Shown piece after piece: positions 1 through 64,000 of a DNA stretch of 64,000 nt (positions are counted from its first letter, which is position 1; the number at the start of each line of letters is the position of its first letter). The stretch is taken from positions 62,001-126,000 of the forward strand of contig JBEWZL010000213.1 in NCBI GenBank assembly GCA_045837725.1, written 5' to 3'. A model generated the notes under the pieces. That model ran no database searches. It was not told the DNA's origin and saw only the letters and a program-made list of their open reading frames with translations. This stretch comes from Vermamoeba vermiformis (lineage: Eukaryota). The position numbers and the translations under genes are program-made.

Positions 1-1575
1 CCAATGAGGAACTTGAAGCCGTCCTGAAAAAATCGTTGCATTAGACAAAGCGCAATTCGCAGTACATTTAAATGAATACTTTAAGCAATAAATAGCATAT
101 TATTCCAAAAATAATTCATTACAAAGCTAAAATAGCTAATAAATTTCGTTCCCAAAAGAAGCTTCGGAAACGAAACAAGAAATTTGAATAGACAATTCCA
201 ATTATCGATAACGAGACCGTAGTATTGTCTAAAATATGTATATAGCCATAAATATCGAAAATGTTAATAAGACTTACGCCAATCAAAGCGGGCAAATCGC
301 ACCAGAACTCAGAGTTGGGAACCATTTCCTTGCCGCGTTGCTTCTTGATGGCAGCGTTGAAGATGAGACCACCAACGAAGTAGACGAACAACAAGCAAGC
401 AACGCTATATTTAAAAATATTTGTTAATAAAAAAGCCTTGCTGGATCTATCAAAATTAAAACGGGACAAAACGAAGCAAATAACGAAAAAAACTGTTAGA
501 CCGCAATAATAATCTAGAAGGGTTGTATGGTGTGATTTAATACCGCGTAATCGAGTTGAACGCCGAAAAAAATTGGATTAAGGTTTGATCCGTATGTTTT
601 AACGCTACTTACATGATGATGAAGATCCAGCCACCATCCATACCGCCAGCAGGGCAAGCGTGAGCAGAGGTACCGTTGATATAGAAGACAGGGGGTTGTT
701 GCTGAACAAATAAGTTAGATCTGATCGGATGTGTGCTGGATTCTAGAATGACATGTCGTCCGAGCTCAATAATAATACTTACAGGCTCAGCACCATAAGG
801 AGTTCCCCAGTTGATAACGTTGGTAGCCTCTGTAATTGAGGAAATTTAGTAAATACGAAAAAACGTTTCGAATCGCGCATGCGACTTACTAGCATCGCAA
901 ATAAGAGTAACAACGGTAGCACGAGGGCCTTGAGGGTTGCAAGAACCGCACATATCACCACCTTGGTATTGAATTTGGAAACCGTGACCATTGTCTGAAA
1001 AGAAAAAGTCAGATCGGGCGCTCATTTTAATAGATAAAGCAATGTAACTTTGTAACAATTATGAATTGCATATTACTTAATTATTTGATTGAATTATCGC
1101 AGTTTGGTTGATTTACTTACTCAAACCAGTGAGTTGAGCAGTATCCCAGTGACCGAAGCACTTAGCGTTGGTAGGAGCAGGACCCCAGCTCTGGCAAACA
1201 CCAGCAGTGTTGGGACCAATGCAAGAGCCAGCGCAACCGTAAGGAGAGTTGGCGCAGATAGAAATGTTAAAAGTGTAAGTGGAACCACCAGAATTTTGAG
1301 TAGCTTGCCAAATGCTAGTAAAATACAAAATGTTAATAAACATGCACGAATATTATGCGCGAAGTAATTTTAGACGTCGTTATTATTTTTGGAAAATATC
1401 TTTCCATTGAATCCGGACGCGATGCGAAAATTAAAAAATAACGATATACTTACTTGTTAGCGAAAAAAGAAAGGTCGTAGGCAGAACCGTCAGCAGCCTT
1501 GAGCTTAGTGCTGCAAGAAGGAGCTTCAGCCAAAACAGTGGCTACCAAAGCCAAGCAGATTAAAGCACGAATCAT
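1..1575 (-). CDS. Mannose-6-phosphate receptor / ATG27-like type I membrane protein (multi-exon; 3' end runs off the window)
   Basis: ATG at 1575 starts the signal peptide MIRALICLALVATVLA. Spliced exons give a Cys-rich MRH-type domain (YTFNISIC, YQGGDMC, VVTLIC, SAHACP), a TM segment (GGWIFIII..VACLLFVYFVGGLIF) and the tail GKEMVPNSEFWCDLPALI|DGFKFLIG. Confidence 0.75.
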
Positions 1576-2112
1576 TGTTTGATAGGATATAACACACCAA
1601 CGAATGTGGTTAGACTCTTAGTTGTGCTTTTAAACGTTTATGAATAAACAGAAAATAAATAAAATGATTTTGCTTCGTTTTGATTTTTTGGTGGAACTTT
1701 CTCACTCGCGCAAAAAAAATCAGAAGTTACCCACCGTTGTAAGAATGCACAACTAGGGACTACCAATCGAACAATTGTCGTTATGCTTTAGCTATGCTAG
1801 CAAGGCGACTCCTTTAGAGAAACACCGAGCGAATTGCGCCATAAGTAATTAACAGCTCAAGGTAGGCACCTTTATTATCAATAGAAATTCGCGACCGAAG
1901 ATCAATTTCGAGTTCCGTAGCGTACCATTAACCATGCAATTCAAAATCAATTGTTGAAAGACCGATCAATCAATTTTTTTGATCAAGTCGAAATTGAGTT
2001 ACTGAATTATTTTCATTTGAATGACGATTCAAAACGGCATTGCAATACAAAATTTAACGACTGTGCCTGAAGTGACGGCAGAGAAAAAAATGCAAACGCC
2101 ATCTCCAACAAG

Positions 2113-2184
2113 GGCTGCATAGTATAATGGCTATTATATCGGATTTTGATTCCGAGGATCCCGGTTCAATTCCGGGTGCGGCCT
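2113..2184 (+). tRNA. trnQ: tRNA-Gln(UUG)
   Basis: Cloverleaf: acceptor GGCTGCA/TGCGGCC, D-loop TAATGG, anticodon stem TCGGA/TCCGA with loop TT-TTG-AT, T-arm CCCGG-TTCAATT-CCGGG. A T-run (Pol III terminator) follows. Confidence 0.93.
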
Positions 2185-2404
2185 CTTTCTTTTTTTATTG
2201 CTAGAGCATGCGTTCACGACAAACAAATTCGCCGTGCCAACAACCTTTTTTTTTGACTTGTCTGTGAATGGAGAGGCCGGCAAGTTCCTCCGCATCGAGA
2301 CCTAGAATGTTCTTTGTGCACGGCTGACAAAAAGCGGGATCTTTATTTAATTGTGTTAACCTGTGCACAGATCAACACACGCCAATCTTACAACTTGATA
2401 CATA

Positions 2405-2803
2405 ATGCAAGCACACGAGCTATTCGCAGCGCACGTTCAACTCGTGACAACGGATGCAGCAAAATGGAGAGCGCTGTGGGCTGACGATGCAGTCATGGAG
2501 CTTCCTTATGTTTCCTCAATTGGTATGCAGGATAAATATGTCGGACTCGATGCCGTGTACAAATTTATGCAAGAGACGATCGTGTGTCAATTTGCCGACT
2601 CCGCTGTCACCAATCTGCGAATCCAACAAATTGCCGGAAGCGATAGCTGCGTAGGAGAGTATGAATTACGCGCAACTATCAAGGACACCGGAAAGGTCTA
2701 CAATCCGAAGTACATTATCCTTTTAACAGCGAAAGATGGCAAGATCACCTATTTAAAAGAATATGTCAATCCTTTGAGCATCACCGCAGCTTTTAATAAA
2801 TAA
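2405..2803 (+). CDS. SnoaL-like / NTF2-family (PhzA/B-like) protein, intronless
   Basis: 132-aa ORF with the SnoaL/PhzA-B pattern LWADDAVMELPY...GLDAV...TGKVYNPKYIILLTAKDGKITYLKEYVNP. Confidence 0.8.
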   Translation: MQAHELFAAHVQLVTTDAAKWRALWADDAVMELPYVSSIGMQDKYVGLDAVYKFMQETIVCQFADSAVTNLRIQQIAGSDSCVGEYELRATIKDTGKVYNPKYIILLTAKDGKITYLKEYVNPLSITAAFNK

Positions 2804-4631
2804 TTTATTAATTAAACCTTCATTAATTTGCCTTTGCTCGTAATTTTCAGACCGTCTGGTAAAATATTTCGGCATGCATCCAGTTTTCCCAACTCACCTA
2901 ACAACCACAAACGGCATCATGAAGATTTATTATACTAATAGAAAGATGTCAACCAAACTTAATTCCTCCCTCATTTATTTATCCCCTTCGAGAGTTGCAA
3001 GCCAACCGGTGGTGATCAAGGTAATTACATTAAATTTCTTTAATTATTTGTTATTTTAACGTGGTAATTATTGGTATTCGTACAGCATTACATTTCTATT
3101 TTTCCGTATAAATTTTAAAGTATCTGGTGGAGTTTGATCCATTTTTTAAACCACAACATTGAATTAAATTGCCTGTTACGTACCAATGTAATAATAATAT
3201 TCTAATTTTTGATATAGTGCGCTGATTTGTCAAGTCTCACTCTACGCCTGGCCGCCATAACCAATGACTCTTGATCTTATTCGCATAGCCTCGGTACAAA
3301 TGCGTGATTGCTTTAGCGCTCTCTAATTTGAGAAAGCGTAGTAAGGTATTGGCCGGATGATTTGGGAGTTATCAGGTATGGATCTGAAACCGCGTACGGA
3401 GTTTGTTTGGGTAAGCGCTGAACTCCTCTGTGTATACAAAAGTATTTTCCGAACTTACAAGCATGTTTAGGATGCATGCGGATATATTTAGCGGATGAAT
3501 AAGACGCATCCAACTCGTTAGTGGATCCGCTTTCTCGTACGGAGTTCTAAGAACTGGATGTGCCTATGAATTCGAACCAGTGCTGAGTCAATCGAATGGC
3601 TATTTCATATAAGAGCGGTGTATTTCACGTATCTCTTGTGGAAGTTTGCCTAATTTAAGGTTCGGAACACGAGAGATTGCGCCGACAAGCGAGGTCATGT
3701 GACTACGAAAGAAATAAGCCGCTGAACGATCGAGGCAAAGATTGGACATGTATCTAGGCATATCTTGGTAGGTCTTATGATTCTCGTATTGAATTACGGA
3801 ACATTTTCAGTAAGCTCACACTTGCCCGTTTAGTACACTGCGGATCCGATCAGTTCTGCATTGGCCAAACATCAATGTTACCCATCAATTCCACGACATC
3901 CAATACACTAGTATGCATAACAAGCACCCCCATGCATAAGTGACCTAAACAGCATGCTTGAATGGACACGGATGTGTAGCGATCTGATCTCAACTCGGTA
4001 AGTCCTAATTTAGAGTTGCTTTGTGTCGTAGAGATTAGAACTTCGTTATTATACAAGACGGCTATATGCATAGTCTTTCGAGCGGTAAATTATTGTTCTT
4101 GAACGACACGAGACATCGTCCAAGCAAATTTTGTGAAATCATTGAATACTTCCACTTAGCCTTTTCAAGTTAAGTGCGTTGAATCAGACGTATATTAATT
4201 AATATTTGTTATATTTGAAAGTAAGAGCAATCGCGTATCAGATCTAACAACTCCGTGTTTGATATTAATAGCAAGGAGTAGATCCGTGCATTAATAGATG
4301 GTCACGTGTTTGCGACTATTTTTAATAACAAAATATAATACGAACCCGTGTCCGGGCTTTTGATCAGTTTAATTTTCATGAACGTTTGCAAAAGTTATAT
4401 TTTTCCGTTCTTAATTTGGAAAACCTTTGCGCGAATTTTTTACCAGATAATCCGCGAATTCTATTTTAGCTAATATTCTGTATCTCAGGTGCCAATCTGT
4501 TGTTGTCGTTAATTTTTCCTCTGCTGCAATAATTCCTTGGCAAGAATAAATAGCGAACTCCAGCATCATTTCTAATCAACAAACAAACAAGCAACAACAA
4601 GTTGATCAGTTAGAAACTTAATTGGTCAATC

Positions 4632-7021
4632 ATGGCTCGCTCTATCCGTTCATTCGCTTTCTTCGTTCTTGCGATCTTGTCGATCGCCAATGCTCAAACG
4701 ATCAACCACGGCTTCATCTCTAATATTGATCGTCAGACATCTCGTAAGTAAATCTCAAACAATATTTCAACGCAAATATTAATTTATTATGTTTTTATAG
4801 CCTACTTCTTGTCCTTCCGAGCGGATTTGAGCGGTTTAGGCTCATTGGCTGGTATTAACGTTTTCTACTCAATTGGTATCTCTGCTGGTAGCACCGAAAT
4901 ATTGACTTGGACCCAAATCAACAGTCCTCAAGCTGTCAACACTATTGTCGAGACTTTTGCCACTCCTCTTCCTGAGGACTACACGATCTACATTAACTTG
5001 AAGACTGTCGACACTAACAACGGCAATGCTGAAAATGTCTACAGCAGCTCTTCGCTCAAGGGTAAGTTTTTATAAATTAATCGCGATAGGACGGTTTTTA
5101 ACGAATTTAAATTTTAGTCGGCAACAGATTGACTTCTGATCCTACTTGCTCTGCCATCTTCAACCCCGTTGGTACCTCGACTGTTTCTCCTCCTCAACCT
5201 GTTATCACTATCGAATACGACAACGACCAACAATTGTTCCACTTCGATATTGTTGCTAAATATTTGCTCCAAGGATACACTTGGGTTATTGACTTTGCTC
5301 CCTTCACTGGTGATTACACTAAGGGTAATTATTGCGATACTAGTGTCGTAGCCGAGTAGACGTACTCATATTTGCTTATTTAGGTACTAATGGTTTGGCT
5401 GCTACCAACTGCGAGAACAGACAAGCTGCTGATCTCAGCGGTCGAAATTTCGCCGAATTTTGGAACGCCGCTCCTGCTGCTACTTACTCTGGTGCTCTTA
5501 ACAGCAAGAACTATTTGTCCTATCGTATTGGCTCTTCGTAAGTATTTATTATTAATTTAATTTTTTTCCGATTGCCACGGAATTTTTCTATTTCCTTTTT
5601 TGGCAATGTGGGCTACAAATCGTGAATTGCGGATATATTCTAATTAGAATTATTCGAATAGTTCTCCCAAATGGACCGTTTCCAGCAATGGTTGCGATAA
5701 GGTTACTTACACTACTCCTGGATTCTCCTTCAACGACTTGTTGAGCTGCAAGCAAGCTGATGGTACTACTCCCTCTATCATCCGCACTATTGTTGGCAAC
5801 TCCATCCAATATAACGGTAAGGATTAATTTCAGGTCGCTAAAAAAAAGAATAATTTCCTGATCGGATGCGTTATTTAGGTACTCTCTACGTCACTGCTGT
5901 TAAGGCTGTTAACCCCTTGGATGCCACTGCTGGTTTCCAAACCGTTCAATTCACTATGCCCTTCTTTGTTTCATTCTCCGTCTCTTCGACCTCGATCAGC
6001 TCTGGTACCGACAACAACATCTTCGCTTTCTCGATCTCCTCGCTCTATATTCAAGCCGATGGTAACCTCGCCATGTCTCTTGCTACCAACGCCATGAACA
6101 ATGGCTATTAGTAAGTTTTAATTTAAGTTCGAAGAATTATTTTTTGAGCCGGATCTAACGTTCAATTTTCTCAGCTTGACCTCTCCTTCCGTCGGAACTA
6201 AGCCCAACGGTGTTAATCTTGCTGTTGCCAACCCTACTCCTTCCAACACTCAACAGCAGATCTGGACCTTCAAGACCTCTACTCCAGTCACTGACTACTC
6301 CGGTGCTTACGCCATTTCATTCACTCGTACTGACGGCACTGCGACTCAAACCGTCACTGCTCAATTCACCCTCTCGTTGTCTGTTAGCAACTCGTACAAC
6401 AACAACGGCTTGACCTTGCCTACCGTCCTTTCTTTCTGGGATTCTAACGCCTTCACCGGATCTCAACAAAAAACTACTTACACTTCGCTCGACACTATCT
6501 TCGTTAAGAGCACTGTTACTATTCAAAACAATCAAGATCAAAACTCTTATGCCAACAGCATCTACAACGTTTGGTTGTGCTACACTGTTGACGGATCTGT
6601 TCCAGTCTACAACCCCACTAACAACCAATTGGGCTGCACTGCGCAAACTTGGAACATTCGTCCTCTTTCTCGCCTCGTGTTCAACGGTCAAATCTCTACT
6701 GGTGTCCTCGAAGACCAATTCGCCACCGCTGTCTACAACACTATTAACGGCTTGACATCTGTCAACTCCGGTGTTTCTTTCAGCGCAGCTCCTTTGGCCA
6801 CGCTCAAGTCCGGCACCTTCTACATCCAGATTGAATCTAAGATCAATCTCCCCGCTAAGAAGCGATCTTTGATGGGCGAACAAGCTACCAGCCATGAGAT
6901 CCAAAACTTCGCCATTAGCACTGATACTCTTCCTGGTAAGACTCCTATTGCTTCATCTGCCCCTGTCGCTCAAGTCTGCACTGCCGCCGTTGCCCTCTTC
7001 GGTGGTCTCTTGTTGCTCTAA
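4632..7021 (+). CDS. Secreted, probably GPI-anchored cell-surface glycoprotein (multi-exon)
   Basis: Signal peptide MARSIRSFAFFVLAILSIANA, Thr/Ser/Asn-rich beta-strand exons with strong codon bias, a basic KKRS site near the C-terminus, and a hydrophobic C-terminal end (AAVALFGGLLLL*). Confidence 0.8.
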
Positions 7022-7225
7022 ATGTCAGAGCAGATCTGACCTTCAGTACTTCAATACGAACCCACTGCATTGGGACTACGCGCTTGTAGTTGTGTTGAAC
7101 TACTATCTTACTCGCTCTTTTTCATTGTACTTTTAGATTAGTAAAGTTTAGTCCTTTTTCAAATGCGGTCTTAATTTTATATTACATTTTTCGCTATTGT
7201 ACAAAAAAAGCTATTACTCTCATCG

Positions 7226-8759
7226 TCAACTCGTCTCAAAATTCATCTTCGCATCATTATTATAGATGCCAAACGGGTCAAAAGGTGTATTATGATTATG
7301 ATTGTCAGGTTCTGCCGTGTCAACGTTTGTTGGCGGCATGTCAAACATTTGAACGTGTTGCAGACCCGGTACATCCGAGAAATCAAACGAATGTAATGGA
7401 GAAGGTAGCAGTACTTTGAGATAGTCTCGCGATTGTTGAGGAAGTTCGTGTGGTTCAGGGAATTTTATCCGAAATTGAATGATCAGATCTCCTCGGCTTT
7501 GGTAACTGTTTCCGTTGGGCATTCCTTCGTTCAATACAACTTTCGTGTCACCTAGTAAGGTGTTAGATTTAAAAGCTATTTATAGGGTTATGGCGCTTTA
7601 TTCTTTTTACCTGGCGAAACTATTTGACCGTAACTGGATCTGACGAGCAGTAGACGACCGTCTAAGTGGTTTATAACGAATTGGAAGCCGGTTAGCGCTT
7701 CAACAAGTGATAATTCATGATCCACAATCAAGTCATTCTGTTGCCGTTTAAAAACTGGATGTTTCTGTTCTTCGAGTATAACAATCAAGTCCCCAGGAGA
7801 TCCGCCAGGCTAAATGCTATGTTAGCGTAACGGCGATGGAATTTAATCGTCAAAATCGTTTTTTTCTTAGTTTGAAAGAATCGTCGGAGTTTCCTCCAAA
7901 ATTTCCCTCAAGTTAACCAAATAAGGAAATGAAGTTGGGATCTTGCATTCGCTTACAGTTTGATCTCCTTCTCCTTTAAACTTGCTTCGCTGTCCAGTTT
8001 TAGCTCCGGGTGCAATTGTCACGTCTGTAATCTTTTCTTCGTTGCAGACTTTGAATCCGTGGCATTTTTCGCAATTATCGAGGTCTTCGACCACGAAACC
8101 TTCATAAATAATTAGTATTTGGCATATTGTTACTTATTAATTCATACCTTTTCCTTTGCACGCTTGACATTCTTCAGGTTGGCTTTGTTCAAGTTGTAAA
8201 CCGAATGCCATTGGCTTTGAGGGCGTGAAAATTCCGCTCCCTTTGCACAATGAACACGCGCGATTACGTTTTTTCCTCGGCGCGCCTTGTCTGTTAAATG
8301 CAATTAAGACTAGCTTAATTTACAAATGTCATACCCTTCGCATTGATTGCAGATCGCTTTCTTTTGAATTTTTAGTGGTTTAATAGCTCCATTATAGGCT
8401 TCCTCTAACGTTATATTCATATGAGCGATAATGTCTTGACCTCGAACTGCCGTAGGATCATAAGCTTGTGGTCTAAATTCTTGACCCGGATGTACGGTTC
8501 CATAAACATCGTACTTAGCTCTTGCGGTCTCATCGGATAATATTTTATACGCATTATTTATAGCTTTAAACTATAGAAGAGTTAGCGAAAAACAAGAAAA
8601 TCTCTGGGATCGCACCTTTTCATTCGCCAATGGATCTCCTCTATTTTTATCAGGATGGTATTTTGCAGCTAATATTCTGTACGCTTTGCTTATCTGCGCG
8701 ACAGTAGCGGACTTGGAGACCTCTAGGATCTCGTACAGGCTTCTACCAGCTTGATCCAT
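7226..8759 (-). CDS. Type I DnaJ/Hsp40 (DNAJA-like) co-chaperone
   Basis: J-domain with HPDKN, four CxxCxG zinc-finger repeats (CNQCEG, CSLCKG, CQACKG, CEKCHG), and C-terminal motifs [26 protein letters not shown]. Confidence 0.9.
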
Positions 8760-9122
8760 TTGCTATCCTTAGCTTGACAAGAAATGGATTTTAAATCTTT
8801 GTTTGTAGTCTTCGTTGGTAACAAGCTGAGAACAAAAAAAGAAATGATTCGGCAAACGAAGTGCGCGGGTGACACTTGATCGAGTTTTGAGAGAAATTTC
8901 GCACTTTTTGTTTGTCGTTGCGCCCTGCCCTGGCCGCTCATGAAAACTCCTTTCAACCTGCTCGTTTTTGATTACTCAAATGTGACTCAATATTCCTGGC
9001 CCTGGTTGATGTACCGTACAAACAGGAAGAAATTTGTCACTTGAACAGACAATTATTCTTTCATAAAACAACCACTACACTCTATTGAATAATGCATATC
9101 AGTACTATTACTACTAAATCTA

Positions 9123-10774
9123 TCACAGAGCAAAGATCATAACTGCCATCACGACGACAGACATCCAGCACTGACTGGCTGTTGATTTCGTTGCCGCTTT
9201 GGGTACTGTACTCGGAGTGGTCGATGCCGTAGGACTGGACGATGGTGTGCTGTCAGTGGGGGTCGAAGGGGCGACACAACCGTCAGGGCCGTATCCGTCG
9301 CCAGTAAAGCCTTCGTTGCAAGCACACGTGGCCGCGGTCACCGGACTTGGCGTGCATGTCGCGTGTTCGTTGCACGGATTGAAGATTGAATCGCAGCTCA
9401 GTTTCTTCAAAAACACTGAGCCAGTCATATCACCGATCACCCATAGCGCTCCCATTGAACTCACGCGCGAGTACATGTTGACGCCTGGTCTATTGAGCGG
9501 ATCTGCCTGACCGAGAGCTTGAATGACAGTGTTGGTCGTGCCATTGTGATAGTTCATCCATTGATTCGAAGTGATGTTGTAGTACCACTCTTCGTCCCCG
9601 TAGTCCGCATCGACTTCGTCTGAATAACCACCCTTGAGCGCGAGAATGTTATTGCCAGCGTAGGCCATGGAAGTGTACGTGGCTCCTTGAGGCCACGCAG
9701 CTGCAGAGAACTGTCCGCTGGTGCCGTAACTGGAGGTGAAACTATCGCCTCCTTGTTGGTGACCTCCCGCCATGCGTTCCCAACCACTGGCGCGGTCGAA
9801 CTTCCATAAGTCATTCATCACGAAGCCGGGCACGTCACCTCCAAAGAACCTACGGAATATGTTGTCAGTGGCAAGTACTTTTAATGAATAGAATATTATG
9901 GCAATCGATGATTACTGTCGGGTAAAAAAGTTGTATGAAGTTAGTGCTTACCAGAGGTTTCCTTTGTCATCTACGGCCGTAACAGGGGCGTAACGAACGC
10001 AAGGATAATTATTGAAGGAACTACCTGCGTCAGGGAACTGATTGAGCGTGCAGGTGGTGTTACTACCGCCCATCCAAGTCCACATCCCGCTACTAATTTT
10101 GTAACGGAACATTGCTGGCAGGCCATAACCATCAGAATATCCGTGCGAGAGCCACAAAGAGTTATCGTCATGCGTGTACCATGTTGCTGCAACGCGCAAG
10201 CAACCCGGATAAGTTGTTGAGGATTCAACGCCTCGATCACCGAAAACTTGATCGGTTTTTTGGGGCGTTAATTCTGTCCATACTTTGGATGAGCTGTTGT
10301 ACATCCAGAAATCGCAAAGAATGTTGAAGCTGTTATCAAGACCGCCGTACACCCAGATATTATCGTCTTTGTCGATCCAAATAGAGTTGTCGCTGCGAGG
10401 GATTGGGCCAGCACTATCACCAGAAGACCAAACGGCAGTCCAACGACCATTGATAACGTCGAAGTAGCGAAGAGAAGGAGAGCTGGCAACGCTAACCACA
10501 TTACCGCTTCTGCACGTGTCTGAAAATTTTGGATTTTAGTTTATAATTTTTAAATTTTTTACTTTACTGCAAAATACTTACTTCGACCTCCTAATATCCA
10601 TACTCTGCCTTGAGAGTCGGTAGCGCCATTTACTTGATTCGTATTCGTTATGAAAGTGCTGTTCTGCCAGTCACATCCGTCCAAAATCTGCTCTTGTAAA
10701 GCGTACCATGCCGGTAAGCACGTGGCAAAAGCGAATAATATACTCAACAGTATAATGTGCCTAATGAAGTGCAT
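9123..10774 (-). CDS. Secreted Kelch/galactose-oxidase-like beta-propeller + EGF + Ser/Thr/Pro stalk, probable GPI anchor
   Basis: Signal peptide MHFIRHIILLSILFAFATC, repeated W-x-Y/F-GG blades (VWILGG, IWVYGG, LW|FFGG), EGF motif CNEHATC..CACNEGFTGDG, PST-rich stalk and hydrophobic C-terminus. Confidence 0.8.
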
Positions 10775-10980
10775 CTTAGTGTAAAGAATGAAAAGTGAGT
10801 CAAAAAACGGTTGCTGCACCTTTTCGCTTGGTGAACGAATTGGGGTTTAAGGCAAACGAACTAGCGTCATATATTAATACGCATATTGGTCTATTCGATC
10901 ATGAATAATTGGAAGTAAGAAAACGCTGACTAAGACTTGACCGATCCAACCTTTGGAATACTATTTACATTTATTAACAA

Positions 10981-12947
10981 TTACAAAATCGTATATTGAT
11001 TAGTAACTTCCTCTAAATATGACTCGCCGACATCATTGTTAAGGGGATTAAAGTCCACATTCAGATCCAGAGCAAGATCGACGTCTAAAAATTCGTTAAA
11101 TGACAACGGAATCTCGTTGCTGTGATTCTCTTCTTCTTCAATTACTTCATATTCATCGCTAATATTATCGGTATGAGAGCTAGCCTCGCTAATTGGCAGA
11201 GCTCTGTGATCCAAGTTCGCATCCAGCTTCAACAACGATAAGAAGTCGAATGACCAATTCCAATGGTGTTTATGATATAAAGTGAACTAAAATAAGACAG
11301 TACCGTTAATATTAATTTTAATAAGGCAATCTATAGACTTCTACTTACGCGATGAATAATCATTCGTTGCACTGGATGTGGTGCCCTGGCATAAAGTTGA
11401 ATTAACGAACCAACTTTCGCTTTGGCTAAATCAACATTGCCTAATCTGATCGCTATCTCCGCATGAAGCGCGTCTAATTTGCAATGAAAAATGTCTCGCA
11501 CTTGATCTCGTTTCTCGGGTGGCGATTGGTTGATGTACCAATTAATGAAATATTCAGCTTTTTGAATGCAAGTGTCGGCTGACCTAAATATAGGTGTTAG
11601 AATACGTAACAATTATGACGACAGTGTTTTTTTCGGATTTGTACCTTAGATCTTGCTGTGAAGTCCATTTTGTGAACGACAAGTGATAATTTATATAGTA
11701 TTGAATAGTAGGACTGCTGGTCTATAATAATCGGTTTTGATAGACACTTTGTAATAACGTGTAAAAACGTTATTTTGTAGCGGATCCATTTTGGAGTAAC
11801 AGAGCACCAGAATTGCCCGCAAGAACGATAAAAATATAGAATGTATTGTATTACTTACGATAGGACCTTCAGTCTCTTCCAACTGTCGGATCTTTTCGAT
11901 TAACAAGTCTTCGTTTAGCCCATCCGGTCCCCAACATTCATGAAATAGCCTTCGAACACGCGTCCTAAATAAGAGATATATTAATTATTTATACGATTTA
12001 ATTTTAGTATTATGCGTACCTGTTCTCATATTCCTTATTGAATACGCCTTTGTGTTTGTTTTGTTCGTAGAGGTCAAAAATTAACATTGAAGTTGATTTT
12101 GAGCCGAAATAATTCTCGCAAAGTCTATAGTACGACACAATAAGACCCAATGATATGACTAGTTGAGGTGTCAGTTCAGGTGTCAAAGTGTCATTGGTGC
12201 CATCGCGAGTGTAAAGTATAGTATTGACGATACTATGCGCTATACGTATTATGTATTCTGCGGCATCGTCATAATAATTTGATTTAAGTCCTAAACAAAA
12301 ATTAAAAATTAATTAACGATATATTAATTAAAATGCTGGTATACTTTTGACATACCTAAGGCGAACATAATAAGGTATTCTAATATTGATAGTAATAATG
12401 GTGTCGGAAAGCCGTTGACTATTGTTAGAAAATCCGCAAAGTTGATCTGAATTATTGCTTGCCAGATCTTCGTTGCGAAATCCAAATTCGGCGCGAAATG
12501 ATTCGCATCAATATACATTAATCTACATGTTGCATTAAATTCCTCCATAAGGTAAGCAGCTGCCTCTGGAGATTTAATAAACTCTTCCGTTTGTGGTCTG
12601 AAATCTGGTCGTGCTTTCAATCCAGTATTTCGTTGAGATAAATTCTGCCATAATTCTGCCATTTTTTTGTTAAATTCTAATTCGAAATGCATTGCGTCAA
12701 GATGAACAGTGGATTTTTTGATTATTTTGAGTGGTTGATCTGCATTAATTTTTAATTCCTTCTTCAGGGCTATTTCTCGTGGCCCTTTTGGTCCTCGTTT
12801 AAGCCGCTCTCCATATACGCATTGCACATTTTTGTCTAAACATTTGCTGCATTGAGGCTTTTGTTTATCACAGCGGATCTTCCTCTCGTGACAATAATTA
12901 CACGCGCTTTGCTGTTTCAACGCTATTTTTTTCTCGTAATCGCTCAT
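10981..12947 (-). CDS. Zn(II)2Cys6 (GAL4-type) zinc-cluster transcription factor (multi-exon)
   Basis: ACNYCHERKIRCDKQKPQCSKCLDKNVQC followed by KRGPK, a helical middle region and an acidic C-terminus. Confidence 0.85.
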
Positions 12948-13720
12948 ATCGCGTAGTTGTTATCAAAAATAATCAAAAATAATGTTATGTTTACGCGTGT
13001 CGTTAAGTAATGAATTCACCAGAATCAGATGAGAAATTTCTAGACGAAAAAACGGAACACCAGAACTGCACGTGTCCATATGCATCGGTTACCAATTATT
13101 GTAATTAGATCGCTGCGAAAGAAGCTTTGTTGGCCAACCACCCGAAATTTCCTCCGATCTAGATCAGATCAGCTCCAAGCACCGACCTTATCGATAAACA
13201 AATCCTCTATTAGAAATAATACATATGCCAAATCTAGCAACGCTTAGATTTAAACGCGTTCAGGCAAAGGAAATTGCAGGCGATTCTAGTACAAACGAGC
13301 GATGGATCTACAAGCATTTCTAGGCCGTTGCTTCGCTCCCAGCAGTGATACAGGAGTGCCCACAACAATAACAGTGCGTGGTATAACCATTACCTTCCGT
13401 TCAATTCATGGAAACGATATTTCGGCGAGGATAAACGACGTTCAATTTAGGCGATGGAAATTAGTACCAGCTATTTCTGGGCCTTCTGATATCGAATCGA
13501 TGAAGGACGATGTCTTGATATTTTTCTTTCAGACGGAAGCAGCGGAGCAAAGTGTCCTTTCATGAACGAATGATTTCCTTATTGGGAAGTATCGCGACGA
13601 CGTGCTAAGGTCAGCATTTTGTTTTGATTATTTAACTTTAATTTCAATTTTATCTTCGTGCGAGGTACCTCAATTAAATACTTTAAAATTCAAGTTCAAA
13701 ACCGGAAGCGGATCTTCAAA

Positions 13721-14208
13721 ATGAACCGATCGGACTCATCAGCAACGACTGCCACGACTGTAATTGCCGCTATTGGCACCTTAGTAATGTTATCAGCCCT
13801 TATTTGGGGTTTTACCGTAGGAAGCTTTTGGGCGGAGGTAATCATTAAAAATTTAATTCAAAAATAGTAATTATTTATAAATTCGATTCTAACGATAAAA
13901 AATAGGGAAAAATCTTGATTGGCTTACCTTGGGGCGTTATTTCCATTATTGACGTGTAAGCACTTTTTAAAAGTCCGAGATCGAAGAACGGATCTAATTT
14001 TTTTCTCCGTAGCTACACCGGAATTATGCTCTTCAGCGTGTGGGTCATCTACAGAGAAAACAACATTATTATTCCGCTCGCTTGGATTTTATTCTTCATT
14101 GTCTGGGGCAATTTTGGCACATCTCTTTACCTTTTCATCGCCGCCCTTCGATCTGGTGGCAACATCAAGCAACTCTTGCTCGGTGCTCGACACTACGAGA
14201 GAGATTGA
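13721..14208 (+). CDS. Small multi-pass membrane protein, DUF1475-like
   Basis: Three exons splice to ...ALIWGFTVGSFWAE|GKILIGLPWGVISIIDV|YTGIMLFSVWVIYRE...WILFFIVWGNFGTSLY, matching my recollection of the DUF1475 pattern (PW..S..D.Y.G..LFS.W..YRE). Confidence 0.7.
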
Positions 14209-14636
14209 GGAATTGCAAGCTGCTTAATTTGTTGTAGATAACGATAAGATAGAATTTCGAGAATAAAATTGTTCCGTATTTTTGTTAAATGCTCTTTATT
14301 TGTTTATTGTGCCTAACACATTTGGCCTTGGATTACGTGTTTTATTTGCTTTTGAGCTTATCCAACACGTTTCCACTAATAGTGTATGATCTACGAAAAC
14401 GAGCACTGTGATGTGAGTGTAGAAAATGTACCCACCGCAACTTGTTATTTTAGTGCCAGTTCGCTATATATAGTTTGATTATTACCTGTTTTGGAATAAA
14501 TGGCGTCTAGATCAGCTGTTGTATTCTGCAAGTGCAGTTGCACACGTGCCCACTCAGCTGGCCAGCAGCAATCTTCAACAAGGTCAGGTCGGCAATTAGA
14601 TGATGGGCAGTCAGCTGCAGTGTCTGACAGTGAGCA

Positions 14637-17259
14637 TCAAGGTGAGTGTGGAAGAGGTAGCTGTGGTCCTCCCACAGCATTAGGAGCTACAAGTAAGGCT
14701 CTCTCTGCTTCAGCAAAGAATCTATCTAATTCTTCGTCAAAGTCACAGTCTTCTGACAATAAATACTTTTCAACTGCAGAGATGAAAAGATAATCATCTT
14801 GAGTGTTTGATGGAGCTATCTGTTACATATTAGTTTGCATTCTTATTTAACAAATTTAAACTTGCATTCTGAGCATAATCAAAGTCAATCACATGCACTT
14901 TCTGCAGAACTGAACACCATAGGATATTTTGTGGGTGCAAATCACAGTGTGAGTATCCAAGCAAGTGCAGCTGGAAAACAAACTCTCTAAGCTGTGTCAT
15001 TATTGTCTGTGCATCAGTAATGTCAACTGGCCGGATCAATGAGGCTAAAGTAGCACCCTCCATGAATGTTGTTAATAAACATGAATGTCCAATAACTTCA
15101 CCACTGAGTAGAAGACATGGAATGTTATCAAATTTGACCAGGTCATGAAGAGCCTTCATTTCTTTTTCAATTTTGTCATGGTTTGAACTCATCTTCAAGA
15201 TGCAGGTCTTTCCTTGATAATTGACTTTCAGGACAGCTGTCACACTGTCCAGTTTCAGTGGCTCAAGCAAAGTGACTTCTGTGCATTTGTCTGGTAGTGA
15301 TTTGACTTCAATTGATGGGCCAAGTTCATGAGAAAATACATTGACTTTTCTCTCTACTTTGACTTTAGAAGCCATACGCCACAAAAGCAAGTAAATAACT
15401 TCTAATATTTCTTCTGGTTGTTCAACACTTAGGTTGCCATATTTGCAGGACTCATTGCATGCCACTACAATGATTTTTTCAGATGTAGTCCAACCATCAT
15501 TATGTGGTGTTATCCAATTAATGCCAAATCTTCCATTGAGATCTGTAACAATAACAATCAATTCTTCAAAATTGGAGGCCTCAGTTATCCTTTTCATTGT
15601 TAATCCATATGCAACATCATAATACTTTTTGAATGCATCTAAAACCTCCTCTTGAAAATTAGACTTAACATCCCAATATAATCGGGGTGCACAATGATTT
15701 CCTTGTTCAGAGAGATACTTGTTAAACCTGATAATAATTATTTGTGTGAAACGAAGTTTGAGTTGCTTACTGCTTTCTCCATTCTCTCTCAGCTTCAGGC
15801 AAGTTGCTTGTAGCACTCTTAGTTGGACCCAGCTCTAACATAGGCTTGGGTTCAGCAGAGTCTTCTTCAATCTCACCTTGCTTCTGCAACACAATGTCAG
15901 CAAATCTCAAACATAATGCAGCAAATACCTCAGATCGGTACTTTTTCCTTGGTATTGATGGGCTATTCTCTCGCTTGCGTTTTCTCCCACCAACTTGTAG
16001 GGTTTCCAATGTGGACAGAACATCAGGAACTCCTGAGAGATTGGAGTTGCCCATCTGAGATACATAGTTGGAACAATTTGATGGTAGAGGCAGTTCTGAG
16101 AGTACATAAGCCAATCTCAAGGCCTTTTCATTGTGAGTTGCATCATAATTACACAACTGAGCTGCTAGGTCTTGCTTTTTTTTTGCAGAGATGCTGTTGT
16201 ATTCATTCTTTACTGCATCTTCCCCAGTATCTCTTAAGTGCTGAAGAAAATCTTTGAACTCCATTTGGGAAGCAAATTTGGCAATTGTGGCCACGTGATC
16301 TTCATTCTTCACTACAGAAGATCCTTTTGGATTTATAATGACGTTGTATCTTTTTTTGCCGATGTTTGAGTAACGGGTACGTGCAACATTCCTTTCTTGT
16401 ATCTCGCGTTCGCGTTCAACCTGTTTAAGTTCAAACTGTTGACGCAGCTCTCGTTCGCGTTCAGGCCATTCAAGTTCAAACTGTCTTTCGCGCTCAACCT
16501 GTTTAAGTTCAATCTGTTGACGCAGCTCTCGTTCGCGTTCAGGCCATTCAAGTTCAAACTGTCGTTCGCGTTCAACCTGTTTAAGTTCAATCTGTTGACG
16601 CAGCGCTCGTTCGCGTTCAGGCCATTCAAGTTCAAACTGTCGTTCGCGTTCAACCTGTTTAAGTTCAATCTGTTGACGCAGCGCTCGTTCGCGTTCAGGC
16701 CATTCAAGTTCAAACTGTCGTTCAATCCGTTGACGCAGCGCTCGTTCGCGTTCAGCCAACTGTCGTTCGCGTTCAGCCAACCGTCGTTCGCGTTCAGCCC
16801 GTTCAAGTTCAAACTGACACAGCTCTCGTTCCAACTGTTGCCGTAGCTCTTGTTCAAGCTCGTCCTCCCTCTTATACTTTTCGAGGAGCTTTGCTTCTAA
16901 ATTATTCTAATTAGAAACTCGAATTCGAAAAAAATATTGCTACCCGATTCAAATTACCCTCGTTTGGATTCCAAATTAAAATAATTACAATTAAGAATTT
17001 TCTGGGCGTGGTAGTCCTTACCTCTAACTGACCAGAGAAAAGAAATAATAATAATTATTCCAAATTGAATTAATTTGATTCTCAAATGCGCAGGGGGAAT
17101 TTGAATTAGGTCAATATAATTCCATATTTCAATAATAAAGGCGCTATATACTAAAGTAAATCAAAATACGAATTATAGACGATTATCATTTCGTAAATCC
17201 GGATCAATTGGTTTCAAAGAGAACACCGTACCGTCTCCTTCCAGGGGAATTGCCGACAT
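14637..17259 (-). CDS. Coiled-coil repeat + atypical protein kinase (Crinkler/effector-like accessory gene)
   Basis: ORFs 15767-16834 and 14830-15816 join through a GTAAGC...TATCAG intron. Kinase motifs CILK..EKE, HCDLHPQNIL and VIDFD. A GC-AG intron at 14820-14865 gives the last exon. The 5' exon (ATG 17259) is tentative. Confidence 0.7.
16409..16800 (-). repeat. Coding tandem repeat: 4 x 78 bp (26 aa RQFELEWPERERxLRQQxELKQVERE) plus ~3 x 21 bp (AERERxL)
   Basis: Near-identical repeat units are directly visible in the DNA and in the translation. Confidence 0.95.
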
Positions 17260-17431
17260 ATTTCCTGACTATCCTTATGTGCTCCTCTCGAATAATAACA
17301 GAAAATAAAAGTCACCGCCAAAACAATGTTTTTTTGCAACTTGGTTTATTCCAAACAAACAGGTCGCAATACTGGAATTCAGGTTTACACGCGTCCACTG
17401 ATAGCAGAGTGTAAGGCAGAAAGTACTATCT

Positions 17432-18881
17432 TTAGGACGATGACTCTTGCGCTCGATCTAGAATTAAATTTCGCAAGTCGTGCATTGCCGGCAATATTAA
17501 GTGTCCGTAGCCCTAGTAATATGTATTAATACGCTTTGTAACACTGCAAACTACTTACATAATATAATTTAAGTCGTGCATTGGGAACAGTCGCGTTATG
17601 GTAGGCGTTGTCGACAGTTGCATTTTTGTCTTCCGTGCCTAACACAAAATTAATCCGTAAATACAAAGACCATATATGGAGCATGGAGGTATCGCCTACC
17701 GTGCAATACTAAAGTAGGAACAGTAATATCGTTCATGGGCACGTTATCCAAGGTGTTATAAAGTGCCTCGTCGTTGTTCCAACCGTCAATTCTTCTCGAA
17801 GTAAAACACGTGCCAGACTTTAATAATTCCACGAGCCGAGAGTGAGCGCCGGGTACTGTCTTTAGGTACTTCTTTTCTTCGGGAATTGGCAATAGGGAAG
17901 GTAGTAATGACGGGTACCGTTGCAGTAAAAACACGAGGACGTTACAAAAACTGTCGTGCTTGAAGAACCACATTTGAATCTTTTTTGCTAACGGCGACAT
18001 TTTTCTAAAGGCTTCTATGGGCTTTGAAATAGCGCTAAGCATAACTAACTGGTCGCAACTAAACGAATGGTTGATAAGCGGATCTTGACGCGAGACTGTA
18101 TAACTTACATATCCGGGTTTTGACGTGCAAATGAAGCTGCATGAGGCCCACCGCCACTTACACCAATTACCATAACTTTGTTTTTCCTAAATAAGCAGCA
18201 GTGGTGAGAAGATTATCAGCAAAAGGTGCGCATCCGCTGCTTACAATTTTCTTTCCTCGGTAATCCGCAGAACAAACGTACGCAAAATATTACTGTATTC
18301 TATTGCTTGACTAGATTTTTCGGTCACAGTACTGTTCAAATAACCAGGACGAGATGGCAAAATAAATGTCACTTTGGATTTCAAGAGCTCGATTTCTTCT
18401 GGGACTGGTTCGAATGTATTTGATGAGTTAGCATATGCAACTAAATAATCATATTAGTTTAAGCGTTATAGATGCATTTTGGATTATTTGACATTGTAAT
18501 CGAAAATCTTTTAATTTTCCTTACGTGTTTCGGCAACCCAAAGCCCTTGGTCAAAACCACCAGGCATTCCATGAAGTACCTAAAGATAATTATTAATTAA
18601 TTTTCGTTGCTTGCGTAACCGAGTTTCCTCACCAAGATCGGATATTCTCCGTCTCCGTAAGTCGTGTATTGAATCGTGTCTGCTCCAATGGCTTTTGTTG
18701 AACTAAGAGTTTGTAATTTATTATAAATTTCGGCTTTGAATGCTGTGTATTTGCGCCACATCCAAAACCACCAGATGCCGATCGCAACGCCACCAGCTAC
18801 AGCTGCTGATCGCCAATGCGCTTTAGAAGCATCCAATGAATAATATGCGTATTTTTTAACGAGTTCTGTGTATTGCTGCAT
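17432..18881 (-). CDS. Alpha/beta-hydrolase with N-terminal membrane anchor
   Basis: TM segment AVAGGVAIGIWWFW, oxyanion motif VLHGMPGG, nucleophile elbow GVSGGG, acid motif VLHGTED, and His in GYGH. Stop at 17432-17434. Confidence 0.85.
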
Positions 18882-18975
18882 TGGGTATTTTTCGAATTTA
18901 GTTGGAAAAGTACATCAACGTAATAAATTGCAACAGCTTAGCACTGTTCTGTTATTTTAAAGTTGGTTCGTCATA

Positions 18976-21900
18976 ATGGAAAAGAACGACCAGCAAAACA
19001 GGTATGTACGCAGTAGGTCATTTCCTGTAAACACGATCCAGTCGTTGCAAAAAATATTATTGGTTAGTTTAAATAATTTGATTAAGCTTTGATAATATTA
19101 GTGATCCACTGCCCGAGGTAGAGGAGGAGGTTGCTTCGATCCAACAAGTAAGTCTTGATTTTTGCAAGATTTTTAATTCTTTAGGCCTCTGTTTGCGTTA
19201 ATATTAATTTGATAATATTTAGAATACAAATGAAGTCCAAATATCACAAAAATCAACGCAATATCGATTAGCACCGTCCACGATCGGCCACTATTTCCAT
19301 CTGTCTTGTGATCGCTTTTTAGCGTTTAAAACTAGCGGTATTGATTCAATTAGATGGTGCTTTAAGGTAATTAATTTTAATTATTAATTAATAATTGCTA
19401 AGGAATTAATTTATTCCTATTCTTTCAGGACGGTGACGTTTGGAAGACTTACACGCGCGAAGAAAGCGTTTGGATCGAAATGGCGTATTTAAATAATGAA
19501 AAGAAAATTACTTTATCGAATGATAGAACTATAGTATTCAACGAGCTTACAGAAACGAAAAAATCGAAGGATCAAGATCCAGCCGAGTCTAAACCAGTCA
19601 GACGCGGAGTTTGGTTCTTCGAAAACGAGCAAAAAAATCTCGTGCCTTTGTCTGATAGCTTGGTAGCCGAGATTGAGAATGCCAAGAAAAGCGAAGAAAA
19701 GATGTCAAAGCTCGCTGAGGAGTTCAAAACCGTTGAAGGCTTGGCTATGAAAATCAATATTAAAGATAATATTGTCATGATTAAGAAAGAGGAGGACAAG
19801 CTCGTTGAATTGAAATTACAACGAGGACTTTCTGGCGAAGATGAAGTTAAAGACGTTATTGGTAAGTGTCACCCTCGCACGAGTCAAAAAATAGGCCAAA
19901 CCATAACTAATTCCAAATTAGGCAAGGCTCATATCGACAGTGGAGAAGTATGGGAAGAAACAATTGTGCAAACACTACTGACGGAGAGAGGCCACCAAGT
20001 TTTCACTGCAACGAGCAAAGATCAACTCGAGTTGAAACTTTCTGCGCAGAAAATCGAGTACCAAGAGTTCATTACGATATTGAAGACGTTCAAATACGAG
20101 CCTATTGAAGGCAAAAGATATTTCATTTATCAGCCGACCGTGATTATCCCGCAAGAATTCTACGAAAAGTTCAACGTGCCCTCGTACAAAGTCACTTTCT
20201 CGAATTGTTATCCTGACTTTATGGAGCTCAAATGCACCGAAAGTACGTTCATACTCGATCTATATTAATCATAGCTAATACTTGTTCGCAGGTGGTCAAA
20301 TTGAATTGACGGTCGTTGACGCCAAAGCCTCACCGAAGATGAAATTGTCGCATCGAATTCAAGTCGCCATGTACGCGCTGTACTTGGAAGAAGTGTTCAA
20401 GAAAGAAAATATCACGAACATAACTATTTCAACTAATGGTGGTGTTTGGATCAGACCTAATGAGGACTACACGTTATTCGATTTGACGCCTGTCAAACAC
20501 GTGCTTCAAGAATTTTTGAACTGCAATAACATGGACAGCAAACTTCGCTTGATTCTTAACACCGCACTTCACGAGGTTCCTTATCACCTCAACAAACGAT
20601 GCTCGGGATGTCCTTACTTGCCCATTTGTGAAGCACAGGTACGGCAGAAACTTTAATTAACGTCGTTTGATTAACTCACTTTGTATCACAGTCGAACAAT
20701 TCTTTGGATTTGTCATTGGTGAAAGGTATCACTAGACAACGAAAGCAATTTATGGTCGAGTTCTTGCAGAAGTTAGATCAATCGGGTGTCAAGAAAACAA
20801 AGAAATATCCTACTGGTACGTCCTTCAGTAATAATCATTGGCCAAAAAACATTAACGGATTTTTTATTAGTGAATTCTATGGAGAAGAAATCTATCAAGC
20901 GATTGAAAGTTTATGACATCGAAGACTGTCATCAATTATTTGGCGAGTTGTTCCCTAAATCTCCTGCGAGCTTCTTAGGTAAGTTTCCGCGGAACCTATT
21001 CAAGCACGGGTCGATCTGACATCTGACAGATATCAAGCCGAAAGAAAAGCCAAAGAAACGTACGCCAACCAAGGCTAAAGCAAGTGCCTCAGAACCGAAT
21101 ACTCCGGCAAAGGGTGATGCAAATCCAGCTGAGCCACAAACTCCGGTGAAATCAACGGGAACTGATCCAGCGACCCCTGCAACTCCGTCAACACCTCAAA
21201 CTGCAAACACTAACGCGCCCTTGTCTCCTACGACCCCATTCGAGTTGCGAGAGACTATTGGTAGCGCGACCAATGCTCAAGTTTGGATGACTAGAAAGGA
21301 GAAACCGACGGACGAAGTCAACTACGAGAACTTGCCGCAAAGTGTCAAGCTTGAATTATGGGACTTGAAGTGCAAAGTTGATTCGTGGATGACCAAAGAC
21401 ATCGTGTTCTATAACACCGCGGCTCCTGTAAGTAATTTTACCATGAGACTTTAGATGTTTTACTGACCTTGCTAGACGATGACTTCTGAGAGTGACATTT
21501 CAGCCGTGATCAACGTAATTTCTGATCCGCCTTCGGGATCGATTTGTGGCTGGTTCGTACACTTCTCTGTTACCACAAAGAGCTTTGTAAAAGAAGGCCT
21601 GTTGAATGTATTGGCTGAGCAAGTACTCGCTCAAAACGACTTATCGGTACGAATTCTTACGGACTTCTTGCGCAACTCAACTTTTTAACGCTTTAATATA
21701 TAGTTCGTTGAGAATGTGAAGATTGATGGTACCAACTCGATCTTTATTTACGACATGATAAGCCAGCCAAGTCCTCCTGATTCGCAATCTGTTCAACTGT
21801 TAGAAACGAGATTGGTCAAGACTTTGCACGCTTGTCTTAGCGTGCTTTCAATTTACAACACGAAGTACCGCGATGAAGAAGAGAAGAAGGGCAAAAAGCC

Positions 21901-24900
21901 TTCAGAGATCAACAAGAAGTTGATTAAGACCCAATTCTTCACATTTGACTCGTCAGAGTATTACACCTTGAAAAACGTGTTGTTTAGAGCTGCTTCGAGA
22001 CCTCTCCTTCAAGAACTGGCCAACGACCTCATTTTGACTTTAATTAACTCGACGGATGTAAGTTCAGTTCCCAAACTCGGGTATTTTTTGCTTAAAGTTA
22101 ACGAACGTTTCACAGGTGTTGTTCAATGACAAACAGCCGGACTTTGATAGCACGCCTGAATATCCCATTATTGTGCTTAAGAAAGAAATCGACTCCGTTG
22201 TGTCGGTACCATTGCCATTCAACGCAGAATTCAGCGAGTATGTCGCTTCGTTTGGCGGTGATCAAGAACCAGCGCTCAACGCGAAAGAAATTCTCGCCTC
22301 GTGGTACTTGGGATTCCCTGTTAAAGAAATTTCAGCTTTATACAGAAAACGAGCTGAAACCCTTCAATCACTCGTGTTTGGTACGTACATTCATGTTTCA
22401 TGAAACAACTTATTTCTGACACGTGTCAAACAATAGCTTTTGAAAAAACGATTGAAGAGCGCAATCCTTTGGTCATGCCAAGAGCAACGCCTCCCGTAAG
22501 TTTTTTTCGTCAATACAATATTCAATTTTGCTGACGTGTGTTAGTTTTTTATGCGCACTGCAATGGACTTCCAACACCCGTTGTTATCAAAACTTGCGTT
22601 CGTGGTCAAGTTCGAACAGTACATCGCTGGTGCTAAGCGCTCGAACACTCGCAGCTCATTGCTCACAACGATGATGGACAAAACACTCGTTGCCGACAGA
22701 GTTCTGATCGTCAAATTGCACGATGATGGAAAGAAGGCCAAGCCTGAAGCGCCAACTATCAATGCACCTGTCCCCGTTGAAATTCCCGAAGACTTGAGCA
22801 GCTCAAAGTCACCTACTGCCAAAGTGCTACGACCACGCAGAAGATCAACAAAGATCGATAGTGACGAGCTCAATAGCGATCCAGCCCCGTCACAAGACAG
22901 TACGGAAGTCAAAGTTGAAATCGTCGTGGAAGCGCCAAAGGAAAAGATTGAAGAACCTGTTGGTGAGGTACAGCAACAAAGGGTTCGTTACGATCTCGGA
23001 AAAGTAGGAATTAGGAATCGGAATTAGGAATCCGAACCGTTTTTCATTAGGAACCAAATCAAATTTCAGATATTTAAATTCGGAATGAAAAGGTTTTCGA
23101 AATCATATTTTTGATCCGCACCCAGCTACCACTTCTAACCATTTATATAGATAATACTCAACTAAATATGTTATTAGACGCCATAATTTGGCGAAATTGA
23201 GGTCTGCCATGTGGCCTCTTTGACGGAAACGGATACGACCCAATCTGGTTCCTGACGTATTTCTAAACATATATTTGTAATATTTAAGGCCAGCTGAGTG
23301 ATTTTCACTCCATCTCATCGAAAAGTTATTACATTTTCGATAAGAAAACTGAGCCACGATTCAAAACATACTTTCAAATTCAATTCGTGACAAAGTCGGA
23401 ACCAAATTGTAGGAAGAGGTTTTCCGTTCCGACTCCTAAAATTTTCCTAATTCGTAACGGACCCGCAACAAAAGGAACGAGAGGCACATTTGGACGACGC
23501 CAAACTCGAAGAGAGCTGGAAAGAATTGCAAGTTATTTTCCCGGACAAAGACGTTAGTGAGCTGAAAGCACTTCTCATCGCCAATCACGGACAACTTCAA
23601 ATCGTCGTGGAATCTCTTCTCGGAGAGAAAGGTCCTGCTCCCGAAGCCGTTGTTCATCCAGCGGAACAATCCGATGATAAGACACCTGTGAAGACTGCAC
23701 CAAAGAAACGAGCAGCAGCTGGATCGGCTAAGAAGAAAACACCTGCCAGCCGCGCAAAGAAATCAACATCGTCGGAAGAGACCTCCGAAGACAAGCCAGT
23801 TGAGGACAAGAACAATTGGGTCAGATTTGATGTTGTTGACTTTTCCGAGAACTTGCGTATTGAAGTCGATAGAGCTATTGGCACTTATAACTGGCTCATT
23901 GCACGCGTTGACGAGCGAGGTGTCAAAGATTTGCTCAAGTACAACGACTTTGTCAACCGTGAAAAATGGGGTCCTGCATTCGGTACGCAAAAAAATTCGC
24001 CTTATATCTCATTCTTATTAATATAACGTTCTATGAACATATTAGGTACTACTGTTGCATTTGCCAAAATAGAAAATATCGATGAGCGCAACAAGACGAT
24101 TGGTGTCAGCGCGAAATTTCAATCGTACGCGTCAGGAGTGTTCTCGTCGGACTGCTATTACATCATGACTGAACGACACGCTGATTTGTTGTCCAAATAT
24201 GTCTTAGAAACTTTGAAAGAGGTCGACTTGATCGATGAACTGCAAAAGGTCCTGAAGCCTTATTTGGAAGACAAACAGCTCATCGCGTGGTTGGAGACAG
24301 CTTGCTTCGAGCTATCACAGTTGCCTAAAAAGGATAAAGCCACACTGTTGGTGCCACCCGAGTTCAAGACGCAAATGGCTCCGCTCGAAATTCCGTTGAA
24401 ATTCACGGTCGCAAAGGGCAAGAAAAAATCAGAAGATGACGATGACGCGAGTGCTGTCCGATTTGCATCTGTGCTGCCTGATGCTGCGATGCATTTCCGA
24501 GCTATTTATCTTGCCATTCAAGAGCTGTACGGCATCATCACGACCAGCGGCTTGTATTTGCAGCTTTTAGAAGACCCAATTCTATGGGGCCGCAATTCAC
24601 CCGAAGGAAAAGAAGCCGTTGATTCACCTTCGTCAAAGTAAGTCCTATTTCAGTCTCATAACGGTCAATTAATATAATATTTCCTTATTAGGAAAGCGTT
24701 GCAATTAGTTGAAGACGTGTCAGGAGGTCTTTTCACTGAAGCACAAGCGAATGTGTTCAAACAAGTCGTCAACAAGAAGTTGCAATTGATTTGGGGTCCA
24801 CCTGGCACCGGCAAAACCCACTTCTTAGCCACGACTGTTGTGTTGTTAGCCGAAGCTCATCGCTTTGCCCAAGTAGCGCCCGTTGAAAAGACCGCAGAAA

Positions 24901-27208
24901 CTACGTCAAGTGAAGCAACGACAGCACCAGAAAAACCTGTTGAAGCTGCACCAAGCCCTGCTGAGACGAGCGACGGTCCCAAACCAGAGCTCGAAAAGAC
25001 TGAAGAAAAGAAAGATGAACCCGCACAGGAGAAGCCCGAAGAACATAACCAGGAGCTTGTGCAAGAAAACAGCGAACCAAAGAAAGACGAGACCTTGCCA
25101 GAGAAGGCAGTGGAGTCCGTGCCTGAAAAGCCCGAGGACAAGAAAGATGATGTTGTCTCGCAGGAAAAGACACAAGAGCACGTGCCTGAAAAGATTGAGG
25201 ACAAGAAAAACGAAGTTGTAGCAGAAAAGATTGAGGACAAGAAAGAGGACGTACCAGCCAGTGAACAACAACAAAGTGAGTCAAAGCCCGCAGAAGTCAA
25301 GCCCAAGCCTGCTTCAGCAAAGGGCAGAAAGCCTAAGGCTGCCTCGACCACTGAAGAAAATCAACAGCCCAAAGGTGAAGGCCAAGAGTTCAAAGTCCTC
25401 GTCGTTGGCTTCACGCACTCATCTATTGACAACTTGATCGAAAAAATTCTCGAAATGGTCGGCGAGTTCGATAAAGTCAAGAAAGACAAGTCCGTTGATT
25501 TCAAACTGCCTGTCGCTCGTTTAGTCAAGCGCGACGCTGACACTTCAGACATGGTAAGTGACATTAACAAGCCCTTATATTCCACTTTATTAATGTTTTT
25601 ATGATCAGCCCGAGAGTGCCAACTTTGAGCTATTAAAGGCAGAAAATGCAGCGACGGTGTTAAGATGGCTCAACAACAATGTTCAGTGCGTGCTCGGTGG
25701 TACTGTTTGGGCCGTGAGAAAAGTCTTCAAAGAAAGATTTAATCAGCCTCCGAGGTACAATAATATAACACTCGATGAGCCTTATTCTAATCATATTGTA
25801 GGTTCCATATGGTCATTGTTGACGAGGCCTCGCAGATGTTACTTTCTGACGCGTATCATCCGTTACGCTACTTGCTCAAAGACGAAGGCCGCTTAATTCT
25901 TGCAGGAGACGACCAGCAATTGCCTCCCATTATCAACGGTACCATATTAATATACTATTATAATAGAAGTGGCTATAATAATAACGCGGTTTAGGTGAAT
26001 ATCCCGAGCTGCCGCCTTCCGAACCAGTCTTGTTCAGCTCAATTTTCAACGCGTTCAGACACAAAGACGTCAACCAAGAGTGCACGAGCATGTTGATCGA
26101 GAACTGGCGCATGAACCAGGTACGTAATTACATTGTAATTGTAAGTTGCAAGGAAAAACTAACGATCCATTTTTAGTCCCTGGTCGAGCTGCCTAGCAAC
26201 ACTATTTACAAGACCAATGATCCGAAGATGAAATATCACGCTGCTAATGATAAAATTGCCACGCAATCGTTCCCGTTGAAAAAGTAAGACCGAAATATTA
26301 TACCTGCGAATGACACCTACTTACGCATAATTTTTAGACTCAACGACGATCAGTTTTATTACATCTCTAAGGGCTTTGAAGCAACAGAGATGGTCTCTCA
26401 TCCATTATTGCGTCTATTTTTGGCTGGCGAGTCACCATTGGTCGTAGTCTTGTTGAAAGTTGATGCTTATTCGGAGATCGGAAATTTCCCGCACTCGGAT
26501 CTGATTGCTGCTTTTACTTCCGCCATCCGAAAGACATTCGATAAGGTACCTAAATATATTAATTGATTACTGTATGGGTATTAATTGTTTGTTAAGGCTG
26601 AGGGAACGAACGAAGATAATTTATGGCGTGAAAAACTTCACATTGTTGCACCACATCATATTCAACGCCAAGCTATTTTTAACGCAATCTACGGATCTAA
26701 GTACGTCCCACTCTCTTTCTAAATAAGGAAATCCTAAACTTACGGTTTTTGTCTTATTGTAGGAAATGGAACCAAGAGTGGCATAAGGAAGCTGAGCCAT
26801 TCATTGAAACAGTTGAAAAGACACAAGGCCGTGAAGTTGATTGCACGATTGTTGATTATGGATTGCTGAACACATCGCAGATCAAAAACGAATTGAGATT
26901 TATTTACAGCAGACCGAGATTGAACGTCTCGTTGACACGTGCCAAAAAGAAGTGTGTGGTCATTGTCTCGGATATTTTGTTGTCCGCAGCTATTGAGCAC
27001 ATCTTTGACAGCAAAGAGACGGAGCGTGGATTCACCCACTTCCAGGTACGCAAAAAAACTTTATTGGATTGTTTAGGACTAACATGTTATGTATTAGAAT
27101 CTGGTTGACTATGCTAAAACCAAAAACTCACTTTATTCCCTTGCACTTTCTGAATTGCCAGATACTATTGAAAGTCTACAGAAAGATCCATTCTTTAAAT
27201 CTGGATAA
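18976..27208 (+). CDS. Large PD-(D/E)xK (RecB/Cas4-like, Fe-S) nuclease - SF1B (DNA2/UPF1-like) helicase with WWE and CUE domains (many exons)
   Basis: Nuclease motifs: LSCDR, PDF...VVDAK...QVAMY, CSGCPYLPIC. Helicase motifs: WGPPGTGKT, FTHSSIDNL, VDEASQ, AGDDQQLPP, ENWRM, TVEKTQGRE, RLNVSLTRAK. Stop TAA at 27206-27208. Confidence 0.85.
22981..23464. mobile_element. Non-autonomous TIR DNA transposon (MITE-like, 484 bp) with 8-bp TSD, inserted in a coding exon
   Basis: Ends GGGTTCGTTACGA... and ...TCGTAACGGACCC (12/13 inverted match, with weaker similarity extending further in). Flanked by GCAACAAA at 22973-22980 and 23465-23472. No transposase ORF. Confidence 0.88.
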
Positions 27209-27370
27209 ATTTTAATCAGAACTTTCGACAAGAAACTCTGTAGAAAGTCATTCACAAATGCACAAACCTGCTGTCTAATGGCAACTTTGCTTAAATAAAA
27301 CTGTAACAAGTCAAAGAGCAACTAAAGTACTTTTAGAAAAGTATTGTGTAAGCAAATTTTACATGATTTT

Positions 27371-28337
27371 TTATTTATTGGGAACTGTCATTAATTTGAG
27401 CAGTGCTTCATAGTCAAGAGTTTCTTGGTCTTTGTTCTTTTTATAGTCAAGAAGCAGTTTTAAGACCTCCCAACGACAATGCTTTGCAGCAAACCAAGTT
27501 GGTTTCTTGTCTTTATATCTTTCAGGTAATTCTGGGGAAAGTCCTGATTTCAACAAAAGCTTGACACAGTGATATTGTCCAAAAACGACAGATGGATGAA
27601 AGATTTCACCATTAGTGTGGAATTCAGTGATGTTAGGCCACTTCTTCAATAAAAGCTTGAGAATGTGATATCGTTCAAATTCTGCTGCAAAGGCCACAAT
27701 TTTGTAATTTGGTGTAACATGTTTCATTAGTTTTTTTACCAGGTGATACTGACTGTACTTAATTGCTTTTGTGAGCCATAGTTGATAAAAACTTTCCTCA
27801 ATAATTGTCTGCTTTTGCTTGATTGCATATGTCACAAAATGATATTTTCCACACGCAATTCCTCTCTTAATTAATTTGTAAAATTGTTGGCTATCTAATG
27901 TGACTTTGTTAAGCATCAATTGGAAAACATGAAAATGATCTGCCATCATGCACTCCATTAATGCTTCGTACCCATTGGCAGCCAAGTCAACACGTGGATC
28001 ACGCACAAGTAGTTGTGCAGTTCGTAAAAAACCAAATTTGCATGCTCTAATGAGTGGCTCATCATTGTTGTACGCAGGATCAATTCTTGGATCGTCCAAA
28101 AGTATGGGGAAACTGGTTGCAAAACAGCTTCTTGAGACCAAAATCCAATTGCGAGGAAAATATGAAGCAATTTTGAAAATCATTTCCCAAGGAATAATTG
28201 GACTATTTTCATCTATACATTCAAGCTGGCTAATCTAGATTAATAGATTAAGTTGTGAATTAGTGCTATATAATAAATTATACTGTAGTCTCCACGAATA
28301 CCTCGATGTCGTATTTTGCACGCTTAATCGTTCTCAT
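27371..28337 (-). CDS. F-box-like + ankyrin-repeat protein
   Basis: Short first exon MRTIKRAKYDIE, then IPWEMIFKIASYF (F-box-like) and ankyrin-type repeats LLDDPRIDPAYNNDEPLIRACKFG and LVRDPRVDLAANGYEAL. Confidence 0.7.
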
Positions 28338-28786
28338 ATTTTCTTCATTTTCGTCAATTTTTCTTTTCATTGTGATTGATTATGTAATAAGGTCCTAAAA
28401 TAAGGGCACGATCATTATATAGTTGCTATATTTTCGAGGGTATTATTGCAGGAAAATAAATATTTGAAAATCTAATTTAATAAATAATTCTCGATTACAA
28501 ATTTAACTGTCCTAACATTACAATGCGTACATGATGTTAAGCTAAAAAATAAATTTGGTTGAGCACGAATAAAATAAATTGAGAGATGAGAATAATAGTG
28601 TTGAATGAATTTAATGAATATCTTGTAAGCCGTTATTTAATCTACAGAAATTCTCGGTATTTACCTTTAGTCTATTTGGGGGTGGTAAACGTGATCTATG
28701 CTTGAGTCAAATTCGTTCGCAAGATTCTGAAATGATTTTCACTATAAAAATCTTTTACATAACAAAATAACAAACACGCGACTATA

Positions 28787-29520
28787 ATGAGCGACTTTAC
28801 TGAATACGAATTAGCCGAGTACAAGGATGCGTTCAGCCTCTTTGATGCTAATCACGATGGCGACTTGAATTCGAAAGAACTGACGCAATTAATGCGCGGT
28901 GTTGGATTTTATAACTTTTCAGACGGCGATTCAACGAAGTTCATGAAAGAAGCTGGATTTAACAACGATCGCGTTGATTTTAATGGATTCCTTCAAATAA
29001 TTTCTAAATTTGTAGAAAAGAAGAAGGTAAGCTTAATATATGTACTCCAATCGTATTCTAATAATATTAGCTCTTATCCTATTATTTTAAAAAATTGTTA
29101 GATTTTTTAATGAGAATCTTTTTTGATATTGAATTGACGATGAATCAAAATCGATATAATTAGTCGTAATATCATGCCTATTTCTTAATTAATATAATTA
29201 CCGCGAGATAAGCCTTGATATTAATTTCTTTTTGAAATTTCTTAGGCTGGATCTGAAGACGAGTTAATGGCTGCCTTTGAACTGTTCGACAAAGATCATA
29301 AGGGAGTCGTTAGCGTGGGTGAAATGCGTCACGTGCTCACTACTCTTGGCTTGAAACTCTCCGAAGACGAAGGCGAAGAATTTGTTCGAGATGCAGGTAA
29401 GCTAGATTCAAATCTGCTTTTGTGGGCTGATTAAGGTTACTAAATTGTATTATAGATGTTGGAGGTCATGGCCAAATTAAGTATCACGAGTTTGTTAAGA
29501 TGATGCTCTATTCTAAATAG
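28787..29520 (+). CDS. Calmodulin-like / myosin light chain EF-hand protein (3 exons)
   Basis: EYKDAFSLFDANHDGDLNSKEL...AFELFDKDHKGVVSVGEMRHVLTTLGLKLSEDE...GQIKYHEFVKMM. Divergent from canonical calmodulin. Confidence 0.88.
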
Positions 29521-29871
29521 AACTGTTGTATTATTAGGTAAACGACTGGATCTCGCATCCAGGATTTTTATTTGAATTATCGAATTTATAGTAACGATCC
29601 TCGCGCACCATTTATATAATATTCATATTGATCGGACGAACCACGTTTCGTTTCAATTTCAATTTCAGAAAAGATCCGCCAAACCAAAATAATTACTCAG
29701 CCAGGCCTATTCTTTGGTATTTTAAATGTATAAGGTAATATTAATATCTATATATTCTATGGAACGGCTCCAAGTCAATTTGCCGTTCACTGAACGAAGT
29801 CGTTACAACGCGACAAAAAAGTTTGTTTTTTAGTTACTTTTAAGTTCAAAATTGTGTTTATAGCACCACAA

Positions 29872-31223
29872 ATGAGCGACAATATGCTAAACTATCAAGA
29901 TGAGCTGAAGAAGCTCGAATCTGAAAGTAAGCAAAGCCTTTAATGTGGATGGATCAACCGAGCTAATTTTTTTTTTTCTTTAGTTGGCGGTCTAAAAGAA
30001 AATGTTCAATTTGCGAGCTCTAATGGAGAGTCAGGTAAGCTATTTTAGCGATTTGATTTCAAATTAATCCTTTTTCAAAAATGACTTTTTATGGATACGA
30101 CAGGTGCCAAACCTTAAATTATTTTAATTCGTCCGCAAGGGCATTCCATGCTTGAAAATATATTTAATATGGCCCAAATTACCTATTCTATTTTTACAAA
30201 TTGTTTGCCACGTTTTCTCAATTTTTATTTTTTATGCCGGATTTAGCTCCAAAGGATTCGGTTGCTCAACCTCGAAATTTGGACTCTAATAAAGAAAACC
30301 TGAACGAAAATGCCTCGAGCAAGCCCAAGCAACAAAAGAAAGAGCCGCCAAAGCCATCCATGCCTAAATCCGGTGTTATGCGAACTTCAGTTTTGCGAGA
30401 CAGCGGTAATTTCTTATAGAAGTCGTAATTATAGCAGTTGATACTAATACTATCATAACTATTAGGCGATCTTTTGCGCGCGACAAACGCCGAACTTGCC
30501 TCTCGTCCGTACTTCAAGATCTTCAAGCCACAAGTCTACGGCACCGAGAACTACGAGCCATATAAGAACATTAAGGCCGAAGTCACTGGCATGGGTCGCT
30601 ACGAACGCCTAGCTGTCGATGGAACCATCGGACCTGCGACACATCCGCAATTCGACATGGTGGATGTGATTCACCACGCGGACAAAAACATCTTGCCGCG
30701 ACTTAAGCTCGTTCAATCGTGGGTCTCTAATATCACTATCGACTCGCCTACTGCTCATCGCGAGTGGCTCAAGCGGGACGATGGAACTGGTACCAAGGCG
30801 CAGAAGGCCAAACTCAACAACTTGCTGCGTGCGCTATTTGAACTCGAGAGCCAAGTCACCTTTTTCTTCCACAAGTACCCCGCCCTCAACGCGCAGAAGA
30901 TCAAGTTCCTCAAGGCAAGCATGTTGGCGTCTATTACATCGTCATACAAAGTGCCGAAGAGCATCGTCGTGCCGTTGTTCGCCAAACTGCGCCCACTCTT
31001 AGTGAACGTCAATCTGCTCTGGGACAACAACAGCTTTCAATGCATTCACGTGCCGGATCAGACACACGACGATGACAGCTTTGACGAAGATGTCAAGAAC
31101 GAGGGTCCTGCTGGTCGTCCTGCCAACGCCGTTGTGTTGACGCCCGAGCAAATGCTGGGCATGTTATTTGCTGCGTTGTTCAACGGCGTTAAGCCAGCTC
31201 CAACAAACACTGGCAAGAAGTAG
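29872..31223 (+). CDS. Hypothetical protein (multi-exon)
   Basis: ATG at 29872, GT-AG introns, and a long final exon (ORF 30474-31223) with coding-like codon usage. No family recognised. Confidence 0.6.
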
Positions 31224-31411
31224 ACGAAATTTTGTGATCTCGGCAAACTGTAAATCTCGCGAGTGAAGTGAAGTGCGTCTGTTAGCTATTGATATTGTTT
31301 GTGAATAAAATTGACTCGTACTACTATGGTGATATTCGCTAAATTTATCTGAGTCTTTTCTAAAACAAAACTGATCAGATGTGCAATAGCGCTCGGGCTG
31401 ATAAGGGCAGC

Positions 31412-33073
31412 TTAGTACAAAGGAATACCAGCATCAGCTTCGTCTTCAATGCCGCACTCATCAACACCACGGAGGATCTTGAAGAAACCTTTGTCACCCC
31501 AGTGAGGGTTCCACGAGTTCGCGACCAACCAGTACTTTTGACCATTCTCAACACCAAAGCCGATGATCTACAGCATATATAAGCATATATATTAAGACTA
31601 CTAGGGACCTATAGTGTATCTATATTATTTTAAATACCATACCTTGACGGCGTGTCCACCGACAGCGTCACCAGTGGTGTGTTGGTAAACACCACTCTTG
31701 TAAGTCAAGAAGTCTTCGTAGCTGCAAACAAGGACATTAGCGCCATTCAATATCATAGTAGTGCCATTGCAATACTTACACAGTGAAGGCAACCTCGACG
31801 GGGCCGTTCTTGTAAACTTCTTGCAAAATGTCAGCCTCGCCGGACAATGAGTAAGCGGTCGAGCCCTTGTGCAAGTCCTTGTTGTAAGTCAAACCGTTCT
31901 TGCAGGCACCAACATTGCAGTTAGGAGTATCTACAAGACATTGTAAGTAAGTACTGCGCGCAAACAAGTAGTAGTATTAGAAAGGCAATATCGATAATAA
32001 AATTATTATAATGTATAGGACGCGTACTGTATTCAGTAGAAGGGCAAGGGTTCTTGGATCCGGGAATGTGGTGGTCGCAGCTGGGGAAAGGATAAGGTTG
32101 GCACTAACAAAATTATTGCAATGTTAGTATTATCGGTGTATTTTTAATAGGCGATTAGCTTACTTGCTCAGTCACGATGCCAGTTTCAACCCAGTATCTG
32201 CAAAAAAAAAGTTAATATCGCAGCCATCGGCGATTATAATCGTATAATATGATAGTCCATATTGCACGAATACTTACTGCCAAGCAGCAGAAGCTGTAAT
32301 AAAAAAAACGTTAGTAAAGCAGATTCGATATTGCTTTAATAATCTAACGACGTCAAATATTCTTAGATATTATTTACTTTAATTATTTGATGTAAGCAGC
32401 GAAAATCAAACCAACTTTCAATTTAACAAAAGGATATTTGTGAGTCGATCTTTCAAATTGAGTTACTTACGGAAACCGCCGCCGCATCCATAACCGCAAG
32501 AATCGCAGCAAGCAAGCAAGTTGTCGGAGCTGATAGTCAAATTGACCTTCTGCAAGAAGATGCAGTAACGATCAGAAATAGCTTCGACGGCAGCAAAAGC
32601 CCAGCAGCTTCCGCAAGCAGATTGATCGCGAACTTGCTTGATAGTATCGCATTGGGGCTGTTAAAATATTATAATCAATAAAATAGGTAAGAAAATCGTG
32701 CTCAAATCCGTATCTGCATCTTCTTTTTCCTTACCCATTGTTGGCGAGCATCGAAATTTGTGGGCAAATTTTGGATTCTAGAATCGTAGGTCAAACGAGG
32801 AAGCTTAGGGCCACCCTTAAGAGCTCCAATGAAAGCTTTCATTTGGCTGCGGGTCACGCGCTCCATTCCTCCCTGATCGAGAGAAGCAGTCCAAGAAGAT
32901 TGAACGGAGTTAATATGGTCTACCATCTCTTGGGAGACGATAGGGCGATCGAGCTTCGAAACGGCCAAGACCTAATACAAAACCATGCATCAGATTTGTG
33001 TGTACGTTAAAACGTAGATGTTTACCGCAACGACACCGCATAAAAGCGCGACGACGAGAGTAGTTGTCTTCAT
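31412..33073 (-). CDS. ctsB: Cathepsin B-like papain-family cysteine protease
   Basis: Signal peptide, [25 protein letters not shown], occluding loop CDHH, GGHAVKI and [23 protein letters not shown]. Includes a 16-nt micro-exon at ~32278-32293. Confidence 0.95.
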
Positions 33074-33346
33074 GTTGGAAGAGAATGTTCAAACTCACCC
33101 GCCTCCGCGCAAAAATGTGCCAGCCCGCCTCCGCACAAAAATGAATTTTCGAAAGAAAAGTTCGCATAGTTATAACGATTTAAACTGGATCTGGAAAATA
33201 TCAAGTGGCTAGCTTGAACGTTGATTATATAAGTAACGAATATAATTGATCTTGCGGTAATCGTTTAGATTTTGGAACTGGCGGGATCTCGAACCAAATA
33301 TTTGGTGCAGGTCTACTACTAAAGGCAGAAGATAAAGATCGAATGT

Positions 33347-35197
33347 TTATTCACTTGCTAAATTATTTTTGGCACTTGACAAGAATAATTCAAAATAATC
33401 CATTCGTGCATCCACGTACATAATAATTTCTTGCCAAACTTCAATAGGCAACACTCGTGACCAACGACTGCGCGCCAATATCATAACGTTCATTTTCATC
33501 CTCCAAATTCTTTTTTTGGCGTTTTGTTTGTTGCGCTGGTTCAACATTAAAATTTTGTCTCTCATTGCTCGATGGATCGGGGTTAATTTTTGACCTGACG
33601 GCCAATTCGAGTCATTAGCGAATGAAATATACGGATTTGCTGTCAATAATTCGTGAAAAGCTTCAATCTTGCAGATTATGGGACCTAAACCAATTGTCGT
33701 CAAAGTTTTGTTGTTTTTTAATACTTTCAACAGATCTTCATTGTTGTTGTAACCGTACACTTCGATATCTCCAGTACAAGCGAACTCTTCTAAAGTGCTG
33801 TTCGTTTCTATCATTTCGCATAACCTATCGAATTCTGTCTGACCGAACATCATTTTGCTCTGATCAGCCACAAATCTTTTTAACGTTTTGTTCATCATCA
33901 ATTGCACAAGAAGTTCTGCAAGTATATGCTCGCCCAAATTTTTACGTAGCGTGACTGACATGATCCTTGTATTTTCGTTCAATACGGCAAATAAGTCGTT
34001 GATATGTTCAATGCTGGTAGAATTGTCGTATTTTAATGGATGTAAAACGCTGTGCTGGGTGATGGTAAGAGCTGAAATGTCGGCTGTTTTCAAATGTTCA
34101 ATATCGTACGTGGTACTCACTAAATTATTGACTCGGAATATATTCGTCAGACTGCTGTCATATGAGCTCACTTTTAATACATTGAGTCGTTTTTTGGTTA
34201 TTTCGCCGACAATTGACAGATCGACTTTAGCTTCTGGTCTTATTTCGTCTATATCCAGTGTTTGGACCGTATTATTGCTTAATAGTGCTTTGCAAATCAT
34301 AGAAAAGCACGTGCTGTCCATTTTGCACTCGCTCAGACGTAAAGAGGTAATGCTGGAATTTTGCGCGATCAGGTCTGCCAAATCTGGTGCGAATTTTGCT
34401 GGGATATCGCTCTTGGCTAAGCTTAAAGTATGTAGTTTGCTATTGTTCTTCAATGCCTCGAATAATGGCTCGCATTCGTCTCCGTAGACAGGGATCTCTA
34501 AATGCTGGAGTTGTTGAATGTTTCTAAATTTGGCCAGGTTGTTCAGGTTGCCTCTGTCGCCCGAGCGATTTATGCGCATGTCTACTATCATTGCGCCACT
34601 ACTTAAGTTACAGAGCAGTTCGTCCAGTACCGTTGACTCGATCTTGACATCCAGATGCGTAATGTTTTTAACAGTGTTGAGCCCTTGGAGAAGCTTCAAC
34701 GAAGTTCCTTTATAAGGCGTTGTTATTTGAAATTTAATTCCAGGGCTGGACATTATTTCTCGAAGGTGAAGGGCCGCATCTTCCAAGAAGTGGATTGTGT
34801 TACCGGGGCCGTCTTTGATTAATATAGTTTCTACGGTATTTGTATTTTTCAATGCATCGCTAAGTGCTTTGAGAATCGCAGGGCGGAAATTAGTTACATT
34901 GATTTGTTTGTGGTTTTTGATTTTTGTTTGAATCTCAGCCGCATCTCTGTCTCTCAACTCGCTATGTAAATTAAAAATTTCGATTTTGTTATTTGATAAT
35001 TTATTGGTTGATTTTTTCGATTTTGGTGGTTGTTTGTTGCTGATGTTGTCTACCTAAAACTTAGTTAAAAACTCGTCCCTTTTTACAAGAAATAATTCTA
35101 ATTACTAAGTAATTAGTAATTATGATCCACTTACATCGTCGTTGTCATCCTTCTCTTCTAGGGCCTGAAAATAATTTTGCAATTTTTTCTGACTCAT
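33347..35197 (-). CDS. RNI-like leucine-rich-repeat protein with C-terminal F-box-like motif
   Basis: Repeats ALKNNSKLHTLSL, QNSSITSLRL, NNTVQTLDI, NKTLTTIGL and C-terminal LPIEVWQEIIMY. First exon MSQKKLQNYF...NDD is spliced in phase 0. Confidence 0.8.
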
Positions 35198-35366
35198 TTC
35201 AATGCGCACCAACTAAGGTATATGACGGTGCTACTTCGTTGAGTTGTTACAAGCAAGATCATATTACAGCAGATTTCGTTCTTGAGATTTACGGGACCGG
35301 TTGTGTCACAAAAAAGCTAGTTTAAGAATGACGTGGTAGAGGCGTCTATGAACTAGATCCGTTTAT

Positions 35367-38300
35367 TTACGCTCGAGCTACAACATACAGGGCCTTAGAG
35401 TCCTTAGTTACAGTTTTCATGTCTTTGCCTAAGAACTCGACGTTGTTCAACTCCCATCCGGATTCGACGAAACTTTTCTTGAAGTCATCAACAGAGAACA
35501 TACCAAACTTGTTCAAATCGAATAATTTTGATATTTTAACGTCCACTCCGTACGTCACAATCGTGCTGCTTTGTGAATGAGACAGTACATTGTTGTCGTC
35601 AATGTGATTGAACTCCTTAACTTCAACCTAGAACATATATAATCAGAAAATACAGTAATATTATAATATAAACTAAAGTTATAAGGTAATTTGTTATTTT
35701 TGGTGTGGATCTGTACCTGGTGGATGCCGTCGATCTCATAATTAAAAGTTCGGCTGTTATTATATTGATCGCGTTGTTCGTGGATATAATTAGGTGTGTT
35801 AAATATAAGCACACCGCCGACCCTTAATTTGCTTCTAATGGCTCCCAATGTCTTCGTCAATCCTTCAACCGTCATCGCATAATTAATGGCTTGTCTAATC
35901 ACACATGCATCGTAATTTTGGTTAGGAATATTCGCCAAATCTTGCATTTTCGTTTGAATAGTCGTAAACTTGCCCCTAATATTGAGTTAGTCTTTTAAGG
36001 AAATTTTTTGGATTCGGATGTGGATCTTACGAAGGGTTCAAACTTTGAACTTTAGCAGACGCTACTTGAAGCATTTGAGCACTTTGATCGGCAAGTGTTA
36101 TACTCTTAAATCCATTGGATAACAATGACGCCGACACATCGCCTGTACCGCACGCCAGATCCAAAATATTGGCCCCTCTATTCTCCACTTTATGCGATAC
36201 TAACTGCACAAAATCAGGTGCAAATTGGAATCTCCTACAAAACATGATATTAATACTAAGATTTATGAGTATGAGGTGCCTAGACTTACTTATAAATTAC
36301 GTCGTATTTTTCGGGGAATTTGAAGTACGAATGCTCAACGCCAATTACTTCCATAACTTCGTTCATATCTTGACCTACGACAATAATACCATGATCTAAT
36401 ATTACCATGTTAATCATAACATTTTTAAGACTGACTGGTGGATCCGACGTACCTAACAATTCTACGATCTTTTGGTCCTTCGAGAAATAGAACATGACTT
36501 CATCAACATCTTCTTGCGTGCCAGGCGAATAGTCAATTTCAGTCTTATTGTCACATCCAGGGAATATATGCGCGTGTACGATCAAATTGACGTCTTTTCT
36601 CGTGTCGAAAATCTTCGCTGCGAGGTTGGCATTTAACGACGCTTTTTTGCCCTCAGTAGAATGAGTATTCAATACTCGTGCGTTGAAATCTACTGAAGAC
36701 ACGTAGACCACGTCAGTATGAGGAATCAATCGCTTATTGCTGCCACGTGCTGTGATGAAAAATCCTTTGTTTTCGGGGGTACGCATCGCTACGAATCCGA
36801 AATGATGTTCTTCGTTGTTTTCGAAATAGGAATGGAACAGACCATATTTAAAGCCCGTCTTAATGTGTTCTACCATCTTGTTGATTGGTTCTGAATATGT
36901 CTGCAAATATTCCTTATCGTCATGTACGACAGTTTTGTAATGTCGTCTTAAAAATTATATATTAATATTAGCGTTAAATATAATAATAAGGATGTTACCT
37001 TGACATTCTATGTTCGATTTGAGGCACTAATTGCTCGGCTAAGTTATTTGTAGGGAACAATCCTTTTTCTGGAGTAATAACCAATTTAAATTTTCGTTTT
37101 TTGTCCTCGACGAATCCGCACGCCACCGTCAAATTGCAATGATTCTTAATACCTTATACATCGTCATATATTAGTATAAATATGCTATGATTTTATTGTT
37201 CGTACCGTAGGCGTAGGCCTCGTCTACCAGCTCAGTGAACGATTTGTAACTCTTGAACGGCGAAAATCCGACGAGGAATGTCGTTGGACTCCATTTCTTG
37301 GATTTTTGGAGCAAAGAAGGAAGCTGTTTAACCGAATCATCTAAAACTAAAGTTAAACTTGCGGTCCATCTGGATGTGGATCTTACTTTCGACGAACAAG
37401 AGGTTGTTAGGTATGACGACGACGTCTGCTGTCTTATTTTGCAACAATTCTTGCGTTAGCTTCTCGTACTCTTCAATCGTTGTAAAGTGATGACCGCATG
37501 CTCGATCCGAGACAAGATGACCTCGTTGGGAAATCGTGTGAACCTCATGTCCTTGTTCAATCAAAGCAATAACAAGCTCTATATAAATCCTGCTATTAGT
37601 ATTACATCTATGAATAAAGTATGAGGCAGCCTTACTTTGTTGAACTTTCGTTGCTTTCAGGCCAAAAGGCAACTCTGTAGCACCGCACAATACGAGCACT
37701 TTCATTTGATTTTTTGACAGTGATTTCTTCTCGACAGTCACAACTTATGTTAGAAGTGTCAGTAGGATATGATACTACGATTATGAAATATTGGCTTCAC
37801 AAACCGTACCTTCGGAGGTTATTCCGATCTTTTTGCAAACGGCAGCTAACCGTTCCAAGCCTTCAACTAACTTCTTATCTTCGTTTAATACGAAATTAAT
37901 TCTGCTGTCAAACACCGGCAGTTGTTCGAGATAATGAAATTGATTGCCTTCAAGTTCCAAATTAAAATTTTCTTTCGCTTCCTTAAATAGCAAGTCCATT
38001 TGCTCTTTCGTGATCTTCTTGAATACTATATTTAGAAATACTCCGCCTTCAGGCACAGACCAGTCAATTATTCCGTTTTGTTTCGCTTGACTGAACAAAG
38101 TCTCCAAAGTTTTCAACGCCAAATCTCGCTTTGCTCGCATAAAACTTCTTAAATCTTGCAATATTAAATCTCGATGATTATTAAATACTTCAATGCACGT
38201 TTGTTGGCTCAGAGTTGAGGTAAATAAATCGTTCGTAATCTTCAATGAATGTAGTCGTCGATTTGCAATTAATTTTGTTCCAATAATGTATCCTATTCTT

Positions 38301-39403
38301 AGACCAGGTCCTAATATTTTTGAAAAACCTCCTAAGTAGATCACGTGGTCTGAGGCGAGCTCGAAAATAGTGCTCGGTCTAAAAATAATTATTAAATTAA
38401 TTCAAAGCAACAAAAGTGCATATTTCGGCCATACTATTGCTTAATATAAATAATTTAGTGAATTTTATGACTTACTTGAAATTTCCAAAGTGGATAAGGT
38501 CGTACGGATTGTCCTCAATAATAACGCAATCGTATTCTTTAGCCAAATGAGCTAAATTTTGCTTATCGTTGATTGATAGACTATATCCACTAGGTTGAGC
38601 GAAATTACTTGTTAAATAAACCACGCATGAGCCTGTGTAACGGCAAATTAGTCGCGTCAAAAGATGCGAGATTTTAGCGATAAATTATTAATAATACACT
38701 TAAATATAGTATTTAAGTACCTTTTGGGTTATTTTTGACGAGTTTTTCAACTTCAGAAACGCGTTCAAATTGATGGCAATGGATCCCTTTCGATTTCCAC
38801 TCTTTAGCGCTTCTAATGGCACCAAAGAACGAAGGTGCTTGTAATATAGCGTGCTTTCGATTGGAATCTTCTAACAAGAAGTCAAACACGAGATTGATAG
38901 CTTGTTGTCCAGAGGACGTTACGCGCACCGATTCCTAAAATTAAATTATCGTCAAACCAGTAACTTGAAGACCTTAGTCCTATCATTTCACCTTATTTGA
39001 AAGGTTAAGTAAAATAGCATTGATAAGCGATTGATTTGATTGCTCCAAGATAAATTTGTCTCGTCAAGATCCAAACGTCAGAGAGTTAAATTTAAGTCAA
39101 ATTATCTAAACGATATTTTACCAAATATTTTCGCTTTGCTTTAAAGTACTAAAGGCAGTCAAAAGGTGTATTAAATTTAAAATTCAAAATAATTTGCTAG
39201 CGGTCTAAATTCGCACTACTTACGGCAGCTAAATGAGGGAAATGCATCTTAATGATATGTTCTCGAAGTTTTATCTCTCCTTTAGCATCACCGTAGTGTA
39301 AGAGCTCGCGCACATCCACTCGTGACAAAGCATCTTGTAGAATCCGCTCCAAGAAGGGGATTGACCCTAACGAGCCACTAGTGAAGCTGATCTTGTCTGT
39401 CAT
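35367..39403 (-). CDS. Four-domain fusion enzyme (~1029 aa): class I/II PLP aminotransferase - CoaB/DFP-like - class II aldolase/adducin-like - class I SAM methyltransferase
   Basis: 12 exons, all GT-AG and phase-compatible: 39403-39224, 38934-38721, 38632-38476, 38378-37810, 37743-37387, 37340-37206, 37152-36999, 36946-36453, 36395-36290, 36234-36031, 35975-35717, 35627-35367 (3090 nt). Motifs EDNPY, FSKILGPGLRIG, KKWSPTTFLVGF, IVHAH/DHG and ILDLACGTG. Confidence 0.85.
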
Positions 39404-39840
39404 TGTTCATATTTTTAAACAATAGTCTTTTTGGCGTTTTTGTTTCACGTCAGAAAAATCCCCAAAAAGTTTGAACTTCTTCATCCACAACCACAATTGT
39501 GTTTGCGAAATTAATAGCATTTGCTGAGTATAGATATTTATTAAGGTATATAGTATCATATAATCCGTCGAAGCGCAGTGTTCTCGAACTAACCGTTTCA
39601 TCCGATCACACGAAACAAAATCCGTTACAAAATTCAATAATGCATATTAATGACTATACATAAAGATCTTATTGAAAGTATACATTAATGAGCCCATTTC
39701 TATTGAAATAATCGTGGCTATTTTTAACTTTAAAAATTATCGCCTTTCATTAGACGAAGCTTTTGCGGTGAAGAGTAACTCAGCTCTCAGTTACAATTAC
39801 TACAAACATGACTATATTAGATTTGTAATATATTTACGCC

Positions 39841-42800
39841 ATGCAATCTAATAATAATCCAACGAGTTCTAATACGCCGGCCAATAATGTTCCCAATGGC
39901 TCGAGCAATGAACAAAGTAATCGAAGCTACACGCCTAAGCCTTCAAGGGAGCCAGGCAATGGCCCAGATAATGTAGATTCGTATGACCAAGGTCCTGGAT
40001 CAGGGTAAGTTTGTTTTTTCGCGGTTACCAGAACTAATCCATTCTTTCAATAATCATATATATTTGTATATTTGCGTTTATAATTACATATATATGGTGT
40101 ACTAATTATATTAGGGGTATATGAATTTTTAAAAGCATTACTAAGCCCAAATTTTGTTTATTATAATATTCTGGATTCTTCGCCGACTATTCCAAACATT
40201 TAAAAAATGAAATACCGTCATATAATAACATATTATAATTATATAGAGGAAGATATGGTGGTCCCTACTCGCGGGACTTCAGAGATCGCGACGATCGAGG
40301 CCGATCGAGGTTTACCGGGTAATTCAATTATTATCGAAGTTTATGAATAATACGTACTTACATTATACTATTATAGTAGCTTTAATTCATATAGAAGACC
40401 TTCTAGACCTCGTGATGAGCTCAGTCCTCCTCCCGCGAAAAGAAGAAAATTAGACGGTGATGATCCAGACCTGCCGCCATTCAAAAGATACGATGATTCA
40501 CCACCTTATTATAACAACAATAGATATGGCAGTCATTATAACTCATATGATAGGCAATCAGATTGTGAGTATCGAATATTAAGCAAACTACGATAATTTT
40601 CAAAAGTTATTGATCTGGTTAAAATCACCGGTCTTATAATTCATTCGTGACATTATATAGTTGCCATATTAATATACGTGATGCTAATTATGCTTATAGT
40701 TAACAATAAGGACCGTTATTTGTCGAACTCGGGTCCGCCATCTCGACCGTACAACAACTACAATAACCAAGACAAGCCTTTTTATCAACGCGACAGAAAT
40801 TTCCGCGAAGATTACAGACCACGTCAGAACTTTGGGTATGCAAATAGAACAACGATTTATATAGTAGTACTAACTCCTTATAGCAACAAACGTTTCTTCT
40901 CACGCGGCGGAGGTCCTCATAAAATGGGCCGTGGCGGAGGTTGGTATCAAAACAGAGATGACCGCCACGAAGGAGGAGGCTACAGAGACACGCCTTATGA
41001 ACGACGAGACCGCTGGGCGCCACGTGGTCGATATGACGACCGAGGTGGATGGGACAGAGACAATTACCGCAACGAAAACAAAGATCGCTGGAACAATTAC
41101 AACCCACGGTACAGACGCGACGATCGGGACAACAACGATACCGGCCGTGAAAGTCCTCGTGGCCGTCGACTGTCAACTTCACGATCACGCTCTAGATCTC
41201 GTTCTCGATCTCGCTCCAGATCGCGATCTTACTCCCCGTCATCTCCGAACTACGGTGCATCTCCCAGTTCGCCGAGATACGCGCCCACATCACCTCCAGT
41301 GGCGTCTCGAAGTCGTAGTGCGTCACCAGCGCCATTAAATGCAGACAACAAATACGCACCTACTTCACCTGTCTACGCAAGAGAGCGTTCACCGCCACCT
41401 CTTAGGGCAGAAAACAGATACGCCCCGACATCCCCCACTTACTCGCCAAGTTCACCTGTGAGTACCTCACCTTACCGAGCAACTTCACCGCCACCCTATG
41501 CCCCGACTTCACCTGTGTACACTACCAATAGCACCCGACCAGCGGATAATAAGTATGGTGGACCTTCTTCGCCGAGTTACTCACGTGACCGCTCTCCTCC
41601 ACCACGCGAACAATCGCCACCGCGCATGCGTGACAGAGCACCGTTGTTACCACTTCGTGATCGATCACCGCCACCACGTGACAACTCACCTCCACCCAGA
41701 GAAAGGTCTCCTTATGTCCGCGATAGATCTCCGCCTCCACGTGGTCGATCTCCATTCAATCGTGATAGATCACCCCCTCCACGTGACAGATCGCCACGCT
41801 ACTCGCCTCCACGTTACTCGCGCTCACCTTCACCTCGTGGACGATCACCAATGCGCGACCGATCTCCGCCTCCTCGTCACGATTCATTCTTCGGAGGATA
41901 TCGACGACCATTCCAACCACGTGACAGAAGAAGTCGATCGAACTCACCTCCCCCAAGATCTCCGCCATACAGCCCACGAGGCCGTTATGGTCCCCCTCGT
42001 AACATGCCTGCACCGAGACCGATGAAGCCTGTGCCTACCAATTCGCTCAGCAACAGCGGTCCTTCACCGAGTCCCTCACCTGGTCTGCCAGACGCGTCCA
42101 AGAGCAATTCTTCGTCGCAGAAAACACCCACAGCGAGCCCTGTCAAGCCTGTAAATCCCAGCCCTGTCAAGCCACCCTTGTCCTCGCCAGTTCAATCTAG
42201 TCCAAGTTTCTCACGTGGCGCTGCGTCTACTTTGCGACATAGCGTGGCTGGCTCTCACCCAGCTGCCCCAGCTAACGGCAAAAGCGCTCGTCGTGACATG
42301 ATCTTGATTGAAATTGACAACAAAGACAACGAGATCATGAAGGCCATGAAAGAGCTCGAAGATTTGAAGAAAGAGAAAGACAGGCTGTTCAAGGTCTTGG
42401 CTGCTAAGAGAGAACAACTCGAGGCTGAGATGAAGAAAGCCAACGAGCCTAAAGAGCCAGTTGAAGAAGACAAAAAAGTTCCCACGCAATCTGCGGAAGA
42501 GCTGCAAAAGGCTGCCGAGCAAGAAGAAAAGAGATTACGCGACTCAGTCAGCGAACAAAGCAAGTTCGTGCAAATGGATATGGACGCATCTAAGCCCTTA
42601 TTCGAGCGCATTACGGAGTATAACAAGAAGATGGCCAGTTCAGCTTTGGATCCGCTCAAAAAACTGTTCCCGTTCGAAACTCCCAAGGCAGTCTTCCAAG
42701 GCAAAGAACTCTCAGTCAAGTTTAAACACCTCTCTGAGATGCCTTTCTTGATGGACAACTTCAAGGTCTTTGACAAACTACGCCCTGCGTTGATCCGAAT

Positions 42801-45800
42801 CCGTCAAAAACGCGTTGTGGATGCGCGCGAACGCGAGAGAAAGATCCGCGACAAGTACGTTAACTTGGTGCACAAATGGAAAAGACGTTTGCAACAACAA
42901 AGACAGCTGCGTCGTCAACAAAAGCTTGAAGAAGAAATTAAGAAGCAAGCTGCTGCTGATCGAGGTAAGTTTTCAGATCGAGCCGCTGATCGGATCGGAT
43001 GTAGCGAGTTCTTGCTTAGTAAGTGGTGACCCGAACACGATGTTGCAAAGCGTCTCGGGCACGACCACACTAACAAGAATGCACCGCTTCCCGTCCGATC
43101 AGCGAAGTTAAGCTTGTTCAGGCCTTCTTAGTACTGGGGTAGGAGACTACCTGGGAATCGGAGGTGTTGTGCTCTTTACTTTTTGTTTTTGCTTCGTGTC
43201 ATAATACCCGACACTCACTATTATTTTTAATAGAAGGAAAAGGTCGAGGACGTGTTATTGGTCGTCGATTGACTTTGAGATCTTCTGCCAAGGCGATCAA
43301 CAGCAAAGATATGCCGGCGCAAATAGATCTTGGAGAAGAAGGCGAGAGTTATCAATACAGCGCACAAGAAGAAAAGCTTAGGCGTTTGCAAGAAAAGAAA
43401 GACTTCGAGTCTCGTTTCTTGCGAACACTCGCCATCGTGCCTGCCATGATCGTAGATCCAGATCGCAAGAAGCTGAAGTTCATCGATAACAATAGACTAG
43501 TAGAAGATAGTATTGCTGCTTACAAGGAATATCGTTCACGACACTTGTGGTCCGAGGAAGAAGAAGAGATTTTTGTCAAGTACTATCTCAAGTACCCCAA
43601 GGACTTCGTTAGGATTGCTTCGTACTTGCCTAACAAGTCTACCAAGGACGTCATCTACTACTATTATAACCACAAGATGCGTCTCAACTTGAAAGAACGT
43701 GCCCGTGCTGAAGACGAGGAACGAAGACGAAGCGATCCGACACGTGGCAGGTACCTCGATGAGACTGAAATGCACACGTTTGGCACGTCTGTCGATTGGG
43801 TGAATGGCTCGAGTCGACGAGGATCTATTCGTCTCTCAGACAAGCCTGCTGTCAATTACTCAGAGCGCACAGCCCTCCCCGTCATGACGCCCCCGCCTCC
43901 GATGGACAGAAGAAGACTTGACATCCCTGAAAGACCGTCTTCAGCCCCTGGTCCTGACGAAGCAACGCGATGGTCTGAAGCAGAAAAAGAATTGTTCAAG
44001 ATTCATTTTGCCAAGCATCTTAAGGACTTCAAGGCCATTTCAGACGAGATCAAAACGAAGAACATTGCGCAAGTCAAGAACTTCTATCATAACAATAAGA
44101 GGAAGTTAGGGCTCGATAAGATCCTCATGGACGCTACAAACGCCCAGGCTGCCGCAGAAAAGGCTGCCGAAAAAGCAGCGGCGCAAGCTCAACAAGCCGT
44201 AGCAAAACCAGCCCCACTGCCTGTAGTACCAGCCATTCCAACAAGCAACACGCCACCGCCGGGCGCAGGTGCAGCTAAAGGCCGTCGAGGCAGACCTAGA
44301 AATACCTCGAAATCAGTTACACCGACAAACACAGCGCCATCTGCTTTTGCGATGCCAACAGGTCCGACTGTAATGACGCAGCAACAACCGAGTCAACAGG
44401 CCAATCTCAACGTTGTGTTGCCAACATCAGCTCCACAGCCTTCAACTCCTACCACGAGCCCTCCAGTCCAACGTGCCGCGACACCTGTCGTTAAAGAGAG
44501 CACCTCGCCGCTGATCCAGCCTATGAAAGCCCCTTCCAAAGACAGCAACGACAAGATTTTGACGAGCTCGCACTGGACAGACGGTGAAAAACAGATGTTT
44601 TTGCAGTACCTCACCGTTCACGGCAAGAACTGGAAGATGTTGTCGGATCTGATTCCCACGAAGACTGTCAACCAGATCAAGAACTATTACCAGAACTACC
44701 GCAACAAGCTTAACCTCGATGAATTGTTGCCCGAAAGTGATCGCAACGCTGGCCGTGGTCGCGGCAAGAAACGCGGCAACTTGAGCAGACCTCGCGGTCG
44801 TCCACGCAAGCCCAAGGACGAAGAATCAGGTGCCTCCACACTTGCTTCACTTGATGCTCCAGCTCGTCGTTCTCGCATCTCATCGCTGTTGAATGACTCG
44901 GATACATTGGAAGACATTCGAGCCAGCGACCTCCGTGGCCATGACGATGACGAGGACAGCATGATGGGTACGTAAATACACTTGATAATGATTAGGGATG
45001 TATACTAACGATAGCATTTAGATGACAACTACGAAGATGACGACGAGGGCGGTGATGTTATGGACGTGGATTACAGCGAGAATAGCGTCATTGAGAACGA
45101 AACCAGTCAAGACGTCAAGTCGTACAACAACGCGCACGATGAACGAAGCGAGAGAGAAGTGATCACGAATGAGAACACTAACACTAGTGTCAACAACACT
45201 AACAGCAACGCTGCCTTTACTGACGCTGAGCAAATGGACACGAGTGACTCGGTTGCACAGACCAAACAAGTCGAGCCAGCCGTTGAGACCTCTTCTCAGC
45301 CGAAACATGAAGACAAGCCACAAGAGAAACCTGAGCAACAGCACACTGAAGCTAAGGTTGAACACGTCGAGGAGAAATCGCACGACGTGCTTCAAGTGCC
45401 CGAACAAGTGTCAGAACAAGCCGCCCCAAAGTCCGAACCAGCTCCCTTGGCTGAGCCTGTGTCTGAAGCTCCAAAGGCCGAGCCCCTGGTGCCAGAGAAA
45501 GCTGTTGAAGAGAATTCCTCGAGCGCTAAAATGACCGAGGACGTTGAGATGTCTGAAGCTCCTCAAGACCAAGCTGAAGAACGTCAAGAGGCTGAAGTCC
45601 CAGTTCAAGAACAGCCCGTAGCTGAAACTAGCGAAGTTCCTGAGCAGCATAATGCACAAAGCAGCCAGCCCTCAGTGCCAGAACAACACGTCGAAGTCCC
45701 TGCAGATAATACTAGTGCTCCTGTGGTCGCTGCAAGTGAGCCTGAAGCGTTGGAAAAAGATGACAGCGCGACGGTGCCTAACGCTGCTGTTCAAGAAAGT

Positions 45801-45866
45801 AACGAAGGCAAAGCTGATGCAGAGTCTGTGTACGATCCTACCGAACCTACTGACGATGCGCATTAA
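39841..45866 (+). CDS. N-CoR/SMRT/SNT1-like co-repressor with three SANT/Myb domains, AT-hooks and RS/SP-rich low-complexity regions
   Basis: DAD-like AIVPAMI..KFIDNNRLVED followed by SANT WSEEEEEIFVKYYLKYPKDF..YYY. Two more SANT domains (WSEAEKELF, WTDGEKQMF), a coiled coil IDNKDNEI, and AT-hooks RGRPR. Confidence 0.85.
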
Positions 45867-46025
45867 GTTGACATAATATTATTGCGAACTTAGTTGTATA
45901 AATAGAGATTCTTAAGCCAAGCAACTTCCAAGCGTTTTTTTCTGTTACTTTTACAAGAATTTTATTTACATCGCGAATGAACAATGACCAGACCGTAATG
46001 CTAGTACTTGCTTAATGTAATGTAG

Positions 46026-47797
46026 TTAAGAGCTAGTTTCTTTTTCCTGATACTTGCTTTGCTTCACCTTTTTCTTTTGCTTCTTTGGTTTCAGGTTCTC
46101 TTGCTTCTCTTCGGCATTCTCAGATTTCTCCTCTTCGGGCTTTGTCGATTGTTGTTGCTCTATTGCTTGCATTTTAGCCTCTTTTTCTTGCTTATTCTTG
46201 ACCATTTGTCGGATCTGTAGATCAGTCATCGCTAATCCACCTAAATGTCCTCTAAGACGAGAGATACCCGCACCGGTGTATGAACTAAGCATAAATATCT
46301 CGGGCAATGCGTATTTGTACTTCTTAAGCTCCTGGCTAAGCAAATAGTGTCTTCGCGCCAGATCGTCAGCCTTGACCAAATCTGTTTTCGTCATAACGAT
46401 TTGAAACTTGGATTTTATCCTAATAAATGGACATAAGACTTAACTAATAAAGCTATATCAACGAACATACTGGTCAAAGTACGCGAACATCTGTTTGTCA
46501 GCTTGCTTAATCGGAACTCTCGAGTCGATCAGCAGTAAAGTTTTCTTCAACGAGGTCCTCTCTGATAAGTAATGATAGATCTAGTATAAGTTCCTATTAG
46601 TATCAATATAACAACCATCCTTATTCGTACCATTTGTTGCCAATTCGATTTTGTATCTTCTCCTGCGTAAGCGAATCCGTAGCTGCAGCCGATCATTAGA
46701 AATACAGTAAAATAACATCGCTAGTCATATATACATACCCCGGAAGGTCTACTAATAATAATCTATCGGCTATCGAATAGAAATTGGCCGCACGTGTCTC
46801 ACCAGGTTTCGCTACAAAAAAAAGATTAAGATCCGTTAAGACTTGCCAAATATCGCTTCGAATACTTACGCGAAGTTTTTACAATCTTAGAGTTTGCTAA
46901 AGCATTAATCAAGCTTGATTTACCGACGTTACTTCGTCCTATCAAAGTTGTAAGTGTCAAAAAGTAATTTGACGTCAAATTGAGTCTTCAAGACGTACCA
47001 ACAAAAGCTACTTCGGGAATGAATTTTGGCGGCAATTCTTCTTTTTTTGAGGCACTATATACAAGACGAAGTTTCTTTTGAAAGAACTGTGGATCTGAGA
47101 GTTAGTCATTGGCTTAAGATTGAGATTATGCCGGTACGTGCCTTATCAGCAGGAGTTAATTCAGAATTTTCCATATTTTTTATCGAATTTTGCTTTTTTA
47201 AGCCTTTTTGATATCGCTGCATGGCGAGTTTTTCAGTCTGAATGAACTTCAAGATCTTTTGATCTACTGGCGTCATTTTGAACAGCTTGTTTGCCGATAG
47301 CTTAGCGTTGGGATCCTATGGGATAATATTAGTATTCACTCATTCATTTGTGGCTTAAAACACGTTTCTGTTTCAGACTGAGATTTGGATCGGATCCAAA
47401 GATCGCTCAATCGCGATTTGGAAGCGTGATAATAGTTGCAGGTAAATACCGCGTTTATAAAGTTAATAATACTAATTCCATGAGGAATAAGTGAGCTCAC
47501 CTTGGGTTTCTGTTTTAGATGCCATTTTTCTCTGTGGATGGCGGTGAGTTTGGCAAGCAACTTTGTTGGCTTCTCAATCTCCTCGGGGTTTGATATATAT
47601 TCGTGCTCTTCTAGATTTTTTTCTAATTTCTCTAATTTCTCTGCCGTTATTTTCTTTTTATTTGTCGTTAGATGGCGTGCTTGGCTTGCTAAACTGATCT
47701 GAAAAATACTGCTCGATGCACTCTTATTATATACATTGGTGTTGGTCAAGATCCGTTGGATCGGGCTTTGTTTAATCGTAAACAAAGATCGGATCAT
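46026..47797 (-). CDS. engB: EngB/YihA family GTPase, probably mitochondrial (GTPBP8-like)
   Basis: G1 GRSNVGKSSLIN, G2 KPGETR, G3 DLPGYG, LLIDSR, G4 TKTD, and a basic/hydroxylated N-terminal presequence. Confidence 0.9.
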
Positions 47798-48065
47798 GCT
47801 CGATCTAAACTGCCAAACACGAGATAAGCAAGGTTATGGCTTAGCACTATACAACTACGATAGACAATGTTAGCGGTAGTTCAGAATCTGGGTCTGTGAT
47901 TGTGGGCCGGAAATTTTGGGCTGAATTTTTTGGCTTGAAAAATTTTGACCGAACAAAAAGCAAATTTTTGCTGCGCTCATTCTTGTATTTTTTATTTGCC
48001 AGCTCCAATAAAAAACCGGATCTCGAAAAACCAAAAAAAATAAAAAATAAGCAAAAAAACAAAAA

Positions 48066-50401
<2,336 letters not shown>

Positions 50402-51070
50402 ATGCCCCACTGAAGAGGAAAGAGCGGAGGCGAGCAAATGGGTTCTTTTGGCTTGCTCGCCCTTCCTCTTTCGCGTCTTCAAAAATAGTCCCTGAAGTTC
50501 CTGTCCCCGTCCCTTACTCAACACACGGCTACTGGTTGTTGGTGGAAACGTTAATCTGCGAAGATTTGGCGATGGATTATGACTATGTTTATTTTTGATC
50601 GTCGCATGAATTCTTCAAGGACAAAACGTTTGTTATTAATAGTTAGTACCGTGTGTTAAAAAAAGCTCCTAAAACGAATAAAAAATACAAAGACCCAAAA
50701 TAGCGTTCATCATGTAACGAACAATCTGCGATCCTTGGACACGGTGGAACTAGATCCCGAGTGAGAGCCTTGCGTCCCTTACTCGACATATAGCTACTAA
50801 CTGTTGGTGGAAGTCTTAATCTGTGAAGACTTGGGCGGGAACGTATGCTTTTATTGTTCACTACCTCTAACTATTTTCAGTACCTGCGCAGCGAGCTTTA
50901 CGCTATTCCCGAATAGTAACCAATCCATGCCAATCAGTGGACGCAAGTAGTAAGTTGCATTTTGGACAATCGGGCAAATCTCCGCTGGTCTGGCTCTGGG
51001 ACACGTGATTACGGTTGAAATTTTTTTTTGTGCGTTATTTACTTGACTCAACTGACGACAACAACAACCG

Positions 51071-52632
51071 ATGAAAGTTTTTATATGTTTAATTGTTGCA
51101 GCTTTGGCAGTCGGAGCGCTCTCAGCGAATCGTCCGGTAAGTAAATCCAGTCCACTCTCCAACCAAAAAACAAAAATCATAGCTGAATTGCTCGCAATAT
51201 TGTCCTTTTGCATATTCTTGCCTAATTAATGCTAATGTATTATCTTTTGTAGTCCTTCACGATTGAACCGCTGGATTGGACCACCAGAACTGGCACTGCA
51301 TTTCCCTATGCTTCCGTCGCGTCCGCAAAAGATCTGCTCGCCTACTATGATTCAGCGTCCAATGCCGTGATTGCAATCAGACGCCGTAACAGCCAAGGAG
51401 GATATGATCTTGTTGCCAACTTCACCGAGTCAGTAAATCCGAGTGTTCACACAAACGGCAAATGGATCTGGACGGAGGAGTCGTCCCTAGTGCTGTTCAA
51501 CATTGACGAGAACAACAAACTCTCCAAACCAAACTCTTTTCCGCCGAGTGGCGGAAACGTTCTCTCTGACGACACTTTTGTTGCCTTCGATCCGGATAGT
51601 CCCGATGGCAACTACACGATCAAAACGTACCAGTACTACCCCTCGAACAGTACTTGGATTCCCATTCCTGGCACCGAACTCAACGTCACTACTCCCGTTA
51701 AATCCTCGTACGACCTGCAGTCTTATCGCGTCTACGACAATCACTTGGTACTCACTGACATGACGGATCCGAACAACGTCTCTGTCAAAATCTATCAACG
51801 ACAGCCGGATAAGTCGTGGAGTCTCACTGACACTATTCCAGTAGTCAACATCAATGTCGATTCTTGGTCAGTTAGCGTCCATTACAATCAAGTTGACACA
51901 GTCGTTTTTGTTGTCATGACAACAGGTGCTGACAATAGCGAAGGCATAGTGTACATTTATACCAAGAAGAACGATGTGTGGAACGAGCAGGTGTTCTATG
52001 CGACAAATGTTGGCTATAATCCTGTAGGCAATCTCGGCGCATCGGTTGCGTTCATCGACGCCAATACACTGCTCCTTTCTGCTGGCACTGAGAGCTACAT
52101 CAGCAGAGCACCAATGAATATTGGCAAAGTGTTGATGCTCACCAGAAACGACGGGGGTGATTGGACACCTCACCTTGACATCGTCGGCAACGGTGCAGAT
52201 ATCTTCGGCCTCAGCATCGCTGTGAATGACTACGATTTGATTGTTCATGAATATTCGCTAGTCACGAAGTCCGGCAGATTCAGAGTCTACACTGCACCTC
52301 TCTGCTTCGCTCGACCGTTCAATGTCACGTGCAAAAACGAACAAGTCAGCGACTGCTCTTCGCTCGCAAACACGGATCTGTACACCATCAACTCATCGCC
52401 TCGCTGCGGTACTATCACTCCATTCTTTAATGGCCTCAGCGTCCTCAATTCGAAGGTCGAAGCTCAGTTCACCTTCACTCGCTTTGGAGAAGACTTCTCT
52501 TGCAATGCGACGTTGACTTGCGGGGCTGCGAGCACTCCAATCAGAGCACCGGCGAAGAGTACGAGCAGTGCATCGATTGTTCAACTCGGTCTCGCTTCGC
52601 TTGGAGTGTTCCTTGCTGCTATTTGGATGTAA
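51071..52632 (+). CDS. Secreted beta-propeller (FG-GAP-like) surface protein, probable GPI anchor
   Basis: Signal peptide MKVFICLIVAALAVGALS, one intron, GIVYIY/LGASVA/FGLSIAV blades, a small Cys-rich domain, an S/T/A stalk and a hydrophobic C-terminus. Confidence 0.75.
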
Positions 52633-52819
52633 AATTGAATCCTTATTCGGCACCAGTAAACCACGTTCTGGAGATCTCACTTAAGAAGATTTTTCTTTTG
52701 TTTGCACGTGTCACGCTGTCAGATATTCTAGCGTTCTAAACTAAGCAACACAACAACGAATTAATACAGCTCATCTTAGTTCGTTTTGATACGATTTGGA
52801 AGCAGCTATTTATGTCAAA

Positions 52820-54512
52820 ATGTCGTACGGACTACATCCCAAAAAACAGACGTAAGTTTGGTTACCTGCCTGTATATTAATAATATTTATTTGAGCATTA
52901 TATTGGGAATTGAACTTTTTAAAAACGACCGATTTAATAATGATTATGGCGTTTTTAAAAAAGTAAAATTGGACTAGACTTATTAGGTAATCTATAATTT
53001 AATTTTCTATTAATTTATAAAATTAGATCGAAAAGGAAACGAAGTGAAGAACCAAAACAGAAATATTCGAAGAAACAAAAACGGGATGTCGATCTGTCCA
53101 TTTTTGCCCAACTTCCACCAGAGCTATTCACCTACTTCATAGTGCCGCACATACCTAGAGACTTCTTATATGTGTCCAAGGAGTTTTCCACGATAGCCCT
53201 CAAGAACTTGCACTTGGATCCGCGTGTCAAACTTGATCGTCCAACTTTTATCTCGGTTATTTCCAGCCACAACCGGAAAGCCTTCAAAATGCATTTAAAA
53301 CACGGAAGATTAAGTCAAGATGATATCATTTGTGGATTTAACGCAGCAAAAGACGAAAAAAATTACTCGGTAGTCAAATACTTGGTAAATAATGATCACC
53401 TCAATTTGATGGTCTCAAAAGATCATACTTATTTGGAACGTGTGGTCATATTTGCAACACAAGCGGGCGATTTAAAGCTTTTGAAGTATTTGCTGAAGAA
53501 AATTGATCGACCAAATGTGACAGCGATGATTCTACAGAATTTAGTATTAGATCTGGACGTGGTTAAAATCGCTCTACGATATGGCATGCCATCACCGAGT
53601 GCTGATTATACGCATATATTTATCTCACTGGCGGAGAGAGGAGAAGTTGATTACGTTCGACGGCTTTTAGAAGATCCAAATTTCAGTATTAGCGCCGATA
53701 CTATCTACACAACATTCAGAAATGTTATATACTTTGGCCATAAAGAAGTAATGAAGCTATTGGCTCCGCATCTAAAAGTAAATCCAGCGGATTCATCGTT
53801 CTTGGAGGCGGCTATCAGGCTCGACCGTCCCAAAACTCTCAAAAGGCTGCTTAAACTTGGCGTACTTGATCCTATGGCCAATGGTGCGAATGCTCTACGA
53901 GAAGCACTCATATCAAGCTCTGGCTCACCGAACCAGTCGCGAATGGTCAAGATCCTCTTAGCAGATTCGAGAATGGATTTGTCGCGCGTTCCAGCAGCGC
54001 TGATGTGGGCACATTTGTGTAGAGATCCGCGTGTGTTTGAATTATTATTACAGCAGCCACATATCAATCCACTTTGTCGAGATCCAGATTCAGATCCGAT
54101 GACACTTGACGCAAAAGGCTTCTTTACGATACCAGTGATACAAGGTGGCCTATTGGATTATGTACCCCCGCCAGTACCAGAAGACCAAAAAGATCCCACG
54201 ATAATCGACATTATGCTCAAAGGATTTGGATTTAACCAAGATCTGCTATTTTTGGTGCTGAACCATCCTCGCGTCAATTTCGATTATTACGCTGGCTATA
54301 CTATTTTAAGGGCACTACAATCCAAAAGGTTTCAAGTTGCAGAAGCTATTCTCAACGATGCTCGAGTCCACGTTATTGACAGAAAAATTCGTAGAGCTGC
54401 GCTAGACTGCGCCAAAGAGAATTCACTGAAAGAGATTGCTGCAAAGATTAGAACTCTAAAAAAGGCAAAACTTGACTTTAAATGCACCAATGAGGCTCTT
54501 CAAAGCGAATAA
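52820..54512 (+). CDS. F-box-like + ankyrin-repeat protein with basic NLS-like N-terminus
   Basis: Exon 1 MSYGLHPKKQT splices in frame to SKRKR...FAQLPPELFTYFI (F-box-like). Repeats LLEDPN, LLADSRMD, LLQQPHINP and ILNDARV. Confidence 0.75.
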
Positions 54513-56574
54513 ACGACATTCAACTCCGAACAGAGCTCGGTGAGTGTCATTGTTGTGAGGACCTTACCATCGTTAGCATATTTGCAGATTGGTTCTAAGA
54601 CTGCTAGATTTGTCAGAGGTGCCAAGAACATTCAATTTGCAGACGTAAAGAAGCAGTATTATCTTCCTATAGGCTTGGTAATAGATGACAACAGCAACGT
54701 TCGGTGAATTTTTTGCTTCGCGATTTTTTAGCTAGAGATGTTCCACCTCGAAGTATTAGAAGCACATAGGAATAGCAGTCATTCATTCGCGCAATGATTA
54801 TAATACAATTGCAAACTGTTTGGTTAGGCAAATTGATCTGAATAACCGCCAACTTTGCAAAGATCCCTGGTAAGAAACCAGCTTTAAAACAGAACAACCA
54901 GAACAGTTACCACTCACAACGTCGCTTAGTTGCTAGTAGAGCACCATTGAAAGCAAGGGGCATTCAGTTCGGACAAAAAACACCAGCTAGATCTACGACT
55001 GCAAATGAACACAGTTGGTACGAAAAACTTGTTCAGCCAGCCTATTATCTAACTATAATATAGGTATCGACAAGCATATCGAGGACTTTTACAATAGCTT
55101 GAGAATTCGTTACCCGAACCAGATCACATCCACGCACGAAAACAATTCGACCGATCTGCAGCATATTTATGGCAGAGAAAATGCCCAGCAGCAGTTATTG
55201 GATGCTTTGCAACACAACTACGTTAATATTAATAGTCCTCATCAGCACGAACACAAAATTTGCACCGCGCTTGGATTTTACGGTCTTGGCAAAACAGCCG
55301 TTGGAACTGAAGTCGCGAGCCAATTAATATTTAATAATAGACCCGTGAAGCATGCTATAGTTGACTTTGAATCTATGGTCGATGGTATTGACTCGCAGCA
55401 TCTAGTTGATTACAACACGTTCTCGACTCATTTGTCAATGCGGGTCCTGTCCCGGCTAATTACTGGTAAAATTTACAGGCATGTCATTAGCAACTCCGAC
55501 TCCTTTGACTTCCTGGTAAAGGATCTCAAAGACAATATTCTTGATTTGAATACGATCTTACGCTTCTACGGTGAAAAAGGTAATTGTTTATTTAATTTTG
55601 TTTCGGTTACTGAAATTTCGCAGAAAACGTTGCTGCGTTCGTGATCCAGTTCGACAAGCTTAATCACTTGACTATGCAAGCCCGGCAATATCTATTAGAA
55701 TATATTGGCAATGCTTTTTCGCCTCAGAACGGCCAACCGGTGCTATTCTTGCCACTTATCACCGGATCTTCGTGCTTGTTCGAGCGCGTAGTGGATCGCT
55801 CGCCTTTCGCCCATGAAAAACTGCTTCTGAATGCCATTCCTCAACAATCAATAGAAGAAATGGTTACTACGCGTACGACGTTAGACGAAGCATTGGTGAC
55901 CAGAGTGAAGGGCTCGTTCAAATTTCAAATGCTGGCCAAAACGACTTTGGGAGTGCCTCGTATTGTTAGGTAATGCACACGATATAATGAATTTCTGAGT
56001 ATTAAGTTATAATACTTCACAGACGACTAGCTGAAGCAATGGCAAAAGGAGATCTCGTTAAAATTCAGGACTTCAAGGAATTGATCGCAAATATTTCTTC
56101 CGAATTCGTTAACGGAGCTGGCAGAATGTACAGCGTAAGCATTTCAACAGGCAAGTGTAGTGAATCTAACTATTTGTAAGATTTCCCAATGGACAAATTG
56201 GTATCCTGGCGAAAACTCCGTTTTAAAGTTACTCGCTCTGATTTTGCGTGGAGAAATCTGTTTAACAGGCCATATTAACGAAACTGACGTTAGCGTCACG
56301 GTCAGATTACCAGGTACAATCTCATCTTGTGCTAATCTACCCGAATTTATACTAATTTTGTCATTACGCCGCAGGAATTCCAAACGAAATGAAGGGCTTG
56401 CCAGGTACCCAACTTTCACTAATTTTGATAATTTCTCACTAATATTAAGGTTTGTCCGAAATTAAAATGTTGTATGACTCGGGATACTTCCACGTTGCAA
56501 ATAGCCTGCTGGATCGTCAACAAATTGCATTTCCTTATGCACTCCTATCAGCACTCTGCCGAGCATTACATATA

Positions 56575-56762
56575 TGTAAAGATAAGACTATTATTTGATA
56601 ATAAAGAGAGAATGATTTATTTACGGGTTTACAAGTGTATTTATATTTATCGTGGGGAAGATCCCACGATTCACAGAATTAGGTACGCTCGTGCGTACCA
56701 TGGCATCAGCGTGCGTACCAGGGATGCACGCTGATACCAATATTACGAGCAAGCTCGTTACA
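56575..56762 (-). repeat. 3' LTR
   Basis: Identical to 62005-62192. Preceded on the minus strand by the PPT AAGAAGGAAAGAA (56763-56775). Confidence 0.97.
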
Positions 56763-56817
56763 TTCTTTCCTTCTTAATTATTTGTTGCGGGTGTTTGTAT
56801 ATTAAAATAAACGTTAT

Positions 56818-59800
56818 TTAAATTTTACTAGTGAGGAATTTCTCTCGATCGATAGCAAATTGTAAATCAAAGTGATCAACGGATTCTTGTAAGAATTGAA
56901 GGATCCGTTCGCGAGATTGAAGATCTTGTTTGATTTTCCTTTCGTAATTTCGGGTACTTTGAGAGCTTACGATGTAGGGTGAGCCATGACCAAGCAATGA
57001 TAGCAATGATTCGTGCATTTGCGAAACTGTGAGATTCTTCGCGCGGATCGTCGCGAGTAAATCCAGCAGATTTGAACGAAGTTGATTAAAAATAGCATTT
57101 CGATCTTTTGAGCGATTTGAGCGAGATTTAAATCTTGGTGCGGACCCATCTTCATCTTCATTCGAATTCTCCTGCTTCTCTAGGCGAGGTTTTGAAATTT
57201 TCTGAACGTGATCTGAGCTTTGATCTCGCGCTCTTTCCTTCTTAATTGAGACTTCACTAGGGGGCGGTAATTCAATCAATTCTGAGCGTCTTTGATGAGC
57301 TTTGGATAGTTTCGAAGCGTTGACGTAAGATTCTTTGCCAGATTTCGGATCTTTGATCGCGTAGAGCAGGTTGTTGATTTTCTTCGTGATAATGTAAGGG
57401 CCATTTCTTCGTTTTTGGAATTTTTCTGGAATGCCAGGCTCAGGTACGCTGATCTCCATATAGACTTCTTCGTTCTCGTCGAAGGTAATGTCGGATCGCT
57501 TCTTATTATAATTGCGTTCTTGTCTCTCGGTTGCTTTTTCACTATTGATATCGCGTTGAGTATAAATTTCGTCAAATCGGCGTAATAATTCTCGTGCGAA
57601 TTCCTGGATTGATTCTGGATCTCCATATTCTTTGCGGAACATGTCGACGTTGTAGGGCATTTTCAGGAAACGGCCAAACATGAGTTCTGAAGGTGCAAAA
57701 CCAGTGCTTGATTGAACGACGTTCTGATAAGCCAAAATAACGGGTCGTAGATGTAGATCCCAATCGTCGGCCTCAGAATTGATGTAATTTTTCAACATTT
57801 CAATCAGTGTTTGATTGAATTTTTCAGCAAGTCCATCCGTTTGAGGGTGATAAGCAGAAGTGTTGACTTTCTTAACGCCAAGGACTTGATTGACGTGAGC
57901 GATGAGTTCTGACATGAAGTTCTTGCCTCGATCCGTCAAAAGTACGTCAGGAGCACCATAGCGGCAGATAATTTCGTTGACGAAAACATTAGCGATTGTT
58001 TCTGCTGATGCATCGGGAATAGCAAAGGCTTCTACGTATTTTGTATAGTAATCAATGATGACCAAGATCCATTGATTTCCGCGAGGAGTTGGAGCGAACT
58101 GTCCCATCAAATCCATGCCAAGAATATTCCAGGGATAACGCGGTGTAATTGTCTGCATTTTTCCAGGCTTTAATTGACGTTGGATCTTTCGTTTACTGCA
58201 TTTCGTGCACGATTTGACCCAGTTGGTGACATCGCGAGACATGCCATTCCAAAAATAGCGCTGCATGACTCGAGCATAAGTCTTTCCAATACCAAGGTGT
58301 CCTCCTGAGAAAGGCGAGTCGTGGCAGATTCGCAAGATCTCTGGTCGTAATTTCATCGGGACAACCAGTTGTTGAACAGAGCCTTGATATTTTCGCGCGT
58401 AGGGGAACCATGTTCGATATAATAAACCGTCTTCGTCAATGAATAGGTCTTTGGTTTCAATGCGAATTCGTTCTGCTTTAATAGCGTCGGATGCGGGTAA
58501 TTCTCCATCTTCTAACCAAGGATAGTACGTCGAAAGAACAGGATCTTCGCGTTGAAGCTTGGCAATTTCACTAGCAGCGAGTTCAGGCGTTGGAATATCT
58601 TCAAGTAGATTGACAGGTGCGAGAGAAATTTCTCGTTCTGGATCAGAAACTTGAACGATTGGCGGGCGCGAGAGAGCATCAGCGTTGCCATTGGCTTTTC
58701 CAGGACGGTGAATGATGTTAAATGTGTAGTCTTGAAGCTTGAGGGACCATCGCATCAAACGGGACGTAGTCTCTTTGTTGTTCATTAACCATTGAAGTGC
58801 TCTATGATCAACTAGTGCTTGAAATTCGCGAGCGATCAAATATTGACGGAAATGTTTGCAGGCTCCAACAAGTGCGAGGCATTCCTTTTCAGTCGTTGTG
58901 TAATTTCGCTGAGCGGGATTAAGGACTTTACTCCAGTAAGCAATGACAACTTCTCGACCATCTCGATATTGCTGCAATACTGCGCCAATACCAACGTCAC
59001 TAGCATCAGTACATAGAATGAAAGGTTGATCGAAGTCGGGAAATTGCAAGATCGGATCAGATGTCAATATTTTCTTCAGCTTGTTGAACGCTTTCGTATG
59101 ACGGGCAGTCCATTGAAATTTGACGTTGTTAGAAGTCATTGAAGTGAGAGGTTCTGCGATTGTCGCGTAATTATCGACGTATCTTCGATAATATCCACAA
59201 AGTCCAAGGAAAGTTCGTAATTCCGTCTTTGAAGTTGGAGGCTTAGCATTAAGGACTTTCGCAACGTTGTCTGGATGAGGAGCTGTTCCTTCGCGAGATA
59301 CTTTGTGACCCAAAAATAGAATTTCTCCGCAGAAAAATTGAGATTTCTTCTTGTGGATCTTGATATTCGCGTTGCGAAGACGTTCGAAGACAGTTTCGAC
59401 GTGTTGAAGGTGTTCTTCAAAGGATTTCGAGAAGATAATGATATCATCAATGTAGACCAAGCAGATCTCGAGCAACAAGCCAGTCATGAGCAGATCCATC
59501 ATTCGCCGGAACGTAGCGGGAGCGTTTGTTAATCCAAAAGGCATTCGATGGAACTCAAACAGTCCCATATGAGTAATAAACGCGGTCTTCTTGCGATCTT
59601 TCTTGTTAACTCGGACTTGCCAATATCCTTTTCTGGCGTCAAGTGTTGTGAACCAGATCTTGCCAGATAGTGCGTCGAGCGAATCTCCAATGTGAGGCAG
59701 AGGGTAGGCATCCTTCTTAGTGATCTTATTAAGGCCTCTGTAGTCGATACAGAAACGCCAGTTGTCTTTGTCTTTGCGAACCAAATGAACGGGAGCACCC

Positions 59801-60912
59801 CACGCTGACGTAGAGCGTTCGATGACGTGATCTCGGAGCATTGCTTCAATCTCTTTGCGAATCACTTCTTTCTGCTGTGGCGTAGTGCGACGGAGCTTCT
59901 CACGAATTGGTTGAACTTCGTCTTTGTTAATGAGCGGAATTTTCAGTTCGACTTCAGAAGTGGCTGTGAAATTCGGACCAATTCCTTCTTCTAGTATGTC
60001 TTTGTAGCGATAGATGAGGTCCTTGACTTGATGTAATTGATCAGCGGAGCAAGCGGAAGCGGAAAAATCCATGTCACGGAAAAATTCTTCCGTATCAACA
60101 GTCGAAGCGTTAATGACATTTATAGACGATGCCTGAGCAGCTAACGAGTCATATACAACAGTCTCTTGGAACGGAGTCAAAACGCCAATAAGAGTACCAG
60201 CGCGAATAGTTTGAACTCCACGAGTCATATTGATGAGATCGATAGGCATGACACCATTGCGAGAGGCAGTGAGAATACGACCAACGGTAATTCCACCAGT
60301 GGCGTTCTGCTTCTTATTGGGCTCCAGTAGACCAGACAGGGAGCCATGTTCGAAAATGACGTTGACAGCAGCTCTAGTCTTCGGATCCAGAGTGATATCT
60401 TCGTCGGCATAAACTTTGAAGTGCTTCGTAGTTTTGCGCGGGACAGTGATGAACTTGACTTCAGTGAGTTCGGGATCGGAAAGTTGGTGCTTAGCACGGT
60501 CCAATGTGAAGGCATATTTGATGAGAAAATCGTCACCAATGATGGCTTGGTACTTTCCATCGAGATCGGGGCTGATCATAACTTGGTGGTTGTAGATTAA
60601 CGGTCCAAGTTTGAGATCCACTGAAATTTCGCCGATGATGCGAACGACAGCGTCGTTAAGAGTGCTTGCACCAGCGATAGTTCGTTGAATAGGGGGTTTG
60701 GTAGTGAGGGCGTTGTACGTATCAGTGCCAATCAATGTATAACTACTTCCGCTGTCAACGAGAGCAGTCACCTCGAGGTCATTGATTTTCAGCGCTACGC
60801 GGGGCAGAGGTTGGCGTTGGGTTGATTTAATGGTCGCTTTGCGTTCTCTCTTAGGCTCTTGCTTCTGCGCGACAACAGGAGAGCCTGTCTTATTGTCGCT
60901 TAGAAGTTTTCC
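56818..60912 (-). CDS. pol: Pol polyprotein (protease, RT, RNase H, integrase), reached by a -1 frameshift
   Basis: LVDSGS, YIDD, TDASD, HHCC (CHDS..GHLG..CTKC) and the DDE core (MDLMG, TDRG, AEKFN). The frame is open upstream to the slippery site at 60906-60912. Confidence 0.95.
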   Translation of the reverse strand, partial: GKLLSDNKTGSPVVAQKQEPKRERKATIKSTQRQPLPRVALKINDLEVTALVDSGSSYTLIGTDTYNALTTKPPIQRTIAGASTLNDAVVRIIGEISVDLKLGPLIYNHQVMISPDLDGKYQAIIGDDFLIKYAFTLDRAKHQLSDPELTEVKFITVPRKTTKHFKVYADEDITLDPKTRAAVNVIFEHGSLSGLLEPNKKQNATGGITVGRILTASRNGVMPIDLINMTRGVQTIRAGTLIGVLTPFQETVVYDSLAAQASSINVINASTVDTEEFFRDMDFSASACSADQLHQVKDLIYRYKDILEEGIGPNFTATSEVELKIPLINKDEVQPIREKLRRTTPQQKEVIRKEIEAMLRDHVIERSTSAWGAPVHLVRKDKDNWRFCIDYRGLNKITKKDAYPLPHIGDSLDALSGKIWFTTLDARKGYWQVRVNKKDRKKTAFITHMGLFEFHRMPFGLTNAPATFRRMMDLLMTGLLLEICLVYIDDIIIFSKSFEEHLQHVETVFERLRNANIKIHKKKSQFFCGEILFLGHKVSREGTAPHPDNVAKVLNAKPPTSKTELRTFLGLCGYYRRYVDNYATIAEPLTSMTSNNVKFQWTARHTKAFNKLKKILTSDPILQFPDFDQPFILCTDASDVGIGAVLQQYRDGREVVIAYWSKVLNPAQRNYTTTEKECLALVGACKHFRQYLIAREFQALVDHRALQWLMNNKETTSRLMRWSLKLQDYTFNIIHRPGKANGNADALSRPPIVQVSDPEREISLAPVNLLEDIPTPELAASEIAKLQREDPVLSTYYPWLEDGELPASDAIKAERIRIETKDLFIDEDGLLYRTWFPYARKYQGSVQQLVVPMKLRPEILRICHDSPFSGGHLGIGKTYARVMQRYFWNGMSRDVTNWVKSCTKCSKRKIQRQLKPGKMQTITPRYPWNILGMDLMGQFAPTPRGNQWILVIIDYYTKYVEAFAIPDASAETIANVFVNEIICRYGAPDVLLTDRGKNFMSELIAHVNQVLGVKKVNTSAYHPQTDGLAEKFNQTLIEMLKNYINSEADDWDLHLRPVILAYQNVVQSSTGFAPSELMFGRFLKMPYNVDMFRKEYGDPESIQEFARELLRRFDEIYTQRDINSEKATERQERNYNKKRSDITFDENEEVYMEISVPEPGIPEKFQKRRNGPYIITKKINNLLYAIKDPKSGKESYVNASKLSKAHQRRSELIELPPPSEVSIKKERARDQSSDHVQKISKPRLEKQENSNEDEDGSAPRFKSRSNRSKDRNAIFNQLRSNLLDLLATIRAKNLTVSQMHESLLSLLGHGSPYIVSSQSTRNYERKIKQDLQSRERILQFLQESVDHFDLQFAIDREKFLTSKI

Positions 60913-61980
60913 TGGTCTTCGATGTCCATCTCTTCGTCGCAGTCAGGGGCGGCGTCTACAACGTTGAGGTTGTTCTTGAACTTCGAAGGAGTTTGAGGGT
61001 CTCGGCCTTGAGTCTTTGGGCGGTATGGCGTGTTCGGGGCATTGTACGTAGGAGTGCGTGAAGGAGTGCGATGAGGGGTCGAAGGAGTACGTTGCTGATT
61101 GGTGTTGTTCTGCACAGGAGTCGAAGGAGCTTGGTGTTGTCTTTGGGGTGAAGAGGGCTGTTCATCGTATTGAGATTGACCACGATTGTTGTTGTTGCTG
61201 AAGTAGCGGGATGGAGTAGATTGACCACTCTTCGGACCATGGTTTTGACCGTGTGACTTCTTCTTGCCTTGATCAGGGTTGCTCTTTTGCTTCGGTTTCT
61301 CGTTCTCGGTGACAGTGACAGTGCGCTGAGTTGGTTTGTTGAACACAGATTGCGAGTCTTGTTGAATTCGATACGCGTGAAGAGCCAGATCCGTGAGGTT
61401 CTGAATTTCGCCATATTTACCAATGAGATGACGGGTAATGTTCTTGTGGAGGCCTTGTTTCGCCATGTCCAGCGTCACTTCGTCATCGTTGAGACCGGCA
61501 AGGTAGCGGAGGGTCTCAAAGCGGTAAAAATAACTGACGATCCGTTCGTTGGGGCGTTGAGTAATCTCACTGAGCATTCTGAAAGCAGTGCTACGATCAT
61601 AGTCTTCACAAACAAGATCCATAACGATCTTACGAATCTTTTCGGGTGTATCAGCATCAGCGTCGTCGTTTGCGATCAGCACAGCAGCGTATCCAGGCGG
61701 CAATTTCAAAATCATGGCACAGCAGAAATCTTCCATGAGCCATTTCTCCTTGCGAGCCAAATAACAAACAGTATCAAACCATTCATCAACTTGAAGAACG
61801 TTGGGAATTCCTTCGGCAGATCGAGATTCGGTTGGAAAATCGGGAACGTTTTGAAGCTTGAGATCGCTCTTTCTGACAAGGGGGCTCTTCTCCTTCTTGC
61901 TGGGCTTGAGGCTGAGGTGGAACAAATATAACGGGGCGATTAGCCTTGCGGATCGGCGTACGAAAGATCCGTTGAGCCAT
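60900..61980 (-). CDS. gag: Gag (ATG at 61980; needs a +1 shift near 61880 to enter the main gag frame)
   Basis: Retrotrans_gag-like QRPNERIVSYFYRF..AKQGL. The first ATG after the PBS is in a different frame from the gag body. Confidence 0.75.
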
Positions 61981-61989
61981 AAAATTTTT

Positions 61990-62002
61990 GGGATCGGAAC
62001 CA
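61990..62002 (-). promoter_or_regulatory. Primer-binding site (TGGTTCCGATCCC), likely complementary to a tRNA-Glu 3' end
   Basis: Begins with TGG 2 nt inside the 5' LTR. Its complement ...ATCGGA-A-CCA resembles tRNA-Glu acceptor ends; the tRNA identity is inferred. Confidence 0.7.
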
Positions 62003-62004
62003 AA

Positions 62005-62192
62005 TGTAAAGATAAGACTATTATTTGATAATAAAGAGAGAATGATTTATTTACGGGTTTACAAGTGTATTTATATTTATCGTGGGGAAGATCCCACGAT
62101 TCACAGAATTAGGTACGCTCGTGCGTACCATGGCATCAGCGTGCGTACCAGGGATGCACGCTGATACCAATATTACGAGCAAGCTCGTTACA
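62005..62192 (-). repeat. 5' LTR
   Basis: Identical to 56575-56762. Contains TATAAATA and AATAAA on the minus strand. Confidence 0.97.
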
Positions 62193-63074
62193 ATATACAA
62201 AGTAGATGTTTTAGGTTATTAAGACCTATCGAAGAAATTGAACGTCTGGATCTGGAAGATTTGGAGCCCTTGTTCTTGGAGCTCATAGTGAATTCATACA
62301 TCGTCATTCAACACGATCTTGTTGTGAACTTCTCCGATATTTGGCGCGGTGCAGCTGCAAACGAAAAGATTCTGCAAACCAAAGTGAAAATTCCACGTCA
62401 CTTTGACATAGTTACAAGAGACCAATTAAGACTTAACTTACTCACGAGAGCTTGCAAGAAGGACTTACTGCGAGTCAAGTGCACTGGCAAGAACGACGTT
62501 GACTTACGAACCACTTATGGCTCAGTACAAGTGTCACCATTGCACGAGTCATTTTCTATCATGACAGTGTTTGATTTGCATCTCGAAGCTTCAGTCGACG
62601 AGCCTCTTGTTGTAGTTGAGGAAAAAGGCTCGCGCAAGAGAAAAGCTGTCAGCGGTACTTTGCCGAACAAAATCGCCAAGATCAACAGACCAAAAAAATT
62701 GCTCAATATTACTAACACGAGAAGTGCGGTGGGTTCCAATGCGACCGTCAAAGCGTCAGATATTTACAAGTGGTACAACGACGTTCGGGCTTTGGAGTTT
62801 GAAAACTTTTTGACCGTGTTCTCGTACTTCACGAACAAAGACATCGAATGGGATGCGCAGACCTATAGCGAAAACAGCGAGAATGGACGCAAGATGAGCT
62901 CCTTAGAGCATGTCCAAATTTGGTGCTAATGTCACGTGCTCAACTTGCCCAGTACTTGACTCCAACTTTCGAACCCTTGTGTCGACCTGCAACGCTTGGC
63001 CAATAATCTATATTGTTTGTATCTTTGATTGTATGCAATAATAATAATAATTAATTTACATTAGCAAAATAAAA

Positions 63075-64000
63075 TTAGCGCTTCCGTGCTAACATCGGAT
63101 CTTCTTCGTCGCCTTCGACGTCATCTTCAACAACCTCGATCACACTGTTCTTGCTCTTTTGCTTCGTGTTGTCCATAGATACACTGACGTCTCCGCCCTC
63201 TTCTTTAACATCGCTGGATTTGCCCTCTTCATCATCACTGTCCGCGTCTGGGATGGCGTAATCACGCACCGTCGGTGTTGCATTGTTCCGCTCTTGTTGG
63301 TAGTTAACGTAAATGATTGTTCGTAGCATGTCCAATGCAGCACTGCGTGTCCAAGGCTTAGCAATAAATACCACCAAGACCAGGGCCAAGACAACTGCGC
63401 CCATGAACGAGAAAACCCACCACGGAAATTGTCGCGATGGGTAATCGAACAAAAAGCACAGAGCTCCAATGATCTCGGCAGCAGTGCGACCGCCATTCGG
63501 ACTATATATTCTATTGTCGACTATCAATGTTGGACTCGAAGTGATCTGAAAATGCGTAGGTAAGCAACGCGCGGATCTATCACTTGCACCAACACTTACT
63601 CGATAATTAGCTACTTGACGAGCAGACTCTTCGAGCATTGCTGATCCCTTGCCATTGTGAACGCAAGCCTAAATGTAGATTAGCAATATGAATCTTAATC
63701 AGGTAGATCCGTCGTGTGTTCTTACGGTTAAGACATCGTAATCGAGACCGTGAGTGATGGCACATGAGCGGACATTAAGAGGAATGGTGCGGTAGCTAAG
63801 ACTCATGCAGTACAAGAACGGCATGTAGACACGATAATCAGGGTACTCGCTCACCGCACATGTTTCGTACAGATCACCTTCGACTTCGGCAGATCTGGCA
63901 AAAAAAAGGTCAGCCAATTTCATTGCCAAAATAAATAAGACACAATTCAAATATGGGTAAAAAGACGGCTGTACTTTCTGCGGCAGAAAAGAAAAAAAAA
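63075..64000 (-). CDS. GILT-like (lysosomal thiol reductase) thioredoxin-fold protein with C-terminal TM; 5' end outside the window
   Basis: EVEGDLYETCA..PFLYCM..CA..GLDY..ACVHNGKGSAML..PTLIVDN, followed by a TM helix and an acidic tail. Confidence 0.6.

Follow-up and report, generated by a model that had tools for sequence, protein, structure and literature searches.

The 64-kb stretch of DNA analysed here (the window) carries a long forward-strand gene whose product combines a WWE domain, a CUE domain and an SF1 helicase core, and a 484-bp element lies within one of its coding exons (Table 1). In Pfam searches, the WWE domain is recognized at E = 4e-7, the helicase core through AAA_19/AAA_11 together with AAA_12 at E = 9e-10, and the CUE domain at E = 2e-4 with a score of 21.2 bits against a cut-off of 21.1. 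The 19 introns of this host gene were delimited by eye and verified by the open translated CDS. The insertion point falls in a low-complexity linker, approximately 18 codons upstream of the CUE domain.

The ORFs on either side of the insertion (the upstream one beginning at 22545, the downstream one spanning 23451-24026) share the same phase, and the 492 nt of the element plus one flanking duplication correspond to 164 codons. When the 19 introns are taken out together with 22983-23474, translation yields 2,086 open codons; when 22968-23474 is taken out in place of the shorter segment, 2,081 open codons are obtained, five fewer. The initial annotation of this DNA had held that the element landed in an exon and that its removal rebuilds the frame, which is confirmed by translation, by the phase of the two ORFs, and by the empty site in relatives described below. 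It had also held that an alternative donor at 22968 keeps the frame with a loss of five codons, in agreement with the two codon counts. Since ORFs of at least 100 aa cover 64% of the window, an exon is an unremarkable target for insertion.

Table 1. Features of the host gene, the inserted element and the candidate splice signals. Positions are those of the window; a slash marks the putative splice boundary.
Feature	Position	Strand	Remarks
Host gene	19429-27210	+	At least 2,086 codons in span; WWE, CUE and SF1-helicase (AAA_11/AAA_12) domains; 19 short introns
Candidate exonic donor GTACAG	22968-22973	+	5.1 bits; resembles genuine donor GTACAA at 25755
8-bp TSD, left copy, GCAACAAA	22973-22980	.	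Abuts 5' end of element
Element body, non-autonomous, MITE-like	22981-23464	+	GC 37%, against 48% in flanking exon
Left TIR	22981-23003	+	13-nt core 22981-22993, GGGTTCGTTACGA; extends to 23 nt
Candidate TIR donor GTTCGT	22983-22988	+	3.2 bits; T at +3; inside left TIR
Tandem 13-nt subterminal repeats, two copies, GGAATTAGGAATC	23007-23032	+	Repeat finder
First in-frame stop (TAG) if element retained in mRNA	23025-23027	+	15 codons into element
Strong cryptic acceptor TAG/G	23411-23412	+	7.3 bits; within element; out of frame with downstream exon
Subterminal motif, inverted copies near right end	23427-23456	+	Repeat finder
Right TIR	23442-23464	+	13-nt core 23452-23464, TCGTAACGGACCC; one mismatch to left core
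Branch-point-like motifs	23447-23457	+	CTAAT 23447-23451; GTAAC 23453-23457, inside TIR stem
8-bp TSD, right copy, GCAACAAA	23465-23472	.	Perfect match to left copy
Candidate acceptor AG (AAG/G)	23473-23474	+	-1.8 bits; first AG beyond branch-like motifs

Architecture and mobility of the element

A repeat finder applied to the window detects inverted repeats at the termini of the 484-bp element (TIRs) and a direct duplication outside both ends (TSD). The TIRs are complementary at 12 of 13 positions in the core and at 83% of positions over 23 nt. An architecture scan that required a 13-nt inverted repeat (at most one mismatch, arms 60-3000 bp apart) bordered immediately on both sides by a perfect 8-bp duplication recovers a single structure in the 64-kb window, the element at 22981-23464, and recovers none in 200 windows simulated with a first-order Markov model. 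The 484-bp element with TIRs and a perfect 8-bp TSD, as originally described, is thus confirmed by both approaches. Tandem and inverted subterminal motifs are the customary layout of binding motifs in cut-and-paste elements, and the tandem 13-mers GGAATTAGGAATC are probably motifs of the transposase-binding type. The two longest ORFs of the element have no Pfam match at E values up to 1, and the element has no match in Rfam; a reading of the insertion as an RNA gene or a coding sequence was dropped, as both searches were blank. No DNA transposase was detected among the 20 large ORFs of the window that were scanned.

A protein search with the downstream exon as query returned ORFs of four relatives (94, 87, 87, and 80% identical), and all four run uninterrupted across the junction of the window's two ORFs. 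One of them lies on a metagenome contig, L001, which is collinear with the gene at approximately 75% nucleotide identity and has neither the element nor an intron at the insertion point; this interval measures 60 nt in L001 and 552 nt in the window. An empty site also occurs in the source sample itself, where a contig from DNA run X2 joins 22922 to 23463 via 27 other letters. Because this contig has its own changes relative to the window, namely two substitutions beside the site and a 21-nt in-frame deletion upstream, it represents a distinct allele or strain and no excision product. The empty-site allele has a depth of 140 in X2, against approximately 350 for the filled allele, which is the major one at approximately 70%; a variant at 22331 shows a like ratio (121/449). 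The insertion is polymorphic, and the empty allele coexists with it in the source sample. The initial annotation had pointed to orthologues and strains as the place to look for an empty site and had named an ancient intron at this position as contrary evidence. The empty site is present in all four relatives' ORFs, in L001, and in the second allele of X2, and no intron lies at the position in any of them. With relatives devoid of an intron there, the position may be regarded as a candidate for recent intron gain.

Run X2 also contains a second copy of the element. On the left side of copy 2, a contig enters the element at 22981 out of an unrelated flank of 255 nt whose last letters are GCAGTAAC, and on the right side a contig exits the element at 23467 and the flank starts with GCAGTAAC. 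Copy 2 carries this sequence as its own 8-bp duplication, and the TSD measures 8 bp in both copies for which both flanks are available. In X4, a water metagenome, the first 202 nt of the element occur with four differences behind yet another flank; over three exon pieces, this relative is approximately 1-4% diverged from the window. A 33-nt right subterminal piece (23420-23452) is found in a different context in both X2 and X4. Since copy 2 has its own duplication and the X4 copy a different left flank, the element belongs to a mobile family, which is active, low in copy number, and characterized by 8-bp duplications. Near-identical copies are few, as the depth of the contig covering the element interior in X2 (416) is barely above that of the flanks (350-355), and two to three copies were seen overall in the window, X2, and X4.

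Searches for further relatives of the element were negative. BLASTN against the 64-kb window gave the element itself and short chance matches but no further copies, and the TIR motif with up to two mismatches occurs in the window only at the two ends and at three unrelated sites. A 23-nt TIR pattern covering both ends had no matches in metagenome contigs or in viral contigs, and the 26-nt subterminal repeat had none in viral contigs. No related elements of note were present among the repeats of the orthologous contig L001. The flanks of copy 2 have a GC content of 60% on the left and, by our own count, 47% on the right, to be set beside 48% for exons and 24-51%, mostly approximately 30%, for introns.

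Local introns and candidate splice signals

The reference set for splicing in this genome comprises 22 local introns, 19 from the host gene and 3 from a poly(A)-binding protein (PABP) gene. The host-gene introns measure 47-63 nt; all 19 start with GTA followed by A or C at +4, 16 have G at +5, and 18 end in YAG and one in AAG. The PABP introns were fixed by collinearity with P0007, a 98%-identical full-length protein from a 2.2-kb contig. They measure 63, 219, and 152 nt, start with GTA in all three cases, and end in AAG, TAG, and CAG. Among the best 120 matches listed for the PABP, named homologues are at best approximately 36-47% identical, and unnamed transcriptome or contig proteins reach 55-57% with partial coverage. 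Overall, the local introns span 47-219 nt, A occupies +3 in all 22, and AAG serves as the acceptor in two; introns of L001 at orthologous positions are approximately 100-220 nt long. CTAAT is, by our own reading, the likely branch motif in two local introns. An automatic intron harvest, in which a position weight matrix was applied iteratively to all ORF pairs, produced 475 "introns" that were mostly spurious and was dropped. The window also holds a Zn2Cys6 gene (Pfam), and its intron signals are fungus-like.

Candidate sites were scored with a position matrix built from the 19 host-gene introns. True donors score 6.2-13.0 bits, with a leave-one-out minimum of 3.5, and the leave-one-out minimum of true acceptors is -0.5. 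On this scale, the exonic donor GTACAG stands at the 95th percentile of all GTs and the acceptor at 23474 at the 24th percentile of all AGs. The putative intron would measure 492-507 nt, against 47-219 nt locally. RNA folding predicts that the 13-nt TIRs form a stem with each other (z = -3.5), in which GTTCGT and GTAAC would be buried; the AG at 23474, the donor at 22968, and part of CTAAT are predicted to be unpaired and near each other.

All of the splice-like sites named in the initial annotation occur in the sequence, namely GT at 22968-22969 and at 22983-22984, CTAAT at 23447-23451, and AG at 23473-23474. Its proposal that the element and the target each supply one splice site holds insofar as in-frame GT...AG pairs exist, but the donor in the TIR is off-consensus, with T at +3 where all 22 local introns have A, and the acceptor is poor. 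The signals thus fail to fit the host spliceosome, given the TIR donor GTT against GTA in 22/22 and the scores of donor and acceptor. Likewise, the equation of a 492-nt intron with the length of the element plus TSD is correct in arithmetic and frame at this locus, but the register is missing at copy 2, where TG, not AG, stands straight after the TSD and the first AG falls within the TSD. From the same donor to the first downstream AG, copy 2 would by our own reading contain an in-frame segment of 486 nt. A constant splice register across copies fails (n = 2 copies), and the AG register is a property of the site in the window and not of the element, because copy 2 has TG after its TSD.

Expression data touch the gene very little. 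The RNA runs X21 and X23, which bear the same species label, contribute 0 and 3 reads, respectively, over 2.4 kb of host-gene sequence. The protein search that returned the four relatives' ORFs covered lengths of 323-2000 aa and gave no spliced form, its four matches all being genomic read-through ORFs. No spliced form was found at 101-322 aa, and a representative protein library held two clusters, neither of them full-length, without a spliced form.

Interpretation and comparison with known elements

The locus carries a genuine MITE-type insertion, young and polymorphic, within coding sequence of a WWE-CUE-SF1-helicase gene, and this insertion is a candidate nascent intron. The insertion itself, its place in an exon, the empty sites and the further copies are shown, and its effect on the mRNA is inferred. 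We estimate a probability of roughly 60% that this non-autonomous cut-and-paste MITE makes the filled allele mostly disruptive or leaky. On this reading, the element is a young non-autonomous class II element of the MITE type that entered the linker upstream of the CUE domain, where a transposase encoded elsewhere would have made a staggered 8-bp cut. Unspliced mRNA would be read through to a stop 15 codons into the element, and most transcripts of the filled allele would probably be truncated or aberrantly spliced. At best, weak sites might permit a leaky in-frame rescue to the AG at 23474, for which the donor at 22968 is more plausible than the TIR donor at 22983. The filled allele may persist owing to its recent origin and to the presence of an intact allele.

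Several observations count against this preferred reading. Each of the weak signals is matched in at least one of the 22 local introns (GTACAA at 25755, CTAAT twice, and AAG in 2/22), two in-frame GT...AG pairs are available, and the filled allele is the major one (~70%). In the model of the fold, the TIR stem would also draw the donor at 22968 and the AG at 23474 together.

An artefact, in which the assembler misplaced a repeat into the gene, is extremely improbable. X2 is the sole DNA run covering the junctions and may be the source of the assembly, which would make the two non-independent, but the exact exonic target is perfectly duplicated over 8 bp with the frame restored, as is characteristic of true transposition, the depth of X2 is continuous through both junctions, and copy 2 carries its own 8-bp duplication. 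It is also quite unlikely that the element belongs to a specialised introner family that would take its donor from the left TIR, its branch site from the right TIR, and its acceptor from the target, in either orientation and genome-wide. By the symmetry of the TIRs, both orientations do place GG/GTYCGT at the 5' end, with CGTAAC close to the 3' end, and both copies with two known flanks allow an in-frame intron (492 and 486 nt), for which the chance expectation is approximately 1 in 9. The flanks of copy 2 are nearer in GC content to exons than to introns, and an Aureococcus introner with an 8-bp TSD is described in a published survey (PMC9860276). Against such a family stand the two to three copies and the interior depth of 416 beside approximately 350 in the flanks, the single copy in the 64-kb window, and the blank result of the 23-nt TIR pattern in the metagenome and viral collections. 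In addition, the donor has at +3 a nucleotide that occurs at this position in none of the 22 local introns, the acceptor register is unlike between copies, and the number of copies seen is below the threshold of at least four similar introns used in that survey (PMC9860276). With two to three copies seen, the introner family proposed in the initial annotation is therefore not established, and we think that the element is no specialised introner.

The remaining alternative, which we consider possible but less probable than a mostly disruptive or leaky allele, is a nascent intron. The spliceosome would remove the insertion in frame from a substantial share of transcripts, using 22968 or 22983 as the donor and 23474 as the acceptor, and the gene would stay functional with a K-to-R change or a loss of five codons; an intron would have been born from an ordinary MITE, with 22968 as the likelier donor. 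The in-frame pairs that leave an open CDS of 2,086 or 2,081 codons are consistent with this, as is the 5.1-bit exonic donor at the 95th percentile of GTs, which resembles an authentic donor within this gene. No other AG intervenes between CTAAT/GTAAC and the acceptor, the TIR stem would cut the effective distance in the modelled fold, and the filled allele is the major allele. Splice sites derived from the TSD or the exon, with gain or loss of codons, have published precedents (PMC9860276). On the other side, junction reads are absent, with coverage practically nil (0 and 3 reads on 2.4 kb), and nearly all of the 19 true sites have higher scores than the acceptor and either donor. The length is 2-10 times that of any of the 22 local introns, although length alone is not prohibitive, since introns of 152 and 219 nt occur here and introns of approximately 100-220 nt in L001. 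The TIR donor and GTAAC would be buried in a 13-bp stem according to the fold prediction, a strong acceptor at 23412 competes, and public protein collections have no spliced form, a weak argument in that the full-length protein of more than 2,000 aa is beyond the range of the main searches. A more specific version has a somewhat lower probability, namely that, in a deep-branching microbial eukaryote, an ordinary low-copy MITE, still polymorphic, is removed in frame through pairing of its TIRs, which would bring a pre-existing exonic GTAC donor to the first AG beyond the element.

The significance of the locus depends on which of these applies. Should the insertion be spliced, a brand-new intron is available here in both its filled and its empty allele, as material for measuring the cost and efficiency of intron gain from a non-specialised transposon. 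If it is a MITE spliced via its hairpin, intron gain from transposons would need only a hairpin and cryptic exonic sites and no specialised introner. If it is unspliced, it is an ordinary transposon-disrupted allele, whose main use is as evidence of a currently active DNA transposon family with 8-bp duplications in a little-known lineage.

An 8-bp TSD fits hAT, P, Merlin, some Mutator-like elements, and Zisupton. The duplication fits hAT, but the terminus of the element starts with GGG, unlike what we take to be the hAT terminal consensus. As to the features by which MITEs are defined, the element has TIRs, a constant 8-bp TSD, small size without a transposase gene, and several insertion sites together with an empty one. 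It is like MITEs as described in PMC11282704 in its TIRs, fixed-length TSD, subterminal repeats, small size, lack of coding sequence, several insertion sites, and known empty site.

Introners are transposon families that create introns, many of them with TIRs and TSDs (PMC9860276), and occur in Micromonas, Aureococcus, dinoflagellates, and other organisms (Gozashti et al. 2022, PMC9860276; Gozashti et al. 2025, PMC12130899; a 2024 review, PMC11282704). Introners may draw their splice sites on the element itself, on the TSD or on the adjacent exon, and codons are gained or lost with some of them (PMC9860276); in Micromonas, one site comes from the element and the other from the TSD (PMC11282704). 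Families were kept from four similar introns upward and range from 5 to more than 2,000 copies (PMC9860276), the published median lengths of families range from 30 to 654 nt, and curation calls for consistent splice sites and RNA support (PMC12130899). The 484-bp element is like introners in being short and non-autonomous, in having TIRs and a TSD, in lying in coding sequence, and in the possibility that the element and the target each provide one site. Its length is within the published range of medians, and its 8-bp TSD is shared with the Aureococcus introner. It is unlike the published introner families in its two to three copies against 5 to more than 2,000, in a TIR donor off the host consensus, and in a register that differs at copy 2. 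The element resembles the raw material of introner families, with splicing at this locus a candidate feature.

In ascomycetes, van der Burgt and colleagues are said to have proposed, in 2012, introner-like repeats as creators of new introns. Those families have no TIRs or TSDs (PMC9860276); the 484-bp element is like them in being a repeated sequence and unlike them in the presence of TIRs and a TSD. The splicing of maize Ds and dSpm from exons is the nearest single-locus parallel. Wessler and colleagues reportedly found, from the late 1980s to 1992, that Ds and dSpm inserted in exons of waxy, adh1, and bronze are spliced out. The present case concerns another organism and another element family, but it is like the maize alleles in that an exon is interrupted by a lone class II element with an 8-bp TSD, and a donor at or near the terminus of the element, together with a nearby acceptor, could give rise to a leaky allele with a small protein change.

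Target sites and allelic representation of the element

The 8-mers preceding the left end of the element begin with GC in all three cases (GCAACAAA, GCAGTAAC, and GCCAAATT, the last being inferred from a single flank), as found at window positions 22973-22980 and at the copies in X2, the DNA run that likely derives from the assembly source sample, and X4, a water metagenome run holding a relative diverged by ~1-4% over three exon pieces. This shared GC start may reflect a target-site preference. A 33-nt right-subterminal piece, corresponding to window 23420-23452, also occurs within foreign flanks that are identical between X2 and X4, and probably represents a related element, either its end or what remains of it.

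When X2 reads were placed on window 22300-24700, the empty-site allele and its linked variant at 22331 each accounted for ~27-29% of total depth. This share suggests either that the genome is present in more than two copies or that strains are mixed in the sample.

Host gene structure and its ortholog in a relative

In the host gene, a low-complexity insert splits the helicase core after the Walker A motif (Table). In the orthologous gene on L001, a metagenome contig that lacks the element, intron positions are the same as those of the window (L001:3330-6740 versus window 22058-25608), and the introns measure roughly 100-220 nt versus 47-63 nt, which makes them ~2-4 times longer. Repeats were sought in these longer L001 introns and none were found.

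Other features of the window

Table. Coordinates of additional features in the window
Feature	Position	Strand	Detail
tRNA gene (one)	2113-2184	+	
ORF with a charged tandem repeat	15767-16906	-	several copies of ~26 residues each
Low-complexity insert	24880-25380	+	host gene; ~170 codons, E/K/P-rich
Dispersed 5S rRNA gene	43057-43175	+	104.7 bits
Poly(A)-binding protein gene	48084-50398	+	
Ty3/gypsy-type retrotransposon	56818-62108	-	pol ORF domains

The pol ORF of the Ty3/gypsy-type retrotransposon is open over 1,374 aa and encodes protease, RT, RNase H, and integrase domains. The 402-aa ORF upstream of it may, by its position only, be gag. The 5S rRNA gene directly follows a long ORF (40651-43029) that is rich in SR and in heptads, and the charged repeat carries motifs such as ELEWPERER...LKQVERERQF.

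The poly(A)-binding protein is 98% identical to P0007, a full-length public protein with 27 member sequences that is encoded on a 2.2-kb public contig. This match suggests that public metatranscriptome-like data contain transcripts of the source organism or of a close relative.
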